This document shows, in pieces, positions 1 to 64,000 of a DNA stretch of 64,000 nucleotides. The stretch comes from Escherichia coli. Its GTDB lineage: Bacteria; Pseudomonadota; Gammaproteobacteria; Enterobacterales; Enterobacteriaceae. The notes beneath the pieces are model-generated. The model saw only the letters and a program-made list of their open reading frames with translations, searched no databases and had not been told where the DNA came from. The stretch's first letter is position 1, and every line of letters begins with the position of its first letter. Where the stretch lies: the NCBI RefSeq assembly GCF_030384885.1, contig NZ_CP128613.1; one strand, written 5' to 3'. The position numbers and the translations under genes are program-made.

Positions 1-34
1 ATCACTGCCGCCTTTCTTAAAATATTTATCTGGT

Positions 35-2494
35 ATGGACACCGTGAATATTTATCGACTCTCTTTTGTATCCTGCCTGGTCATGGCGATGCCTTCCGCC
101 ATGGCGGTTGAATTCAACCTGAATGTCCTCGACAAATCGATGCGTGAGCGCATTGATATTTCATTATTAAAGGAAAAAGGTGTCATTGCTCCCGGTGAAT
201 ATTTTGTCAGCGTTGCGGTAAATAATAACCAAATTAGTAATGGGCAAAAAATTAACTGGCAAAAAAAGGGTGACACTACCATTCCGTGCATCAATGATTT
301 ATTGGTCGATAAGTTTGGCTTAAAACCCGAAGTCCGTCAGTCGTTACCTCTGATTAATCAGTGCGTCGATTTTAGCTCCCGACCAGAAATGCTCTTCAAT
401 TTTGATCAGGCCAGTCAGCAACTGAATATCACCATCCCACAGGCCTGGCTGGCGTGGCAGTCAGATAACTGGACTCCACCCTCCACATGGAAAGAAGGTG
501 TCCCCGGTGTCCTGATGGATTACAACTTGTTTGCCAGCAGCTACCGCCCACAGGATGGTAGCAACAGCACTAACCTGAACGCCTATGGAACAGCCGGAAT
601 TAACGCGGGAGCATGGCGTTTACGCAGTGATTACCAATTGAATCAGACCGATAGCGATGATAACCATGAACAGTCAGGCGAAATATCACGCACCTATCTT
701 TTTCGTCCATTACCGCAATTAGGTTCAAAATTAACCCTTGGTGAAACGGATTTCAGTTCCAATATTTTCGACGGCTTTTCTTATACCGGCGCGGCACTGG
801 CGAGTGACGACCGGATGTTACCGTGGGAACTGCGCGGCTACGCTCCACAAATTAGCGGTATTGCACAAACCAATGCCACGGTGACGATCAGTCAATCAGG
901 CCGCGTCATCTACCAGAAAAAAGTCCCGCCAGGCCCGTTTATCATTGATGACCTTAATCAGTCCGTCCAGGGTACGTTGGATGTCAAAGTGACGGAAGAA
1001 GATGGTCGGGTGAACAATTTCCAGGTTTCGGCAGCATCGACGCCTTTCCTTACGCGCCAGGGGCAGGTTCGCTATAAACTTGCTGCCGGTCAGCCGCGAA
1101 CATCTATGTCTCATCAAACTGAAAATGAAACCTTTTTTAGCAATGAAGTTTCCTGGGGGATGCTGTCAAATACCTCGCTGTACGGCGGCCTGCTGATTTC
1201 GGGTGATGACTACCATTCTGCCGCAATGGGTATCGGGCAAAATATGCTCTGGCTTGGTGCATTGTCGTTTGATGTCACCTGGGCCAGTAGTCAGTTTGAT
1301 ACTCAGCAGGACGAGCGGGGCTTAAGTTACCGCTTTAATTACAGCAAACAAGTGGATGCCACTAACAGCACGATTTCGCTCGCCGCTTATCGCTTCTCAG
1401 ATCGTCATTTTCACAGCTACGCCAACTATCTGGATCACAAATACAACGACAACGATGCGCAGGACGAAAAACAGACGATCAGCTTATCCGTGGGGCAACC
1501 GATTACCCCACTGAACCTCAATCTGTACGCCAACCTGCTGCATCAAACCTGGTGGAATGCAGACGCCTCCACGACCGCCAACATCACGGCGGGTTTTAAT
1601 GTTGATATTGGTAACTGGAGAGATATCTCGATCTCGACGTCATTCAATACAACCCATTACGAAGATAAAGATCGCGACAACCAGATTTACCTGTCGATTT
1701 CGCTTCCCTTCGGTAACGGTGGTCGGGTCGGTTATGACATGCAAAACAGTAGCCACAGCACCACACACCGCATGTCGTGGAACGATACGCTGGATGAACG
1801 AAATAGCTGGGGGATGTCTGCTGGACTACAATCCGACCGTCCGGACAATGGAGCCCAGGTGAGCGGTAACTATCAGCACCTGAGTTCAGCGGGTGAGTGG
1901 GATCTTTCTGGTACTTATGCTGCCAATGACTACAGTTCTGTTAGCAGCAGCTGGAGTGGTTCTTTCACGGCGACGCAATATGGTGCAGCCTTCCATCGCC
2001 GCAGCTCCACCAATGAACCACGCCTGATGGTCAGCACCGATGGCGTGGCAGATATTCCGGTTCAGGGCAATCTCGACTACACCAACCATTTTGGCATTGC
2101 AGTGGTACCGCTGGTTTCCAGTTATCAACCTTCCACCGTGGCCGTGAACATGAACGACTTACCCGACGGCGTGACGGTGACAGAAAACGTCATCAAAGAA
2201 ACGTGGATTGAAGGCGCAATAGGTTACAAATCACTGGCATCCCGTTCCGGTAAAGACATTAACGTTATCATTCGCAACGCCAGCGGTCAGTTCCCTCCCC
2301 TCGGTGCGGATATCCGTCAGGATGGCAGCAGCATTAGCGTGGGGATGGTTGGCGAGGAAGGACACGCCTGGTTAAGCGGAGTCGCTGAAAATCAAAAGTT
2401 TACCGTGGTCTGGGGTGATAGTCAGCGTTGCTCGATCCATCTTCCTGAACATATGGAAGACACCGCAAATCGCCTGATTTTACCTTGTCATTAA
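35..2494 (+). CDS. ybgQ: Fimbrial outer-membrane usher protein (chaperone-usher pathway)
   Basis: 819-aa ORF with N-terminal signal peptide (MDTVNIYRLSFVSCLVMAMPSAMA), usher-typical size, immediately followed by an overlapping PapD-like chaperone gene; synteny with ybgQPO next to abrB/nei. Confidence 0.8.
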   Translation: MDTVNIYRLSFVSCLVMAMPSAMAVEFNLNVLDKSMRERIDISLLKEKGVIAPGEYFVSVAVNNNQISNGQKINWQKKGDTTIPCINDLLVDKFGLKPEVRQSLPLINQCVDFSSRPEMLFNFDQASQQLNITIPQAWLAWQSDNWTPPSTWKEGVPGVLMDYNLFASSYRPQDGSNSTNLNAYGTAGINAGAWRLRSDYQLNQTDSDDNHEQSGEISRTYLFRPLPQLGSKLTLGETDFSSNIFDGFSYTGAALASDDRMLPWELRGYAPQISGIAQTNATVTISQSGRVIYQKKVPPGPFIIDDLNQSVQGTLDVKVTEEDGRVNNFQVSAASTPFLTRQGQVRYKLAAGQPRTSMSHQTENETFFSNEVSWGMLSNTSLYGGLLISGDDYHSAAMGIGQNMLWLGALSFDVTWASSQFDTQQDERGLSYRFNYSKQVDATNSTISLAAYRFSDRHFHSYANYLDHKYNDNDAQDEKQTISLSVGQPITPLNLNLYANLLHQTWWNADASTTANITAGFNVDIGNWRDISISTSFNTTHYEDKDRDNQIYLSISLPFGNGGRVGYDMQNSSHSTTHRMSWNDTLDERNSWGMSAGLQSDRPDNGAQVSGNYQHLSSAGEWDLSGTYAANDYSSVSSSWSGSFTATQYGAAFHRRSSTNEPRLMVSTDGVADIPVQGNLDYTNHFGIAVVPLVSSYQPSTVAVNMNDLPDGVTVTENVIKETWIEGAIGYKSLASRSGKDINVIIRNASGQFPPLGADIRQDGSSISVGMVGEEGHAWLSGVAENQKFTVVWGDSQRCSIHLPEHMEDTANRLILPCH

Positions 2495-2508
2495 TTAAGG
2501 AAATGAAA

Positions 2509-3240
2509 ATGACATTTATGAAAGGACTTCCCCTTTTGTTGTTGGTTACCAGTCTGTGTAGCCACGCTGCACTACAACCCGACCGCACTCGCATTGTGTT
2601 TAACGCTAATGATAAAGCTACCAGTCTGCGAGTAGATAATCGTAGCGATAAACTCCCCTACCTCGCTTATTCCTGGCTCGAAAATGAAAAAGGGGAGAAA
2701 AGCGACGATCTTCTGGTCGCCCTGCCACCGATACAACGTCTGGAACCGAAAGCAACAACGCAGGTGCGGATAGTCAAGCAAGCCTCGACCGCGAAATTAC
2801 CGGGCGATCGCGAAACGCTATTTTTCTACAATATGCGTGAAATTCCTCCCGCCCCGGAAAAAAACAGCGACCATGCCGTTCTGCAAGTCGCCATCCAGAG
2901 CCGTATCAAGGTGTTCTGGCGACCGTCTGCATTACGCAAGAAAGCAGGAGAAAAGGTCGAACTGCAGTTACAGGTCAGCCAGCAGGGCAATCAGCTTAGC
3001 TTAAAAAACCCTACTGGCTATTATCTGACCATCGCGTATCTTGGGCGAAATGAGCAAAGCGTTCTCCCGGGCTTCAAAACTGTGATGATTGCGCCTTTTA
3101 GTACAGTAAGCACAACCACTGGAAATTATAGTGGCAGCCAGTTTTATCTCGGTTATATGGATGATTATGGCGCATTACGCATGACAACGCTCAACTGTAA
3201 CGGGCAATGCCGTTTACAGGCTGTGGAGGCGAAGAAATGA
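2509..3240 (+). CDS. ybgP: Periplasmic fimbrial chaperone (PapD-like)
   Basis: ORF 2485..3240; PapD-family motifs ([40 protein letters not shown]), signal peptide; start placed at MTFMKG (2509) to give ~242 aa; overlaps usher stop. Confidence 0.8.
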
Positions 3241-4298
3241 GTGCTGGCAAGGGATTGTTGCTCATCATCTGTCTGTTATTTCTACCGTTAAAATCTGCGC
3301 TTGCCCTGAACTGTTACTTTGGTTCATCCGGTGGTTCGGTAGAAAAATCGGAATCTATTCAACCATTTGCTGTACCAGGGAATGCCAAACCCGGCGATAA
3401 GATCTGGGAGTCTGACGATATTAAAATTTCCGTCTATTGTGACAACAATACCAACGGCAACTTTGAGAGCGAGCATGTCTACGCCTGGGTAAACCCGTAC
3501 CCGGGAATTCAGGATCGCTATTATCAACTCGGCGTAACTTACAATGGTGTTGATTATGATGCTAACCAGGGAAAAAGCCGCATCGACACTAACCAGTGCA
3601 TCGACAGCAAAAACATTAATATTTATACCCCTGAGCAGATCATCGCGATGGGATGGCAGAACAAAATTTGCTCTGGTGATCCCAATAATATTCATATGTC
3701 GCGTACGTTTCTCGCTCGCATACGGTTATACGTCAAGATACGAGAGATACCGCCGCATGATTATCAAAGCACGCTCAGCGATTACATTGTGGTGCAATTT
3801 GATGGCGAAGGAAGCGTTAATGAGGACCCTACCGCCCAAAACCTGAAATATCATATTACCGGTCTGGAAAACATTCGGGTATTGGATTGCAGCGTCAATT
3901 TTTCTATTACCCCAGCCAACCAGGTCATTGATTTTGGTAAATTTAATGTACTGGATATCCGGCGACACAACATGACAAAAACATTCGGTATTAAAACGAC
4001 AAAATCACAAAACGATCAATGTACCGACGGATTCAAAGTCAGCTCTTCGTTTTATACCGAAGAAACGCTGGTTGAAGAAGATAAAGCATTGCTGATTGGC
4101 AATGGTCTGAAGCTACGTTTACTGGATGAAAACGCCTCGCCCTATACCTTCAACAAATACAGCGAATATGCCGACTTCACCAGTGACATGCTGATCTACG
4201 AAAAAACCTATACGGCTGAACTTTCGTCTATTCCCGGCACTCCCATTGAGGCTGGCTCCTTCGATACCGTGGTGCTTTTTAAGATTAACTATAACTAA
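3237..4298 (+). CDS. ybgO: Fimbrial-like adhesin/subunit protein
   Basis: ORF 3207..4298; start at ATG 3237 overlapping chaperone stop (ATGA); signal peptide [17 protein letters not shown]; last gene of chaperone-usher operon. Confidence 0.7.
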
Positions 4299-4448
4299 TT
4301 TCCCATGATGCCCTTTGCAACCGAAAGGGCATCTCTTTCAGAAAATTGCTGATTTTCCCCTTTTCCTTGATTGCTGTTATTTTTTCCTGGCCCGGCTTTC
4401 TTTATGCTGTATCGATACACCAAAGAGAAAATAATGAGGAAGCGAAGG

Positions 4449-5495
4449 ATGCCAGTTTTGCAGTGGGGAATGTTATGTGTGCTTTCACTTCTCCTTTCTA
4501 TTGGCTTCCTCGCGGTACATCTTCCGGCGGCACTATTACTTGGGCCAATGATCGCCGGAATCATCTTTAGTATGCGCGGAATTACTCTGCAACTTCCCCG
4601 ATCCGCTTTTCTCGCCGCCCAAGCCATTCTTGGCTGCATGATTGCGCAAAACCTCACTGGTTCGATTCTCACCACGCTAGCCGTTAACTGGCCGATTGTG
4701 CTAGCCATTTTACTCGTGACGTTACTTTCCAGCGCCATCGTGGGTTGGTTATTGGTGCGCTATAGCTCACTGCCTGGAAATACCGGTGCCTGGGGTTCTT
4801 CTCCTGGCGGCGCGGCGGCAATGGTCGCTATGGCGCAAGATTACGGCGCAGATATTCGCCTGGTGGCATTTATGCAATATCTGCGAGTGCTGTTCGTCGC
4901 GGGGGCCGCTGTTCTGGTCACCCGCATGATGCTGGGCGATAACGCTGAAGCGGTTAACCAGCAGATCGTCTGGTTCCCGCCAGTGAGCATTAATCTCCTG
5001 CTTACGATTTTGCTCGCGGTCGTTGCCGGTACGGCGGGATGCTTGCTACGTCTTCCTTCCGGCACGATGCTCATCCCGATGCTGGCGGGCGCAGTGCTCC
5101 AGTCTGGTCAGCTCATCACCATCGAACTACCAGAATGGCTGCTGGCGATGGCGTATATGGCAATTGGCTGGCGGATTGGTCTTGGTTTCGATAAGCAAAT
5201 CTTACTGCGGGCATTGCGCCCGCTGCCACAAATCTTGCTGTCGATTTTTGCTCTGCTGGCTATTTGTGCAGGTATGGCGTGGGGACTGACCCGGTTTATG
5301 CATATTGATTTTATGACTGCCTACCTCGCCACCAGTCCCGGCGGGCTTGATACCGTGGCGGTCATCGCCGCAGGGAGCAATGCCGATATGGCGCTTATTA
5401 TGGCGATGCAAACCCTACGCCTGTTCAGTATTTTGCTGACGGGGCCAGCCATTGCGCGGTTTATTTCAACCTATGCGCCGAAGCGGTCGGCCTAG
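4449..5495 (+). CDS. abrB: AbrB-family inner-membrane protein (putative regulator/transporter)
   Basis: ORF 4371..5495, polytopic hydrophobic protein; start chosen at MPVLQWGML (348 aa), alternative in-frame ATG at 4434. Confidence 0.75.
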
Positions 5496-6283
5496 TGCTG
5501 GCAGCCTGGACACCAGTAAAACGGGCGCGAGGACAACGTGGTTTTCTCAATGATGCTGCCACAACGTTCGCACGGTTCGCCATCACGATGAAAAACCTTA
5601 AAGCGAAACAGCGCCCCATGATGTTTATTCTCATCCACCTGCCCCCGCGTAGCGTAAGAAAGTCGAGGAATCTCCAGTAACGCGTGTGCGAGTGCATCCA
5701 GTTGCGCCGCATTGAGATCTTTCGCTTTATGATTGCCGGTTAACCCCACCTGCCAGAGGATCTCCACCCGCAAATAATTGCCAAGCCCAGCCAGAAACGC
5801 CTGATCGAGTAGTAATCCAGCAAACTGACGGTTACGAAAGCGCGGCGACAATAACCGTTCTTTCGCCACCTCCGGCGTCAGTTTCGGATCCAGCACATCG
5901 GGGCCAACGCGTTGTAAAAACGGATGCGTGGTCAGTTGTTCCGGGGTCAACATCTCAATATCCGAGGCGCTATAAAGCAGAATGGTTTTGTCAGCCGTTT
6001 GCAGTTTTACCCGCAATACTCGCGTGGTCTGCGGCTCTTCGCCGGTATCAACCACGCGCCAGACGCCGTAAAGCTGATTATGGCTGTAGAGCGTTAACCC
6101 GTTGGAAAAATGAGTTAACAACGCCTTACCTCGCGTTTCCACATGGGTAACGTGTTGACCGATAAGTTGTGATTGATAAGGTTTTAACTGCGGGAAGGCA
6201 AACCAGACATCAGTTAGAGGTTTGCCTTTGATCGCCGCCTCCAGGTTATCCGCTGCGCGGCGGATTTCCGGGCCTTCAGGCAT
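5492..6283 (-). CDS. nei: Endonuclease VIII (DNA glycosylase/AP lyase)
   Basis: ORF 5492..6511 contains [14 protein letters not shown]... (Fpg/Nei N-terminal PEGPE motif) and C-terminal zinc finger [25 protein letters not shown]; true start at ATG 6283 (263 aa). Confidence 0.9.
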
Positions 6284-6317
6284 GGTGATATCCTTTTTTT
6301 GTTCTTTTTTTGCGGGA

Positions 6318-7052
6318 TTATGCTGCGACAACAATCCCCTTTTTGGTAAATGTAGAGCGTAGTCGGCGGGCGAACGCCAGTGCGTGCTCGCCGTCGCCAT
6401 GCAGACAGACAGTCTGCACCGTGACCGTCGCCCATTCGCCGGTGATACTTTTGACTCTGCCGTGTTGCACCATCTCCAGCGTCTGCGCCAGCGCCTGTTC
6501 TTCGTTTTCAATCAACGCGCCAGGCTGACTTCGCGGTACCAGTGAGCCGTCAGCCTGATATCCGCGATCGGCAAATACTTCCTCGCGCGTTGTCAGGCCA
6601 TATTGCTTGCCTGCACGAATCAGCTCGCTTCCCGCCAGCCCGACGAGAATCAATGCCGGATCGCAAGCGTAAACTGCTCTGGCAATGGCGTCTGCCAGTT
6701 GTGCGTCTTTCGCCGCCTGGTTGTATAACATGCCGTGCGGTTTGACATGACGCATCACGCCGCCTTGCGCGCGAGCAATAGCGGCCAGCGCACCAATTTG
6801 ATACAGCGTTTGGGCGTAAACGGTTTCCGGCGGCAATTGCATGGCGCTACGGCCAAAATGTTCCCTGTCCGGAAAGCTCGGGTGAGCGCCAATGGCGACA
6901 CCATTTTGTATGGCATCACGCACGCAAGCCTGCATGGTTTGTGCATCGCCTGCATGAAATCCACAGGCAATATTGGCTGAGGAAACCAGCGTTAATAGCT
7001 CTGCGTCGCTGACACAGCCTTCGCCCAGATCGGCGTTCAGGTCAATTTTCAT
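6318..7052 (-). CDS. pxpA: 5-oxoprolinase subunit A (LamB/YcsF family)
   Basis: 244-aa ORF, LamB/YcsF-family sequence ([12 protein letters not shown]...), overlaps upstream pxpC stop; conserved ybgJKL cluster. Confidence 0.85.
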
Positions 7053-7974
7053 TGTGCAGCCGCCACGCTAATTGTTCGAAATAACGTTGCTGATCTTGCC
7101 GTGCTTTCAGTGCCTCTTCCAGTGAACACTGGACAAAATGAATCGGCTGACCGAGCGGAATTTGCGCCAGATGGTACATATCAGCCTCAATGATACAGGC
7201 AATACGCGGATAACCACCGGTGGTCTGTGCGTCGTTCATCAATACAATCGGCTGCCCGTTATGCGGCACCTGCACCACGCCCGGCAACAAACCATGAGAT
7301 AACAGTTCGCGATCGGTGGTGCGTTTTAAGATTTGCCCCTGTAGGCGATAGCCCATCCGGTTACTTTGCGGGCTAAGCTGCCAGGGCGAACGCCAGAATG
7401 CATCCTGCGAGGCGCGATCGAACTCATGATATTCCGGCCCCGGCAAGGCGCGAATGCGGTTGCCCCACAGCAGCTGTTTAACGCCCTGCGCTTCCATAAA
7501 ATCACGCTTCGATTTACCCATCGGGAGTCGGTCACCATCCTTCAGTAAACGGCCTTCCAGCCCACCAATCCCCACTTTGAGATCGGTACTGCATGACCCC
7601 ATTACCGGCGGAACATCAATACCACCCGCGACCGCCAGATAACTGCGCATCCCGTGCTGCGGGCGTTTAAGCGTTAAACGCTGGCCTGCTTTCATCGGCA
7701 ATCGCCAGCCAGTCCAGACGGCATTATCATCCAGCCGCGCTTCGCAACCTGCCCCCGTCAGGGCAAACCAACCATCAGTTTCGAACTCTACCGTTAACTG
7801 ACCGAGCGTTATCTCCAGCGCGGGGGCATTGGCGTCATTACCCACCAGCAGGTTAGCAATGCGTAACGCAGGCATATCCAGTGCGCCGCAGTGGCTGATA
7901 CCCGACTGGCGAAAACCGTGACGACCGCCATCCTGCACAGTAGTATACATGCCCGCACGAATAATCTTCAGCAT
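7042..7974 (-). CDS. pxpC: 5-oxoprolinase subunit C (allophanate hydrolase subunit 2-like)
   Basis: 310-aa ORF, overlaps pxpB and pxpA; conserved operon context. Confidence 0.85.
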
Positions 7975-8624
7975 ACTCCCTCCTTCTGCGGTACAAAGCG
8001 CACGCTGTCTCCCGGACGTAATAAGATGGGTTCGTCACGCGCCGGATCAAACAGGCTGAGTGAGGTATGACCAATCAACTGCCAGCCGCCCGGCGTTGCC
8101 AGCGGATAAACACCGGTCTGCGGCCCGCCGATCCCGACAGAACCTGCCGGAACGAGCAAGCGCGGTTCAGCGCGCCGTGGCGTGTGTAGTTGTTCCGGCA
8201 AACTCCCGAGATACGGGAAGCCCGGTTGAAAACCTAAAAACCAGACCACGTATTCCACAGAGGAGTGCAATTCAACAACCTGTTTTTCGCTCAATCCACA
8301 ATGCGCCGCGACCACCGCCAAATCCGGTCCGCCTGCGCCACCGTAAACCACCGGAATTTCAATAAAACGAGACTCCGGCTCCAGCGCCTCACTCTCCTCC
8401 CACCAGCGTTGCAAACGCTCTATGGCATCCAGCGCCAGCGACTCAGGATTACGTAAAATCACCGTGATATTGTTCATGCCGGGAATGGCTTCAACCACAT
8501 TCGGCATATCCACCAGACGCTGCGCCAGTCGCCGGATACGTTTCTGGCTAGCCAGCGTCACCGGCGGTTCCAGCTCCAGCACTACCGCCGTTTCACCTAT
8601 CAGATAACAACGCGCTCGTTGCAC
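7968..8624 (-). CDS. pxpB: 5-oxoprolinase subunit B (allophanate hydrolase subunit 1-like)
   Basis: 218-aa ORF at head of pxpBCA cluster. Confidence 0.85.
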
Positions 8625-8646
8625 TTTCGATCCCTCTGATTATTCG

Positions 8647-9390
8647 TTATGCAGGATTAGGAATATCAATAAAGGTCACATCAAGATCGGTATTTTCATT
8701 CAGCCACTCGCTCAATGCGCGAATACCACCGCGTTCAGTGGCATGGTGACCCGCAGCATAAAAATGCAATCCCTGCTCGCGGGCTGAATGAATGGTCTGT
8801 TCAGAAACTTCGCCAGTAATAAAAGCATCCACGCCAAAACGCGCGGCGCTATCGATAAAACTCTGCCCGCCGCCCGTGCACCAGGCGACGCGCTGAACCA
8901 CCTCAGGTCCGGTATCGCCACACCATAACGGCTTACGTCCCAGACGCGCTTCAATCCAGGAAGCCAGCTCCAGTCCCGGCACAGGCATGGTCAGTTCGCC
9001 CCACGGCACCAACGGCTCAATTTCGCCCATGACCGTGATCCCCAGTATCGCCGCCAGCTGTGCGTTATTGCCCAGCTCTGGATGTGCGTCAAGCGGCAAA
9101 TGCCAGCCATACAGGTTGATATCATTCACCAGCAACGTTTTTAAACGGTTACGCTTCATGCCGCGAATTACCGGGGATTCGCCTTTCCAGAAGTAGCCAT
9201 GATGCACAATGACCGCATCCGCGCCCAGACGCACCGCTTCATCGAGCAGCGCCTGGCTGGCGGTGACACCGGTAACAATTTTTTGCACCGTCTCTTTGCC
9301 TTCTACCTGCAAACCATTCGGCGCGTAATCACTTATGGCCGCGCTGTTCAGTTTCTCGTTAATCAGTTGTTCCAGTTCGGTGTTTTTCAT
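8647..9390 (-). CDS. ybgI: Nif3-family metal-binding protein (GTP cyclohydrolase 1 type 2 homolog)
   Basis: 247-aa ORF, NIF3/YbgI-family sequence (MKNTELEQLINEKL...HHGYFWKGE...). Confidence 0.85.
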   Translation of the reverse strand: MKNTELEQLINEKLNSAAISDYAPNGLQVEGKETVQKIVTGVTASQALLDEAVRLGADAVIVHHGYFWKGESPVIRGMKRNRLKTLLVNDINLYGWHLPLDAHPELGNNAQLAAILGITVMGEIEPLVPWGELTMPVPGLELASWIEARLGRKPLWCGDTGPEVVQRVAWCTGGGQSFIDSAARFGVDAFITGEVSEQTIHSAREQGLHFYAAGHHATERGGIRALSEWLNENTDLDVTFIDIPNPA

Positions 9391-9477
9391 CTTCGCGCCT
9401 TCCGTATTCTGATAGCTATACCGTTAACATAGCGTTACCTCGCCTGTTCGTCGATAGCCAATCTTTTGACATATTAA

Positions 9478-11142
<1,665 letters not shown>

Positions 11143-11149
11143 CAGGCCA

Positions 11150-11290
11150 GCACCGATGCCTGATAAGACGCTTAATGCGTCTTATCAGGCCTGGATGTCC
11201 CTGCAATATATTGAATTTGCACTATTTGCCAGGCCGGAGAAGGTGTTCACGCAGTATCCGGCATCCGGGCAAGATTGCCTGACGCGTCTG
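11150..11290. repeat. REP/BIME palindromic element cluster in convergent dtpD-phr intergenic region
   Basis: Imperfect palindromes gcctgataagacgcttaatgcgtcttatcaggc and gccggatgcc...gcctgacgcgtc with a central caatatattgaatttg linker. Confidence 0.7.
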
Positions 11291-12709
11291 TTATTTCCCC
11301 TTCCTCGCCGCCTCATACGCTGCCAACGTTCGTACTCTCGCTTCTTTGTGATCGACTATCGGTTGCGGATAATCCAGCGTCACACCTGATTTATCTGCCC
11401 ACTTCCACGGTTCATGCACCGCTTTCCCTGGTACATCGCGCAGCTCCGGTAACCATCGGCGGATAAACTCACCTTCGCGATCAAATTTCTCGCCCTGGGT
11501 TGTCGGGTTAAAAATACGAAAATACGGCGCAGCATCGGTTCCGGTGGAGGCCGCCCATTGCCAGCCACCGTTATTGGCTGCCAAATCACCATCAATCAGC
11601 TGCGACATGAAATATCGCTCGCCTTCGCGCCAGTCGATCAATAAATCTTTCACCAGAAAACTGGCTGTAATCATCCGTAGCCGGTTATGCATCCAGCCAC
11701 TGCTATTAAGCTGACGCATGGCGGCATCAACAATTGGGTATCCCGTTTTGCCTTCCTGCCAGGCCTTTAAATGGGCGGGATTGCTTTGCCACTGTACGCG
11801 ATCGGTCCAGGCAATAAAGGGGCGATGCTTACACAGTGACGGGTGATACGTCATCAAATGACGGTAGAACTCGCGCCAGATCAGCTCATTAAGCCAGACG
11901 CTACCAGCCCCGCCATCCAGCGCTTGCGGCTGTTCCGCCAACAGGCGATGCAGACACTGGCGAGGCGATAACCCGCCCGTTGCCAGGCTGGCGGACAAAC
12001 GACTGGTGCCTTCCACTGCCGGAAAATCTCGTTGTTGCTCATACTCTCCGGCACCGTTCTGGCAAAACTGGCGTAATTGCGCAATCGCCGCTTTTTCTTC
12101 CACCGGGAAATGCGCAGTATCGAAAGACTGACGAGGATAATTCAGCGTAATGGATGGCGCGGGCTCTATCGATCCGCTACTACGAACTTTTGGTGCAGCG
12201 ACGCACTCCGGCCCCCCTTCTCGCAGCCGTTTCAGCCAGGCGTTTTTAAATGGCGTAAAGACTTTGTACATCTCATGATTGCCAGTCATCACCGCCCCCG
12301 GCGGCAGGATCACGCTGTCATCAAATCCTTCACACACCACGTTACGCAGCGTTCTCTCAACCTGCACATCCCGAGCCCGCTCATTCACCTCATACTGATA
12401 GTTATAAAACAGATGGGTAACACGATTTTCCGCGCACACCTGTTTAACTATTTCGACGCTGGCGGCAAAGTCATCCACTTCATGAAACAGCAAAGGAATG
12501 CCTTTTTCCGCCAGCGCGATTTGTAGCCCGTTCAGTTGTGCATTGATAAATTCAGCCTGACGCGGCGACATATTATGCGCCGCCCACTGGCGTGGTGTAG
12601 CGATATACAACGCCAGCACGCGTGCAGACGAATAGCGGCAAGCGGCCGCCAGCGCGAGATTATCATGCAGACGTAAATCCTGGCGAAACCAGACCAGATG
12701 GGTAGTCAT
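11291..12709 (-). CDS. phr: Deoxyribodipyrimidine photolyase
   Basis: 472-aa ORF, photolyase sequence (MTTHLVWFRQDLRLHDNLAL..., FAD-binding C-terminal domain); overlaps ybgA stop. Confidence 0.9.
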   Translation of the reverse strand: MTTHLVWFRQDLRLHDNLALAAACRYSSARVLALYIATPRQWAAHNMSPRQAEFINAQLNGLQIALAEKGIPLLFHEVDDFAASVEIVKQVCAENRVTHLFYNYQYEVNERARDVQVERTLRNVVCEGFDDSVILPPGAVMTGNHEMYKVFTPFKNAWLKRLREGGPECVAAPKVRSSGSIEPAPSITLNYPRQSFDTAHFPVEEKAAIAQLRQFCQNGAGEYEQQRDFPAVEGTSRLSASLATGGLSPRQCLHRLLAEQPQALDGGAGSVWLNELIWREFYRHLMTYHPSLCKHRPFIAWTDRVQWQSNPAHLKAWQEGKTGYPIVDAAMRQLNSSGWMHNRLRMITASFLVKDLLIDWREGERYFMSQLIDGDLAANNGGWQWAASTGTDAAPYFRIFNPTTQGEKFDREGEFIRRWLPELRDVPGKAVHEPWKWADKSGVTLDYPQPIVDHKEARVRTLAAYEAARKGK

Positions 12710-13215
12710 AAAACTCCTGCATGGCGCAAGTTAATCACCCGCGGCCAAAGTTCGAAATAACGCTGCTCTGAAAGCCAGGCGTCAGGATAAAGCGCCATAT
12801 AGTGTTTGATACGCATCAGCGGCGCAAGAAGCGGTTGCTCGCCACGGCGATAACTGTCGATAAGCGCCGCCAGCTGCTGGCGTTCTGTGGAATCAATATG
12901 TGGGCGAAAATATCCCTGAACGTGCATCAAAACATTGGTGTGGTCACGTCGGTTGGCGGGGTGAGAAAGCAAAACAATTACGCGTTGGCGGTACTGGTTG
13001 TAATAGTCATCCAGATTTTGCCACTGGTGAATATCAGCCACAAACGGGCCAAGTTTGCGGTATTCCGGCTGGGAATGAGCCAGAAAGACGAGTTTATAGC
13101 GGCTGTGATAATCGTTGAGCGCCCCGCGCGTTAAGCCTCGCTCTTTAAGACGGTGTAACTCATGCAAAGCAAAAATGCGGATAAGGGTGCTGTCATCAAA
13201 AAGTTGTTGATTCAT
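12706..13215 (-). CDS. ybgA: DUF1722-family protein co-transcribed with photolyase
   Basis: 169-aa ORF immediately upstream of and overlapping phr start. Confidence 0.8.
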   Translation of the reverse strand: MNQQLFDDSTLIRIFALHELHRLKERGLTRGALNDYHSRYKLVFLAHSQPEYRKLGPFVADIHQWQNLDDYYNQYRQRVIVLLSHPANRRDHTNVLMHVQGYFRPHIDSTERQQLAALIDSYRRGEQPLLAPLMRIKHYMALYPDAWLSEQRYFELWPRVINLRHAGVL

Positions 13216-13412
13216 TACTACTCCTGGGCGGTTTACAGGAGTAAGTGTAGACGGCGGTACTGAAAAAACGAAACGAATAAATGATAACAGTAAAAAAATT
13301 CAATTATTCATAATAAATTTCATGGTGGCAAGAAATAGTTTCTTTTCTTCATCGCTCATGGCAGCAACGTTTAACATGTTGTCATCAAAATTATTGATGA
13401 TATTTTTTAATT

Positions 13413-13748
13413 TCAGTAACTGCAAAGGAGAAAAATAGTCACTCCGATGAGATTACTCAATACCAGCAATAGCTCCCCATCATATAAATAGCCCACCATA
13501 AGATTAATCTCTATCATCTCAATTGCTTTTTGTACAGCAAGCGCCGGTAAGATATTCTGACGAAGCATTTTGGCAATATCATTTTCATCCAGTTCATCGG
13601 GTGTTTTATCTAATAAAGAATTATACCAGTTTATTAAACCACTTTTGAAAGCGAACGAATCATATTGCAGGTGATAAATCTGTTTTAGGGTTTCTTTATT
13701 TTTCAATTTATAGTGCCTTTGTTTGCTATAATTTTTCTGAAATAACAT
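13413..13748 (-). CDS. Hypothetical small protein with hydrophobic C-terminus (island ORF 5)
   Basis: 111-aa ORF in AT-rich island; start overlaps stop of upstream ORF (TGATG), indicating translational coupling; no family recognised. Confidence 0.45.
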   Translation of the reverse strand: MLFQKNYSKQRHYKLKNKETLKQIYHLQYDSFAFKSGLINWYNSLLDKTPDELDENDIAKMLRQNILPALAVQKAIEMIEINLMVGYLYDGELLLVLSNLIGVTIFLLCSY

Positions 13749-14215
13749 CAGCGAGTTTGCTCAGGTGCAGGGATGACCGAAATTGTCATGTATTTTTTCA
13801 GTCTGGCTTCTCGTTTCACACCTTTCGGATCTGAACCAAAAGGAAGCGTCAAGCATGGTGAGTCAACGGTTTGGATTGTCCAGAGAGAATCACCAATGAA
13901 TCTGAAATTGATGCTATCCGCTGTAACGGATAATCCCTCAAAACTTCCCGTCGCATACTCATTACCCAAACGTACGGTCTCTTTAACTCCATCGTTAACA
14001 TCGATAAGGACAATTGTCAGTGATTCCTCAAAAATAACGTCATCCGTCAGAAAAAGGATATAACGCTGGTCATTAACCTGAATTGCCGCTTCCAGTATTT
14101 GCCCTGGTACAATAATACCTGTGTTATTGCCATTAAGCACAACGTCAGACTGAGCCTGAGATAAATCAGTCGCTTTGTGAACCTTGACCAACGATATCGA
14201 ATTAACCTGTTGCAT
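13748..14215 (-). CDS. Hypothetical protein (island ORF 4)
   Basis: ORF track gives 13748..14308 from a GTG; I prefer ATG at 14215 (MQQVNSISLV..., 155 aa) because the upstream part is better explained by a separate out-of-frame glycine-zipper ORF ending 2 nt before this ATG. Confidence 0.45.
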   Translation of the reverse strand: MQQVNSISLVKVHKATDLSQAQSDVVLNGNNTGIIVPGQILEAAIQVNDQRYILFLTDDVIFEESLTIVLIDVNDGVKETVRLGNEYATGSFEGLSVTADSINFRFIGDSLWTIQTVDSPCLTLPFGSDPKGVKREARLKKYMTISVIPAPEQTR

Positions 14216-14217
14216 AA

Positions 14218-14358
14218 TCAATTCCACAAGCGCCCCATTTCCCATGCGGCAAGTGCACCGCCGACAAAGCCGCCAATAAGTACGCAAACAGGTGCTCCTG
14301 GACCACACATCAATCCGGTCAACGCACCGCCTGCGACAGCACCGGCAATAATATTCAT
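14218..14358 (-). CDS. 46-aa double glycine-zipper transmembrane micropeptide (island ORF 3)
   Basis: My own translation of the minus strand: MNIIAGAVAGGALTGLMCGPGAPVCVLIGGFVGGALAAWEMGRLWN, stop TGA 2 nt before the next start; two GxxxG-type glycine zippers; not in ORF track (below length cutoff). Confidence 0.4.
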   Translation of the reverse strand: MNIIAGAVAGGALTGLMCGPGAPVCVLIGGFVGGALAAWEMGRLWN

Positions 14359-14541
14359 CCGGGTACGACTGCCAGTGGTTTTAACAGATTTACGCTCACC
14401 GTTACGTATCCTGCCACCACTCAGGTTGCAGACGCGGCAGTCACAGCCTTGACGGTGTTGAAACTAAAGTTCAGGTGATAGTCTGATGTTCATAGTTTGA
14501 GCATTATCCCCTGACAGAATCAAATCAAGCAGTGTCAATGA

Positions 14542-14799
14542 TCACGTGTATATATCATTTAAAGCATTATCAAGCCAATCTTCCATGTTTTTAATTTTAG
14601 CCCGCGCATATAAATCATTCATAACATCCTCATAACTCTGTCCATCATTGACCATACAATTAGCTGTATGAGGCAGAACATGTATAAAATCAGACAATAT
14701 AAAACAAGCCTTTGAATTTCCAGAGTTAGCTGCAATTCTGATATCAATCAATCCTCTGGCAATCAATTTAAGAATAACATCTTGCATTTTAATTTCCAT
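14542..14799 (-). CDS. Hypothetical small cytoplasmic protein, immunity-protein-like (island ORF 2)
   Basis: 85-aa ORF in AT-rich island, co-oriented with neighbours; no family recognised. Confidence 0.45.
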   Translation of the reverse strand: MEIKMQDVILKLIARGLIDIRIAANSGNSKACFILSDFIHVLPHTANCMVNDGQSYEDVMNDLYARAKIKNMEDWLDNALNDIYT

Positions 14800-14881
14800 A
14801 TCATCCAGTTAAATTTCAGTAGTAAATCGTCTATCAAAAAAAGATGAAATTAACATTCATAAATTTATTACAATATGAAAA

Positions 14882-15235
14882 TCAAAAATATACATCATCA
14901 GCTTCTACCGAAAACTCCATGGCTCCTAAGGCACCTAAATCAATACTAAATATAGTATCACTTTCCTTAGCACTCCCAACATAGATAAAATAGCCTAAAT
15001 CTCCGTCTTGACCTATCAAAAAATAGTCAGGTTCCACTTGTTGAATATCATATGTTTCATTTCTTTCAATAAGATCAGAATAGTTATATAAATATAATGT
15101 TTCGTGCTTCTTATTAGTTATTTCATAGGTCTCACTATCTTTAATTTCTTCTATCAAAAAACGTTTATACACTGGAGGAAACTTGATTGACATGTCAAAT
15201 TCAATTTTATTTATATATTCTATAATTTTATTCAT
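14882..15235 (-). CDS. SUKH/SMI1-KNR4-like immunity-type protein (island ORF 1)
   Basis: 117-aa ORF; FPPVYKRFLIEE ... YFLIGQDGDLGYFIYVG resembles the SMI1/KNR4 (SUKH-1) pattern (aromatic/Pro N-terminal motif plus GxDGxGxxxY) seen in polymorphic-toxin immunity proteins; assignment by eye only. Confidence 0.5.
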   Translation of the reverse strand: MNKIIEYINKIEFDMSIKFPPVYKRFLIEEIKDSETYEITNKKHETLYLYNYSDLIERNETYDIQQVEPDYFLIGQDGDLGYFIYVGSAKESDTIFSIDLGALGAMEFSVEADDVYF

Positions 15236-15469
15236 GTTAAGAATACCTGAAAGATTATTTATTGATTATCTTGATGAATATATCTTCACTTTTTATTTTC
15301 ATTTACTCATCGCGGAAATACACATTGCCTTGTAGACAAGCGCTAATAATACGTTATGAACCTGACTTCCGCCAGACAATCAATCTATGAATTCATTACG
15401 CCGTAGTGTTTTAGAAAGACACTTTCTGACCAGATGGTGAACCATATACTACATCGCGCATTATAAAAA

Positions 15470-15505
15470 AACCGCCAGCGTTTCCACTAGCGGTTTTCAA
15501 TGTTT
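15470..15505. terminator. Putative bidirectional hairpin downstream of ybfA
   Basis: aaaaaaaccgccagcgtttccactagcggtttt: short GC stem flanked by A-run and T-run. Confidence 0.4.
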
Positions 15506-15519
15506 TCAAAACTCAGCAA

Positions 15520-15726
15520 TCAGTAAAAATCACCGGTTGCCTTTTCGGCCTGATCCATCCACACCGGCTTATCGCTGGTTTTCGACCAGACGCGATGCAG
15601 GTAGCTGTAAAAGCGGGCGCGGTCTTTCCAGAAAAGCATGAAAGGCAGCGCCAAAACGCCCGCTGCAACCGCATAAGTACGGCGTAAAAAGATAAGCCAT
15701 GCAGGATATTCTCTGTAGAGTTCCAT
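15520..15726 (-). CDS. ybfA: DUF2517-family small protein
   Basis: 68-aa ORF ([35 protein letters not shown]...), divergent from kdpF. Confidence 0.8.
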
Positions 15727-15937
15727 ACTTTTCTCCCCCTTTTGTATCTACCCGGTGAATGGCACCGGAAAAATGAATTTGTTTATCTGATGAAAATAGT
15801 ACCGCCTTTTGTGTAATTTTACTACTCATCCGACCACTTATTTTTGCTTATTGATGGTTTATTTACATTCATCGTGTAATTAAGTTACATGAAAGTTAAA
15901 TTAATACTAAACATTAGTTAAATCATGGCTTTTGCCA

Positions 15938-15956
15938 TTTTTATACTTTTTTTACA
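15938..15956 (+). promoter_or_regulatory. KdpE operator (direct-repeat half sites) in kdpFABC promoter
   Basis: tttttatactttttttaca about 80 bp upstream of kdpF start; matches the described KdpE-binding direct repeat TTTATA-N-TTTACA. Confidence 0.65.
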
Positions 15957-16038
15957 CCCCACCCGCAGATTTTTGCGAAATCTTTGCAGCCAGAATTCTA
16001 CCCTTCCGGTATCACTTTTAGGCCACTGGAGGTGCACT

Positions 16039-16128
16039 GTGAGTGCAGGCGTGATAGCCGGCGTGTTGCTGGTGTTTTTATTACTGGGTTATCTGGTTTA
16101 TGCCCTGATCAATGCGGAGGCGTTCTGA
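16039..16128 (+). CDS. kdpF: K+-transporting ATPase small subunit KdpF
   Basis: GTG-initiated 29-codon ORF ([28 protein letters not shown]) whose stop overlaps the kdpA ATG; embedded in ORF 15925..16128. Confidence 0.85.
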
Positions 16129-17801
16129 TGGCTGCGCAAGGGTTCTTACTGATTGCCACGTTTTTACTGGTGTTAATGGTGCTGGCGCGCCCTTTGGGCA
16201 GTGGGCTGGCGCGGCTGATTAATGATATTCCTCTTCCTGGTACGACGGGCGTTGAGCGCGTACTTTTTCGCGCACTTGGCGTGTCTGACCGTGAGATGAA
16301 CTGGAAGCAGTATCTCTGTGCCATTCTCGGCCTGAACATGCTGGGGCTGGCAGTGCTGTTTTTTATGTTGCTCGGTCAGCACTATCTGCCGCTTAATCCA
16401 CAGCAGTTGCCAGGGCTGTCGTGGGATCTGGCGCTGAATACCGCCGTCAGCTTTGGCACGAATACCAACTGGCAATCTTACAGCGGTGAAACCACGTTGA
16501 GCTATTTCAGCCAGATGGCGGGCTTAACGGTGCAAAACTTTCTTTCTGCCGCCAGCGGGATTGCGGTGATTTTTGCCCTCATTCGTGCATTTACCCGCCA
16601 GAGCATGAGCACACTCGGGAATGCCTGGGTCGATCTGCTACGCATCACGTTATGGGTGCTAGTCCCTGTGGCGTTGTTGATCGCACTGTTTTTTATTCAA
16701 CAAGGTGCGCTGCAAAACTTTCTGCCCTATCAGGCGGTGAATACCGTTGAAGGAGCGCAACAGCTGTTACCCATGGGGCCTGTAGCTTCTCAGGAAGCGA
16801 TCAAGATGCTCGGTACTAACGGCGGTGGCTTCTTTAATGCCAACTCGTCGCATCCGTTTGAAAACCCAACCGCACTGACCAACTTCGTGCAGATGCTGGC
16901 GATTTTCTTGATCCCAACAGCGCTGTGCTTTGCCTTTGGTGAAGTGGCAGGCGATCGCCGCCAGGGGCGCATGTTGCTGTGGGCGATGTCAGTGATTTTT
17001 GTCATCTGCGTAGGCGTGGTGATGTGGGCAGAAGTTCAGGGTAATCCTCATCTGCTGGCGCTGGGTGCGGACAGCAGCATCAATATGGAAGGTAAAGAGA
17101 GCCGTTTCGGCGTGCTGGTCAGTAGCCTGTTTGCGGTCGTGACTACAGCGGCTTCCTGTGGCGCGGTGATTGCGATGCATGATTCGTTTACCGCTCTCGG
17201 CGGCATGGTGCCGATGTGGCTGATGCAAATTGGTGAAGTGGTGTTCGGCGGTGTCGGTTCTGGTCTTTACGGCATGATGCTGTTTGTCCTGCTGGCGGTG
17301 TTTATTGCTGGGCTGATGATTGGTCGTACGCCGGAATATCTGGGTAAAAAAATCGACGTACGCGAGATGAAACTGACCGCACTGGCGATTCTGGTCACTC
17401 CAACGCTGGTACTGATGGGCGCAGCACTGGCGATGATGACCGACGCCGGACGTAGCGCCATGCTCAACCCTGGCCCGCATGGTTTTAGCGAAGTGCTGTA
17501 CGCCGTGTCATCCGCCGCTAACAACAACGGCAGCGCCTTTGCCGGATTAAGCGCCAACTCTCCGTTCTGGAACTGTTTACTGGCGTTCTGCATGTTTGTT
17601 GGTCGCTTCGGGGTGATTATCCCGGTAATGGCAATTGCCGGTTCGCTGGTGAGTAAAAAGAGCCAACCCGCCAGCTCCGGCACGCTGCCAACGCACGGCC
17701 CGCTGTTTGTTGGCCTGTTAATCGGCACCGTGTTGCTGGTTGGCGCACTGACCTTTATCCCTGCCCTGGCGCTTGGTCCGGTGGCGGAATATCTCTCCTG
17801 A
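16128..17801 (+). CDS. kdpA: K+-transporting ATPase subunit A (channel subunit)
   Basis: ORF 15984..17801; start at [12 protein letters not shown] (557 aa), overlapping kdpF stop. Confidence 0.9.
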
Positions 17802-17823
17802 TGATATTGAGTGAGCACTGAAT

Positions 17824-19872
17824 ATGAGTCGTAAACAACTGGCGCTATTCGAACCAACACTTGTCGTTCAGGCGCTGAAAGAAGCGGTGAAAAAATTAAA
17901 CCCGCAGGCGCAATGGCGCAATCCGGTGATGTTTATCGTCTGGATCGGCAGTCTGCTGACCACCTGTATTAGCATCGCGATGGCAAGCGGTGCGATGCCT
18001 GGCAATGCGCTGTTTAGCGCGGCCATTAGCGGCTGGCTGTGGGTCACCGTACTGTTCGCTAATTTCGCCGAGGCGCTGGCAGAAGGCCGCAGTAAAGCGC
18101 AGGCCAACAGTCTGAAAGGGGTGAAAAAAACTGCCTTTGCCCGCAAGCTGCGTGAGCCGAAATATGGCGCTGCGGCGGACAAAGTTCCTGCCGATCAACT
18201 GCGTAAAGGCGATATCGTGCTGGTAGAAGCTGGCGATATTATCCCCTGCGATGGTGAAGTCATTGAAGGGGGCGCATCGGTCGATGAAAGCGCCATCACC
18301 GGGGAATCGGCACCGGTGATCCGTGAATCCGGCGGCGATTTTGCCTCCGTCACCGGCGGCACGCGTATTCTTTCTGACTGGCTGGTGATTGAGTGCAGCG
18401 TTAACCCCGGTGAGACATTTCTGGATCGGATGATCGCGATGGTGGAAGGCGCGCAGCGACGTAAAACGCCGAACGAGATTGCCCTGACCATTCTGCTGAT
18501 TGCCCTGACTATCGTCTTTTTACTGGCAACCGCCACGCTGTGGCCGTTTTCCGCGTGGGGCGGTAATGCAGTCAGTGTAACGGTACTGGTGGCGCTGCTG
18601 GTCTGTCTGATTCCAACCACCATCGGTGGCCTGTTGTCAGCGATCGGCGTCGCCGGGATGAGTCGGATGCTGGGCGCGAATGTGATTGCCACCAGCGGGC
18701 GTGCAGTTGAAGCGGCGGGCGACGTGGACGTCCTGCTGCTGGATAAAACCGGTACCATCACCCTCGGTAACCGTCAGGCATCAGAGTTTATCCCTGCGCA
18801 GGGCGTAGAGGAAAAAACGCTGGCCGACGCAGCGCAACTGGCTTCGCTGGCCGACGAAACGCCGGAAGGCCGCAGTATTGTGATCCTCGCCAAGCAGCGT
18901 TTTAACCTGCGCGAGCGCGATGTGCAGTCGCTTCACGCCACTTTTGTACCGTTTACTGCGCAAAGTCGAATGAGCGGGATCAATATCGATAACCGTATGA
19001 TCCGTAAAGGTTCTGTCGATGCCATTCGCCGCCATGTTGAGGCTAACGGTGGTCACTTCCCTGCCGATATCGATCAAAAAGTCGATCAGGTTGCGCGTCA
19101 GGGAGCCACGCCGCTGGTGGTGGTGGAAGGTTCTCGTGTGCTGGGCGTTATTGCGCTGAAAGATATCGTCAAAGGCGGTATTAAAGAGCGCTTCGCCCAA
19201 CTGCGCAAAATGGGCATTAAAACGGTGATGATTACTGGCGATAACCGTCTGACTGCCGCCGCCATTGCCGCGGAAGCGGGCGTCGATGATTTCCTCGCCG
19301 AAGCGACACCGGAGGCCAAGCTGGCGTTAATTCGTCAGTATCAGGCGGAAGGCCGTTTGGTGGCGATGACCGGCGACGGCACCAACGATGCTCCGGCGCT
19401 GGCGCAGGCAGATGTCGCGGTGGCGATGAACTCTGGTACTCAGGCGGCGAAAGAAGCGGGCAATATGGTGGATCTCGACTCTAACCCGACCAAGTTGATC
19501 GAGGTGGTGCATATTGGCAAACAGATGCTGATGACCCGTGGCTCGCTGACCACCTTCAGCATTGCCAACGATGTGGCGAAATACTTCGCCATTATTCCGG
19601 CGGCGTTCGCGGCAACATATCCGCAGTTAAATGCGCTGAACATCATGCGCCTGCATTCACCCGACTCCGCCATCCTCAGTGCGGTGATTTTCAACGCCTT
19701 GATTATCGTCTTTTTAATTCCCCTGGCGTTAAAAGGCGTGAGTTATAAACCGCTTACCGCTTCTGCCATGTTGCGCCGTAACTTATGGATTTACGGTCTG
19801 GGTGGGCTGCTGGTGCCGTTTATTGGTATCAAAGTCATTGATTTACTGCTGACCGTTTGCGGTCTGGTGTGA
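17824..19872 (+). CDS. kdpB: K+-transporting P-type ATPase catalytic subunit B
   Basis: 682-aa ORF with P-type ATPase motifs ([19 protein letters not shown]). Confidence 0.95.
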
Positions 19873-19880
19873 GGTTTACC

Positions 19881-20453
19881 ATGCGTGGATTACGTCCGGC
19901 ATTATCAACATTTCTCTTTTTGTTACTGATTACTGGCGGTGTTTACCCGCTGCTGACCACCGCGCTGGGGCAATGGTGGTTTCCCTGGCAGGCCAATGGT
20001 TCGTTGATTCGCGAAGGTGATACGGTGCGCGGCTCGGCATTAATCGGGCAGAATTTTACCGGCAACGGCTATTTTCATGGTCGCCCGTCGGCAACGGCAG
20101 AAATGCCCTATAATCCACAGGCTTCTGGCGGGAGCAATCTGGCGATCAGTAACCCTGAGCTGGATAAACTAATAGCCGCACGCGTTGCTGCATTACGGGC
20201 CGCTAACCCGGATGCCAGCGCGAACGTTCCGGTTGAACTGGTGACGGCGTCGGCAAGCGGGCTGGACAATAACATCACCCCGCAAGCGGCGGCCTGGCAG
20301 ATCCCACGCGTGGCGAAAGCGCGTAATCTCAGCGTTGAACAGCTCACGCAGCTGATCGCAAAATATAGCCAACAACCGCTGGTGAAATATATCGGCCAGC
20401 CGGTCGTCAACATTGTCGAACTCAATCTGGCGCTGGATAAGCTTGATGAATAA
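19881..20453 (+). CDS. kdpC: K+-transporting ATPase subunit C
   Basis: ORF 19857..20453; start at [11 protein letters not shown] (190 aa). Confidence 0.9.
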
Positions 20454-23130
20454 CGAACCCTTACGTCCCGACCCCGATCGTCTGCTGGAACAAACTGCCG
20501 CGCCGCATCGGGGGAAGCTGAAAGTATTTTTCGGTGCCTGTGCAGGCGTCGGGAAGACCTGGGCGATGCTGGCAGAAGCCCAGCGACTGCGGGCGCAAGG
20601 GCTGGATATTGTGGTTGGCGTGGTTGAAACTCACGGACGGAAAGATACCGCCGCAATGCTGGAAGGGCTGGCTGTTCTGCCGCTAAAACGCCAGGCGTAC
20701 CGTGGGCGGCACATCAGCGAGTTTGATCTCGATGCCGCCCTCGCCCGCCGTCCGGCGCTGATCTTAATGGACGAACTGGCGCACAGTAATGCGCCAGGCT
20801 CTCGTCATCCTAAACGCTGGCAGGACATTGAAGAGCTGCTGGAAGCGGGCATTGATGTTTTCACTACCGTCAACGTTCAGCATCTGGAAAGCCTGAACGA
20901 TGTGGTCAGCGGCGTCACCGGAATTCAGGTGCGGGAAACCGTGCCCGATCCCTTTTTTGATGCTGCCGACGACGTAGTGCTGGTGGACTTGCCCCCAGAC
21001 GATCTGCGTCAACGGCTGAAAGAAGGCAAAGTCTATATTGCCGGGCAGGCGGAGCGCGCCATTGAACATTTTTTCCGCAAAGGCAATCTGATCGCCCTGC
21101 GCGAACTGGCACTGCGCCGTACTGCCGATCGCGTAGATGAGCAAATGCGCGCCTGGCGGGGGCATCCTGGCGAAGAGAAAGTCTGGCACACGCGCGACGC
21201 GATTCTTTTATGTATTGGGCATAACACCGGCAGCGAAAAACTGGTCCGCGCGGCGGCACGGTTGGCATCGCGCCTTGGGAGCGTCTGGCACGCGGTGTAT
21301 GTTGAAACCCCTGCCCTGCATCGCTTACCGGAGAAAAAACGTCGGGCAATTCTCAGCGCCTTACGTCTGGCGCAGGAGCTGGGCGCGGAGACAGCAACAC
21401 TTTCTGATCCGGCGGAAGAAAAAGCCGTAGTGCATTATGCCCGTGAACATAATCTCGGCAAGATTATTCTCGGTCGCCCGGCCTCGCGCCGCTGGTGGCG
21501 TCGGGAAACGTTTGCTGACCGACTGGCGCGCATCGCCCCCGATCTCGATCAGGTGCTGGTCGCGCTTGATGAACCACCCGCCCGCCCGCTTAATAACGCG
21601 CCGGATAGCCGCTCTTTTAAAGACAAGTGGCGGGTACAGATTCAGGGGTGCGTGGTTGCCGCCGCGTTATGTGCCGTTATCACCTTAATTGCCATGCAGT
21701 GGCTGATGGCGTTTGATGCCGCCAACCTGGTGATGCTGTATCTGCTTGGCGTGGTGGTGGTGGCGCTATTTTATGGACGCTGGCCTTCGGTGCTTGCTAC
21801 CGTCATTAATGTGGTGAGTTTCGATCTCTTTTTTATCGCCCCACGCGGCACGCTCGCCGTCTCTGATGTGCAATATCTGCTGACCTTCGCGGTGATGTTA
21901 ACCGTCGGGCTGGTGATCGGGAACCTTACTGCTGGCGTGCGTTATCAGGCGCGGGTAGCCCGTTACCGCGAACAACGCACACGGCACTTATATGAAATGT
22001 CGAAAGCTCTGGCTGTGGGCCGCAGTCCGCAGGACATCGCCGCCACCAGCGAACAATTTATTGCTTCTACGTTTCATGCCCGCAGCCAGGTATTGTTACC
22101 CGATGACAACGGTAAATTGCAGCCGTTAACACATCCGCAAGGAATGACGCCGTGGGACGATGCCATCGCGCAGTGGAGTTTTGATAAAGGCCTGCCTGCG
22201 GGCGCGGGCACCGATACGTTACCCGGTGTGCCATACCAGATTTTGCCGTTAAAAAGCGGTGAGAAAACCTACGGGCTGGTGGTGGTGGAACCGGGGAATC
22301 TGCGCCAGTTGATGATCCCGGAACAGCAACGCCTGCTGGAGACGTTCACGCTGTTAGTTGCCAATGCCCTGGAACGCCTGGCGCTGACCGCCAGCGAAGA
22401 ACAGGCGCGGATGGCAAGCGAACGAGAACAGATCCGCAACGCCCTGCTGGCGGCGCTTTCGCATGATTTACGCACGCCGCTTACGGTGCTGTTCGGTCAG
22501 GCAGAAATCTTAACGCTCGATCTGGCAAGCGAAGGATCGCCTCACGCCCGCCAGGCCAGCGAGATTCGTCAGCATGTGCTGAACACGACCCGACTGGTGA
22601 ATAATCTACTGGATATGGCGCGAATTCAGTCCGGCGGCTTTAATTTGAAGAAAGAGTGGTTAACGCTGGAAGAAGTGGTCGGTAGCGCGCTACAAATGCT
22701 GGAACCGGGATTATCATCGCCCATCAACCTGTCTTTGCCAGAACCGCTGACCTTAATCCACGTTGATGGGCCACTCTTTGAACGGGTGCTGATTAATCTG
22801 CTGGAGAACGCGGTGAAATATGCGGGTGCGCAGGCCGAAATTGGTATCGATGCCCACGTTGAGGGCGAAAATCTACAACTGGATGTCTGGGATAACGGCC
22901 CCGGTCTTCCGCCAGGTCAGGAGCAGACGATATTCGATAAGTTTGCTCGTGGAAATAAAGAGTCGGCGGTGCCGGGCGTTGGGCTTGGGCTGGCAATTTG
23001 TCGGGCGATTGTGGATGTACACGACGGCACCATTACCGCCTTCAACCGACCGCAAGGTGGTGCCTGTTTTCGTGTTACACTTCCCCAGCAAACTGCCCCT
23101 GAACTTGAAGAATTTCATGAGGATATGTGA
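20446..23130 (+). CDS. kdpD: Sensor histidine kinase KdpD
   Basis: ORF 20413..23130; start at [16 protein letters not shown]; H-box [14 protein letters not shown], ATPase G-boxes; overlaps kdpC end. Confidence 0.95.
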
Positions 23131-23804
23131 CAAACGTTCTGATTGTTGAAGATGAACAGGCTATTCGTCGCTTTCTGCGCACGGCGCTGGAGGGCGATGG
23201 GATGCGCGTCTTTGAGGCCGAAACGCTGCAACGCGGCTTGCTGGAAGCGGCAACCCGTAAGCCCGATTTGATTATTCTCGATCTCGGCCTGCCAGACGGT
23301 GATGGGATTGAGTTTATCCGCGACCTGCGCCAGTGGAGCGCGGTGCCAGTAATTGTGCTTTCCGCCCGCAGCGAAGAGAGCGACAAAATCGCCGCGCTGG
23401 ATGCTGGAGCGGATGATTATCTGAGTAAGCCATTTGGTATTGGCGAATTACAGGCCCGTCTGCGCGTTGCTTTACGTCGCCACTCCGCCACCGCCGCTCC
23501 CGATCCGCTGGTGAAATTTTCTGATGTTACCGTCGATTTAGCCGCCCGCGTAATCCACCGCGGCGAGGAAGAGGTGCATCTCACCCCGATTGAATTCCGC
23601 CTGCTGGCGGTGCTGCTCAACAATGCCGGAAAAGTGCTCACCCAGCGCCAGCTTCTCAACCAGGTGTGGGGACCAAACGCGGTCGAACACAGCCACTATT
23701 TGCGTATATATATGGGGCATCTGCGACAAAAACTGGAGCAAGATCCCGCCCGCCCTCGCCATTTTATTACTGAAACCGGTATTGGGTATCGGTTTATGCC
23801 ATGA
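23127..23804 (+). CDS. kdpE: Response regulator KdpE (OmpR family)
   Basis: 225-aa ORF, GTG start overlapping kdpD stop (GTGA); receiver domain (LIVEDEQAIRRFL...DLGLPDGDG) and winged-helix output domain. Confidence 0.95.
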   Translation: MTNVLIVEDEQAIRRFLRTALEGDGMRVFEAETLQRGLLEAATRKPDLIILDLGLPDGDGIEFIRDLRQWSAVPVIVLSARSEESDKIAALDAGADDYLSKPFGIGELQARLRVALRRHSATAAPDPLVKFSDVTVDLAARVIHRGEEEVHLTPIEFRLLAVLLNNAGKVLTQRQLLNQVWGPNAVEHSHYLRIYMGHLRQKLEQDPARPRHFITETGIGYRFMP

Positions 23805-23849
23805 ATTATTATTCAATAAATACGCTTAACTAATTATTAATTTATTATT

Positions 23850-23883
23850 AAACCTGCCCCGAAAATTATTATTTGGCAGGTTT
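23850..23883. terminator. Putative hairpin downstream of kdpE
   Basis: aaacctgcc-N15-ggcaggttt in AT-rich context; long loop, so weak. Confidence 0.35.
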
Positions 23884-24078
23884 AATTTCTTAATGAAAAT
23901 ATAACCTACGAAATTGCAACATTTAAACAACAAAACAGCATCTAATATGGCGCTATTCATAATTAACGATTTATTATTTGGGGTGTGATCGTTTTTTGTT
24001 GATCTTCTTCACAGTTTATAGCCTTTTCATGGATAGAATAACTCTACCTTCAACTGACACAGCAAAAGGTAAAGGTAA

Positions 24079-24183
24079 ATGGAAAATAATAACCGCTTAA
24101 TGCCTCATATAAGGCGGACAACCCATATCATGAAGTTTGCCCATCGTAATAGTTTTGACTTTCATTTCTTTAATGCCCGTTAG
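24079..24183 (+). CDS. speFL: speF leader peptide (ornithine-sensing ribosome arrest peptide)
   Basis: 34-codon ORF translated by hand: MENNNRLMPHIRRTTHIMKFAHRNSFDFHFFNAR*, about 310 bp upstream of speF; matches the described SpeFL leader; not in ORF track. Confidence 0.8.
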   Translation: MENNNRLMPHIRRTTHIMKFAHRNSFDFHFFNAR

Positions 24184-24493
24184 TCTTCTGACTAAAGGGC
24201 ACCCCAGCGTACAGGTCTCCCTGACTTTAAGCATTACAGGTTAATACCTGTATCCCTCGGTGCTCATATACTGCTAACCCTTTTAAACTCTAAATAATTC
24301 AAGTCGCAGCACTAGCAACTTGAAGTATGACGAGTATAGCCAGTTACCGGGCTGGTCTGGGTTATTGCATCTGCAAAAAGCAAACTACTGATTTATTTAT
24401 CAGCGGTGGAGTTTTGCTTTTTTTCCGGCGTGATCGATTTCTCCTTTGAGAAATTGAGGACCTGCTATTACCTGAAATAAAGAGATGAACAAA

Positions 24494-26692
24494 ATGTCAG
24501 AATTAAAAATTGCCGTTAGTCGTTCTTGCCCGGATTGTTTTTCCACTCATCGTGCATGCGTGAATATTGACGAAAGTAATTATATTGACGTTGCCGCCAT
24601 TATTTTATCAGTCAATGATGTTGAACGTGGAAAACTCGATGAAATAGACGCTACTGGCTATGGCATTCCTGTTTTTATTGCAACGGAAAATGAAGAACGT
24701 GTACCAGCAGAATATCTGCCACGTATTACTGGTGTCTTCGAGCATTGCGAATCACGGAAAGAATTTTATGGACGTCAGTTAGAAACCGCTGCCAGCCATT
24801 ATGAAACGCAGCTGCGCCCGCCCTTCTTCCGCGCACTGGTCGATTATGTCAATCAGGGCAATAGCGCTTTTGACTGCCCGGGTCATCAGGGGGGTGAGTT
24901 TTTCCGTCGCCATCCGGCAGGCAATCAGTTCGTGGAATATTTTGGCGAAATGCTCTTCCGCTCCGACTTGTGTAATGCCGACGTAGCAATGGGCGATCTA
25001 CTGATTCATGAAGGTGCGCCATGCATTGCACAGCAACATGCGGCTAAAGTGTTTAATGCCGATAAAACGTACTTTATTTTAAACGGCACCTCCTCTTCCA
25101 ACAAAGTGGTTTTAAACGCCCTGCTAACACCGGGTGATCTGGTGCTGTTTGACCGCAATAACCATAAGTCTAACCACCACGGGGCCTTGCTACAGGCTGG
25201 TGCAACACCGGTTTATCTGGAAACAGCACGTAACCCGTATGGTTTTATCGGTGGGATTGATGCGCACTGCTTCGAAGAAAGTTATCTGCGTGAACTGATT
25301 AGAGAAGTTGCACCGCAACGGGCAAAAGAGGCGCGTCCGTTCCGCCTCGCTGTGATTCAGTTAGGCACCTACGACGGTACTATTTATAACGCCCGCCAGG
25401 TGGTGGATAAAATCGGTCATCTGTGTGACTACATCCTGTTTGACTCAGCATGGGTCGGCTATGAACAGTTTATTCCGATGATGGCGGACTGTTCGCCGCT
25501 GCTACTGGAGCTTAATGAGAACGATCCGGGTATTCTGGTTACGCAATCTGTACATAAGCAGCAGGCTGGTTTTTCTCAGACTTCACAAATTCATAAAAAA
25601 GACAGCCATATCAAAGGGCAACAGCGTTATGTACCGCACAAACGCATGAACAACGCCTTTATGATGCACGCCTCCACCAGCCCGTTCTATCCGCTGTTTG
25701 CCGCACTGGATATCAACGCCAAAATGCATGAAGGTGTCAGCGGTCGTAATATGTGGATGGATTGTGTGGTTAACGGTATTAATGCCCGCAAATTGATCCT
25801 CGATAACTGTCAGCACATTCGTCCGTTCGTTCCTGAACTGGTGGATGGTAAACCCTGGCAATCGTATGAAACAGCGCAAATTGCGGTTGATCTGCGCTTC
25901 TTTAAATTTGTACCCGGTGAGCACTGGCATTCTTTTGAAGGTTACGCAGAGAACCAATACTTTGTCGATCCGTGCAAACTGTTGCTGACAACTCCTGGCA
26001 TTGATGCACGTAACGGCGAATATGAAGCATTCGGTGTACCCGCGACGATTCTTGCTAACTTCCTGCGCGAAAATGGCGTAGTGCCGGAAAAATGCGATCT
26101 TAACTCCATCCTCTTCCTGCTGACTCCGGCAGAAGATATGGCCAAACTGCAGCAACTTGTTGCCCTGCTGGTACGCTTCGAAAAACTACTGGAAGCTGAT
26201 GCGCCTCTGGCGGAAGTATTGCCTTCCATCTACAAACAGCATGAAGAGCGCTACGCCGGTTATACCCTGCGTCAGTTGTGCCAGGAAATGCATGATTTGT
26301 ATGCCCGTCACAACGTGAAACAACTGCAAAAAGAGATGTTCCGTAAGGAGCACTTCCCACGCGTCAGCATGAATCCACAAGAAGCCAACTACGCCTATTT
26401 ACGCGGTGAAGTGGAGCTGGTTCGTCTGCCGGATGCAGAAGGCCGTATCGCAGCCGAAGGTGCGCTTCCTTATCCTCCGGGTGTGCTGTGTGTTGTTCCG
26501 GGTGAAATCTGGGGTGGTGCTGTTCTGCGTTACTTCAGCGCTCTGGAAGAAGGGATCAACCTGCTACCAGGTTTTGCACCGGAGCTGCAGGGTGTCTATA
26601 TCGAAGAACATGATGGTCGTAAGCAAGTTTGGTGCTATGTCATCAAGCCTCGTGATGCGCAAAGCACCCTGTTGAAAGGGGAAAAATTATGA
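24494..26692 (+). CDS. speF: Inducible ornithine decarboxylase
   Basis: ORF 24485..26692; start placed at MSELKIAVSRS (732 aa) with SD agaga ~9 nt upstream; PLP-dependent Orn/Lys/Arg decarboxylase family; stop overlaps potE start. Confidence 0.9.
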   Translation: MSELKIAVSRSCPDCFSTHRACVNIDESNYIDVAAIILSVNDVERGKLDEIDATGYGIPVFIATENEERVPAEYLPRITGVFEHCESRKEFYGRQLETAASHYETQLRPPFFRALVDYVNQGNSAFDCPGHQGGEFFRRHPAGNQFVEYFGEMLFRSDLCNADVAMGDLLIHEGAPCIAQQHAAKVFNADKTYFILNGTSSSNKVVLNALLTPGDLVLFDRNNHKSNHHGALLQAGATPVYLETARNPYGFIGGIDAHCFEESYLRELIREVAPQRAKEARPFRLAVIQLGTYDGTIYNARQVVDKIGHLCDYILFDSAWVGYEQFIPMMADCSPLLLELNENDPGILVTQSVHKQQAGFSQTSQIHKKDSHIKGQQRYVPHKRMNNAFMMHASTSPFYPLFAALDINAKMHEGVSGRNMWMDCVVNGINARKLILDNCQHIRPFVPELVDGKPWQSYETAQIAVDLRFFKFVPGEHWHSFEGYAENQYFVDPCKLLLTTPGIDARNGEYEAFGVPATILANFLRENGVVPEKCDLNSILFLLTPAEDMAKLQQLVALLVRFEKLLEADAPLAEVLPSIYKQHEERYAGYTLRQLCQEMHDLYARHNVKQLQKEMFRKEHFPRVSMNPQEANYAYLRGEVELVRLPDAEGRIAAEGALPYPPGVLCVVPGEIWGGAVLRYFSALEEGINLLPGFAPELQGVYIEEHDGRKQVWCYVIKPRDAQSTLLKGEKL

Positions 26693-28008
26693 GTCAGGCT
26701 AAATCGAACAAAATGGGCGTCGTTCAGTTAACCATACTGACGATGGTCAACATGATGGGCTCCGGCATCATCATGCTGCCGACAAAGCTTGCCGAAGTTG
26801 GGACGATCTCAATAATCTCCTGGTTGGTGACAGCCGTAGGCTCAATGGCGCTGGCATGGGCATTCGCAAAATGCGGTATGTTCAGCCGTAAATCAGGCGG
26901 TATGGGCGGTTATGCCGAGTATGCTTTCGGTAAATCCGGTAACTTTATGGCGAACTATACCTACGGCGTCTCGCTGCTGATTGCTAACGTGGCGATTGCT
27001 ATTTCGGCAGTTGGTTACGGCACCGAACTGCTCGGCGCGAGTTTGTCACCAGTGCAGATTGGTCTGGCAACCATCGGAGTGCTGTGGATTTGTACCGTGG
27101 CTAACTTTGGTGGTGCGCGCATTACCGGGCAAATCAGTAGCATTACCGTGTGGGGGGTCATTATTCCGGTGGTAGGCCTGTGCGTTATCGGCTGGTTCTG
27201 GTTTAGCCCGACACTTTACGTTGATTCCTGGAATCCGCATCATGCACCGTTCTTCAGTGCGGTAGGTTCTTCCATCGCCATGACGCTGTGGGCTTTTCTT
27301 GGTCTGGAGTCTGCGTGTGCGAATACTGATGTAGTGGAAAACCCGGAACGTAATGTGCCAATCGCGGTACTCGGCGGTACGTTAGGTGCGGCGGTGATTT
27401 ATATCGTCTCCACCAACGTGATTGCCGGGATTGTGCCCAATATGGAGCTGGCAAATTCAACGGCACCATTTGGTCTGGCCTTCGCGCAAATGTTCACACC
27501 GGAAGTGGGTAAAGTCATTATGGCGCTGATGGTGATGTCCTGCTGCGGTTCACTGCTTGGCTGGCAGTTCACCATTGCCCAGGTGTTTAAATCTTCATCT
27601 GATGAAGGCTACTTCCCTAAAATTTTCTCCCGTGTAACCAAAGTGGATGCACCGGTTCAGGGGATGTTGACCATTGTGATTATTCAGAGTGGATTGGCAC
27701 TGATGACCATTAGCCCGTCACTGAACAGCCAGTTCAACGTGCTGGTTAACCTGGCCGTGGTGACCAATATCATTCCGTATATCCTGTCGATGGCGGCATT
27801 AGTCATTATTCAGAAGGTCGCCAATGTGCCACCATCAAAAGCGAAAGTAGCAAACTTTGTTGCCTTTGTTGGTGCGATGTACAGTTTCTATGCGCTGTAC
27901 TCATCCGGGGAAGAAGCCATGCTGTACGGTTCCATCGTGACTTTCCTTGGTTGGACACTGTATGGTCTGGTATCACCACGCTTTGAACTGAAAAACAAAC
28001 ACGGTTAA
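26689..28008 (+). CDS. potE: Putrescine:ornithine antiporter
   Basis: 439-aa APC-family membrane ORF overlapping speF stop (ATGA). Confidence 0.9.
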   Translation: MSQAKSNKMGVVQLTILTMVNMMGSGIIMLPTKLAEVGTISIISWLVTAVGSMALAWAFAKCGMFSRKSGGMGGYAEYAFGKSGNFMANYTYGVSLLIANVAIAISAVGYGTELLGASLSPVQIGLATIGVLWICTVANFGGARITGQISSITVWGVIIPVVGLCVIGWFWFSPTLYVDSWNPHHAPFFSAVGSSIAMTLWAFLGLESACANTDVVENPERNVPIAVLGGTLGAAVIYIVSTNVIAGIVPNMELANSTAPFGLAFAQMFTPEVGKVIMALMVMSCCGSLLGWQFTIAQVFKSSSDEGYFPKIFSRVTKVDAPVQGMLTIVIIQSGLALMTISPSLNSQFNVLVNLAVVTNIIPYILSMAALVIIQKVANVPPSKAKVANFVAFVGAMYSFYALYSSGEEAMLYGSIVTFLGWTLYGLVSPRFELKNKHG

Positions 28009-28023
28009 AAAAGCGAAATAAAA

Positions 28024-28052
28024 AAGGGCGATTGAATGATCGCCCTTTCTGT
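28024..28052 (+). terminator. Rho-independent terminator of speF-potE
   Basis: gggcgattgaatgatcgccc hairpin followed by T-run, directly after potE stop. Confidence 0.7.
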
Positions 28053-28090
28053 TTGTTGACAAAGAGTTCGTTATTTATGCCGCATCCGGC

Positions 28091-28232
28091 AGGTGTAGGG
28101 TCCAAACGCGGTCGAACACAGCAACTATTTGCGTAATTATATGAGGCATTTGCGACAAAAACTGGAACAGGATCTCGTCCGCCCCGCCATTTCATTACTG
28201 AAACCGGTATTGGGTATCGGTTTATGCTTTGA
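28091..28232 (+). pseudogene. Degenerate duplicate of the kdpE 3' end (kdpE-homolog remnant)
   Basis: ~142 bp roughly 90% identical by eye to 23663..23804 (the last ~47 codons of kdpE), same orientation, frame broken; likely equivalent to the K-12 kdpE-like pseudogene remnant (name uncertain). Confidence 0.75.
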
Positions 28233-28355
28233 AAAAAGTGGCAATGTATGGATAAAGTCATTTTTTATTCAAATATAAGGAACTTAATATTTAAAAAATG
28301 TCCCATACAATGCCTCATCATAAATGACACCGTAGCACACAAGGAGCAAGTAGCG

Positions 28356-29006
28356 ATGCGTGAAGTGAGTCAGTTAGTAAATACGGAAGATTCAGCCTGG
28401 CCAATAATCCAGAATTGGTTAAAAGAAGCCACAAACCATGCCGAACTCTTACCGGTTAATAAAGATTTAGCCGAAACCGCACTTTATCAATTACAGGTTA
28501 CAACAAAATCACCGATGGGTGCGCTTGTCTATGGCTCCGGAGGTCTGCTGATTGATAACGGTTGGTTACGCATAGCAGGCTCTGGTCACCCCCGGTTACC
28601 ACGAGATCCAGCAAGTTGGACACAACGCCCTGAATTCGCAAGCGTGCGGGCTTTACCCATCGCCGATGATGTCGCAGGGGGAATTTTTGCTCTTAATGGT
28701 GGCGATCTTGGGGAAGATACTGGCTGCGTTTATTATTTTGCGCCAGATACGCTGAATTGGGAAAGTCTGGAGGTTGGATATTCTGAGTTTCTTCAGTGGG
28801 CATTATCCGGTGATTTAGATACCTTCTATGAAAATGTACGCTGGCCGCAATGGCAAGAAGACGTAATAAAATTATCGGCAACGGAAGCCTTCACTTTCTA
28901 CCCTTTCTTATGGGTACAAAGTGAAGAAGCAAGAACAAGAAAAGTTATTTCGCTTACTGAACTCTGGGAAATGCAGTATCAAATGAAAGAAACAATCACG
29001 CAATAA
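28356..29006 (+). CDS. ybfG: DUF2625-family protein
   Basis: ORF 28248..29006; start at ATG 28356 preceded by strong SD aaggag (spacing ~9); appears intact here. Confidence 0.7.
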   Translation: MREVSQLVNTEDSAWPIIQNWLKEATNHAELLPVNKDLAETALYQLQVTTKSPMGALVYGSGGLLIDNGWLRIAGSGHPRLPRDPASWTQRPEFASVRALPIADDVAGGIFALNGGDLGEDTGCVYYFAPDTLNWESLEVGYSEFLQWALSGDLDTFYENVRWPQWQEDVIKLSATEAFTFYPFLWVQSEEARTRKVISLTELWEMQYQMKETITQ

Positions 29007-29046
29007 GACATGTTCAGGTCCGGGTTTCATTCCCGGACTCGCTATT

Positions 29047-29541
29047 TTAATGTGTGTTTATCGCTTTCAATTCTTGCTGGCAATTTTCTGACTGACAGCG
29101 TCGCAACTCAATAATCCCGACATGCATCATCGAGCCAAAAAATCCGCTTTCGCTGACATAATCCTCATTAACTATCGGTCGAGTGCCGGGCTTACCCTGG
29201 CAAATCCTCATAAAAAATGAGGTGTAGCATTGCCATTCAGGATTTAAACCGGTCTTTTCTTGTGCTGACATATCATGAAGATAAGTAAGTTCTTTTTCGT
29301 TCCCGCCTGACAACTGCCAGCGGCGGGTATTATCAGGTAAGTTATCGCCACGGCAATTTGTCTTACACCGGGAAGGCGCAATATTTACCGCAATGCTACC
29401 CGTTAATCCTCTGGTTTTATCTTTAGGGGTCAGTAACCAGTCACCAGCTAATGATGATTGTTCAGGTTGGGCGCATGCTGTCAGTAGTAGTGTGGCGGTA
29501 ATTAATGCCACTCTGACGACCAGACTCCTTTTGGTCTTCAT
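29047..29541 (-). CDS. ybfP: Lipoprotein
   Basis: ORF 29047..29592; start at MKTKRSLVV... with lipobox LLTAC (164 aa). Confidence 0.75.
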   Translation of the reverse strand: MKTKRSLVVRVALITATLLLTACAQPEQSSLAGDWLLTPKDKTRGLTGSIAVNIAPSRCKTNCRGDNLPDNTRRWQLSGGNEKELTYLHDMSAQEKTGLNPEWQCYTSFFMRICQGKPGTRPIVNEDYVSESGFFGSMMHVGIIELRRCQSENCQQELKAINTH

Positions 29542-29582
29542 TTTGAATTCCCTTGAGCTATTCAGTTTGTTGGCAAAGTGCT

Positions 29583-29690
29583 CGTTGTTCATGCCGGATG
29601 CGGCGTGAACGCCTTATCCGGCCTACAAAATAGGGCAAATTCAATATATTGCACCATCTTCCCAAGCCTGATAAGCGTAGCGCATCAGGC
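29583..29690. repeat. REP/BIME element pair with RIP-like linker
   Basis: gccggatgcggcgtgaacgccttatccggcctacaaaa...caaattcaatatat...gcctgataagcgtagcgcatcaggc; same architecture as 37010..37100. Confidence 0.75.
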
Positions 29691-29700
29691 AGTCATAAGT

Positions 29701-29735
29701 AAAAAAGGGCGATCTTCTGACCGCCCTTTTTCTTA
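29701..29735. terminator. Bidirectional hairpin terminator downstream of pgm
   Basis: aaaaaagggcg...cgcccttttt: GC stem with A-run and T-run on either side. Confidence 0.65.
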
Positions 29736-29745
29736 TTAAATGTGT

Positions 29746-31386
29746 TTACGCGTTTTTCAGAACTTCGCTAACAATCTCAACCGCTTCTTTCTCGATCTGC
29801 TTGCGATGTTCTTCACCGAGGAAGCTTTCGCAGTAGATTTTGTATGCGTCTTCCGTGCCTGACGGACGCGCGGCGAACCAGCCGTTGTCAGTCATCACTT
29901 TCAGACCGCCAATAGAAGCACCGTTGCCCGGTGCCGCCGTCAGGCGCGCGGTGATCGGGTCACCTGCCAGGGTGCTGGCGCTCACCATTTCCGGAGACAG
30001 CTTAGACAGCGCCGCTTTTTGTGCGGAAGTCGCAGCTGCCTGCAAACGGTTATAGCTCGGCGCACCAAAGCGTTTTGCCAGTTCGTTGTAGTGTTCCTGC
30101 GGGTTCTTACCGGTGACCGCGGTGATTTCTGCCGCCAGCAGACACATAATGATACCGTCTTTATCGGTGGACCACGGCGTGCCGTCGAAACGCAGGAAGG
30201 AAGCCCCTGCGCTCTCTTCGCCGCCAAAGCCGAAGCTGCCGTCGAACAGACCATCAACAAACCATTTGAAGCCTACCGGGACTTCTACCAGCTTACGGCC
30301 CAAATCATTGACCACACGGTCGATCATCGCAGATGAAACCAGCGTTTTACCGACAGCAACATCTTTGCCCCACTGCGGACGATGCTGGAACAGGTAGTTG
30401 ATCGCCACCGCCAGGTAGTGGTTCGGATTCATCAAACCTGCCGGAGTGACGATACCGTGACGGTCATAATCCGGGTCGTTAGCAAACGCCAGATCGAACT
30501 TATCACGCAGTGCCAGCAGACCCGCCATCGCACACTCGGAGGAGCAGTCCATACGGATCGCGCCGTCTTTATCGAGGTGCATAAAGCGGAAGGTTTGATC
30601 GACCTGATCGTTAACGATGGTCAGGTTGAGGTTGTAATACTCGCCAATGCGCTTCCAGTATTCAATACCGGAACCGCCCAGCGGATCAACGCCCAGCGTC
30701 AGGCCCGCTTTCTGAATCGCCGCCATATCAACGATATCGGCCAGACCTTCCACAAACGGCTGCACCAGATCCTGCTCTTTCACATGACCGGATGCCATCG
30801 CTTCGTCGAGGGAGATACGCTTCACACCTTTCAGGCCATCGGCCATCAGTGCGTTGGCCCTGTCTTCCACCACTTTGGTGACGTTGGTATCAGCCGGGCC
30901 ACCATTTGGCGGATTGTACTTGATACCACCATCTTCTGGCGGGTTATGGGACGGTGTAATCACGATACCGTCTGCCAGCGGGCCACCTTTTTTATTGTGA
31001 ACCAGGATGGCATTGGAAACGGCAGGCGTCGGAGTGAAGCCATTGTTTTCCTGCACAATAACATCTACGCCGTTCGCTGCCAGCACTTCCAGTACGGAAA
31101 TGAACGCAGGCTCGGACAGGGCGTGAGTATCTTTACCCACATAGCAAGGGCCAGTGATGCCGTTTTTCGCACGTTCTTCAGCAATTGCCTGAGCGATCGC
31201 CAGAATATGCGGCTCGTTAAAGCTGCGGCGCGCTGCACTGCCACGGTGACCGGAAGTACCGAATTTCACCGCGTGCTCCGCATTCCCTGCTTCTGGTTTC
31301 AGTACATAATATTGCGCCGTCAGTTGGGCGACGTTAATCAAATCACTCTGTTGTGCAGGTTGGCCTGCACGATTGTGGATTGCCAT
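29746..31386 (-). CDS. pgm: Phosphoglucomutase
   Basis: ORF 29746..31437; start at [12 protein letters not shown] (546 aa); phosphoserine loop TPSHNP present. Confidence 0.95.
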
Positions 31387-31411
31387 TGCTTTGTCCTTTG
31401 TCTGCAACGTT

Positions 31412-31957
31412 TTAGATAGTTCCGCAAACCTTCTCAATCAATTCCGCCGGGAATTGCATCGACTGCATGATGTGTTCGATCATGCTGCATTTACGGCCGG
31501 TGTTGGTGTTGGTGATCACCCAATACGGCGTGCCTGGCACATGTTTCGGCTTGGTCTGATTACCATTTTTCAGCAGCGTTTGTTCATCTGCTGCAAAGTA
31601 AACGCGTGTACGACCGTGCAACGATTCCGTGGCCTCGGCAAACGCCTGGGCGTCAAGAGAATATAGTGTAGACAACAGCAGCATGAAGCGATTGACCGCT
31701 CGCTTTTGCTCTGCGTATTCGTCTGAAAGCAAAAGTTCACGCATTGCGCGAACCTTGTCTTTAATCGTTTTGACCGGCTTCGCTTCGACGATAGCAGGTG
31801 ACGCAACGCGAACCTCTTTCGTCACCGGAGCAGCAGGCTGTGATGCGGCGGAAAATTTCAACATACGCCGTAAAATGTCGGATGCGCTCTCGCCGATATG
31901 CTTAGTGTGGCTGGCAATATAGCTGTAGAGTTCATCATCAACTTCAATCGTTTTCAT
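31412..31957 (-). CDS. seqA: Negative modulator of replication initiation SeqA
   Basis: ORF 31412..32035; start at [18 protein letters not shown] (181 aa). Confidence 0.9.
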
Positions 31958-32141
31958 CTTAATCCAGTGCAGTGTCTTAGCTGAATACAAGTCGCCAGGA
32001 GTATATGAATAAATCCCGGCAGCGGATAGCGTCAAGCCTGGCTTGCAGAAAAACTCGGATTAAACCTTATTTGTTGCAGCCCTGTGGCACAATGGTCAAC
32101 ATAATACCCTAACCCGACAACGCGAAAAAAAGAACTTTGCC

Positions 32142-32906
32142 ATGAAATTGAATATCCGCGCGCAAACTGCACAAAACCAGCACAATAATTCTCCCATCGT
32201 TCTTGTCCATGGTCTGTTTGGCAGCCTCGACAACCTTGGCGTACTGGCTCGCGATCTGGTAAACGATCACAATATCATCCAGGTTGATATGCGTAACCAC
32301 GGTCTTTCACCGAGAGATCCGGTGATGAATTACCCGGCGATGGCGCAGGATCTTGTTGATACCCTGGATGCACTGCAGATCGATAAGGCAACATTTATTG
32401 GACACTCAATGGGCGGTAAAGCGGTGATGGCACTGACTGCACTGGCCCCCGATCGCATCGATAAACTGGTGGCGATTGATATTGCGCCGGTCGACTATCA
32501 CGTACGCCGTCATGATGAGATTTTCGCGGCCATCAACGCAGTCAGTGAATCAGACGCACAAACACGCCAGCAAGCAGCGGCAATAATGCGCCAGCATCTT
32601 AATGAAGAAGGGGTGATTCAGTTTCTGTTGAAATCTTTTGTTGACGGGGAGTGGCGCTTTAACGTGCCAGTATTGTGGGATCAGTATCCGCATATTGTGG
32701 GGTGGGAGAAAATCCCGGCATGGGATCACCCTGCCCTGTTTATCCCTGGCGGCAATTCTCCGTATGTTAGCGAGCAGTATCGTGATGATTTACTAACACA
32801 ATTTCCACAGGCACGGGCGCATGTGATTGCAGGCGCGGGTCACTGGGTCCATGCTGAAAAACCGGATGCGGTACTACGCGCCATCCGTCGCTATCTCAAT
32901 GATTAA
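32142..32906 (+). CDS. ybfF: Alpha/beta-hydrolase esterase
   Basis: 254-aa ORF with GHSMGG nucleophile elbow. Confidence 0.85.
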   Translation: MKLNIRAQTAQNQHNNSPIVLVHGLFGSLDNLGVLARDLVNDHNIIQVDMRNHGLSPRDPVMNYPAMAQDLVDTLDALQIDKATFIGHSMGGKAVMALTALAPDRIDKLVAIDIAPVDYHVRRHDEIFAAINAVSESDAQTRQQAAAIMRQHLNEEGVIQFLLKSFVDGEWRFNVPVLWDQYPHIVGWEKIPAWDHPALFIPGGNSPYVSEQYRDDLLTQFPQARAHVIAGAGHWVHAEKPDAVLRAIRRYLND

Positions 32907-32909
32907 CGT

Positions 32910-32929
32910 AACTGATTAAAAACCCAGCG
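32910..32929. promoter_or_regulatory. Candidate LexA (SOS) box upstream of ybfE
   Basis: aaCTGattaaaaaccCAGcg = CTG-N10-CAG with AT-rich spacer; ybfE is reported as LexA-regulated. Confidence 0.45.
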
Positions 32930-33045
32930 TCCGCGTCGCTTTCCGCGCGTGGGCGTTGGCGTGACTCATCGCGCTGATGTATTATGGCGCGCTATCCATC
33001 CGGGCAGAGGCCTGGCTGATTGTTTCCCCCGAAGTCACCAAGATC

Positions 33046-33339
33046 ATGGCCAAAGAACAAACGGACCGTACGACATTAGATCTGTTCGCGCACGAGCGTC
33101 GACCGGGACGACCGAAAACTAATCCGCTTTCGCGCGATGAACAGCTGCGTATTAATAAACGCAACCAGCTAAAACGCGACAAAGTACGTGGCCTTAAGCG
33201 TGTCGAACTGAAGCTGAACGCGGAAGCTGTCGAGGCGCTGAACGAGCTGGCGGAATCGCGCAATATGAGCCGTAGCGAACTGATCGAAGAGATGTTAATG
33301 CAGCAACTGGCGGCGCTGCGTAGTCAGGGCATCGTTTAA
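33046..33339 (+). CDS. ybfE: CopG-family putative DNA-binding protein (SOS-regulated)
   Basis: ORF 32977..33339; start at [14 protein letters not shown] (97 aa). Confidence 0.75.
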
Positions 33340-33478
33340 ATTTCCACTTTCATGTAGCACAGTGTGCAGTCCTGCTCGTTTGCTGATTCCGCAAGACTGC
33401 CTGTTCTGCTATGATTGCCTTTATCCGTGGGCAATTTTCCACCCCCATTTCAATAAGTTTCAAGAGGTTATTTCACTC

Positions 33479-34009
33479 ATGGCTATCACTGGCATCTTTT
33501 TCGGCAGCGACACCGGTAATACCGAAAATATCGCAAAAATGATTCAAAAACAGCTTGGTAAAGACGTTGCCGATGTCCATGACATTGCAAAAAGCAGCAA
33601 AGAAGATCTGGAAGCATATGACATTCTGCTGCTGGGCATCCCAACCTGGTATTACGGCGAAGCGCAGTGTGACTGGGATGACTTCTTCCCGACTCTCGAA
33701 GAGATTGATTTCAATGGCAAACTGGTTGCGCTGTTTGGTTGTGGCGACCAGGAAGATTACGCTGAATACTTCTGTGACGCATTGGGCACCATCCGCGACA
33801 TCATTGAACCGCGCGGCGCAACTATCGTTGGTCACTGGCCAACTGCGGGCTACCACTTCGAAGCGTCAAAAGGTCTGGCAGATGACGACCACTTTGTCGG
33901 ACTGGCTATCGACGAAGATCGTCAGCCGGAACTGACCGCTGAACGTGTAGAAAAATGGGTTAAACAGATTTCTGAAGAATTGCATCTCGACGAAATTCTC
34001 AATGCCTGA
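33479..34009 (+). CDS. fldA: Flavodoxin 1
   Basis: ORF 33362..34009; start at [22 protein letters not shown] (176 aa), classic long-chain flavodoxin FMN-binding loop. Confidence 0.95.
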
Positions 34010-34214
34010 TGTGATGCGGCGTAGACTCATGTCTACGCCGTATTAATAGATAATGCCAATCAAAATAATTGCTACAAATTTGTAACTTTTGCTGTTGTAC
34101 CTGTACAATGTCCCGGTGTTCAAGTGGCCTTGCCGTTGTAAATGTAAGCTGTGCCACGTTTTTATTAACAATATTTGCCAGGGACTTGTGGTTTTCATTT
34201 AGGCGTGGCAATTC

Positions 34215-34233
34215 TATAATGATACGCATTATC
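34215..34233. promoter_or_regulatory. Fur box overlapping fur/uof promoter (autoregulation)
   Basis: tataatgatacgcattatc matches the 19-bp Fur consensus GATAATGATAATCATTATC at about 16/19 positions. Confidence 0.65.
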
Positions 34234-34305
34234 TCAAGAGCAAATTCTGTCACTTCTCCTAATGAAGTGAACCGCTTAGTAACAGGACAGATTCCGCATG
34301 ACTGA
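34219..34305 (+). CDS. uof: fur upstream leader ORF
   Basis: 28-codon ORF MIRIISRANSVTSPNEVNRLVTGQIPHD whose stop overlaps the fur start; embedded in ORF 34069..34305. Confidence 0.75.
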   Translation: MIRIISRANSVTSPNEVNRLVTGQIPHD

Positions 34306-34744
34306 TAACAATACCGCCCTAAAGAAAGCTGGCCTGAAAGTAACGCTTCCTCGTTTAAAAATCCTGGAAGTTCTTCAGGAGCCGGACAACCATCACGTCA
34401 GTGCGGAAGATTTATACAAACGTCTGATCGATATGGGTGAAGAAATTGGTCTGGCTACGGTATATCGCGTACTGAACCAGTTCGACGACGCTGGTATCGT
34501 CACCCGCCACAATTTTGAAGGCGGTAAATCCGTATTTGAACTGACACAGCAACATCACCACGATCACCTGATCTGCCTCGACTGCGGCAAGGTTATCGAA
34601 TTTAGTGATGATTCCATCGAAGCGCGTCAGCGTGAAATTGCCGCAAAACATGGCATTCGCCTGACTAACCACAGTCTCTATCTTTACGGTCACTGTGCCG
34701 AAGGCGATTGCCGCGAAGATGAGCACGCGCACGAAGGCAAATAA
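34298..34744 (+). CDS. fur: Ferric uptake regulator
   Basis: 148-aa ORF MTDNNTALKKAGLKVTLPRLKILEVL... with C-terminal His/Cys-rich metal site. Confidence 0.95.
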   Translation: MTDNNTALKKAGLKVTLPRLKILEVLQEPDNHHVSAEDLYKRLIDMGEEIGLATVYRVLNQFDDAGIVTRHNFEGGKSVFELTQQHHHDHLICLDCGKVIEFSDDSIEARQREIAAKHGIRLTNHSLYLYGHCAEGDCREDEHAHEGK

Positions 34745-34760
34745 GCCAGCCTGAACGAGA

Positions 34761-34788
34761 AAAGCCAACCTGCGGGTTGGCTTTTTTA
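34761..34788 (+). terminator. Rho-independent terminator of fur
   Basis: aagccaacctgcgggttggctttttt hairpin plus T-run. Confidence 0.7.
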
Positions 34789-34827
34789 TGCAAGGGAAAT
34801 AAGAAAAGCGAGAGTTACAGCTCTCAC

Positions 34828-35154
34828 TTATTTGTTATTACTGCGAATTTCCTGCCAGACTTTATCACAATCGGTTTTCACCGCCTGATCATTTCCGGTT
34901 TGCGTCGCACGCAGACACTGCTGATAATCCAGTACGCGTACACTTTCCTGCTCGGCAAATTGCTGATGTTGTTTCTCTTTCTTCAGCACGTTTAACACGC
35001 TCTGACAGGCTTCAATTTTTTCCGGCGAACCTTGCGCGGTGTTGATACAGGCGCTGTAAGCTTCTTTCAGATGGCTGTCTTCCTGTGGCGCGGTGGATTG
35101 TGCACAAGCCACCAGCCCCGATGCCATCATGGCGATGAGAATCAGTTTTTTCAT
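34828..35154 (-). CDS. chiQ: Chitosugar-induced lipoprotein
   Basis: 108-aa ORF with lipobox (LVACAQ), immediately downstream of chiP. Confidence 0.8.
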   Translation of the reverse strand: MKKLILIAMMASGLVACAQSTAPQEDSHLKEAYSACINTAQGSPEKIEACQSVLNVLKKEKQHQQFAEQESVRVLDYQQCLRATQTGNDQAVKTDCDKVWQEIRSNNK

Positions 35155-35203
35155 TGCAAATTCCTCAAACGTGCGGCAGGCACAAAACCTGCCGCGTCGG
35201 GCA

Positions 35204-36610
35204 TCAGAAGATGGTGAATGGTGCGATTACCATGAATTTCACGTCGCGCTCATCCTGGAAGATGTTACCGTAACCACCGCCCCAGCTTGGGATGTCGGAG
35301 TGGTTGTCGTATTCGGTGAAGTGCAGTTTGAACATCGTGCCTTTGGCGCGACCGTCCTGAATGGTGTAGACCGCATCCAGGCTGTAGGCAGACTCTTCAA
35401 TAGTCCGGTTTTTGTCGTAGTACGCATCCGGATTGCTCTGCCAGGTCGCAGGTTTAGCATCCCATGCGTAAACGTAGGAAGCGCCGATGGCGAAGCCTGG
35501 AAGATTCCAGTTTTTCAGGTCATACATCGCACCGAAGAAGACCGCTTTTTCGCCGTTAGCGTTGAAGTCGGAACGGTTATCCCACCAGATATCCAGGCGA
35601 CCGTTCGAGGAAGCGTAGGTTGGAGTCATACGTTGCAGGAAGTATCCCTGCTGACCGTCGGCTTTAACCCAGGTGCCTTCCAGACGCAAATCCACTACGT
35701 CAGCCGCCCGGTAACCAAAGGTCAACGCTTGCAGCCAGGCAGTGCCGTCGTAAAGGTCGTTGACGCTGCGATCGTCAACTTTATCGCGCGTACCGTAGAA
35801 CTGGTAGCTGGTGGTTAACGGGCTACCGGCGATATCAAATTTATAGCTGGCTTTGGCAAAATACTGATCAATATACCCTTCCGCCTGACCAAACGCCGCT
35901 TCCAGTACGAAGTTATTTTTGAAGTCGTACTTCGCCCCAAGGGAGTGTAGATAATCAACTTTGGTGGTTTTATCGTTCTGATAAAACTCATCCATTTCCA
36001 GATGCCACGGCGCTTTATATTCGTTGGTCCACATGTAGGAGAAACTCAACGCACCAGCATCGCCGTAATCAAAATTCGCCCCCGCTTCCGCCCCCTGATA
36101 AGTACCCGGCATAAAGCTCCAGTGCGGCGCTAACAGCGTCTGACCGGTTGGCTGAATATAACCTGCCCGCGCCCACACCGGACCGTATTTAAATTTGGCC
36201 GCTGCTTTATACAGGCTTATACCGCTTTTATCGCCGGACCAGTCTTCGTCATAGGCTTTATTGCTTTTTGAAAACGCGATTTCGTTCGGGTGAGAACTGT
36301 CGCCGTTTTCCGCCATTTCAATCGCCGTAAACGCAGCAATATCAAGGCCGAACATATCAGCAGCATAACCAGACTGAAAATCGAGGTTGGCATTCCAGGT
36401 GGAGTGAGAAAGGTTGGTTTTGTATTTGTCGCCGTCGGTAACGTCTTTACGGTCGCGTTCACGCTGCCAGTAATAGATACCGCCGGTTAAGGTTGAATCG
36501 TCGATGAATCCTTCGGCGCGAGCCTCCGGCATTGCCATAAAGCCCGACATTGCTGTAACACCGGCGATAGCCAGCGCCAGCGTACTACGTTTGCCACTAA
36601 ACGTACGCAT
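35204..36610 (-). CDS. chiP: Chitoporin (OprD-family outer-membrane porin)
   Basis: 468-aa ORF with signal peptide and C-terminal aromatic residue (F) typical of beta-barrel OMPs. Confidence 0.85.
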
Positions 36611-37009
36611 GGGTTAATCCTCTTTGACGTATAAATTGCTGCACCAAAGGTGAACAGCGAAAAAAAATAAAAATTAAAAAAGTAGCGTTGAGAAAAGTCT
36701 CGCTGACTACAGGAACAGACTATTTTTCGCGACGCGAATTATCAATCTCTTTCTGTAACCAGAATGTAAGAACATGAGCAACCGCACATATTTTGATGAT
36801 TTTTGTTACAAGGCTTAAGTTTGCAGTTGAAAGGCTTGCAGAAGAATAAAAGCGTGAATTTCCAGCAAGATGAAAACGGTTACATTTTATTTAATTATGG
36901 TTTGTGATTTTAAATTTGTTTTATGGATAAATTGCGAAGCGGAATTAATTCGCGAAGAAAAGCAGAAAAAAACGCCGCAGAGCGCGGCGTTTTGGATTGT
37001 TTGCATGTT

Positions 37010-37180
37010 TCATGCCGGATGCGGCGTGAACGCCTTATCCGGCCTACAAAAGCACGCAAATTCAATATATGGCAGAGATCATGTAGGCCTGATAAGCGTA
37101 GCGCATCAGGCAATTTAGCGTTTGAAACTGTTTCTATGTTTCTTGCCGGATGTGGCGTAAATGCCTCACCCGGCCTGGTA
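37010..37180. repeat. REP/BIME cluster (three REP units) between chiP and glnS
   Basis: gccggatgcggcgtgaacgccttatccggcctac ... gcctgataagcgtagcgcatcaggc ... gccggatgtggcgtaaatgcctcacccggcc. Confidence 0.75.
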
Positions 37181-37190
37181 GAACTTAAAA

Positions 37191-38855
37191 CTACTCGCCT
37201 ACTTTCGCCCAGGTATCACGCAGCCCAACGGTGCGGTTAAATACCGGTTTTTCCGCCGTAGAATGGCGGCTGTCGAGGCAGAAATAACCTTCACGCTCAA
37301 ACTGGAATGCTTTACCCGCTACCGCGTCTTTCAGCGACGGTTCAGCAAAGCCCTGTTTGATCACCAACGATTCCGGGTTAATCACCGACAGGAAATCATC
37401 CGCAGCACCTGGGTTCGGCACGCTGAACAAACGATCGTACAGACGAATTTCTACCGGCAGCGCATGTGCCGCGCTCACCCAGTGAATAACACCTTTGACT
37501 TTACGACCATCTGCCGGATCTTTGCTTAAGGTGTCAGCATCATAAGTACAGAAGATAGTGGTGATATTGCCTTCGGCATCTTTCTCCACGCGTTCTGCCT
37601 TAATGACGTAAGCATTACGCAGACGCACTTCTTTACCCAGCACCAGACGTTTGTACTGCTTGTTAGCTTCTTCGCGGAAATCGGCGCGATCGATCCAAAT
37701 CTCACCGCTAAACGGCACCTGACGGCTGCCCATTTCCGGTTTATTCGGATGATTCGGCATGGTAACCATTTCGCCTTCGCCCTGATAGTTTTCGATAACC
37801 AGTTTCACCGGATCGATAACCGCCATTGCGCGCGGAGCATTCTCATTGAGATCTTCACGGATGCAGGATTCCAGCGACGCCATCTCAATGGTGTTGTCCT
37901 GCTTGGTCACGCCAATGCGTTTGCAGAACTCACGAATAGAAGCCGCCGTGTAACCACGACGACGCAGACCGGAAATAGTCGGCATACGCGGATCATCCCA
38001 GCCTTCAACGTGCTTGTCGGTCACCAGCAGGTTCAGCTTACGCTTGGACATCACGGTGTATTCCAGATTCAGGCGCGAGAATTCGTACTGGCGCGGGTGA
38101 ACAGGAATGGTGATGTTGTCCAGTACCCAGTCATACAGACGACGGTTATCCTGGAACTCCAGCGTACACAGAGAGTGTGTAATACCTTCCAGCGCATCGC
38201 TGATGCAGTGGGTGAAGTCGTACATCGGGTAGATACACCACTTGTTACCGGTCTGGTGGTGTTCAGCAAACTTAATGCGGTACAGCACCGGATCGCGCAT
38301 CACGATAAACGGCGAAGCCATGTCGATTTTCGCGCGCAGGCAGGCTTTACCTTCTTCAAAACCACCGGTACGCATTTTTTCGAACAGCGCCAGGTTCTCT
38401 TCAACGCTACGGTCGCGGTACGGGCTGTTTTTACCCGGCTGAGTCAGGGTGCCACGGTATTCGCGGATCTGTTCCGGTGTCAGTTCATCAACATACGCCA
38501 AGCCTTTATTGATCAGTTCGATCGCATAGGCGTGGAGCTGATCAAAATAATCGGAGGAGTAACGGACGTTACCAGACCAGTGAAAACCTAACCACTCTAC
38601 GTCGTTTTTGATCGAATCGACATACTCGATATCTTCTTTTACCGGGTTAGTGTCGTCGAAACGCAGGTTGCACTGGCCTTTATAGTCCTGGGCGATCCCG
38701 AAGTTCAGGCAGATAGATTTCGCATGGCCAATATGCAGATAGCCATTCGGCTCCGGCGGGAAACGGGTGTGTACTGTGGTGTGCTTACCACTGGCCAGAT
38801 CTTCATCGATGATCTGACGGATAAAGTTAGTCGGGCGGGCTTCTGCCTCACTCAT
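37191..38855 (-). CDS. glnS: Glutaminyl-tRNA synthetase
   Basis: 554-aa ORF with class I HIGH ([14 protein letters not shown]) and KMSKS-type (VMSKR) motifs. Confidence 0.95.
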
Positions 38856-39057
38856 CGTGGATTCCTCAAAGCGTAAACAACGTATAACGGCGTATGATCT
38901 TATAAGCGGGACAGGCTGACAACTGTTAGTTTTTTAAAATTGATAATCTAACAGAGATTATGGGGATGATTGTTGAAAAAAAAAGCGGCAGAGAAGATCC
39001 CTGCCGCTTTTTATTGTTGGATGCGACGCTGCCGTGTCGCATCAGGCATGAAGCAGA

Positions 39058-41004
39058 TTACTTTTTGATTTCATACAGCGGCGTTTGACCCGCCACAACA
39101 TGACCCTGAGCTTTAATGATAAGGCCGCTGAAATCGTCGATATTGCTGCAAACCACCGGGCTAATCATCGAACGGGCGTTAGCGTTCAGGTAATCCAGAT
39201 CCATTTCCAGAATCGGTTGCCCTGCGCTTACTTGCGCCCCCTCTTCCACCAGACGTTTAAAGCCTTTGCCTTCCAGCGCTACGGTGTCGATACCCATATG
39301 GACGACAATCTCAGCGCCTTTTTCGGTTTCCAGGCAGAACGCGTGATTGGTGTTGAAGATTTTCACGATTGTCCCTGCGGCTGGCGATACGACGATTTTA
39401 TCCGTCGGTTTCACCGCCACACCGTCACCCACCGCTTTGCTGGCAAATGCTTCGTCAGGAACCTGATCCAGCGCCACAACATCACCGGTAATCGGCGATA
39501 CCAGCTCCGCGACAGACACCGCGTTTGGTACGGCCTGCGGTTTTGCTACAGGCACGGTAGTTGCAGGCGCAGTTTCAGCAGAGGCGGCTGCTACCGGACC
39601 ACGGGCAACGACTTTCTTCATTGCATCGCCAATGGATTCCGCTTTCGCGCCAACAATCACCTGAATAGTCTGTTTGTTCAGTTTTACCACCCCAGAAGCA
39701 CCCAGACGTTTACACATCGCATCGTTGACGCGAGCTGAGTCAGCCACCGTCAGGCGCAGACGAGTAATACAGGCGTCAATGGCTTTCAGGTTGTCAGTGC
39801 CGCCAACCGCAGCAATATAGTTGGTCGCCAGTTGATTGAGACCTTCTTCAGTGTTGCTGTTGGCTTCTTCAGTAACGATCTCGTCTTCTTTATCTTCGCG
39901 ACCCGGCGTTTTCAGATTGAACATGCGGATAACCACACTGAACACCACGAAGTAGATAGCGAAGAACACAACCCCCATCACCAGCAGCATCCAGACGTTC
40001 TGGCTGGCGGCCGGCAGGTTATACATCAACGCGTAGTCGATAGCCCCCGCAGAGAAGGAGAAGCCCGCGTGGATACCCAGCAGCGTTGCCACAAACAGGC
40101 TGATACCGGTCAGCAGTGCGTGCAGGAGGTACAGCAGCGGTGCAAGGAACATGAACAGGAATTCCAGCGGCTCAGTCACACCGGTCAGGAACGCAGTAAC
40201 AGCAACAGAAAGCAGCATACCGCCAACCATCGGACGACGCTCTTTCGGTGCTGCGAAGTACATCGCCAGCGCTGCACCCGGCAGACCGAACATCATAATC
40301 GGGAAGAAGCCGGACATGAACATCCCCGCCGTGCCGTCACCGGCATAGAAGCGGTTAATGTCGCCGTGGAAAACAGTACCCGCCGCGTTGGTGAATTCAC
40401 CAATCTGGAACCAGGCGATGGTGTTCAGCACCTGATGCAGACCGGTTGGGATCAGCAGACGGTTGATGAAACCAAAGATACCGGAACCCAGCGCGCCCGC
40501 AGAAACGATCCATTCGCCGCCTGCATGGATAGCGTGCTGTACCGGTGGCCAGACGTAACCAAAAATGGCCGCCAGCACCAGGCAGAAGAAGCCGGTGGCG
40601 ATCGGCACAAAACGTTTGCCGCCGAAGAAGCTCAGGAAGTCCGGCAGTTTAATATCGGACCAACGGTTATAGGCAGCACCACCGACCAGACCGGTAATGA
40701 TACCCGCCAGTACACCCATGTTAATTTCTGGGTTGATGGTCACCATCGCTTTGGTTAACACAAAGTAACCGACCGCACCCGCCAGCGCCGCCGCACCTGC
40801 GCTGTCTTTCGACCAGCTGGATGCCACACCGATGGCGAAGATTAATGCGAGGTTATCAAAAATCGCACCGCCCGCCTGGGCAATAAACGCAACGTTAAGT
40901 AAATCTGGCTGACCGAATCGCAGCAACAGTGCCGCCACCGGCAGCACCGCGATAGGGAGCTGTAACGCCCTACCGAGTCGCTGGAAAAAACCTAAAATAT
41001 TCAT
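39058..41004 (-). CDS. nagE: PTS N-acetylglucosamine-specific EIICBA component
   Basis: 648-aa ORF, membrane EIIC domain plus EIIB/EIIA domains; divergent from nagB. Confidence 0.9.
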   Translation of the reverse strand: MNILGFFQRLGRALQLPIAVLPVAALLLRFGQPDLLNVAFIAQAGGAIFDNLALIFAIGVASSWSKDSAGAAALAGAVGYFVLTKAMVTINPEINMGVLAGIITGLVGGAAYNRWSDIKLPDFLSFFGGKRFVPIATGFFCLVLAAIFGYVWPPVQHAIHAGGEWIVSAGALGSGIFGFINRLLIPTGLHQVLNTIAWFQIGEFTNAAGTVFHGDINRFYAGDGTAGMFMSGFFPIMMFGLPGAALAMYFAAPKERRPMVGGMLLSVAVTAFLTGVTEPLEFLFMFLAPLLYLLHALLTGISLFVATLLGIHAGFSFSAGAIDYALMYNLPAASQNVWMLLVMGVVFFAIYFVVFSVVIRMFNLKTPGREDKEDEIVTEEANSNTEEGLNQLATNYIAAVGGTDNLKAIDACITRLRLTVADSARVNDAMCKRLGASGVVKLNKQTIQVIVGAKAESIGDAMKKVVARGPVAAASAETAPATTVPVAKPQAVPNAVSVAELVSPITGDVVALDQVPDEAFASKAVGDGVAVKPTDKIVVSPAAGTIVKIFNTNHAFCLETEKGAEIVVHMGIDTVALEGKGFKRLVEEGAQVSAGQPILEMDLDYLNANARSMISPVVCSNIDDFSGLIIKAQGHVVAGQTPLYEIKK

Positions 41005-41126
41005 CTTATTCCCCCTACGAGAACCCTATTTGGCTCGTTTAAAGCCGTATTTTTATTTTGCTGCAAATTGTACTGCCGATGTTCTGTAATCAGATTGTTA
41101 GATCATCTGCTACAGAGTGTGTGAAA

Positions 41127-41150
41127 ATTTAATTCGTATCGCAAATTAAA
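41127..41150. promoter_or_regulatory. NagC operator in nagE-nagB divergent control region
   Basis: aatttaattcgtatcgcaaattaaa: AT-rich inverted repeat (TTAATT-N-AATTAA) resembling NagC/Mlc boxes. Confidence 0.55.
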
Positions 41151-41336
41151 CGCGTGTCTTTTGTGAGTTTTGTCACCAAATATCGTTATCATCACTCCCT
41201 TTTACTGGCTAAACCAGAAAACTTATTTTATCATTCAAAAAATCAGGTCGGATTGACGCCTGTCTGCGCAAATCCAGGTTACGCTTAAAGATGCCTAATC
41301 CGCCAACGGCTTACATTTTACTTACTGAGGTGAATA

Positions 41337-43345
<2,009 letters not shown>

Positions 43346-43353
43346 GAGAAAGT

Positions 43354-44574
43354 ATGACACCAGGCGGACAAGCTCAGATAGGTAATGTTGATCTCGTAAA
43401 ACAGCTTAACAGCGCGGCGGTTTATCGCCTGATTGACCAGTATGGGCCAATCTCGCGGATTCAGATTGCCGAGCAAAGCCAGCTTGCCCCCGCCAGCGTA
43501 ACCAAGATTACGCGTCAGCTTATCGAACGCGGGCTGATCAAAGAAGTTGATCAGCAGGCCTCCACCGGGGGCCGCCGCGCTATCTCCATTGTCACCGAAA
43601 CCCGCAATTTCCACGCAATCGGCGTACGGCTTGGTCGTCACGACGCCACCATCACCCTGTTTGATCTCAGCAGCAAAGTGCTGGCAGAAGAACATTACCC
43701 GCTGCCAGAACGTACCCAGCAGACGCTGGAACATGCCCTACTGAATGCCATTGCTCAGTTTATTGATAGCTACCAGCGCAAACTGCGCGAGCTGATCGCC
43801 ATTTCCGTGATCCTGCCAGGGCTTGTTGACCCGGACAGTGGCAAAATTCATTACATGCCGCATATTCAGGTAGAAAACTGGGGACTGGTAGAAGCACTGG
43901 AAGAACGTTTTAAAGTGACCTGTTTTGTCGGCCACGATATCCGCAGTCTGGCACTGGCAGAGCACTACTTCGGTGCAAGCCAGGATTGCGAAGACTCCAT
44001 TCTGGTGCGTGTGCATCGCGGAACCGGGGCAGGGATTATCTCTAACGGGCGCATTTTTATCGGGCGCAACGGCAACGTCGGTGAAATTGGTCATATTCAG
44101 GTCGAACCGTTGGGTGAACGCTGCCACTGCGGCAACTTCGGTTGTCTGGAAACTATCGCCGCCAACGCTGCCATTGAACAACGGGTGTTGAATCTGTTAA
44201 AGCAGGGCTACCAGAGCCGTGTGCCGCTGGACGACTGCACCATCAAAACTATCTGCAAAGCCGCGAACAAAGGCGACGGTCTGGCGTCGGAAGTGATTGA
44301 GTATGTCGGTCGTCATCTGGGTAAAACCATCGCCATTGCTATCAACTTATTTAATCCGCAAAAAATTGTTATCGCAGGTGAGATCACCGAAGCCGATAAA
44401 GTGCTGCTCCCTGCTATTGAAAGCTGCATTAATACCCAAGCATTGAAGGCATTTCGCACCAATCTGCCCGTGGTACGTTCTGAGCTGGATCACCGCTCGG
44501 CAATCGGCGCTTTTGCGCTGGTAAAACGCGCCATGCTCAACGGTATTTTGCTCCAGCATTTGCTGGAAAATTAA
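43354..44574 (+). CDS. nagC: ROK-family transcriptional regulator NagC
   Basis: 406-aa ORF with N-terminal HTH and ROK domain (CHCGNFGCLE zinc motif). Confidence 0.9.
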   Translation: MTPGGQAQIGNVDLVKQLNSAAVYRLIDQYGPISRIQIAEQSQLAPASVTKITRQLIERGLIKEVDQQASTGGRRAISIVTETRNFHAIGVRLGRHDATITLFDLSSKVLAEEHYPLPERTQQTLEHALLNAIAQFIDSYQRKLRELIAISVILPGLVDPDSGKIHYMPHIQVENWGLVEALEERFKVTCFVGHDIRSLALAEHYFGASQDCEDSILVRVHRGTGAGIISNGRIFIGRNGNVGEIGHIQVEPLGERCHCGNFGCLETIAANAAIEQRVLNLLKQGYQSRVPLDDCTIKTICKAANKGDGLASEVIEYVGRHLGKTIAIAINLFNPQKIVIAGEITEADKVLLPAIESCINTQALKAFRTNLPVVRSELDHRSAIGAFALVKRAMLNGILLQHLLEN

Positions 44575-44621
44575 TGTGCTTTTATAGTGGCGCTTATTGT
44601 TGTCAATATTCTGGGTAGTCC

Positions 44622-45374
44622 ATGACCATTAAAAATGTAATTTGCGATATCGACGGCGTGCTGATGCACGATAACGTCGCCGTACCGGGTGCAGCGGAAT
44701 TTTTGCACGGGATTATGGATAAAGGCCTGCCGCTGGTGTTGCTGACCAACTATCCTTCGCAGACCGGGCAAGATCTGGCGAACCGCTTTGCCACTGCGGG
44801 TGTCGATGTGCCGGACAGCGTGTTTTATACCTCCGCGATGGCGACCGCCGATTTCCTGCGTCGCCAGGAAGGCAAGAAAGCGTATGTGGTGGGCGAAGGC
44901 GCACTGATTCATGAACTGTACAAAGCCGGTTTCACTATTACCGATGTGAACCCTGATTTTGTGATTGTTGGCGAAACGCGTTCCTACAACTGGGACATGA
45001 TGCATAAAGCAGCCTATTTCGTCGCTAACGGTGCACGCTTTATCGCCACCAACCCGGACACCCACGGGCGCGGTTTTTATCCGGCCTGTGGCGCGCTATG
45101 CGCGGGGATCGAAAAAATCTCCGGACGTAAACCGTTCTATGTTGGTAAGCCGAGTCCGTGGATCATCCGCGCAGCATTAAACAAAATGCAGGCGCATTCG
45201 GAAGAAACGGTGATTGTCGGCGATAACTTGCGCACCGACATTCTGGCGGGCTTCCAGGCCGGTCTGGAGACGATTCTGGTGCTTTCTGGTGTTTCATCGC
45301 TCGACGATATCGACAGTATGCCGTTCCGCCCAAGCTGGATTTACCCGTCAGTCGCTGAAATCGACGTTATCTGA
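44622..45374 (+). CDS. umpH: UMP phosphatase (HAD superfamily)
   Basis: 250-aa ORF with HAD motif I (CDIDGVL). Confidence 0.9.
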   Translation: MTIKNVICDIDGVLMHDNVAVPGAAEFLHGIMDKGLPLVLLTNYPSQTGQDLANRFATAGVDVPDSVFYTSAMATADFLRRQEGKKAYVVGEGALIHELYKAGFTITDVNPDFVIVGETRSYNWDMMHKAAYFVANGARFIATNPDTHGRGFYPACGALCAGIEKISGRKPFYVGKPSPWIIRAALNKMQAHSEETVIVGDNLRTDILAGFQAGLETILVLSGVSSLDDIDSMPFRPSWIYPSVAEIDVI

Positions 45375-45377
45375 ATA

Positions 45378-45411
45378 GAAACCACGCCTCAGGGCGTGGT
45401 TTCTTATTTTT
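45378..45411 (+). terminator. Rho-independent terminator of nag operon
   Basis: gaaaccacgcctcagggcgtggtttc hairpin followed by T-run. Confidence 0.75.
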
Positions 45412-45630
45412 ACCGCTTACCAAAACTCGCCCATTCAATAAAACCTGCAAAAAATTATCGATCCATCAATAAACATGCCTCTACACCCTACCTTTTTTCA
45501 TCAATCAGCAATCACCATTACGTTTTTTATTCCCCCCCTGCCAAATCGCTTGCGCACAGTGCTGCTTTGCGGCATTTTTTTAAACAAGCAAACACAACAA
45601 GCAACAAATACCAGGTTAACGGAGAAGGTT

Positions 45631-47295
45631 ATGTGTTCAATTTTTGGCGTATTCGATATCAAAACAGACGCAGTTGAGCTGCGTAAGAAAGCACTCGAGC
45701 TGTCACGCCTGATGCGTCATCGTGGCCCGGACTGGTCCGGTATTTATGCCAGCGATAACGCCATTCTCGCCCACGAACGTCTGTCCATTGTTGACGTTAA
45801 CGCGGGGGCGCAACCTCTCTACAACCAACAAAAAACTCATGTGCTGGCAGTAAACGGTGAAATCTACAACCACCAGGCATTGCGCGCTGAATATGGCGAT
45901 CGTTACCAGTTCCAGACCGGGTCTGACTGTGAAGTGATCCTCGCGCTGTATCAGGAAAAAGGGCCGGAATTTCTCGACGATTTGCAGGGCATGTTCGCTT
46001 TTGCCCTGTACGACAGCGAAAAAGATGCGTATCTGATTGGTCGCGATCATCTGGGGATCATCCCACTGTATATGGGCTATGACGAACATGGTCAGCTGTA
46101 TGTGGCCTCAGAAATGAAAGCCCTGGTGCCGGTATGCCGCACGATTAAAGAGTTCCCGGCGGGGAGCTATTTGTGGAGTCAGGACGGCGAAATCCGTTCT
46201 TATTATCACCGCGACTGGTTCGACTACGATGCGGTGAAAGATAACGTGACCGACAAAAACGAGCTGCGTCAGGCACTGGAAGATTCCGTTAAAAGCCATC
46301 TGATGTCTGATGTGCCTTACGGTGTGCTGCTTTCTGGTGGTCTGGATTCCTCAATTATTTCCGCGATCACCAAGAAATACGCAGCCCGTCGCGTGGAAGA
46401 TCAGGAACGCTCTGAAGCCTGGTGGCCGCAGCTGCACTCCTTTGCTGTAGGTCTGCCGGGTTCACCGGATCTGAAGGCAGCCCAGGAAGTGGCAAACCAT
46501 CTGGGCACTGTGCATCATGAAATTCACTTCACTGTACAGGAAGGTCTGGACGCCATCCGCGACGTGATTTACCACATTGAAACCTATGATGTGACCACTA
46601 TTCGCGCTTCAACACCGATGTATTTAATGTCGCGTAAGATCAAAGCGATGGGCATTAAAATGGTACTGTCCGGTGAAGGTTCTGATGAAGTGTTTGGCGG
46701 TTATCTCTACTTCCACAAAGCGCCGAACGCTAAAGAACTGCATGAAGAGACGGTGCGTAAACTGCTGGCCCTGCATATGTATGACTGCGCGCGTGCCAAC
46801 AAAGCGATGTCAGCCTGGGGCGTGGAAGCACGCGTTCCGTTCCTCGACAAAAAATTCCTTGATGTGGCGATGCGCATTAACCCACAGGATAAAATGTGCG
46901 GTAACGGCAAAATGGAAAAACACATCCTGCGTGAATGTTTTGAAGCGTATCTGCCTGCAAGCGTGGCCTGGCGGCAGAAAGAGCAGTTCTCCGATGGCGT
47001 CGGTTACAGTTGGATAGACACTCTGAAAGAAGTGGCGGCGCAGCAGGTTTCTGATCAACAACTCGAAACTGCCCGTTTCCGCTTCCCGTACAACACGCCG
47101 ACCTCAAAAGAAGCGTATCTGTATCGGGAAATCTTTGAAGAATTGTTCCCGCTTCCGAGCGCCGCAGAGTGCGTACCGGGCGGTCCTTCCGTCGCGTGTT
47201 CTTCCGCTAAAGCGATTGAGTGGGATGAGGCGTTCAAGAAAATGGACGATCCGTCTGGTCGTGCGGTTGGTGTTCACCAGTCGGCGTATAAGTAA
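45631..47295 (+). CDS. asnB: Asparagine synthetase B (glutamine-hydrolysing)
   Basis: ORF 45475..47295; start at MCSIFGVFDIK (N-terminal Cys nucleophile after Met), 554 aa. Confidence 0.95.
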   Translation: MCSIFGVFDIKTDAVELRKKALELSRLMRHRGPDWSGIYASDNAILAHERLSIVDVNAGAQPLYNQQKTHVLAVNGEIYNHQALRAEYGDRYQFQTGSDCEVILALYQEKGPEFLDDLQGMFAFALYDSEKDAYLIGRDHLGIIPLYMGYDEHGQLYVASEMKALVPVCRTIKEFPAGSYLWSQDGEIRSYYHRDWFDYDAVKDNVTDKNELRQALEDSVKSHLMSDVPYGVLLSGGLDSSIISAITKKYAARRVEDQERSEAWWPQLHSFAVGLPGSPDLKAAQEVANHLGTVHHEIHFTVQEGLDAIRDVIYHIETYDVTTIRASTPMYLMSRKIKAMGIKMVLSGEGSDEVFGGYLYFHKAPNAKELHEETVRKLLALHMYDCARANKAMSAWGVEARVPFLDKKFLDVAMRINPQDKMCGNGKMEKHILRECFEAYLPASVAWRQKEQFSDGVGYSWIDTLKEVAAQQVSDQQLETARFRFPYNTPTSKEAYLYREIFEELFPLPSAAECVPGGPSVACSSAKAIEWDEAFKKMDDPSGRAVGVHQSAYK

Positions 47296-47336
47296 GAAAT
47301 GCGGTACTGCCCCGGAGAAATCCGGGGCTGTTTCAG

Positions 47337-47774
47337 TTATTGAGCTGCTTGTTGATTCTGATATGCAGTAAGGAAATGTTCCGGGTTTGCCACATCACTG
47401 TTTGACAACTCATCACTGTAGGCCACCGACCAGGTCGCCTGCTCATCCGGAATATGCAGGCTGCCATTCCCCTCTTTCAGGCGTAATAACTCAAAAGATT
47501 TGCCCTTAATTACGGCGGTATAGGATTTTTCACCTTCCTGTAATGCTTTCACTTTACAGCGAAAAATCTGGCCATCGATGTCATTATCAACATGCGATAC
47601 CTGAATGAGGGCTTCATTAGAGGCTTTCGGCCCTATCCGCATCATCCACACCACAGCGCCTTCCTGCCCACGATAGCCATAAACATATTTACCGATTTCC
47701 GGTTTGACCGTATCGGCAAACGCAGATTGCATGAGTAATAACGCACCCATCAGCGCCGTCATAAAACGCAGCAT
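47337..47774 (-). CDS. Hypothetical secreted/periplasmic protein
   Basis: 145-aa ORF with SD gaggg 7 nt upstream of ATG and a classical signal peptide MLRFMTALMGALLLMQSAFA|DT; no family recognised. Confidence 0.6.
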   Translation of the reverse strand: MLRFMTALMGALLLMQSAFADTVKPEIGKYVYGYRGQEGAVVWMMRIGPKASNEALIQVSHVDNDIDGQIFRCKVKALQEGEKSYTAVIKGKSFELLRLKEGNGSLHIPDEQATWSVAYSDELSNSDVANPEHFLTAYQNQQAAQ

Positions 47775-48037
47775 AGTATTCCCTCAATAAATCGCCTGAA
47801 GTGGTAGCAGAGATGCAGGCGTAGCGATCCCTGCCCTGTCCTGTTGCAACGGGCCAGTATTTCATAGATTAATTTCCTACCACTATTGTTGAATTCCGAA
47901 TTTCATCCTGTATGACAAAAGAATGGCTGTAGGGTGGGGAAAAAACACAAAGTAAACAATAATTGACGAATATAGCGCCACGCTGTTCGCAACCTAACCA
48001 AACAGTCACTTTCGAGCAATTTTCCTTGAAAAAGAGG

Positions 48038-48075
48038 TTGACGCTGCAAGGCTCTATACGCATAATGCGCCCCGC
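48038..48075 (+). promoter_or_regulatory. Sigma70 promoter of the tRNA operon (stable-RNA type)
   Basis: -35 ttgacg (48038..48043), 17-bp spacer, -10 cataat (48061..48066), GC-rich discriminator gcgccccgc; AT-rich UP-like region upstream. Confidence 0.7.
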
Positions 48076-48106
48076 AACGCCGATAAGGTATCGCGAAAAA
48101 AAAGAT

Positions 48107-48183
48107 GGCTACGTAGCTCAGTTGGTTAGAGCACATCACTCATAATGATGGGGTCACAGGTTCGAATCCCGTCGTAGCCACCA
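48107..48183 (+). tRNA. metT: tRNA-Met (elongator, anticodon CAT)
   Basis: ggctacgtagctcagttggttagagcacatcactCATaatgatggggtcacaggttcgaatcccgtcgtagccacca; cloverleaf with CCA end. Confidence 0.95.
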
Positions 48184-48191
48184 TCTTTTTT

Positions 48192-48276
48192 GCGGGAGTG
48201 GCGAAATTGGTAGACGCACCAGATTTAGGTTCTGGCGCCGCAAGGTGTGCGAGTTCAAGTCTCGCCTCCCGCACCA
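48192..48276 (+). tRNA. leuW: tRNA-Leu (long variable arm; anticodon read as TAG, assigned by eye)
   Basis: gcgggagtggcgaaattggtagacgcaccagatttaggttctggcgccgcaaggtgtgcgagttcaagtctcgcctcccgcacca (85 nt). Confidence 0.9.
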
Positions 48277-48299
48277 TTCACCAGAAAGCGTTGTACGGA

Positions 48300-48374
48300 T
48301 GGGGTATCGCCAAGCGGTAAGGCACCGGTTTTTGATACCGGCATTCCCTGGTTCGAATCCAGGTACCCCAGCCA
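48300..48374 (+). tRNA. glnU: tRNA-Gln (anticodon TTG)
   Basis: tggggtatcgccaagcggtaaggcaccggtttTTGataccggcattccctggttcgaatccaggtaccccagcca. Confidence 0.9.
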
Positions 48375-48407
48375 TCTTCTTCGAGTAAGCGGTTCACCGC
48401 CCGGTTA

Positions 48408-48482
48408 TTGGGGTATCGCCAAGCGGTAAGGCACCGGTTTTTGATACCGGCATTCCCTGGTTCGAATCCAGGTACCCCAGCC
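48408..48482 (+). tRNA. glnW: tRNA-Gln (anticodon TTG), second copy
   Basis: Identical 75-nt sequence to 48300..48374. Confidence 0.9.
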
Positions 48483-48497
48483 ATCGAAGAAACAATC

Positions 48498-48574
48498 TGG
48501 CTACGTAGCTCAGTTGGTTAGAGCACATCACTCATAATGATGGGGTCACAGGTTCGAATCCCGTCGTAGCCACC
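48498..48574 (+). tRNA. metU: tRNA-Met (elongator, anticodon CAT), second copy
   Basis: Identical to 48107..48183. Confidence 0.95.
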
Positions 48575-48623
48575 AAATTCTGAATGTGTCGAATGCGTTC
48601 GGCAAATTCACAAACCAATTTGT

Positions 48624-48698
48624 TGGGGTATCGCCAAGCGGTAAGGCACCGGATTCTGATTCCGGCATTCCGAGGTTCGAATCCTCGTACCCCAGCCA
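48624..48698 (+). tRNA. glnV: tRNA-Gln (anticodon CTG)
   Basis: tggggtatcgccaagcggtaaggcaccggattCTGattccggcattccgaggttcgaatcctcgtaccccagcca. Confidence 0.9.
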
Positions 48699-48735
48699 AT
48701 TTATTCAAGACGCTTACCTTGTAAGTGCACCCAGT

Positions 48736-48810
48736 TGGGGTATCGCCAAGCGGTAAGGCACCGGATTCTGATTCCGGCATTCCGAGGTTCGAATCCTCGT
48801 ACCCCAGCCA
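48736..48810 (+). tRNA. glnX: tRNA-Gln (anticodon CTG), second copy
   Basis: Identical 75-nt sequence to 48624..48698. Confidence 0.9.
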
Positions 48811-48814
48811 CATT

Positions 48815-48846
48815 AAAAAAGCTCGCTTCGGCGAGCTTTTTGCTTT
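48815..48846 (+). terminator. Rho-independent terminator of tRNA operon
   Basis: aaaaaagctcgcttcggcgagctttttgcttttc: GC hairpin with GNRA-like loop plus T-run. Confidence 0.8.
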
Positions 48847-48894
48847 TCTGCGCATATTCAATGTCGAATGCGATGTTGACACGTCTTATTCTTC

Positions 48895-48950
48895 AAAGTC
48901 GGATGCGACGCTGATGCGTCTTATCCGACCTACAGTTGGCATGCATCCGG
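48895..48950. repeat. REP-like palindromic element
   Basis: gtcggatgcgacgctgatgcgtcttatccgacctaca between tRNA operon and ubiF. Confidence 0.6.
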
Positions 48951-48963
48951 CAATGTTGTAAGG

Positions 48964-50139
48964 CTATAACCCTAACGCATATTTCAGCGCCTGCCGTTTC
49001 AATACGCCAGCACGCTCCGCCGCCATTAACCCGAGATTACGCACAAAACGCAGTGGTGGCAGATTATTGCTGAATCCGGCATAAAACAGATCCATACCGC
49101 TTTGCATAATGAAGTTATCCGCCATACGCCGCATCTGGTAACGCTTGAGGACAGGATAACTGGCCCACGCTTCGCCGTAGCTGCGGGCATTCACCAGAAC
49201 GTCAATCAGGGCATCGACATCACGATAACCAAGATTCACCCCCTGCCCCGCCAGCGGATGAATGGTGTGCGCCGCATCGCCCACCAGCGCAAGCCCTGGC
49301 TGCACATACTGCAACGCATGGCGGCGCGTCAGCGGAAACGCACCAGCAGCAAGCGGCGTTACATAACCCAGACGTGACGGGAAATGCTTCGCGATTTCCG
49401 CCTGGAGCTGCGCCATATTCATATTCTGCAACTGGCGAATACGCGCTGGTGAGTCGTACCACACCAGCGATGCCCAGTTATCAAACAGCGGCAGAAACGC
49501 GCGCGGCCCGTCCGGAGTAAACTGCTGCCAGGTGCTGTCGCCGGGATCATTCTCGCACTGTACGCTAATCAACATACACGACTGCGCATACTGCCAGGCA
49601 TGAACGCCAATTCCCGCCATTTGCCGCACCTGCGAATTTGCACCGTCAGCGCCAATCACCAGCTTCGCCTGGATCACTTCGCCCCCCTTCAGTTCCAGTT
49701 CCTGAAGATCATTATGGCGATGCAGAGCAATCAGTGAGCCTGGCACACGTAACGTTACTTTCGGATGCGCTTCCAGCGCCTGCCACAGCGCCTGTTGCAG
49801 GACAGTGTTTTCCACCATATAGCCAAGCAACGGCAGCTTCAATTCGGCTGCATCAAACACCACATGCGCCGTTTCCCACTCCCACGTTTCCAGTCTGCGA
49901 TAAGGATGGCAACGCATGGCTTGTACCGCGTCCCAGACGCCTAAACCTTTAAGCAATGATACCGAAGCCGCACTAATCGCCGAGATCCGCACATCCGGCT
50001 GGCTGTCAGCGGCAAACGGCGCAGGTTCTGCGTGCTCGATTACCGTTACCGAAAATCCGTGCTGTGCCAGTCCCAGCGCCAGTGCGCCGCCGACCATTCC
50101 TCCGCCGACAATGGCAATTTCCGTTGGTTGATTTGTCAT
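48964..50139 (-). CDS. ubiF: FAD-dependent ubiquinone biosynthesis hydroxylase (UbiF-type)
   Basis: ORF 48964..50145; N-terminal FAD fingerprint IAIVGGGMVGGALALGL; start placed at MTNQPTEI. Confidence 0.85.
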   Translation of the reverse strand: MTNQPTEIAIVGGGMVGGALALGLAQHGFSVTVIEHAEPAPFAADSQPDVRISAISAASVSLLKGLGVWDAVQAMRCHPYRRLETWEWETAHVVFDAAELKLPLLGYMVENTVLQQALWQALEAHPKVTLRVPGSLIALHRHNDLQELELKGGEVIQAKLVIGADGANSQVRQMAGIGVHAWQYAQSCMLISVQCENDPGDSTWQQFTPDGPRAFLPLFDNWASLVWYDSPARIRQLQNMNMAQLQAEIAKHFPSRLGYVTPLAAGAFPLTRRHALQYVQPGLALVGDAAHTIHPLAGQGVNLGYRDVDALIDVLVNARSYGEAWASYPVLKRYQMRRMADNFIMQSGMDLFYAGFSNNLPPLRFVRNLGLMAAERAGVLKRQALKYALGL

Positions 50140-50284
50140 GGTCAATCATCCTGTTAGCAATATGCTTTAAGTTTACAGGATTTTTACCCCCAAGGGCTGA
50201 TAACGCTCATACTGGTCACAACGGCAGCAAAGCATTACACTATGCGCCCTGCATTCCTGGCTACTATTTCGCAAGAGCAAGTCG

Positions 50285-51709
50285 ATGACCAAAAAACTCC
50301 ATATTAAAACCTGGGGCTGTCAGATGAACGAGTACGATTCATCGAAGATGGCCGATCTGCTGGATGCCACCCACGGCTTTCAACTGACCGACGTGGCGGA
50401 AGAAGCGGATGTGCTGCTGCTGAACACCTGCTCAATCCGCGAGAAGGCTCAGGAAAAAGTCTTCCATCAGTTGGGTCGCTGGAAACTGTTAAAAGAGAAG
50501 AATCCAGACCTGATTATCGGCGTCGGCGGCTGCGTGGCATCGCAAGAAGGCGAGCACATTCGCCAGCGCGCCCACTATGTTGATATTATTTTTGGGCCGC
50601 AAACGCTGCACCGTCTGCCGGAGATGATCAACTCCGTGCGCGGCGACCGCAGCCCGGTTGTAGATATCAGCTTCCCGGAAATCGAGAAGTTTGACCGTCT
50701 GCCGGAACCGCGTGCCGAAGGACCAACCGCGTTTGTCTCCATCATGGAAGGCTGCAATAAATATTGCACCTACTGCGTAGTGCCTTACACCCGTGGTGAA
50801 GAGGTAAGCCGTCCTTCCGACGATATTCTGTTTGAGATTGCCCAGCTTGCGGCTCAGGGCGTGCGTGAAGTCAACCTGCTCGGTCAGAACGTGAACGCCT
50901 GGCGTGGTGAGAACTACGACGGCACCACCGGATCGTTTGCCGATCTGCTGCGTCTGGTTGCGGCGATCGACGGGATCGATCGTATTCGCTTTACCACCAG
51001 CCATCCGATCGAATTCACCGACGATATCATCGAAGTGTACCGCGACACGCCGGAGCTGGTGAGCTTCCTGCATCTGCCGGTTCAGAGCGGTTCCGATCGC
51101 ATTCTAAACCTGATGGGACGTACCCACACGGCGCTGGAGTACAAAGCGATCATCCGTAAATTGCGTGCGGCGCGTCCTGATATTCAGATCAGTTCTGACT
51201 TCATTGTCGGCTTCCCGGGCGAAACCACCGAAGACTTCGAAAAAACGATGAAGCTGATTGCCGACGTCAATTTCGACATGAGCTACAGCTTTATCTTCTC
51301 TGCACGTCCGGGTACGCCTGCCGCCGATATGGTTGATGATGTTCCGGAAGAAGAGAAGAAGCAGCGTCTGTATATTCTGCAAGAGCGCATTAATCAGCAA
51401 GCGATGGCATGGAGCCGCCGTATGCTCGGCACCACCCAGCGTATTCTGGTAGAAGGTACATCGCGTAAGAGCATCATGGAGCTTTCCGGTCGTACTGAAA
51501 ATAACCGCGTGGTTAACTTCGAAGGCACACCGGATATGATCGGTAAATTCGTCGATGTAGAAATTACCGACGTCTACCCGAACTCTCTGCGCGGTAAAGT
51601 GGTGCGAACTGAAGATGAAATGGGTCTGCGCGTGGCAGAAACACCGGAATCGGTGATTGCCCGTACCCGCAAAGAAAATGACCTTGGCGTGGGTTATTAT
51701 CAGCCGTAA
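50285..51709 (+). CDS. miaB: tRNA-i6A37 methylthiotransferase
   Basis: 474-aa ORF with radical-SAM CxxxCxxC ([11 protein letters not shown]) and N-terminal MTTase cysteines. Confidence 0.95.
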
Positions 51710-51822
51710 TTCTCAGGCTCGCCGTTCCGGTGGGCCTTGTTTTTTCTCTCTTTATCCCCATCTTTATCACAATGCTTGCGCCTTTTTCCTGTGGCGTGAA
51801 TAATTTCCTTATAGGCCGGTGA

Positions 51823-52902
51823 ATGTTCAGCTTCCGGCGGCATACAGATAAGAGGAACGGTTTGAACATAGACACTCGCGAAATTACTCTGGAGCCAGCA
51901 GACAACGCACGTCTGTTGAGCCTGTGCGGCCCGTTTGATGACAACATCAAACAACTCGAACGCCGTCTCGGCATCGAAATCAATCGCCGTGATAACCACT
52001 TTAAACTGACCGGCCGTCCGATTTGCGTCACCGCTGCGGCAGACATTCTGCGTAGCCTGTATGTCGATACTGCCCCGATGCGCGGTCAGATTCAGGATAT
52101 CGAGCCGGAACAGATCCACCTGGCGATTAAAGAAGCACGCGTGCTGGAGCAAAGTGCGGAGAGCGTGCCGGAGTATGGCAAAGCGGTCAATATCAAGACC
52201 AAACGCGGTGTAATTAAACCGCGCACGCCAAACCAGGCGCAGTACATCGCCAATATTCTCGACCATGACATTACCTTCGGCGTTGGCCCGGCGGGTACGG
52301 GTAAAACCTACCTGGCAGTGGCTGCGGCAGTTGATGCCCTGGAGCGTCAGGAAATTCGCCGCATTCTGCTGACTCGTCCGGCGGTAGAAGCCGGTGAGAA
52401 ACTGGGCTTCCTGCCTGGCGATTTAAGCCAGAAAGTAGATCCGTATCTGCGCCCGCTATATGACGCGCTGTTTGAAATGCTGGGCTTTGAAAAAGTCGAG
52501 AAGCTGATTGAGCGCAACGTTATTGAAGTCGCACCGCTGGCCTATATGCGTGGTCGTACGCTGAACGACGCGTTTATCATTCTCGATGAAAGCCAGAACA
52601 CCACCATCGAACAGATGAAGATGTTCCTGACTCGTATCGGTTTTAACTCAAAAGCGGTTATTACCGGCGATGTCACGCAGATCGACTTGCCGCGTAATAC
52701 TAAATCAGGCTTACGTCACGCTATCGAAGTGTTGGCCGATGTCGAAGAGATCAGCTTTAACTTCTTCCACAGCGAAGACGTGGTTCGTCACCCGGTGGTA
52801 GCGCGTATCGTTAACGCTTATGAAGCCTGGGAAGAAGCCGAACAAAAACGAAAAGCGGCGCTGGCAGCAGAACGCAAGCGCGAAGAACAGGAACAAAAAT
52901 GA
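51823..52902 (+). CDS. ybeZ: PhoH-like ATPase
   Basis: 359-aa ORF with Walker A GPAGTGKT; possible alternative start (TTG 51862) giving ~346 aa. Confidence 0.85.
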
Positions 52903-53366
52903 GTCAGGTGATCCTCGATTTACAACTGGCATGTGAAGATAATTCCGGGTTACCGGAAGAGAGCCAGTTTCAGACATGGCTGAATGCGGTGATCCCGCAG
53001 TTTCAGGAAGAATCGGAAGTCACTATTCGCGTGGTCGATACCGCCGAAAGCCACAGTCTCAATCTGACCTATCGCGGTAAGGATAAGCCGACCAACGTGC
53101 TCTCCTTCCCGTTTGAAGTACCGCCTGGCATGGAGATGTCGCTGCTGGGTGATCTGGTTATCTGCCGTCAGGTGGTTGAGAAGGAAGCACAGGAGCAAGG
53201 CAAACCACTGGAAGCGCACTGGGCGCATATGGTGGTGCACGGCAGTCTGCATTTGTTAGGTTACGATCACATCGAAGACGACGAAGCAGAAGAAATGGAA
53301 GCCCTCGAAACAGAGATTATGCTTGCTCTGGGCTATGAGGATCCGTACATTGCCGAGAAAGAATAA
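52899..53366 (+). CDS. ybeY: Endoribonuclease YbeY (rRNA maturation)
   Basis: 155-aa ORF with metal-binding [11 protein letters not shown] motif; overlaps ybeZ stop. Confidence 0.9.
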
Positions 53367-53455
53367 TTTGCCAGGCATTTGACTGGCAGACGTCCCCGCC
53401 GTTGGTGATTAACGACGGCGTTTTGATTAACTAACATGAGAACCCATACGACGCC

Positions 53456-54334
53456 ATGAGCGACGACAATTCACACAGTAGTGACACGATAAGCAACAAG
53501 AAGGGATTTTTCTCCCTGTTACTCAGCCAACTTTTCCACGGTGAACCGAAAAACCGTGACGAACTGCTGGCGCTGATCCGTGATTCCGGGCAGAACGACC
53601 TTATCGACGAAGATACGCGCGATATGCTCGAAGGGGTGATGGACATCGCAGACCAACGCGTTCGCGACATCATGATCCCCCGCTCCCAGATGATTACCCT
53701 GAAACGCAACCAGACGCTGGACGAATGCCTTGATGTCATCATCGAGTCCGCCCACTCACGTTTCCCGGTGATTAGCGAAGACAAAGATCACATTGAAGGG
53801 ATTCTGATGGCGAAAGACTTGCTGCCGTTTATGCGCAGCGATGCTGAAGCCTTCAGCATGGACAAAGTGTTACGTCAGGCGGTTGTCGTTCCTGAAAGTA
53901 AGCGCGTAGACCGGATGCTGAAAGAGTTTCGCTCTCAGCGTTACCACATGGCGATCGTCATTGACGAATTCGGTGGGGTTTCCGGTCTGGTGACCATTGA
54001 AGATATCCTGGAACTGATTGTTGGTGAGATTGAAGACGAGTATGACGAAGAAGATGATATCGACTTCCGTCAGCTGAGTCGTCATACCTGGACCGTGCGC
54101 GCACTGGCTTCCATCGAAGATTTCAACGAAGCCTTCGGCACCCACTTTAGCGATGAAGAAGTCGACACCATCGGCGGTCTGGTGATGCAGGCATTTGGGC
54201 ATCTCCCGGCGCGTGGCGAAACCATCGACATCGACGGTTACCAGTTCAAAGTGGCGATGGCCGACAGTCGGCGTATTATTCAGGTTCATGTCAAAATCCC
54301 GGATGACTCACCCCAGCCAAAGCTGGATGAATAA
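53456..54334 (+). CDS. corC: Mg2+/Co2+ efflux-associated protein (CBS-pair + CorC/HlyC domain)
   Basis: 292-aa ORF. Confidence 0.85.
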
Positions 54335-54358
54335 AACCGAAACTGGATAGATAACTAC

Positions 54359-55897
54359 ATGGCTTTTGCCTCATTAATTGAACGCCAGCGCATTCGCCTG
54401 CTGCTGGCGTTATTATTCGGTGCCTGCGGAACGCTGGCCTTCTCTCCTTACGACGTCTGGCCTGCGGCGATTATTTCGCTGATGGGACTTCAGGCGCTCA
54501 CCTTTAACCGCCGTCCACTCCAGTCTGCCGCTATTGGCTTTTGCTGGGGATTTGGCCTGTTTGGCAGCGGTATTAACTGGGTCTATGTCAGCATCGCGAC
54601 CTTTGGCGGAATGCCTGGCCCGGTTAACATCTTCCTGGTGATACTGCTGGCAGCGTATTTGTCGCTGTATACCGGACTGTTTGCTGGCGTACTGTCGCGT
54701 CTGTGGCCGAAAACCACCTGGCTGCGCGTGGCGATTGCCGCCCCTGCTCTCTGGCAAGTGACCGAGTTTCTGCGCGGTTGGGTGCTGACTGGCTTCCCGT
54801 GGTTGCAGTTCGGCTATAGCCAGATTGACGGTCCGTTAAAAGGACTGGCACCGATAATGGGCGTGGAAGCCATTAACTTCCTGCTGATGATGGTAAGCGG
54901 CCTGCTGGCACTGGCGTTGGTCAAACGCAACTGGCGTCCGCTGGTGGTGGCCGTCGTGCTGTTCGCCCTTCCCTTCCCGCTGCGTTACATCCAGTGGTTC
55001 ACCCCGCAACCGGAGAAAACCATTCAGGTTTCGATGGTTCAGGGCGACATTCCGCAATCGCTGAAGTGGGATGAAGGCCAGCTTCTCAATACGCTGAAGA
55101 TTTACTACAACGCAACGGCACCGCTGATGGGCAAGTCATCGCTGATTATCTGGCCTGAATCGGCGATAACCGACCTGGAAATTAATCAGCAGCCGTTCCT
55201 CAAAGCACTGGACGGTGAGTTGCGTGATAAAGGTAGCTCGCTGGTCACCGGGATTGTCGACGCGCGTCTCAATAAGCAGAATCGCTACGATACCTACAAC
55301 ACCATCATCACGCTGGGTAAAGGTGCACCGTATAGCTACGAATCAGCCGATCGCTATAACAAAAACCATCTGGTACCGTTTGGCGAGTTTGTCCCGCTGG
55401 AGTCGATTCTGCGTCCGTTAGCACCGTTCTTTGATCTGCCGATGTCGTCATTCAGCCGTGGACCATATATCCAACCACCGCTGTCGGTAAATGGTATTGA
55501 GCTTACTGCGGCTATTTGCTACGAGATCATTCTCGGCGAGCAAGTGCGCGATAACTTCCGCCCGGATACCGACTATCTGCTGACTATCTCCAACGATGCG
55601 TGGTTTGGTAAGTCTATTGGCCCATGGCAGCACTTTCAGATGGCGCGAATGCGTGCGCTGGAGCTGGCGCGCCCGCTGCTGCGTAGCACCAACAACGGCA
55701 TTACGGCGGTGATTGGCCCGCAGGGTGAGATTCAGGCGATGATCCCGCAATTCACCCGCGAAGTGTTAACCACTAATGTGACGCCGACCACCGGACTCAC
55801 ACCGTACGCACGTACCGGCAACTGGCCGCTGTGGGTGCTGACGGCACTGTTTGGTTTTGCCGCTGTGCTGATGAGTCTGCGTCAACGACGTAAATAA
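54359..55897 (+). CDS. lnt: Apolipoprotein N-acyltransferase
   Basis: 512-aa ORF with N-terminal membrane domain and C-terminal nitrilase-like domain. Confidence 0.9.
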
Positions 55898-55900
55898 TCC

Positions 55901-55977
55901 CTTCTTATCGTGCCGGAATACATCCCGTATTTCGGCACGCTCGCCGGATGTGGTATCAGTGCGTTATCCGGATGACA
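55901..55977. repeat. REP-like palindromic elements downstream of lnt
   Basis: tgccggaatacatcccgtatttcggcacgctcgccggatgtggtatcagtgcgttatccggatgac. Confidence 0.5.
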
Positions 55978-56293
55978 AAATTCCCCTATCCAACTTTGGC
56001 ACATCTATTGCTTTGTTATACAAGGCAAAGCTTGAACCCGCGTCAGTACAACCCGGTTGCACCACAGCAATCCACCGGTAGCACCAAAAGAGTGCATTTT
56101 AAGAGTTTTGCTTCGGAATGGTGCGGCGCATCTCGCAAAAACAAACAATAAAACATCAATATCTTTACATTTAGCCAAACTAAATGTTACCTAACAAACA
56201 CAACACTGCACAATAAAGTTGCAGATGATAACAACACAAACACTCACAACGGGTATCCATGCGTTCTTAACGCAGAAGATAAAGGAGTTGGAT

Positions 56294-57202
56294 ATGCAAT
56301 TACGTAAACCTGCCACAGCAATCCTGGCCCTGGCGCTTTCCGCAGGACTGGCACAGGCAGATGACGCCGCCCCGGCAGCAGGCAGTACGCTGGACAAAAT
56401 CGCCAAAAACGGTGTGATTGTCGTCGGTCACCGTGAATCTTCAGTACCTTTCTCTTATTACGACAATCAGCAAAAAGTGGTGGGTTACTCGCAGGATTAC
56501 TCCAACGCCATTGTTGAAGCAGTGAAAAAGAAACTCAACAAACCGGACTTGCAGGTGAAACTGATTCCGATCACCTCACAAAACCGTATTCCGCTGCTGC
56601 AAAACGGCACTTTCGATTTTGAATGTGGTTCAACCACCAACAACGTCGAACGCCAAAAACAGGCGGCTTTCTCTGACACTATTTTCGTGGTCGGTACGCG
56701 CCTGCTGACCAAAAAGGGCGGCGATATCAAAGATTTTGCCGACCTGAAAGGCAAAGCCGTAGTCGTTACTTCCGGCACTACCTCTGAAGTTTTGCTCAAC
56801 AAATTGAATGAAGAGCAAAAAATGAATATGCGCATCATCAGCGCCAAAGATCACGGTGACTCTTTCCGCACCCTGGAAAGCGGTCGTGCCGTTGCCTTTA
56901 TGATGGATGACGCCCTGCTGGCCGGTGAGCGAGCGAAAGCGAAGAAACCAGACAACTGGGAAATCGTCGGCAAGCCGCAGTCTCAGGAAGCCTACGGTTG
57001 CATGTTGCGTAAAGACGATCCGCAGTTCAAAAAGCTGATGGATGACACTATCGCTCAGGTGCAGACCTCCGGTGAAGCGGAAAAATGGTTTGATAAGTGG
57101 TTCAAAAATCCAATTCCGCCGAAAAACCTGAACATGAATTTCGAACTGTCGGACGAAATGAAAGCACTGTTCAAAGAACCGAATGACAAGGCACTGAACT
57201 AA
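56294..57202 (+). CDS. gltI: Glutamate/aspartate ABC transporter periplasmic binding protein
   Basis: ORF 56219..57202; start at MQLRKPATAILALALSAGLAQA (signal peptide), 302 aa. Confidence 0.9.
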   Translation: MQLRKPATAILALALSAGLAQADDAAPAAGSTLDKIAKNGVIVVGHRESSVPFSYYDNQQKVVGYSQDYSNAIVEAVKKKLNKPDLQVKLIPITSQNRIPLLQNGTFDFECGSTTNNVERQKQAAFSDTIFVVGTRLLTKKGGDIKDFADLKGKAVVVTSGTTSEVLLNKLNEEQKMNMRIISAKDHGDSFRTLESGRAVAFMMDDALLAGERAKAKKPDNWEIVGKPQSQEAYGCMLRKDDPQFKKLMDDTIAQVQTSGEAEKWFDKWFKNPIPPKNLNMNFELSDEMKALFKEPNDKALN

Positions 57203-57209
57203 TTACAAG

Positions 57210-57359
57210 AACCAGGGGCGGAAATTCTAGCCCTCTCGATTGTTACGTAGCACGGACAGACTATACGCCTGATGGTCGTTCCCCATCGGGCCTGAAAACC
57301 GCAATACGCTGGGTAACAATCTTCGAGGGTAGCAGTTAACGCTGCTACCCTCTTTTTTC
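57210..57359 (+). ncRNA. sroC: Candidate SroC-type sRNA from the gltI-gltJ intergenic region, ending at an intrinsic terminator
   Basis: 169-bp intergenic spacer inside the operon containing hairpin gagggtagcagttaacgctgctaccctc (57325..57352) plus T-run; SroC is described at this position. 5' end not determinable from sequence. Confidence 0.5.
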
Positions 57360-57371
57360 TGGAGTAGATTT

Positions 57372-58112
57372 ATGTCTATAGACTGGAACTGGGGTATTTT
57401 TTTACAACAAGCCCCGTTCGGCAACACCACCTATCTTGGTTGGATCTGGAGTGGTTTTCAGGTGACGATTGCTTTGTCGATCTGCGCCTGGATTATCGCT
57501 TTCCTCGTCGGTTCATTTTTCGGCATTTTACGTACCGTTCCAAACCGTTTTCTCTCCGGTCTGGGTACGTTGTATGTCGAACTGTTCCGCAACGTGCCGT
57601 TGATTGTGCAATTCTTTACCTGGTATCTGGTTATCCCTGAACTGTTGCCGGAAAAAATCGGCATGTGGTTTAAGGCAGAACTAGACCCCAATATTCAGTT
57701 TTTCCTCTCCTCCATGCTCTGTCTGGGACTGTTTACTGCAGCTCGTGTTTGCGAACAAGTACGCGCCGCGATTCAGTCGTTGCCGCGTGGGCAAAAGAAT
57801 GCCGCGCTGGCAATGGGTCTGACGCTACCGCAGGCTTACCGCTACGTACTGTTGCCTAACGCTTATCGCGTTATCGTCCCGCCAATGACCTCTGAGATGA
57901 TGAACCTGGTGAAAAACTCCGCCATCGCCTCGACTATCGGTCTGGTGGATATGGCGGCGCAGGCCGGTAAATTGCTCGATTACTCAGCCCACGCCTGGGA
58001 GTCATTTACCGCCATTACGCTGGCGTATGTGTTGATTAACGCTTTTATCATGCTGGTGATGACGCTGGTTGAACGTAAAGTTCGCCTGCCCGGCAACATG
58101 GGGGGCAAATAA
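57372..58112 (+). CDS. gltJ: Glutamate/aspartate ABC transporter permease
   Basis: 246-aa polytopic ORF. Confidence 0.9.
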
Positions 58113-58786
58113 TGTACGAGTTTGACTGGAGTTCCATTGTTCCTTCCCTGCCATATCTGCTCGACGGGCTGGTGATCACCCTGAAAATCACCATCACGGC
58201 GGTGGTCATTGGTATTTTGTGGGGTACGATGCTGGCAGTGATGCGCTTGTCCAGCTTTGCGCCGATTGCCTGGTTTGCCAAAGCCTACGTTAACGTGTTC
58301 CGTTCGATCCCGTTAGTCATGGTTTTGCTATGGTTTTACCTGATTGTGCCGGGTTTTCTGCAAAACGTGCTGGGATTATCGCCAAAAAATGATATCCGTT
58401 TAATTTCGGCGATGGTGGCGTTTTCGATGTTTGAAGCGGCCTACTATTCAGAGATTATCCGTGCCGGTATTCAAAGTATTTCCCGTGGGCAGTCGAGCGC
58501 CGCGCTGGCGTTGGGGATGACTCACTGGCAGTCGATGAAACTGATTATTCTGCCGCAGGCGTTCCGCGCGATGGTGCCGCTGCTGCTCACTCAGGGCATC
58601 GTACTGTTCCAGGATACCTCGCTGGTGTATGTGTTATCTCTGGCCGATTTCTTCCGTACCGCCTCAACCATTGGTGAGCGTGATGGTACACAGGTCGAAA
58701 TGATTCTGTTTGCCGGGTTTGTTTATTTCGTTATTAGCCTTAGCGCATCGTTGTTGGTCAGCTACTTGAAAAGAAGGACAGCATAA
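58112..58786 (+). CDS. gltK: Glutamate/aspartate ABC transporter permease
   Basis: 224-aa polytopic ORF, start overlaps gltJ stop. Confidence 0.9.
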
Positions 58787-59511
58787 TGATTACCCTGAAA
58801 AATGTTTCAAAATGGTATGGTCACTTTCAGGTGCTGACCGACTGCTCAACCGAAGTGAGAAAAGGCGAAGTGGTGGTGGTTTGCGGCCCGTCAGGCTCCG
58901 GCAAATCAACACTGATTAAAACCGTCAACGGCCTCGAACCGGTGCAGCAAGGTGAAATCACCGTCGATGGCATCGTGGTTAATGATAAGAAAACCGATCT
59001 GGCAAAGTTGCGTTCCCGCGTCGGGATGGTGTTCCAGCATTTCGAGCTGTTCCCTCATTTGTCGATTATTGAAAACCTGACCCTGGCGCAGGTGAAAGTG
59101 CTTAAACGCGATAAAGCGCCCGCTCGTGAAAAAGCCCTGAAATTACTGGAGCGCGTAGGACTTTCCGCACATGCCAATAAATTTCCAGCGCAGCTTTCCG
59201 GTGGTCAGCAGCAGCGTGTGGCAATCGCTCGCGCATTGTGCATGGACCCTATTGCGATGCTGTTCGACGAACCAACGTCGGCGCTTGACCCGGAGATGAT
59301 CAACGAAGTGCTGGACGTGATGGTCGAACTGGCGAACGAAGGAATGACCATGATGGTGGTGACCCACGAAATGGGCTTTGCCCGCAAAGTGGCGAATCGG
59401 GTGATCTTTATGGATGAAGGTAAAATTGTCGAAGACTCACCGAAAGACGCTTTCTTCGATGATCCGAAATCGGACCGCGCAAAAGACTTCCTCGCGAAAA
59501 TCCTGCACTAA
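58786..59511 (+). CDS. gltL: Glutamate/aspartate ABC transporter ATP-binding protein
   Basis: 241-aa ORF with Walker [13 protein letters not shown] signature [15 protein letters not shown], Walker [11 protein letters not shown]. Confidence 0.95.
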
Positions 59512-59628
59512 TCCTTCTGGCGCGCATACCGAGGTGCGCGCCATCTCACGCTTTATCGTTTCGGCCCTCGTATCTGTTACATTCCGGCGTTACCCTTGTC
59601 GTAAAGAAGCACACAACAAGGAGCAACA

Positions 59629-60564
59629 ATGGCACTGCCAATTCTGTTAGATTGCGACCCAGGTCATGACGACGCTATCGCAATAGTTCTCGCCCTCGCC
59701 TCACCAGAGCTTGATGTCAAAGCAATTACGTCTTCCGCCGGAAACCAGACACCAGAAAAAACCTTACGCAATGTTCTGCGTATGCTGACCTTGCTTAATC
59801 GCACCGATATTCCGGTAGCAGGCGGCGCGGTAAAACCATTAATGCGTGATTTGATTATCGCGGACAATGTGCACGGCGAAAGCGGTCTCGACGGCCCGGC
59901 ATTACCGGAACCAACGTTCGCACCGCAAAACTGCACGGCGGTGGAGCTGATGGCGAAAACGCTGCGTGAAAGTAATGAACCCGTCACGATTGTTTCTACC
60001 GGACCGCAAACTAACGTTGCCTTGCTGCTCAATAGCCATCCGGAATTGCATAGCGAAATCGCCCGAATCGTGATTATGGGCGGCTCAATGGGGCTTGGTA
60101 ACTGGACGCCAGCGGCAGAATTTAATATTTACGTTGACCCAGAAGCGGCAGAAATTGTCTTCCAGTCAGGGATCCCGGTGGTGATGGCCGGTCTGGATGT
60201 TACTCACAAAGCGCAAATTTACGTTGAGGACACCGAGCGTTTCCGCACCATTGGTAACCCGGTTTCTACCATTGTTGCCGAACTGCTGGATTTCTTCCTC
60301 GAATATCACAAAGACGAAAAATGGGGCTTTGTGGGCGCACCGCTGCATGACCCATGCACCATCGCCTGGCTGTTGAAACCAGAGTTGTTTACCACTGTTG
60401 AGCGCTGGGTTGGCGTGGAAACACAGGGGAAATATACTCAGGGCATGACGGTTGTTGATTATTATTATCTGACAGGCAATAAACCGAATGTCACTGTAAT
60501 GGTCGATATTGATCGTCAGGGCTTTGTTGATTTACTGGCTGAGCGTCTGAAATTTTACGCTTAA
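59629..60564 (+). CDS. rihA: Pyrimidine-specific ribonucleoside hydrolase
   Basis: 311-aa ORF with N-terminal DCDPGHDDA nucleoside-hydrolase motif. Confidence 0.9.
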
Positions 60565-60647
60565 CACACCACATTGATTAAGATCACCACGCTTTCACAG
60601 GGTGGTCTTAATCTGTTTATCTCTTTTTCTTTCAAGATATAAATGCA

Positions 60648-62318
60648 ATGGATAATGCAGAACTCGCCATTGGTATCGATCTCGGCACTACCAATAGTTT
60701 AATTGCCGTCTGGAAAGACGGTGCCGCGCAATTAATTCCAAATAAGTTCGGTGAATATTTAACACCATCCATCATTAGTATGGATGAAAATAATCATATT
60801 TTAGTCGGAAAACCGGCTGTATCACGGCGCACTTCGCATCCGGATAAAACCGCCGCATTATTTAAACGCTCAATGGGTAGTAATACCAACTGGCGGTTAG
60901 GCAGCGACACATTTAACGCACCAGAACTGTCCTCTTTGGTCTTACGTTCATTAAAAGAAGATGCCGAAGAATTTCTGCAACGTCCGATTAAAGATGTGGT
61001 GATCTCCGTTCCGGCTTATTTCAGTGATGAACAACGCAAGCATACCCGTTTAGCAGCGGAGCTAGCCGGGTTAAATGCGGTACGCTTAATTAATGAACCC
61101 ACAGCAGCTGCGATGGCTTATGGCCTGCATACTCAACAAAATACCCGCTCTCTGGTGTTTGATCTCGGTGGCGGCACGTTTGACGTCACGGTGCTCGAAT
61201 ACGCCACGCCGGTGATTGAAGTTCACGCCTCCGCTGGCGACAACTTTCTTGGCGGCGAAGATTTTACTCATATGCTGGTGGATGAAGTTTTAAAACGCGC
61301 CGCAGTGGCTAAAAACATGCTCAACGAAAGTGAGCTGGCAGCCCTGTACACCAGCGTGGAAGCGGCAAAATGCAGCAATCAATTACCGCTGCAAATTAGC
61401 TGGCAGTATCAGGAAGAAACGCGTGAGTGCGAATTTTACGAGAACGAACTGGAAGATTTGTGGTTGCCGCTGCTCAATCGCTTGCGAGTGCCGATTGAAC
61501 AGGCGTTGCGCGATGCACGTCTGAAGCCAAGTCAAATCGACAGTCTGGTGCTGGTTGGCGGCGCATCACAAATGCCGCTGGTGCAGCGAATCGCCGTGCG
61601 TCTGTTTGGCAAATTGCCATATCAAAGTTACGACCCGAGCACCATTGTCGCGCTGGGCGCAGCGATCCAGGCTGTCTGCCGCTTACGCAGCGAAGACATT
61701 GAAGAAGTGATCCTCACCGATATTTGCCCCTACTCCTTAGGTGTTGAAGTTAACCGCCAGGGCGTTTCCGGCATTTTCTCACCGATTATTGAACGAAACA
61801 CCACTGTACCGGTGTCGCGTGTAGAAACTTACTCGACCATGCACCCGGAACAGGATTCAATTACGGTTAACGTCTATCAGGGAGAAAACCACAAAGTTAA
61901 AAATAACATTCTGGTAGAATCCTTCGATGTGCCGTTGAAGAAAACCGGGGCTTATCAGTCGATTGATATTCGCTTTAGTTATGATATCAACGGGTTGCTT
62001 GAAGTTGACGTGCTTCTGGAAGACGGCAGCGTTAAGTCCAGAGTCATTAACCACAGCCCGGTAACGTTAAGTACCCAGCAAATTGAAGAGAGTCGGGCAA
62101 GGTTATCCGCATTAAAAATTTATCCGCGCGATATGCTTATCAACCGTACCTTTAAGGCCAAACTGGAAGAGTTGTGGGCGCGGGCGCTGGGTGACGAGCG
62201 AGAAGAGATCGGCCGGGTGATCACCGATTTTGATGCGGCGTTGCAGTCAAACGATATGGCCCGCGTCGATGAAGTTCGGCGACGAGCGAGCGATTATTTG
62301 GCTATTGAGATCCCTTAA
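60648..62318 (+). CDS. hscC: Hsp70-family chaperone HscC
   Basis: 556-aa ORF with Hsp70 ATPase signatures (IGIDLGTTNS, DLGGGTFD). Confidence 0.9.
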   Translation: MDNAELAIGIDLGTTNSLIAVWKDGAAQLIPNKFGEYLTPSIISMDENNHILVGKPAVSRRTSHPDKTAALFKRSMGSNTNWRLGSDTFNAPELSSLVLRSLKEDAEEFLQRPIKDVVISVPAYFSDEQRKHTRLAAELAGLNAVRLINEPTAAAMAYGLHTQQNTRSLVFDLGGGTFDVTVLEYATPVIEVHASAGDNFLGGEDFTHMLVDEVLKRAAVAKNMLNESELAALYTSVEAAKCSNQLPLQISWQYQEETRECEFYENELEDLWLPLLNRLRVPIEQALRDARLKPSQIDSLVLVGGASQMPLVQRIAVRLFGKLPYQSYDPSTIVALGAAIQAVCRLRSEDIEEVILTDICPYSLGVEVNRQGVSGIFSPIIERNTTVPVSRVETYSTMHPEQDSITVNVYQGENHKVKNNILVESFDVPLKKTGAYQSIDIRFSYDINGLLEVDVLLEDGSVKSRVINHSPVTLSTQQIEESRARLSALKIYPRDMLINRTFKAKLEELWARALGDEREEIGRVITDFDAALQSNDMARVDEVRRRASDYLAIEIP

Positions 62319-62325
62319 ACACGGC

Positions 62326-62357
62326 TGCCGGATGCGGCATAAACGCTGCATCCGGCA
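62326..62357. terminator. Palindromic REP-like hairpin between convergent hscC and djlC
   Basis: gccggatgcggcataaacgctgcatccggc. Confidence 0.55.
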
Positions 62358-62377
62358 TCGGCGCAAAAAACACATCC

Positions 62378-63829
62378 TCAGCTAAACAACATCGCGATTT
62401 TTCCGAGAGCATAACCTATCACCAGCACCGTTAAGCTGATTTTGATAATGCTGGTAATGCTCTGTGGTTTTTCATCCTCATCATTTTTTTCTTCGTGGTT
62501 TTCAGGTGTTGGCTCATCGACATCTTCATCCTCCGGCTCGAGTTTCACTTTCGTCAACAGCATCCGCGTGATAATGGCCTCTAATGGATGAGCATCTCCA
62601 CCTTCCAGCCTTATATTAAGACGGGCCAGCATCTCTTGTTTCGGGAACGCTTCCAGCACAACCTGTTCCGCTACCCGATACAAATCCAGTAACGGTGAAT
62701 CTTGTTCTGTCTCGCTACCGACTCTCGATTTCCACCATGCCCATGCTTTGCGCTTGAAGAATAACGACTCAATAAACGATTGACCTAACGGCGATAATTT
62801 TCCGCTATGTAAAATTTCCGCCCATAACAGCCGCGTCCGGGCGCTCTCACCAGGAACATATTTCAACGGTTGACCTTGAGCATCTATCATGCTTCGCGCT
62901 TCGATAACCATCACTAATAACGCGAAATAATCCGGGCAATGACGCTTGCTCCACTGCAACAACAAATTATCAGCTTGTGTAGATGGGTAACTCTCCCGGT
63001 ATGCGCAGAGATCGGCAAGCAGGCTTTCCCCCTCGCCACAGTACAACCGTTGCGCACACTGGTAATAACGTGCATCTTCGCTTTCTGGATTTTCTGCTTG
63101 CCACTGTTGGGCAACAGGAATAAGTTCCGCCATACCTGTTTTCACCGAGCTGTACCAGCGCAACAGTTTGCGATGTAACTTGACATCATCAGGAATGAAC
63201 CACGGACCTTCCATTGCCATAAACGCAGTGACATAGTCAGGATGGTAACGGCAGCAGCGTTCCAGCGCGAAGTAATACTCAACAGTCTGGTTCTGCAACG
63301 CGACAGGATATTCCAGAAGACTAAGGAAATCGAAACAATCACCAGCCTGAATGGCCTCAAGAAAAGCCTCCCTTTCTTCCTCATCCATTCCTTCGCTGTC
63401 ATTAAACGAATGCCAGTTCAAACGCTCTGCCAGCAAAGAAGCACAATTTAATGAAAGATATCGCGCTTCTATAGCGACTGCACACAGCGGCCAGCGTAAT
63501 TGATCGACATCCTCCATGTTCCAGGTATTTAATTGCTGAATAAATTTCTGCCAGGCGGAGGGCTGAAAACGATCACTTTCAGAATCCAGTAATGCCCTGA
63601 ATGCACGTAGTATTTCATGTTCAGCGGCGGCATCTTTTTCTTCATCATCTGCTTCCGCGACAGGATTTACCGCCAGTCGCAGCGCCTCTTCATAGGCCTG
63701 GCGTAATGCTTTAAACCCCTGCGGATCGGTTTCGGGATGACACAACGGTAAGCGAGCAAGATAAGCCTGGCGGATAATGTCTATTTGCGTCGTGCTTTCA
63801 ATTTCGAGGATTTGCCAACATGTTTTCAT
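62378..63829 (-). CDS. djlC: Membrane-anchored DnaJ-like co-chaperone of HscC
   Basis: 483-aa ORF, J-like N-terminal region, acidic linker and C-terminal hydrophobic anchor; adjacent to hscC. Confidence 0.7.
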
Positions 63830-63844
63830 AGGTCGCTCACATCC

Positions 63845-64000
63845 TTAAGCGTTACCGGGCATTCAGGCTGGACAGTTAATGGCTGCCAGGGAAGCGTGGC
63901 ATAGAAACGGTCGCTTCCCGCTGCCAGCTCTTCGAACATCCGACTCCCGGCGCTATCGTATTTGTACAGGGTTAGCGCCTCGCGTAGCGAAGCGTTGTCT
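63845..64000 (-). CDS. 3' end of an upstream gene running off the window (likely ybeU-like, by synteny only)
   Basis: Open frame on the minus strand ending with TAA at 63847..63845, about 15 nt before the djlC start; 5' part lies beyond the window. Confidence 0.35.

Follow-up and report, generated by a model that had tools for sequence, protein, structure and literature searches.

A gene for a predicted exported barrel protein between asnB and metT, lost from most Escherichia coli by deletion

What lies between asnB and the tRNA operon that begins with metT, and why does this spacer differ in length from one Escherichia coli strain to another? In MG1655 the spacer measures 379 bp (380 bp in BL21 and CFT073) and holds zero annotated features. 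In the window (the whole stretch of E. coli DNA analysed here, 64,000 nucleotides) it extends over 811 bp, from 47296 to 48106, and contains an open reading frame (ORF) of 145 codons on the strand opposite to that of both neighbours. A preliminary description of the window, made from the sequence alone, had given a spacer of about 810 bp with this ORF, its Shine-Dalgarno sequence gaggg and a signal peptide cut after AFA, and had taken the K-12 spacer to be shorter and gene-free. These points hold. The same description took the ORF for a real gene and suggested a strain-variable insertion at a tRNA site, which raises more questions. Is the ORF indeed a gene? Did it enter some strains, or was it lost from the others? 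And what could its product be doing?

The gene and its setting

The features of the locus are collected in Table 1. On the left, the true start of asnB is the Met of MCSIFGVF, inside a longer mechanically called ORF. Between the convergent stops of asnB and the 145-codon ORF there is a hairpin with an 8-bp stem, 7 of whose pairs are G-C, followed in the terminator scan by TGTTTCAGTT. The stem is kept in all aligned strains and is probably a terminator shared by the two genes, which would act in both directions. On the right, the tRNA operon has the order of MG1655 metT-glnX, its first gene being metT (tRNA-Met). The operon promoter is invariant in all aligned species and is divergent from the ORF. 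The ORF would be a working gene, transcribed on its own, whose product is a small soluble protein of the periplasm. It is already known to RefSeq as a hypothetical protein; a literature search by five protein accessions returned no paper on it. Its RefSeq entry, its orthologues and more distant homologues, and dN/dS values of 0.07-0.15 bear out the earlier view that it is a real gene. Two other ORFs, one of 58 residues that overlaps it (47689-47865) and one of 33 codons formed across the K-12 junction, were dismissed, as conservation gives them no support.

Table 1. Features of the asnB-metT region in the window
Feature	Position	Strand	Details and basis
asnB, asparagine synthase B, 554 aa	45631..47295	+	Left neighbour; ORF list and RefSeq annotation of the near-identical strain 2013C-4282
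G+C-rich hairpin between convergent asnB/ORF stops	47309..47328		Terminator scan; inverted repeat
Complete ORF for predicted exported protein, 145 aa, WP_000943490.1 'hypothetical protein'	47337..47774 (stop included)	-	ATG at 47774, TAA at 47337-47339; ORF list, RefSeq, orthologues, dN/dS, AlphaFold
ORF 3' remnant in K-12-type strains, 84 nt	47337..47420	-	28 codons: 27 sense and in-frame stop
Segment missing from K-12, BL21, O157:H7, O26 and CFT073, 431 bp	47421..47851		Alignments
GGCCA microhomology, left copy at deletion junction	47421..47425		Alignments
A5 run (T5 on + strand), frameshift site in some strains, intact in window	47526..47530	-	Alignment, WP8-S17-ESBL-12
Predicted signal peptide, residues 1-20, MLRFMTALMGALLLMQSAFA	47715..47774	-	Predicted cut before D21; sequence rules
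Conserved upstream region/5' leader of ORF	47775..47906	-	Alignment
Shine-Dalgarno GAGGG, 6 nt 5' of ATG	47781..47785	-	Sequence
GGCCA microhomology, right copy, within short palindrome 47836-47857	47852..47856		Alignments, inverted repeat
Promoter of tRNA operon metT-leuW-glnUW-metU-glnVX, TTGACG-17 nt-CATAAT, G+C-rich discriminator	48038..48066	+	Promoter scan, 10/12 matches
Seven-tRNA operon: Met, Leu, Gln, Gln, Met, Gln, Gln	48107..48810	+	ARAGORN; right neighbour

How would the gene be expressed? The ribosome-binding site lies in a block, TTATTGAG(G/A)GAATA, that is identical from E. coli to Pseudocitrobacter with one substitution excepted, the change of GAGGG to GAGAG in the divergent allele of strain OkiPb01715. 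Further upstream, the 130 nt 5' of the ATG are much better conserved than the synonymous sites of the ORF, and some of the blocks show no change even in Pseudocitrobacter, for example GATGAAATTCGGA.T.CA.CAAT.G.G at about 47878-47906. An Rfam scan of the spacer gave nothing near any gathering score, and the folding of 47760-47875 (116 nt, comprising the leader plus 15 nt at the start of the ORF), with z = -0.10, does not support a structured RNA. A sigma-70 scan found no strong consensus on the ORF strand, the tRNA promoter being its only match. A sigma-E-like spacing was tried by eye on the conserved upstream block and does not fit. The conserved blocks could serve the ORF as promoter or operator, or could activate the divergent tRNA promoter from upstream. 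Of note, the deletion described below ends just short of them.

Origin of the short K-12 spacer

How does the short spacer relate to the long one? In the alignments, short spacers are collinear with the window apart from a single 431-bp gap, for which any register up to 47426-47856 is equivalent. The gap takes codons 1-117 and most of codon 118, that is, the promoter-proximal 354 nt of the coding sequence, together with 77 nt upstream. What is left of the ORF in MG1655 and K-12-like strains is the 84-nt remnant, 83 nt of which are identical to the window. It encodes the peptide SDELSNSDVANPEHFLTAYQNQQAPQ, with the conserved ...SDELSNSDVANPEHFLTAYQNQQA(A/P)Q, and contains the C-terminal PEHFLTAY, which is better conserved across the protein family than any other motif. 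Because the empty site holds part of the gene, the event in the K-12-type allele was a deletion and not an insertion.

Is the full gene found at the same place outside E. coli? Protein searches returned orthologues of 145-146 residues from E. albertii, E. marmotae, E. ruysiae, E. whittamii and unnamed Escherichia clades, and further ones from Salmonella enterica subsp. indica (88% identity), Pseudocitrobacter species (64-72%) and Superficieibacter. The surrounding DNA was read in three cases (E. albertii, P. cyperus, S. indica), and each time asnB and the tRNA array/ubiF/miaB flank the gene, which is oriented as in the window. A scan of species-representative genomes with two short peptide patterns, which is no census, gave only 5 loci and added E. 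whittamii and P. vendiensis. Given the ORF remnant and the full gene at the same locus in the outgroups, the short form of K-12 is derived, and the asnB-tRNA site of Escherichia and its relatives originally carried the gene. Thus, the short spacer of K-12 arose by a 431-bp deletion of an ancestral Escherichia gene. The edges of the missing segment suggest how: GGCCA is present in two copies, one per edge, in the long form and in one copy in the short form, and one illegitimate deletion between the two pentamers would have removed coding sequence and leader in a single step. Strict vertical descent of the gene fails in places, as seen in the alleles of S. indica and OkiPb01715. Between these two, dS is 0.20 for the gene and 0.64 for the asnB flanks; with the gene closer than its flanks, lateral exchange of the gene has occurred as well, presumably through recombination within the conserved flanking DNA.

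Could the gene nevertheless be a small strain-specific insertion beside the tRNA cluster, the source of a secreted factor? It is missing from K-12 and from most E. coli, the G+C content of the gene region is mildly low (46-48%, about 47%, versus 49-55% in the flanks), more distant homologues are found at unrelated loci, one of them where K-12 has tRNA genes, and the allele shared by S. indica and OkiPb01715 is a case of lateral gene transfer. An arrival at this site would, however, leave empty sites that are truly empty, and those of K-12-type strains keep 84 nt from the 3' end of the ORF, the conserved family motif included. The synteny extends across three genera, and the GGCCA repeats flank the missing segment in the gene-bearing strains, which is the signature of a deletion. 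Nor does the spacer look like a tRNA-associated element: it has no integrase or recombinase ORF, no duplication of a tRNA 3' end and no att-like or long flanking repeat, its repeats being short 9-19-mers at chance level, and the gene sits 5' of the operon promoter and not at a tRNA 3' end. An insertion is therefore extremely improbable. Of the earlier proposal, the strain variability stands and the insertion does not.

With the deletion established as the origin of the short form, did it happen once? A 100-nt query across the K-12 junction matched 5,418 genomes, and every sampled gene-less genome matched it as one contiguous piece, including O157:H7, O26:H11, XL1-Blue and BL21 derivatives; the same junction is therefore common to essentially all gene-less strains. 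CFT073, a phylogroup B2 strain, has the K-12-type junction, but the substitutions in its remaining flank are those of the ST131 allele and not those of K-12, so the deletion is present on at least two haplotype backgrounds. One deletion would therefore require either later recombination or an old polymorphism. The two flank haplotypes may be due to an old polymorphism, to recombination that spread the deletion, or to repeated deletion between the GGCCA copies; the GGCCA pair is absent from E. albertii and from the divergent OkiPb01715 allele. Gene remnants left in K-12 by microhomology deletions, with the gene intact in other phylogroups, are a general class known from E. coli comparative genomics. 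The asnB-metT remnant is likewise a 3' fragment in K-12, left by a deletion bounded by short repeats, of a gene that is intact elsewhere; it differs from the other K-12 remnants in carrying no MG1655 annotation. The 379-bp spacer of MG1655 is thus not simply intergenic, as it holds the unannotated 3' stump of an ancestral gene.

Distribution, decay and selection

How widespread is the intact gene? A 1-kb spacer query matched 5,424 of 5,426 complete E. coli genomes, only 985 of them at full length. The 431-bp segment itself is present in 985 of the 5,426, always in single copy and always on the chromosome. Alleles were broken down in an evenly spaced sample of 60 of these 985 genomes. More than half of the sample (34/60) carries a 97.0%-identical allele, found among others in the ST131 strains JJ1887 and O25b:H4-ST131; the JJ1887 annotation lists it as an intact CDS (WP_000943484.1). 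Another 15 have alleles 99.3-99.8% identical to that of the window, and the best match is 2013C-4282 (99.8% over the segment, 99.9% over the 1-kb spacer query). One genome has a divergent allele (88%). In the other 10, the segment is shorter by one base; all three such records that were opened (L007, L031 and L032) are marked 'frameshifted' in RefSeq, and the one record aligned to the window, WP8-S17-ESBL-12, has lost one A from the A5 run at 47526-47530. In these lineages the gene would have been inactivated by a 1-nt frameshift. Extrapolation from the sample of 60 gives about one frameshifted gene in six segment-carrying genomes and, over the complete E. coli genomes, about 82% with the deletion, 3% with a frameshift and 15% intact, the last including ST131 and various lineages such as CE10 and several poultry and STEC isolates. 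The preliminary description had named an ORF disrupted in most strains as an observation that would speak against its reading, and in effect this is what is seen. Since about 85% of E. coli have lost the gene, its function is dispensable in most niches. The locus offers a view of ongoing gene loss within one species in three states: a microhomology deletion that crosses phylogroups, an independent frameshift, and intact alleles under selection.

Is the window then showing a decaying, functionless relic, intact by chance and no longer expressed or useful in E. coli? The high frequency of deletion and frameshift would fit, as would the missing promoter consensus in the sigma-70 scan and the empty literature search by accessions. 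The substitution pattern tells otherwise. Between the window and ST131, which carry the two main intact E. coli alleles, there are 4 non-synonymous and 15 synonymous differences, with a dN/dS of 0.07 (Nei-Gojobori). By the same method, the unsaturated pairs among E. coli, E. albertii, E. whittamii, S. indica and two Pseudocitrobacter species give 0.07-0.15. These values rule out a chance ORF and argue against a silent relic. Also at odds with a relic are the conservation of the ribosome-binding site and leader to Pseudocitrobacter, a structural model that is confident and well packed, and a wide family with conserved motifs. A relic is quite unlikely; in ST131 and the other lineages with an intact copy, purifying selection maintains the gene. 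Taking these lines together, we regard it as likely that this is a functional gene for a periplasmic barrel protein, ancestral at its site, lost from most E. coli by the 431-bp deletion and kept under selection elsewhere.

The protein, its family and its possible role

What kind of protein does the gene encode? The N-terminus has the make-up of a signal peptide: M-L-R with one positive charge, then a 13-residue hydrophobic core, FMTALMGALLLMQ (mean Kyte-Doolittle value 1.75), and then A-F-A, an A-x-A motif, with DTV following the predicted cut. Inspection of this region found neither a lipobox Cys nor a twin-arginine motif. The sequence agrees with the rules for Sec export and signal peptidase I, the cleavage site being read by rule only, and a hydrophobic N-terminal segment ending in A-x-A is common to the whole family, orthologues and distant homologues alike. 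In the AlphaFold model the same region is a low-pLDDT helix. It seems reasonable to assume that the 145-residue precursor is exported via Sec and cut by signal peptidase I, and that the mature form, predicted at about 125 residues, 13.9 kDa and a pI of about 5.3, would reach the periplasm and fold there as a barrel. The AlphaFold2 model, built on a 15-sequence alignment, has a mean pLDDT of 84 and a pTM of 0.73, with pLDDT of at least 86 in each 10-residue block from residue 31 on. It contains eight beta-strands, then one short and one long C-terminal helix; the mature protein is thus predicted to form an up-and-down beta-barrel of eight strands, which a C-terminal helix closes. Foldseek searches of the PDB and BFVD gave no match at E<=0.001, and the best hit of a sequence profile search against the PDB had an E of 0.61. 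The modelled fold class is clear, with no specific solved relative.

Does the protein belong to a known family? The query protein has no match to a Pfam, NCBIfam or PADLOC family, and its best PHROG match has an E of 0.036. A search with an HMM built on the orthologue profile found 213 clusters (50% identity) at E<=1e-3 and 106 at E<=1e-10, most of 135-160 residues. An alignment of 60 members shows the motifs RPEVGxY..Y.G.EG, R.GP, GIDH.WD and PEHFLT.YL.Q behind an N-terminal hydrophobic segment that ends in small residues. A Pfam scan of these 60 members gave scattered chance matches only. The UniRef label of the P. cyperus orthologue, DUF4367, was set aside, the query protein having no Pfam match; for the 60 members, P0027 included, 37 families had some match at E<=1, and the 25 of them listed, which already extend to families matched by one member only, do not contain DUF4367, so that at most one member matches it. 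The family includes several fusions. Two proteins (P0117 and P0186) consist of a TIR domain, a transmembrane helix and then the barrel domain, and another (P0076) of a class III adenylate cyclase, a transmembrane helix, a linker and then the barrel. Elsewhere the barrel follows a lipobox and linker (P0141) or an N-terminal anchor (P0128 and P0185), or is duplicated in tandem (P0053), and secreted relatives of about 270 residues have a second, Cys-containing domain. An apparent response-regulator fusion (P0097) was set aside because it resembles a eukaryotic or chimeric gene model. Judged from sequence, the barrel domain is predicted to lie outside the cytoplasmic membrane in every interpretable fusion and to take the place of the sensor input in the TIR and cyclase proteins. 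PADLOC gave zero matches for the query and two stand-alone relatives; the TIR part of P0117 alone matches. The family is an uncharacterised one without a Pfam entry, consisting of extracytoplasmic barrel domains and sparse in Proteobacteria.

What do barrels of this shape do elsewhere? Avidin- and streptavidin-like proteins and the calycin binders (bradavidin, shwanavidin, fatty-acid-binding proteins) have the same general architecture, and the expectation shared with them is binding and not catalysis. The window protein compares with them at TM-scores of only 0.3-0.45 and is without biotin-binding residues, lipocalin motifs or sequence similarity. The C-terminal barrels of D-aminopeptidase DAP and of PBP/class-C-beta-lactamase-like proteins (1ei5, 2qmi, 4whi, 5hal) are accessory domains of larger enzymes, whereas the window protein is predicted to be free-standing and secreted; identity is 5-13% and the Foldseek E values, at least 0.012, are non-significant. 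The protein is probably not an enzyme, and the mature barrel would most likely be a periplasmic binding module for a small molecule or a protein partner.

Which partner? By shape, MliC/PliC is the nearest family of free-standing proteins in the periplasm (PF09864; PDB 3oe3, 4mir, 2f09), periplasmic or membrane-bound inhibitors of c-type lysozyme, with which the window protein shares a predicted eight-stranded antiparallel beta-barrel and predicted export to the periplasm. By analogy, it could be a periplasmic inhibitor of a peptidoglycan hydrolase (a lysozyme or lytic transglycosylase), with barrel loops plugging the active site as in PliC/MliC or Brucella PhiA (7dpy). The resemblance is in shape only. 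None of the 60 family members matches PF09864 at E<=1, whereas the control, E. coli MliC, matches at 6.7e-18. In hhalign, the 60-sequence family profile against E. coli MliC (a single sequence as template, which limits the sensitivity) gave a probability of 2.4% over ten columns, all in the signal peptide. On informal inspection, the alignment shows no evident trace of the conserved MliC loop motifs. Many unrelated meander barrels match the model equally well. The window protein is also some 30-40 residues longer than MliC/PliC, is no lipoprotein and has an extra C-terminal helix, which bears PEHFLTAY. The one homologue found between amiC and mltA, a context that would suit such an inhibitor, is a single case. 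This role is unlikely.

Do the neighbours of the homologues offer a better hint? Five distant homologues are single genes, each in a different context, between unrelated housekeeping genes (amiC/mltA, fhuE/ptsG, valS/DUF2147, ftsH/folP) or next to a transglutaminase-core gene, and no recurrent partner gene was found across the five neighbourhoods. Could the protein be an orphan immunity protein against a competitor's toxin (type VI, contact-dependent inhibition or colicin-like), kept only in lineages that meet the toxin? In the neighbourhoods inspected, neither an effector nor a secretion-system gene lies close by. The gene keeps its place from genus to genus, which typical immunity islands do not, and the low dN/dS bears no sign of diversifying selection. 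PADLOC was negative as well, a weak test given that its library covers anti-phage systems. An immunity protein is very unlikely. Counted against the periplasmic binding protein itself, which is the explanation that we favour, were the lack of a sigma-70 consensus for the ORF, neighbours that give no functional clue and the generic nature of the fold matches.

How far could the favoured explanation be taken? A more ambitious version is that the protein is the E. coli member of an undescribed extracytoplasmic family of barrel sensors and binders, the periplasmic input of the membrane-bound TIR and adenylate cyclase proteins being the same domain. On its own, in E. coli, the barrel would bind a molecule from the host or a competitor, for instance as a PliC-like hydrolase inhibitor, and confer a niche advantage. 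As a whole this version is unlikely. If true, the niche advantage would explain both the retention in ST131 and the other carriers and the loss in K-12-like, B1, O157 and ST73 strains. The family counts 213 clusters, and in some members the barrel is linked through the membrane to a TIR or cyclase output; the discovery of a ligand would make it a new type of periplasmic sensor domain. More modestly, this is an ordinary accessory gene, and the current view of E. coli biology is unchanged.

Two routes to gene inactivation

The identical 431-bp deletion junction was found on two distinct flank haplotypes when the CFT073 record (L023) was aligned with JJ1887, an ST131 strain with the intact allele (L008), and with a K-12-like record (L003). 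The CFT073 remnant carries substitutions as in the intact ST131 allele, and the remnants of K-12 and BL21 carry another set. The deletion may have occurred more than once, or a single event may have been spread by recombination or kept as an old polymorphism. A second, independent inactivation of the gene is a 1-nt frameshift, which in the aligned record of WP8-S17-ESBL-12 (L007) takes the form of one A missing from an A5 run. The allele that is shorter by one base makes up about one-sixth of the gene-bearing genomes sampled at even spacing, and all three such records that were checked (L007, L031 and L032) are annotated as ‘frameshifted’.

Features of the locus and of related loci
Feature	Record	Position	Detail
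Real asnB start	window	45631	MCSIFGVF
Frameshift site	window; aligned record L007	47526-47530 (window)	A5 run minus one A
Invariant non-coding blocks	window	47878-47906 and about 47965-48005	cross-species alignment
Divergent allele of the ORF	L009 (E. coli OkiPb01715)	510-947	
Salmonella enterica subsp. indica allele	L015	4001-4438	
Locus of homologue P0037	L017/L018	5001-5447	
CFT073 short spacer	L023	15009-15388	

Exchange and movement of the gene family

Four ‘E. coli’ records have a divergent allele of the ORF, in the 80-90% identity band. For the type found in OkiPb01715, the nearest allele is that of S. enterica subsp. indica; between these two, dS is 0.20 for the gene versus 0.64 for the adjacent asnB. 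Because of this difference between the gene and its neighbour, the sequences point to a lateral exchange between an Escherichia lineage and S. enterica subsp. indica, which would have proceeded via the conserved flanks. Homologues can also be found at other sites. P0037 (55% identical) lies amid three small unknown ORFs in the amiC-mltA interval of an enterobacterial metagenome contig, a position which in K-12 is occupied by the metZWV tRNA genes, and P0047 (54% identical) lies between fhuE and ptsG. Thus, over longer evolutionary distances, the family moves among intergenic sites.

Conserved upstream blocks and membrane-bound relatives

Upstream of the ORF, the alignment revealed non-coding blocks that are unchanged from E. 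coli to Pseudocitrobacter, a distance at which synonymous divergence within the ORF has already reached saturation. One example, GATGAAATTCGGAATTCAACAATAGTG (in gene sense), is an imperfect palindrome, and a second is GTGACTGTTTGGTTAGGTTGCGAACAGCGTG. The end of the K-12 deletion falls just short of these blocks, which may be the promoter or operator of the ORF or may instead serve the metT tRNA promoter as upstream activating sites. The barrel domain itself is not confined to small exported proteins: the proteins P0117, P0186 and P0076 span the membrane once, with a TIR domain or a class III adenylate cyclase on the cytoplasmic side and this barrel as their extracytoplasmic C-terminal portion. 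It is possibly an undescribed sensor-input domain.

Boundaries of the tRNA array and of asnB

In S. enterica subsp. indica, an extra 191-aa ORF without a Pfam match (L015 2261-2836, minus strand) occupies the interval that separates the tRNA array, at its 3' end, from ubiF; the window has only a 153-bp gap at this place. This ORF may represent a genuine insertion, located at the tRNA-distal end. In the BL21 derivative BL21(RP) (L002 2170-3570), the first tRNA-Gln of the operon is followed by a partial CDS and frlR, which replace the remaining tRNAs and ubiF; this site is a rearrangement breakpoint within the array. As for asnB, the 52 extra codons that its mechanical ORF carries 5' of the real start (window 45475-45630) are only an ORF-calling artefact.

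Follow-up and report, generated by a model that had tools for sequence, protein, structure and literature searches.

The seven-tRNA metT operon of an Escherichia coli strain: genes, signals and the history of its identical gene pairs

The seven tRNA genes at 48107-48810 of the window (the whole 64,000-nucleotide stretch of E. coli DNA that was analysed) are the known E. coli seven-tRNA metT operon, a textbook feature that is already known. We consider it nearly certain that 48107-48810 is explained by this operon, read as one processed transcript, with an array that would have arisen by tandem duplication and would have been shaped by concerted evolution; no result contradicts the identification. 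In K-12 it is an essential housekeeping locus and a model for the mixed RNase E/RNase P route of tRNA maturation, and the value of the present analysis is one of annotation, not of discovery.

ARAGORN called seven tRNA genes on the + strand, and these are the sole tRNAs called in the whole 64-kb window. The Rfam tRNA model RF00005, run independently, returned the same seven genes with scores of 57.6 to 71.1 bits against a gathering score of 29; their E-values (6e-11 to 1e-14) lie far beyond chance. Beyond the seven tRNAs, no other Rfam family matched at threshold within 46000-51000. The preliminary description, made from the sequence alone, had proposed the order Met-Leu-Gln(UUG)-Gln(UUG)-Met-Gln(CUG)-Gln(CUG), and both programs concurred on the order as well as on the coordinates. 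The genes, with their evidence in brackets, are:

48107-48183, + strand: metT, elongator tRNA-Met(CAU), 77 nt, identical to K-12 metT and to metU (ARAGORN; Rfam, 71.1 bits)
48192-48276, + strand: leuW, tRNA-Leu(UAG), 85 nt, identical to K-12 leuW (ARAGORN; Rfam, 57.6 bits)
48300-48374, + strand: glnU, tRNA-Gln(UUG), 75 nt (ARAGORN, Rfam, K-12 annotation and alignment)
48409-48483, + strand: glnW, tRNA-Gln(UUG), identical to glnU (ARAGORN, Rfam, K-12 annotation and alignment)
48499-48575, + strand: metU, elongator tRNA-Met(CAU), identical to metT (ARAGORN, Rfam, K-12 annotation and alignment)
48624-48698, + strand: glnV, tRNA-Gln(CUG), 75 nt (ARAGORN, Rfam, K-12 annotation and alignment)
48736-48810, + strand: glnX, tRNA-Gln(CUG), identical to glnV (ARAGORN, Rfam, K-12 annotation and alignment)

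Three identical gene pairs had also been proposed, and base-by-base comparison bore this out: the Met, Gln(UUG) and Gln(CUG) pairs are each 100% identical, with every base equal within each pair. The two Gln species differ from one another at 7 of 75 positions, which comprise the wobble base of the anticodon and three stem pairs in which both partners are altered (gene positions 30/38, 49/63 and 50/62). The CCA end is encoded in all seven genes. glnV is the gene mutated in supE amber suppressors and glnU hosts supB alleles; the operon was known as the supB-E operon at the time of its sequencing in 1981. Its sequence was first determined by Nakajima, Ozeki and Shimura (Cell 1981, 23:239).

The operon is the same as the metT operon of K-12 in gene order, anticodons, seven gene sequences, promoter, leader, terminator and flanking genes. 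By annotation, the array lies between asnB upstream and the convergent ubiF downstream, both in the best-matching genome and in K-12 MG1655. Within the array, the T run of the metT>leuW spacer is one T shorter than in K-12, and the metU>glnV spacer carries three substitutions and one indel. Upstream, approximately 255 bp before metT match K-12 save for one indel and two substitutions, all of which lie more than 170 bp from metT. None of these differences touches a gene or a signal. Over a stretch of 1201 bp that includes the array, the sequence matches E. coli strain 2013C-4282 at 100% identity, and this stretch is present over at least 80% of its length in 5266 of the 5426 complete E. coli genomes. 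The corresponding number for the 841-bp core is 5355 of 5426, with 5131 of these genomes being at least 99% identical to it.

Several E. coli assemblies depart from this arrangement. Ecol_316 and GPEC1040, found among the low-coverage matches, carry six-gene variants without one Gln(CUG), which is either the expected product of recombination between glnV and glnX or a collapsed assembly. In laboratory derivatives such as EV36 and TC6, the array appears as "Gln x3" at full length, probably because a suppressor allele escapes annotation as Gln. Finally, the "complete" assembly of CEA224S (NZ_CP166080.1, locus 4001-4128) lacks the whole seven-tRNA block through a seamless deletion of 705 nt, which starts 1-2 nt ahead of metT, ends with the glnX CCA and joins the leader to the terminator. 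ARAGORN found no tRNA in the 8.1-kb CEA224S locus, and the array query matched nowhere else on that chromosome. Because the operon is essential in K-12, this deletion is likely an assembly artefact, although it is odd that its borders match those of the mature tRNA block almost exactly.

The DNA on either side of the operon holds two further items. This strain keeps 431 bp upstream that K-12 lost (window 47421-47851), and the K-12 deletion takes the start of a 145-aa ORF at 47337-47774 on the - strand, between asnB and the tRNA promoter. RefSeq annotates the ORF as a hypothetical protein; its N terminus, MLRFMTALMGALLLMQSAFA..., resembles a signal peptide, and a Pfam search returned no family at E <= 0.01. 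The interval 47337-47860 is present over at least 80% of its length in 985 of the 5426 complete E. coli genomes. On the other side, between the terminator and the end of ubiF, 48857-48933 holds two tandem units of about 33 nt that are 82% alike and 35 nt apart, the second of which is an imperfect palindrome (arms 48898-48911 and 48916-48929, 86% complementary). These repeats had no Rfam match; they resemble a REP or BIME element.

The signals that would drive and end transcription of the array are:

48029-48033, + strand: A-tract AAAAA at approximately -45 to -41, candidate proximal UP-element subsite (conservation)
48038-48043, + strand: -35 hexamer TTGACG (consensus scan; columns at least 90% conserved in the 94 upstream regions; identical in K-12)
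48061-48066, + strand: -10 hexamer CATAAT (consensus scan; conserved in 94 upstream regions; identical in K-12)
48067-48075, + strand: G+C-rich discriminator GCGCCCCGC, probably overlapping the transcription start (read from the sequence; conservation)
48074-48106, + strand: 5' leader of about 33 nt, which RNase P would remove, start approximate at 48073-48076 (start estimated from the distance to the -10 hexamer)
48816-48848, + strand: Rho-independent terminator, with a hairpin at 48816-48841 followed by T runs (scan and fold; identical in K-12)

The site TTGACG-17-CATAAT at 48038-48066 matches the consensus at 10 of 12 positions with 17-bp spacing and is the sole promoter-like site in 47700-49200; the spacers within the array are too short to contain promoters. 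As the consensus scan by itself was non-significant (1 site versus 1.6 +/- 1.3 in shuffles), the promoter call rests on conservation, identity with K-12 and the literature. For the comparison of promoters, we used the 130 nt that precede the first Met gene in each of 93 related arrays, taken from the matches listed, together with the window, giving 94 distinct regions. The pattern TTGAC[AG]-N16-18-[CT]ATAAT was kept in 90 of these 94 Enterobacterales upstream regions, and the nine-base discriminator was identical in 87 of the 90 that have the pattern. Conservation of at least 90% was found across the 94 regions in the -35 hexamer and from just before the -10 hexamer to approximately +17, while most of the sequence farther upstream was less conserved. 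The AAAAA tract also reached at least 90%, but its flanks did not; further conserved blocks in this upstream region, where stable-RNA promoters may carry UP elements or Fis sites, were CAAAC at 47999-48003, near -75, and others between approximately -92 and -72. The position of the AAAAA tract fits that of a proximal UP-element subsite, judged against the consensus AAAAAARNR. A G+C-rich discriminator is a hallmark of stringently controlled stable-RNA promoters. The initial suggestion of a stable-RNA-type promoter with such a discriminator thus agrees with the near-consensus hexamers, their 17-bp spacing and the presence of GCGCCCCGC directly after the -10 hexamer. By analogy, the discriminator would subject the metT promoter to stringent control and growth-rate dependence; the literature searched contained no test of ppGpp/DksA control at this promoter.

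At the other end, the terminator has a core stem GCTCGC/GCGAGC with a TTCG loop, which flanking A5 and T5 lengthen to 11 pairs, and is followed by GCTTTTC. Its predicted fold of -16.3 kcal/mol (z = -4.43) was equalled by 0 of 200 shuffles, in keeping with the strong terminator of the preliminary description, and a comparable hairpin with a T run lies 3' of 80 of the 94 arrays listed, the window's own being counted. In the K-12 literature, the metT-operon terminator is treated as Rho-independent, and the full-length transcript keeps it when RNase E is defective (PMC2241853). With A6 on the 5' flank of its stem and T5 on the 3' flank, 48811-48848 likewise presents a G+C-rich hairpin with a T run behind it when read on the - strand. 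The element could therefore also end the convergent ubiF transcript, as its sequence would allow; the terminator scan reported the 48816-48848 site on the + strand only.

In K-12, northern blots showed a full-length seven-tRNA species, removal of the terminator that depends on RNase E and separation of the tRNAs that depends on RNase P, which acts poorly when the terminator remains on the metT transcript; RNases T, PH and D finish the 3' ends (PMC2241853). In vitro, the triphosphorylated precursor is cut by RNase E via direct entry (PMC3985628), and the RNase E sites found in vivo in K-12 lie only downstream of metU (PMC3985628; PMC2241853). The K-12 transcription unit can be deleted only with a complementing plasmid (PMC11480407). 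All genes whose tRNAs have the anticodons CAU (elongator Met), UAG, UUG or CUG lie in it (PMC11480407; PMC6265465), with metT and metU being the sole elongator tRNA-Met genes (PMC6265465). Thus, the operon is essential in K-12 because it holds every gene for tRNA-Gln (both isoacceptors), elongator tRNA-Met and tRNA-Leu(UAG).

Since the sequences are identical, the K-12 picture of transcription and processing can be carried over, and essentiality, a single precursor and processing by RNase E and then by RNase P would hold in this strain as well. In the proposed sequence of events, one sigma-70 promoter (TTGACG-17-CATAAT with its discriminator) would give a transcript of approximately 0.77 kb, made up of the leader of about 33 nt, the seven tRNAs with spacers of 8 to 48 nt and the terminator hairpin. 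RNase E would act first, taking off the terminator and cutting in the distal part downstream of metU, as in K-12. By cutting each tRNA at its 5' end, RNase P would then set the upstream five tRNAs apart, and 3' exonucleases would trim the products to the encoded CCA.

The very high conservation of the 5' leader is the only feature not fully accounted for. In the work of Kime et al., the in vitro precursor starts at the counterpart of base 48073 (PMC3985628). An RNase P mutant accumulates unprocessed metT RNA of about 125 nt (PMC2241853), and a leader of about 33 nt fits with its size. In the 39 canonical arrays, median identity of the leader was 91% compared to 57-88% for the spacers. Columns 48059-48092, which cover the first 17 or so transcribed bases, were at least 90% conserved in the 94 distinct upstream regions, and the conservation of the early leader exceeds that of every spacer and of the DNA upstream of the -35 hexamer. 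This could reflect constraints of promoter escape or of processing. The conservation is also what speaks for a further reading, which we consider improbable, in which the leader, possibly together with the T-rich metT>leuW spacer, is functional in its own right instead of being processing waste; it might then control promoter escape or RNase P access, or act as a small RNA after its release, as the 3'ETS-leuZ sponge does. Two other ideas about the leader were rejected. A leader hairpin would be unstable (-4.8 kcal/mol, z = -0.9). As for a relic of a tRNA-Gln gene, the leader and the 5' part of tRNA-Gln have GGTATCGC in common and 13 of 16 bases agree in register, but a word at least as long appeared in 77 of 2000 shuffles.

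The six spacers measure, in order, 8, 23, 34, 15, 48 and 37 nt, and two of them have features of their own:

48184-48191, + strand: metT>leuW spacer TCTTTTTT, 8 nt, where K-12 has 9 nt (gene borders and K-12 alignment)
48576-48623, + strand: metU>glnV spacer, 48 nt, with a 12-bp interrupted hairpin (fold and K-12 alignment)

The metT>leuW spacer is the best conserved (median identity 0.88 in the 39 canonical arrays), while four of the six are poorly conserved, with median identities of 0.57 to 0.74 in the same arrays. The metU>glnV hairpin, which lies in the RNase E-sensitive distal part, is the sole fairly stable one in a spacer (-11.1 kcal/mol, z = -2.1; 6 of 200 shuffles equally stable). 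The spacers matched no Rfam family, and the literature searched reported no function for any metT-operon spacer. Among the 28 pairwise local alignments of spacers, leader and trailer, each judged against 1000 shuffles, none was significant, and the lowest uncorrected p value (0.02) came from A or T runs. A repeat search showed that repeats within the window stop at the gene borders or 2-9 nt beyond them. Thus, the spacers are indeed distinct, as had been claimed when their alignment was suggested as a check. The wording "internally duplicated units", by contrast, stood in part: the gene bodies are duplicated, whereas a gene-plus-spacer unit has left no trace in the window's spacers. Spacer homology was consequently dropped as a mark of gene-plus-spacer duplication, as no pair was significant and the repeats consist of gene bodies with 2-9 nt of flank. 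Because of this, the history of unit duplication is inferred from other genera; "built from duplicated units" appears right as history and, for the window's sequence, is drawn from that comparison.

To place the array among its relatives, one genome per species was scanned for the exact Met>Leu junction, which gave at least 120 loci, all from Enterobacterales or unclassified MAGs and ranging from Escherichia to Yersinia, Photorhabdus, Morganella, Arsenophonus and Thorsellia. With the junction in at least 120 Enterobacterales species representatives and the core in nearly all complete E. coli genomes, the array is the conserved feature that it had been taken for. Arrangements were counted in the 94 arrays clear of locus ends among the matches listed. 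Almost all of these start with Met-Leu-Gln(UUG), and the copy numbers of Gln and Met vary. The counts are given below; draft assemblies may collapse identical copies, so that genes may be under-counted:

Seven-gene order as in the window: 39 of the 94 arrays listed
One Gln(CUG) fewer: 27 of 94
One Gln(UUG) fewer: 8 of 94
Other arrangements, of 3 to 8 genes: 20 of 94

Some of the variants show duplication of larger units. Superficieibacter, Serratia silvae and a Pantoea species carry extra Gln genes with identical or near-identical spacers, which implies recent gene-plus-spacer duplication in those genera. Two Budvicia arrays contain two tandem Met-Leu-Gln units approximately 220-235 nt apart, the second of which has its own copy of the promoter (TTGACG...GATAATGCGC). 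An Arsenophonus endosymbiont, also among the variants, carries Met-Leu-Lys(UUU).

Among the arrays listed, we found 19 Met, 25 Gln(UUG) and 33 Gln(CUG) alleles, while the single-copy leuW is nearly invariant (9 alleles, the commonest in 70 of 94 arrays). We then compared paralogues in the 39 seven-gene arrays; the values are mean differences per gene pair, with the kinship of the species ignored:

Met: paralogues within a genome 0.26; same position between genomes 1.55; cross position 1.58
Gln(UUG): paralogues within a genome 0.44; same position between genomes 1.67; cross position 1.75
Gln(CUG): paralogues within a genome 1.67; same position between genomes 4.70; cross position 4.86

Within a genome, paralogues resemble each other 3- to 6-fold more closely than a given gene resembles its counterparts in other genomes, and the differences at the same position and across positions are nearly equal, so that there is no signal of positional orthology. 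This pattern points to concerted evolution. The array would have grown by tandem duplication of tRNA genes; its copies would be kept identical by gene conversion, or by gain and loss through unequal crossing-over, on top of purifying selection, and the spacers would drift freely. The comparative data are a tidy illustration of concerted evolution and copy-number turnover, and the known picture is unchanged.

An alternative, which we regard as unlikely, is that the identical pairs are ancient duplicates in which purifying selection alone maintains identity, with neither gene conversion nor turnover of copies. tRNA sequences are strongly constrained, the single-copy leuW is nearly invariant as well, and the unrelated spacers of the window would fit old duplications. 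The duplicated genes nevertheless vary among species, as their allele numbers show, and do so with their paralogues closer within a genome and without positional orthology; moreover, copy number shifts among species and even within E. coli, and the duplicated spacers of other genera reflect recent unit duplication. Concerted evolution acting together with purifying selection thus remains our preferred reading of the pairs. The single transcript faces a different challenge, namely that metU-glnV-glnX might form a second operon with its own promoter, as after duplication of a whole transcription unit. Such an architecture exists in the order, as the tandem units of Budvicia demonstrate. In the window, however, the 15-nt glnW>metU spacer cannot hold a promoter and the consensus scan of 47700-49200 found no promoter-like site inside the array, while the northern blots of K-12 detected a full-length transcript and a metU-glnV-glnX species that results from RNase P cleavage (PMC2241853). 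We therefore consider two operons highly improbable and retain one transcript for all seven genes.

We give next to no credence to the array being part of a mobile element or prophage, that is, an imported tRNA island as opposed to an operon of the core chromosome. tRNA arrays do occur on phages and plasmids, the array query matched 35 plasmid-labelled records, and a strain-variable ORF lies just upstream. Against this, the asnB/ubiF neighbourhood is common to the window, the best-matching strain and K-12; the array is in nearly all E. coli genomes, with no patchy presence, integrase or att sites seen; and in K-12 the operon carries the only genes for several essential tRNAs (PMC11480407; PMC6265465). 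The plasmid-borne copies were discarded as well, since the well-matching PLSDB records are mislabelled chromosomes or chromosome fragments of 0.28-5 Mb. E. coli records filed as plasmids that contain the chromosomal operon include CP043024.1, CP088669.1 and NZ_CP141089.1 (PLSDB). The one small plasmid-filed record examined, of 28.8 kb and 93% identity, also contains the chromosomal kdpE and is probably an error-rich chromosomal contig.

The core chromosomal metT operon can be set beside other tRNA transcription units of E. coli. The 3'ETS of leuZ acts as an sRNA sponge (Lalaouna et al. 2015, cited in PMC9514646). Similarly, the metT operon releases leader, spacers and trailer in processing, and its leader is unusually conserved; unlike 3'ETS-leuZ, most of its spacers are poorly conserved, and none has a function reported in the literature searched. 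Other tRNA operons of E. coli include argX-hisR-leuT-proM, glyW-cysT-leuZ, valV-valW and leuQ-leuP-leuV, which resemble the metT operon in having one promoter and several tRNAs with short spacers, in ending at a Rho-independent terminator and in being matured by RNase E, RNase P and 3' exonucleases (PMC2241853). They differ in how the tRNAs are separated, as the cuts are made by RNase E in the argX and glyW operons and by RNase P alone in valV-valW and leuQPV (PMC2241853). In contrast to these, the metT operon follows a mixed route, in which RNase E takes the terminator and RNase P then separates the tRNAs (PMC2241853), and it is unusual in that three tRNA species have all their genes there (PMC11480407).

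Follow-up and report, generated by a model that had tools for sequence, protein, structure and literature searches.

The lnt-gltI spacer

The window, meaning the whole 64,000-nt stretch of Escherichia coli DNA analysed here, carries lnt and gltI on the same strand. The features of the region are as follows.

54359-55897, + strand: lnt CDS (apolipoprotein N-acyltransferase), 512 aa plus stop, from the open reading frame list; left border of the spacer
55898-56293, no strand: lnt-gltI intergenic spacer, 396 bp, without an insertion sequence; free of gaps against the MG1655 spacer with its IS removed
55909-55939, + strand: hairpin just 3' of the lnt stop, 13-bp stem and 5-nt loop (inverted-repeat search and RNA fold)
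55943-55971, + strand: REP-like element, an extragenic palindrome with GCCGGATG-N13-TTATCCGG boxes and a degenerate interior (regular expression and fold, as a second hairpin)
55996-56012, + strand: σ54 (-24/-12) promoter TTGGCACATCTATTGCT, directed toward gltI, its TGGCA 297 nt upstream of the ATG
56049-56125, no strand: NtrC-like boxes, TGCACCA at 56058-56064, AGCACCAAAAGAGTGCA at 56080-56096 and TGGTGCG at 56119-56125, conserved in 11 genera and species
56164-56192, + strand: putative σ70 promoter, -35 TTTACA (56164-56169), 17-nt spacer and weak -10 TTACCT (56187-56192), in a highly conserved block
56191-56194, no strand: unoccupied IS5 target CTAA, single copy, 100 bp upstream of the gltI ATG, at the exact position of IS5D in K-12
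56230-56250, + strand: conserved C/A-rich element AACAACACAAACACTCACAAC in the gltI 5'UTR, read from the sequence; putative target of the GcvB sRNA
56294-57202, + strand: gltI CDS (periplasmic glutamate/aspartate-binding protein), 302 aa, ATG at 56294; right border of the spacer
57198-57360, + strand: SroC sRNA, from the gltI 3'UTR (Rfam RF00369, 170.8 bits, E=2e-37)

With lnt ending at 55897 and the gltI ATG at 56294, the spacer is therefore 55898-56293, or 396 bp; the preliminary description of this DNA had placed it at exactly these positions and given its length as about 400 bp. The Lnt protein of the window is 100% identical to that of MG1655 (tblastn), and the gene is annotated as lnt in the chromosome record NZ_CP027579.1.

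In an alignment with other Escherichia species, Salmonella, Citrobacter, Enterobacter and Klebsiella, 11 genera and species in all, the spacer has two parts. The 80-100 bp or so adjoining lnt are variable and carry hairpins and REPs, while the other 300 bp or so are strongly conserved and hold the σ54 promoter, the NtrC-like boxes, the TTTACA-N17-TTACCT block, the C/A-rich stretch and the ribosome-binding site. The conservation is that of non-coding regulatory DNA, with indels between genera. The four small ORFs of the spacer (40-67 aa) match no Pfam family, which together with this pattern of conservation speaks against a hidden gene. An Rfam search at a permissive threshold returned only sroC, downstream of gltI, and a sub-threshold chance match inside sroC, with no RNA family in the spacer itself.

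The hairpin next to lnt is common to all of the short-allele Escherichia sequences compared. It is followed by no T-tract and a terminator scan of 55850-56320 found no canonical terminator, for which reasons it is not called a terminator here; its stem-loop probably serves to stabilise or attenuate the transcript. The palindrome that comes after it has the GCCKGATG and TTATCMGG boxes, is imperfect and extragenic, and lies 3' of a gene, with the same boxes and 13-nt spacing as the canonical REPs found by regular expression at 29593-29621 and 37014-37042 of the window. Its interior is degenerate and "REP-like" is therefore the right term. Together, the hairpin and the REP-like element fold at -32.5 kcal/mol (z = -3.5). 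The REP-like palindromes reported for this spacer in the preliminary description are thus essentially right, in that one such element is present at 55943-55971, although the hairpin at 55909-55939 is not a REP.

An unoccupied IS5 target site

The same description held that K-12 MG1655 has an IS5 (insH) copy between lnt and gltI, and this agrees with the MG1655 annotation, where "insertion sequence:IS5D" occupies 687851-689045 and its insH3 (b0656) lies between gltI (b0655) and lnt (b0657). Aligned with the window, MG1655 proves to have not an IS5-free spacer of about 400 bp but one of 1,595 bp, made up of 396 bp, the 1,195-bp IS5 and a 4-bp duplication, with CTAA directly on both sides of IS5D. 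The alignment breaks at window 56194 and 56187, corresponding to MG1655 689046 and 687854. When IS5D and one CTAA are removed from MG1655, a 396-bp spacer is left which aligns with the window without gaps and is identical at 373 of 396 positions (94.2%). CTAA is among the listed IS5 insertion sites (PMC11677980).

Searches for IS5 itself gave only chance results. The 1,195-bp IS5D of MG1655, used as a blastn query against the whole 64-kb window, had only chance matches of at most 21 nt, and InsH had no tblastn match there better than E=0.06. For the 16-bp terminal repeat of IS5, GGAAGGTGCGAAYAAG, the best match in the window, a single one, has three mismatches, as shuffled sequence would lead one to expect. 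These DNA, protein and terminal-repeat searches found no IS5 remnants in the window. There is likewise no transposase ORF in the spacer, as had been claimed, since neither tblastn with InsH nor Pfam on the small ORFs found one, and the terminal inverted repeats whose search had been suggested occur at chance level only. None of the evidence gathered speaks against the absence of IS5. The site has the features of an unoccupied target: no IS5 body, termini or InsH, a single 4-bp target of the form YTAR, and flanks that are collinear once the IS is removed from K-12. The window is in the IS-free state of lnt-gltI that had been proposed for it, with CTAA present once and the flanks continuous.

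MG1655 680041-750000, in reverse complement, is collinear with the window as a whole, at a mean identity of about 95.6%. Over the 1 kb and 25 kb tested, identity reaches 100% with E. coli 2013C-4282 (NZ_CP027579.1, from 1903135; human stool, USA), a finished, circular chromosome record. The conclusion that the source is not K-12 is borne out by these two identities. Among 5,426 genomes, 2013C-4282 is the only one at least 99% identical to the first 25 kb, with the next best at 97.8%; that strain is a member of a sparsely sampled lineage.

The absence of the Rhs core at 13-15 kb, also part of the preliminary description, holds as well, in that window 13253-15463 replaces the 9.6-kb rhsC block of MG1655. 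There, 2.2 kb of small ORFs stand in place of rhsC-ybfB-ybfO-ybfC-ybfQ-ybfL-ybfD. These ORFs resemble orphan immunity genes that lack an Rhs core; two of them are as follows.

13416-13748, - strand: CdiI_3 immunity protein
14885-15235, - strand: SUKH/SMI1-like protein

The gltIJKL control region

The sequence TGGCAC-N5-TTGCW has one exact match in the whole window, at 55997-56012, and for 77 of the 80 species of Enterobacteriaceae whose loci were compared, a σ54 motif lies at a distance of 287-332 nt upstream of gltI. The 17-mer at 55996-56012 is identical to the K-12 σ54 ChIP-seq site OS04, a strong site, which was assigned to insH3 (PMC4591121) because in K-12 the IS5 comes next downstream. 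Its Salmonella homologue is bound by σ54 and is the site of an NtrC-dependent gltIJKL operon (PMC3844500), and both RpoN and NtrC bind the K-12 insH-lnt spacer in vitro by gSELEX (PMC8743547).

NtrC has a ChIP-seq peak at 688381-688461 of K-12, labelled "gltIJKL" (PMC4066584). Converted by way of the coordinate of the σ54 motif, which assumes the same genome version in both papers, and at a peak resolution of about 80 bp, this would correspond to approximately 56002-56082 of the window, just downstream of the σ54 promoter and where the GCACC/GGTGC boxes sit. The boxes at 56058-56125 would then be NtrC sites, sequence similarity and the ChIP peak being the guide to which of them NtrC uses. Placement of such boxes, and of the K-12 NtrC peak, downstream of a σ54 promoter is an unusual position for an enhancer; the arrangement is conserved across the Enterobacteriaceae.

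It has been reported that gltIJKL has both σ70 and σ54 promoters (PMC9731577). A consensus scan of 55850-56320 called no σ70 promoter, and for this reason the conserved TTTACA-N17-TTACCT block is offered here as a putative one. The CTAA target would lie within the -10/+1 region of this promoter, which the K-12 IS5 would have cut. A C/A-rich element of the gltI leader is a GcvB target and translational enhancer according to Sharma 2007, as cited in PMC4474525, and its exact nucleotides are taken here to be those at 56230-56250.

Taken together, the spacer is very probably the native, uninterrupted lnt-gltI region and the control region of gltIJKL, and the window would show the state that preceded the K-12 IS5 insertion. 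The first 80 bp or so after lnt would be a hairpin and one REP-like palindrome and the remaining 300 bp or so the control region proper, with the σ54 promoter at -297, NtrC-type enhancer sites, a probable weak σ70 promoter, and a 5'UTR containing the putative GcvB target. Upstream of gltI in the window, and contiguous with it, are the module that responds to nitrogen, the probable housekeeping promoter and the leader under sRNA control, so that nitrogen limitation could drive gltI and SroC directly, with SroC as the downstream read-out. The IS5 of the K-12 lineage, 1,195 bp long, entered CTAA 100 bp upstream of the start codon and duplicated it. Everything upstream of 56191, including the σ54/NtrC module and probably the σ70 -35 box, was thereby moved 1.2 kb away from gltI.

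This interpretation draws on what is observed here, namely the missing IS5, the precise position of the empty site, the collinearity with K-12, the population frequencies and the conservation across the family. For σ54 and NtrC binding, and for weaker induction in K-12, it draws on the literature on K-12 and Salmonella. The K-12 IS5 blunts the induction of gltI and SroC by nitrogen limitation (PMC9731577), and later papers, that one among them, credit Zinser 2003 with showing an effect of IS5 on the expression of ybeJ(gltI)-gltJKL. Miyakoshi et al. (2022, eLife, PMC9731577) report that nitrogen limitation does induce SroC in O157 and O111 strains, whose gltI upstream regions they describe as "devoid of IS5 insertion".

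Distribution of spacer states in E. coli

The states of the lnt-gltI gap were counted in 5,426 complete E. coli genomes.

1,834 of 5,426 genomes: contiguous short spacer as in the window
346 of 5,426 genomes: K-12 IS5 junction on the gltI side
351 of 5,426 genomes: K-12 IS5 junction on the lnt side
3,239 of 5,426 genomes (60%): 2.2-kb segment, containing rhom7, between lnt and the gltI promoter

The short, IS5 and long classes cover all but about five of the genomes. Those with the IS5 junction that were inspected, the best 60 of the 351 lnt-side matches and 8 more that were sampled, are all K-12 laboratory derivatives, including MG1655, C600, DH5alpha, DH1, HMS174 and RV308. The IS5 copy at lnt-gltI is a K-12-lineage trait, essentially confined to K-12 laboratory strains. 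The absence of IS5 from the window is ordinary, because the insertion is a known quirk of the K-12 lineage. The contiguous short spacer, which is found in O55:H7, O145, SMS-3-5, IAI39 and CE10 among others, is not the commonest state in E. coli, since most genomes carry the rhom7 segment. Split BLAST matches at this locus, at first suspected to be IS insertions, come from genomes that carry rhom7, and the suspicion of IS insertions was dropped.

The difference between the lnt-side IS5D junction (351) and the gltI-side junction (346) indicates about five K-12 derivatives that are rearranged on the gltI side. These recall the IS5-mediated rearrangements that are said to activate ybeJ-gltJKL in GASP mutants. 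Among the about five genomes that fall outside the three classes is E. coli KD602 (NZ_CM145715.1, 3288471-3290792), in which an IS1A copy adjoins truncated forms of rhom7 and ybeQ, an IS1-mediated deletion having taken the 5' part of rhom7, gltIJKL, rihA and neighbouring genes.

The rhom7 allele

Comparison by blastn with strain UTI89, which has the long allele, delimits the part of the window that is affected.

55895-56048, no strand: window segment without a BLAST counterpart in the long allele, 154 bp

In UTI89 this segment is replaced by 2,218 bp, with a gene of about 1.9 kb on the opposite strand and divergent from gltI. It encodes a protein of 625 aa that has a rhomboid domain and a C-terminal beta-propeller. 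The protein is Rhom7, the Shigella sonnei proteins being 92% identical to the UTI89 copy. In S. sonnei, Rhom7 is SSON_0610, with catalytic residues Ser133 and His187 (Liu et al. 2020, PMC7232013), and both residues are conserved in the UTI89 protein. Rhom7 of UTI89 as a tblastn query found nothing in the short-allele loci, nor was there matching DNA in the window spacer; the gene is absent from the window, K-12, and strains of the O55/O157, O145 and SMS-3-5/IAI39/CE10 types. Two other Escherichia, E. whittamii and Escherichia sp. MOD1-EC7003, have the long allele too.

In both alleles the σ54 core is at -297, and the next 36 nt are only 33-47% identical between them. Klebsiella aerogenes and another Klebsiella sp., near K. 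spallanzanii, each have an orthologue of Rhom7, at 48-52% identity, placed between lnt and gltI and oriented as in E. coli, with the σ54 motif kept between rhom7 and gltI. Homologues at about 30% identity are found in unrelated genomic contexts. An initial view of rhom7 as a recent insertion specific to Escherichia was softened after the orthologues were found in the same slot of Klebsiella. A search of the literature turned up no publication that connects rhom7 with the lnt-gltI gap.

It is conceivable, and is suggested here tentatively and at somewhat short of even chances, that the lnt-gltI gap is an old trans-species polymorphism for the presence or absence of rhom7. There would be two deeply diverged haplotypes, different even in the 50 bp or so around the σ54 promoter and both maintained in the phylogroups of E. 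coli as well as in other Escherichia species, with an orthologous rhom7 in the same slot of Klebsiella. If so, the window would represent the haplotype without rhom7, and the two haplotypes might tune the nitrogen control of gltIJKL and SroC differently.

Origin of the uninterrupted spacer

The single CTAA of the window, without a scar, is what a precise excision of IS5 from a K-12-like ancestor would leave. The window, however, belongs to a lineage distant from K-12, from which it differs by about 4.4% over 60 kb and, within the 396-bp spacer, at 23 positions. The uninterrupted sequence also occurs in 1,834 genomes of E. coli and in every other genus of Enterobacteriaceae that was compared, and IS5 junctions were seen only in K-12 derivatives among the genomes inspected; excision is therefore given almost no credence. 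IS elements are commonly collapsed in draft assemblies, and a copy might in the same way have been lost here through repeat collapse or in assembly. Against this, the window is identical, over the lengths tested, to a finished circular chromosome record, the same contiguous junction is seen in 1,834 independent complete genomes, and there is no IS5 fragment across the 64 kb, which makes an artefact of this kind exceedingly unlikely.

A more substantial alternative is that the short spacer is a deletion derivative of the long allele, in which case the window would be free of IS but would have lost a gene segment of about 2.1 kb adjoining lnt. That the short form could in principle reflect secondary loss follows from the presence of rhom7 in 60% of E. 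coli, in two other Escherichia and in the same slot of Klebsiella. The long allele is the E. coli majority (3,239 of 5,426) and is shared with E. whittamii and Escherichia sp. MOD1-EC7003, and the Klebsiella orthologues agree with it in position and orientation. Their divergence from the Escherichia proteins (48-52% amino acid identity, against 83% for Lnt) scales roughly with that within Escherichia (89-94% against 98-99%), which fits a long residence of a fast-evolving gene at lnt-gltI. REP elements, moreover, flank the junction in both alleles.

The deletion reading is nevertheless judged improbable. Both lnt and gltI were found in 73 of 75 non-Escherichia species loci, the two remaining loci ending before lnt, and all 73 have a spacer of 337-884 bp with neither IS5 nor a rhomboid gene. 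The sequence after the σ54 core in the short allele, TTGCTTTGTTATACAAGGCAAAC, is common to Salmonella and Citrobacter, while its long-allele equivalent is only 33-47% identical, which would suggest that it is the long haplotype that has been introgressed. No rhom7 remnant is detectable in the window spacer, and one structure is common to all short Escherichia alleles. The IS5 site, for its part, aligns uninterrupted in 11 of the 11 taxa compared. The favoured interpretation is that the short, IS-free state is ancestral for the family and that rhom7 was gained and spread by homologous replacement.

Comparison with other enterobacterial loci

The lnt-IS5D(insH3)-gltI locus of MG1655 has the same genes in the same order and orientation as the window, as well as the σ54 17-mer, the hairpin, the REP and the 5'UTR. 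It differs in the IS5 and the CTAA duplication at the equivalent of window 56191-56194, the transposase gene reading toward gltI. The O157 and O111 strains (PMC9731577) share with the window a region upstream of gltI that is free of IS5, and the O55:H7 and O145 genomes align end to end with the window spacer. They are, however, other lineages, at about 96-97% identity.

In Salmonella enterica, where the gltIJKL (STM0665) σ54 site is TGGCACGTCTATTGCTTT, a spacer of 353-356 bp likewise has the promoter at about -290, the downstream boxes and a C/A-rich UTR. The segment adjoining lnt is different there, lacking the hairpin and carrying another REP, and the C/A element is shorter by 7 nt. The long lnt-rhom7-gltI allele, as in UTI89 and S. 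sonnei, shares with the window the flanking genes and the position of the σ54 core (-297), and is 96% identical to it in the 245 bp that precede gltI. The difference is that it has the 2.2-kb rhom7 segment where the window has 154 bp that are unrelated or strongly diverged.

The IS-free state of lnt-gltI was already known, from the annotation of IS5D, from Zinser 2003 as cited in PMC9731577, and from Miyakoshi 2022, and the window is an ordinary member of the short-allele class. Its main relevance is as a caution that the lnt-gltI locus of K-12, the reference strain for regulation in E. coli, is atypical, the IS5 uncoupling gltIJKL and SroC from the σ54/NtrC promoter, and that genome-wide studies in K-12 assign the gltI σ54 promoter to insH3 (PMC4591121, PMC8743547). 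Sequences like that of the window show the wild-type wiring common to Salmonella and most Enterobacteriaceae. A fresher point is that wild-type E. coli has two forms of the locus, with and without rhom7, which is relevant when gltI regulation or rhomboid function is compared between strains. This polymorphism, with its diverged promoter-proximal haplotypes, is the one aspect that may merit separate attention.

An enterobacterial lnt-gltI locus, with a GltI 91% identical to that of E. coli, is also carried by CACSKA010000002.1, which is titled Chryseobacterium sp. 18061 and is probably a mislabelled or contaminated assembly.

Follow-up and report, generated by a model that had tools for sequence, protein, structure and literature searches.

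The window, by which we mean the whole stretch of 64,000 nucleotides of Escherichia coli DNA that was analysed (NCBI RefSeq assembly GCF_030384885.1, contig NZ_CP128613.1), contains the gltIJKL operon, and our subject is the spacer between gltI and gltJ. The product of gltI is the periplasmic glutamate/aspartate-binding protein, and its mRNA is the parent of the small RNA SroC. The stop codon of gltI (TAA) occupies 57200-57202 and the start codon of gltJ (ATG) 57372-57374, which leaves a spacer of 169 bp (57203-57371), as read from the sequence and the list of open reading frames; the length given in the first-pass annotation is thereby confirmed. The last 11 nt of this spacer (57361-57371) belong to the ribosome-binding region of gltJ and lie outside SroC. 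The features on which the argument depends are the following.

56216..56253, + strand: C/A-rich part of the 5' UTR of gltI, with complementarity to GcvB in its G/U-rich R1 region (nt 61-95 of GcvB, duplex of -38.2 kcal/mol)
56294..57202, + strand: gltI (open reading frame list; annotation of a RefSeq record with 100% identity over 57100-57450)
57198..57360, + strand: SroC small RNA, 163 nt (Rfam RF00369; MG1655 b4763; 162/163 bases identical)
57215..57234, + strand: SL1, SroC nt 18-37 (MFE structure; MG1655 alignment; 92% of cells paired in 57 sequences)
57238..57321, + strand: SL2, SroC nt 41-124, an irregular hairpin bearing both GcvB contact sites (MFE structure; covariation)
57254..57261, + strand: BS1, GGACAGAC, SroC nt 57-64, exact 8-nt complement of MG1655 GcvB nt 156-163 in the R3/SL4 region
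57276..57282, + strand: BS2, UCGUUCC, SroC nt 79-85, exact 7-nt complement of GcvB nt 13-19 in SL1 of GcvB
57325..57360, + strand: predicted Rho-independent terminator, a 12-bp hairpin (57325-57352) followed by UUUUUUCU; top site of the terminator scan
57361..57374, + strand: gltJ ribosome-binding region, with a GGAG Shine-Dalgarno sequence at 57361-57364, immediately 3' of the terminator (sequence)
57372..59511, + strand: gltJ, gltK and gltL, permeases and ATPase (open reading frames; RefSeq annotation), which would be expressed solely via read-through transcripts

The gene names were taken from the RefSeq record that is identical to the window over 57100-57450. The genome of E. coli 2013C-4282 (NZ_CP027579.1), which has 8 base differences from the window over positions 1-50000, is annotated around the site with the gene order lnt, gltI, gltJ, gltK, gltL, rihA.

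Some features elsewhere in the window may be mentioned here. K-12 probably has an rhs element around the ybgA-ybfA region. At about 13400-15300 of the window, between ybgA and ybfA, the features given for NZ_CP027579.1 are an immunity gene for contact-dependent inhibition, a fragment of an IS630 transposase and several hypothetical genes. At about 23969-24183, upstream of speF, the gene of the speFL leader peptide is overlapped by a 132-nt coding sequence that the matching RefSeq record calls "TonB-dependent receptor" and that seems to be an artefact of annotation. The + strand also carries a cluster of seven tRNA genes (Met, Leu, Gln, Gln, Met, Gln, Gln) at 48107-48810, found with Rfam and annotated in the matching genome.

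When the whole window was scanned with Rfam 15, eight matches were obtained, the seven tRNAs at 48.1-48.8 kb and one small RNA, sroC (RF00369), at 57198-57360 on the + strand. The latter scores 170.8 bits (E = 7e-36) against a gathering score of 45 bits, and spans model positions 1-163 of 163, so that the match is not truncated. It begins 5 nt inside the gltI coding sequence and ends at the U-tract of the terminator. In MG1655 the ncRNA gene sroC (b4763) occupies 686681-686843, shares 5 nt with the end of gltI and stops 11 nt short of gltJ; the relative coordinates of the two are thus identical, in agreement with the first-pass annotation, which had named SroC as reported from exactly this position. 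The alignment with the known SroC sequence that it had proposed as a check shows 162 of 163 positions identical, with no gap. Where it had taken the feature to be the whole spacer, the bounds of the spacer were right, but the RNA itself is 57198-57360. The window and MG1655 have two base differences over 57150-57400, a single one of them within sroC, at 57228, where the window has T and K-12 has C; a G-C pair of the predicted SL1 thereby becomes a G-U pair, and the structure is kept. The resulting 163-nt allele is found with 100% identity in at least 40 complete E. coli genomes, O157:H7 strains among them, and the sroC locus was found in 5421 of 5426 complete E. coli genomes. One detail of the boundaries calls for caution: the exact 5' end of SroC is not readable from the sequence, and the numbering used in Salmonella puts it about 3 nt upstream of the K-12 annotation.

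RefSeq/PGAP records of E. coli list just gltI and gltJ beneath this match, and sroC is annotated only in the curated record of MG1655; the gene is therefore mostly unannotated.

The folding that had been suggested earlier was run on 57198-57360 and bears out a highly structured RNA, with a minimum free energy (MFE) of -64.1 kcal/mol (z = -5.9), a stability reached by 0 of 200 shuffled sequences. The predicted fold consists of three elements, SL1, the long irregular SL2 and the terminator. The comparative evidence for this fold comes from 80 loci with close relatives of GltI, one genome per species, in the Enterobacteriaceae (the genera include Escherichia, Salmonella, Citrobacter, Enterobacter, Klebsiella, Kluyvera, Leclercia, Buttiauxella, Cedecea and Atlantibacter). 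A homologue of SroC is detectable by blastn directly after gltI in all 80. From these, 57 distinct sequences of normal length, representing about 25 genera, were aligned with MAFFT, and RNAalifold predicts SL2 and the terminator on this alignment. Base pairs were counted on that structure with SL1 added, and the controls were shuffles of the columns and partners slid by 1-3 columns. Paired cells amount to 96.5%, compared with 88.3 ± 0.4% in the column shuffles and 43-57% in the slid controls, and 16 of 35 pairs have changed on both sides; 0 of 500 shuffles reached the observed values. The covariation is concentrated in SL2, whose helices 2-4 are 93-99% paired with compensatory changes in 14 of 20 pairs, and in SL1 two of seven pairs have changed on both sides. 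In the core of the terminator stem seven of the eight pairs are constant and the remaining one has changed on a single side; being essentially invariant, this stem is uninformative on covariation.

The sites at which SroC would contact GcvB were sought as exact complements of the MG1655 gcvB sequence. The two that are listed above, BS1 and BS2, are separated by 14 nt in the SroC of the window, and BS2 makes up the entire 7-nt apical loop of SL2 in the MFE structure. BS1 is present without change in 80 of 80 loci, and so is [U/C]CGUUCC (found as G[U/C]CGUUCC), which lies 14 nt after BS1 in 79 of them, and the stems around and between the two sites vary freely across loci, with covariation. The published mapping has two pairing regions, each of 7 or 8 nt, which are separated by 14 nt in SroC and distant from one another in GcvB, and in Salmonella the pairs C63:G160 (BS1) and C87:G14 (BS2) were validated by compensatory mutations (PMC4474525). 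In the window, C60 of SroC (57257) stands opposite G160 of GcvB and C84 (57281) opposite G14; they are the published C63 and C87 after a numbering offset of +3, the distance from C to C being 24 nt in both cases.

Taken by itself, the complementarity of BS1 and BS2 to GcvB is not statistically significant: among shuffled SroC sequences, 78% match GcvB perfectly over at least one 7-mer, and 43% over at least two. The two sites carry weight because they coincide with sites that have been mapped experimentally and because they are conserved. Full-length RNAduplex predictions of SroC with GcvB or with MgrR were rejected, since this approach ignores intramolecular structure and returns meaningless end-to-end duplexes. 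A search by simple complementarity found no convincing MgrR site in SroC, the best being an 8-mer match to the terminator of MgrR. The gene gcvB itself lies outside the window; of 5426 complete E. coli genomes 5425 carry it, 5389 of them with at least 99% identity, and this strain thus probably has it too.

The terminator ranks first in the terminator scan, with a stem of 12 pairs (7 of them G-C) and a 4-nt loop at 57325-57352, then TTTTTTCT. Folded alone, the hairpin has -22.7 kcal/mol (z = -6.4), a stability that none of 200 shuffles attains. The T-run (TTTTTT) occupies 57353-57358 and ends 13 nt before the ATG of gltJ, and the annotated 3' end of SroC (57360) is 11 nt before it; the 12 nt given previously were right to within a base. 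In the set of 80 loci the terminator is retained throughout, like BS1 and BS2, and the end of the U-run is 10-15 nt from the ATG of gltJ; the terminator together with its placement just before the gltJ ribosome-binding site is kept in 79. This hairpin is predicted to form the 3' end of both the gltI mRNA and SroC, in which case gltJKL would need read-through.

The terminator had been called strong in the first-pass annotation, and on paper it is, but in vivo it is described as leaky: the single promoter of gltIJKL gives rise to an operon mRNA and, via a "leaky Rho-independent terminator", to a monocistronic gltI mRNA (PMC4474525). According to the same study, the leaky terminator gives the periplasmic binding protein in excess and yields SroC too, which supports the polarity (more binding protein than permease) that had been deduced from the architecture of the spacer.

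The hairpin is not the same everywhere. That of Salmonella diarizonae (L009:3025-3061), as in most other genera, has 9 bp and -13.7 kcal/mol, compared with 12 bp and -22.7 kcal/mol in the window. The extra bases that lengthen it (alignment columns 164-177) are present in Escherichia and, independently, in Kluyvera-like loci; the longer hairpin of Escherichia might shift the ratio of termination to read-through. In Cedecea colo (L081), where the spacer has 339 nt, the terminator is present twice: the first copy is degenerate, its stem having a mismatch and its U-run missing, and beyond about 150 nt of extra sequence a second, intact copy adjoins gltJ.

The processing and the action of SroC are known from published work. 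The 5' end of SroC bears a monophosphate and falls within the coding sequence of gltI, and the RNA lacks a separate transcription start site; the 3' end has been attributed to the conserved terminator (PMC4474525). In Salmonella its release was shown to need RNase E, in a 5'-end-dependent manner, and Hfq was needed for correct maturation in vitro (PMC4474525). The earlier description of a stable sRNA derived from a 3' end is thus supported by the literature, with the qualification that it is RNase E, cutting within gltI, that makes the 5' end. No sigma-70-like promoter was detected on the + strand over 55800-59800, but the scan missed the promoter of gltI as well, and says little on a promoter for SroC for this reason. 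In both E. coli and Salmonella, SroC is associated with Hfq and has a half-life above 16-32 min (literature including PMC10250213).

The target is GcvB. In Salmonella the half-life of GcvB falls from more than 15 min to 1.7 min with SroC, a depletion for which Hfq is required, and in E. coli it is 3.8 min with SroC, instead of more than 16 min (PMC10250213). SroC triggers a 5'-end-independent cleavage of GcvB by RNase E and is not itself co-degraded (PMC4474525). The expression "sponge of GcvB", used in the first-pass annotation, is therefore right as regards the pairing of the two RNAs, which is published for Salmonella and E. coli, but too narrow as regards its outcome, which is decay by RNase E triggered by pairing and not sequestration alone. 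In RIL-seq data from E. coli, the share of GcvB-SroC among the GcvB chimeras rises to about 70% in stationary phase (PMC9299463). SroC has also been reported to sponge MgrR and to repress fliE/flhBAE (PMC9438474). Finally, GcvB targets gltI via a C/A-rich site in its 5' UTR (PMC4474525), to which the stretch at 56216-56253 corresponds. The main text of a paper on 3'-end mapping in E. coli (PMC7815308) mentions neither sroC nor gltI nor gltJ.

We are nearly certain that the gltI-gltJ spacer encodes SroC, cut by RNase E from the gltI message and triggering the decay of GcvB. The evidence from the window is the family match, the position, the structure with its covariation, the conservation of the pairing sites and the terminator; expression, processing by RNase E, dependence on Hfq and decay of GcvB come from publications on K-12 and Salmonella, and we infer that they hold for this strain because 162 of 163 bases are identical. 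The sequence of events would then be as follows. Transcription would start at the sole promoter of gltIJKL, part of it halting at the terminator (57325-57360) and the rest entering gltJKL; the terminated fraction would be the monocistronic gltI mRNA, hence more binding protein than permease. The cut that RNase E makes in this terminated transcript would fall near 57198, just upstream of the stop codon of gltI, and would free the very stable SroC, an RNA of about 160 nt which, in association with Hfq, would pair through the exposed BS1 and the loop of BS2 with the R3/SL4 and SL1 regions of GcvB. This pairing, together with Hfq, would open GcvB to RNase E, and the fall of GcvB would de-repress many targets in the transport and metabolism of amino acids, gltI included via 56216-56253. 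Since gltI is itself a target of GcvB through its C/A-rich site, SroC would de-repress its own parental mRNA, thereby closing a feed-forward loop.

A point that this scenario leaves aside is the extreme conservation of some blocks of the spacer. The core of the terminator, GAGGGUAG (57325-57332) and CUACCCU (57345-57351), is invariant in the 57 sequences from about 25 genera, in which adjacent helices covary, and the same is true of AAUCUUC just before the terminator (57318-57324) and of CCCUC.CGA after SL1 (57232-57239). This invariance is explained neither by contacts with GcvB nor by simple terminator function, since a terminator needs a G+C-rich hairpin and not a fixed sequence. The authors of the 2015 study already saw this extra conservation and suggested that a cis element or a trans factor might control termination (PMC4474525). 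That the invariant nucleotides outside the GcvB contacts form a control element (a binding site for a protein or an RNA, or an alternative fold) tuning the terminator is an idea that we regard as rather unlikely; if it were true, the output of SroC and the stoichiometry of GltI to GltJKL would be a regulated decision and not a fixed leak.

In its most explicit form, this idea makes the spacer an attenuator as well, in which an alternative pairing or a trans factor would set the frequency of termination, and with it the release of SroC against read-through into gltJKL; such an attenuator is compatible with SroC being encoded here. There is a candidate for the alternative pairing: GCCCUC (nt 33-38), which belongs to the 3' arm of SL1, is able to pair with GAGGGU (nt 128-133) in the 5' arm of the terminator. 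When the nascent E. coli RNA has reached 135-143 nt, its MFE structure includes this helix, with -44.6 kcal/mol as compared with -41.4 kcal/mol when SL1 is kept. However, only 7 of the 57 sequences, all of them from Escherichia, have it in the MFE structure of the nascent RNA, with a mean gain of about 2 kcal/mol, and the full-length RNA loses about 12 kcal/mol when a neighbouring register (C36-C40 with G128-G132) is forced on it. Nor does covariation support it: changes in region 2 of two loci (L081 and L082) are uncompensated in region 3, and that of L081 is compensated within SL1. Three Citrobacter loci with a repeat of about 130 nt between the gltI stop codon and SL1 argue against a mechanism based on the distance between the two, and they weaken the related proposal of SL1 being opened by a ribosome that terminates at this stop codon. 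We thus think that regulated termination at the SroC terminator is possible but unsupported, the evidence against the antiterminator outweighing the evidence for it, and we hold it to be improbable.

The identification of SroC has also to be set against the view, current before 2015, that the spacer is only an intra-operon terminator setting the ratio of GltI to GltJKL, the fragment of 160 nt being an inert decay intermediate. The near-universal retention of the terminator and of its position before the gltJ ribosome-binding site (79/80 loci) would fit this view. A plain terminator spacer, however, would not be expected to conserve the unpaired nucleotides of BS1 and BS2 across 80 species while the neighbouring stems covary. 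In experiments, point mutations in BS1 and BS2 abolish the destabilisation of GcvB and compensatory changes in GcvB restore it (PMC4474525), which refutes this view for K-12 and Salmonella, and the SroC homologue of E. coli is functional (PMC4474525, PMC10250213). We therefore consider it hardly credible for the window.

The last proposal, that the spacer is one copy of a dispersed intergenic repeat (REP or ERIC) and not a specific gene, has a practically negligible probability: structured GC-rich intergenic hairpins within operons are indeed often REP elements, and ERIC-like repeats do occur inside the gltI-gltJ spacer of other genera, but we reject it because the sequence is single-copy (median of 1 place per genome; 5431 places in 5421 genomes), and the spacer of the window, which aligns to K-12 sroC gap-free, carries no such insertion.

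The insertions seen in these relatives are worth describing for their own sake. A dispersed repeat of about 115-130 nt lies inside the sroC homologue of three Citrobacter loci (L015, L023 and L047, with a spacer of 288 nt), and of four loci from Yokenella, Trabulsiella and others (L035, L037, L044 and L069, with spacers of 282-336 nt). Two sites of insertion are used, either between the gltI stop codon and SL1 or in the 3' half of SL2. By its consensus, the repeat is presumably ERIC/IRU-like; an E. coli genome has it at 8 places (median), and no annotated feature lies under the six best matches listed. BS1, BS2 and the terminator are retained in the loci with an insertion, and these species should therefore make a much longer SroC.

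With SroC as the preferred reading, the copy in the window is that of a known and well-characterised sRNA gene; it shows nothing unusual, and we claim no novelty for it. It adds no new biology, but it is a real non-coding gene omitted by standard RefSeq/PGAP annotation. The interest of SroC is more general: it is a textbook case of an mRNA that regulates others by an RNA sponge, and it ties the expression of the glutamate/aspartate transporter to the whole amino-acid regulon of GcvB.

It remains to place this locus among known systems. The SroC of K-12 (b4763) and of Salmonella (Miyakoshi, Chao & Vogel 2015) shares with the window the gltI-gltJ locus, the three hairpins, the GcvB sites with their 14-nt spacing, and the terminator. 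That of K-12 has 163 nt likewise and is distinguished from the window by the base at 57228, where the allele with T for C is widespread in E. coli; a difference from Salmonella and most other genera is the longer terminator of Escherichia. Several other sRNAs (CpxQ, SdhX, NarS, OppZ and MalH) resemble SroC in being mRNA 3' ends released by RNase E, with the terminator of the host gene, association with Hfq and a 5' monophosphate (PMC9438474, PMC10250213). SroC differs from them in two respects: it comes from an internal terminator in mid-operon, and not from the end of an operon, and its main target is another sRNA (GcvB, and also MgrR), whereas theirs are mRNAs. In this last respect a parallel is the sponge of ChiX in the chbBC spacer, which is, like SroC, an mRNA-derived RNA that lowers an sRNA of the same pathway. 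The means nevertheless differ, since the decay of ChiX involves a change in its terminator and PNPase (PMC4474525), whereas SroC exposes GcvB to RNase E independently of its 5' end.
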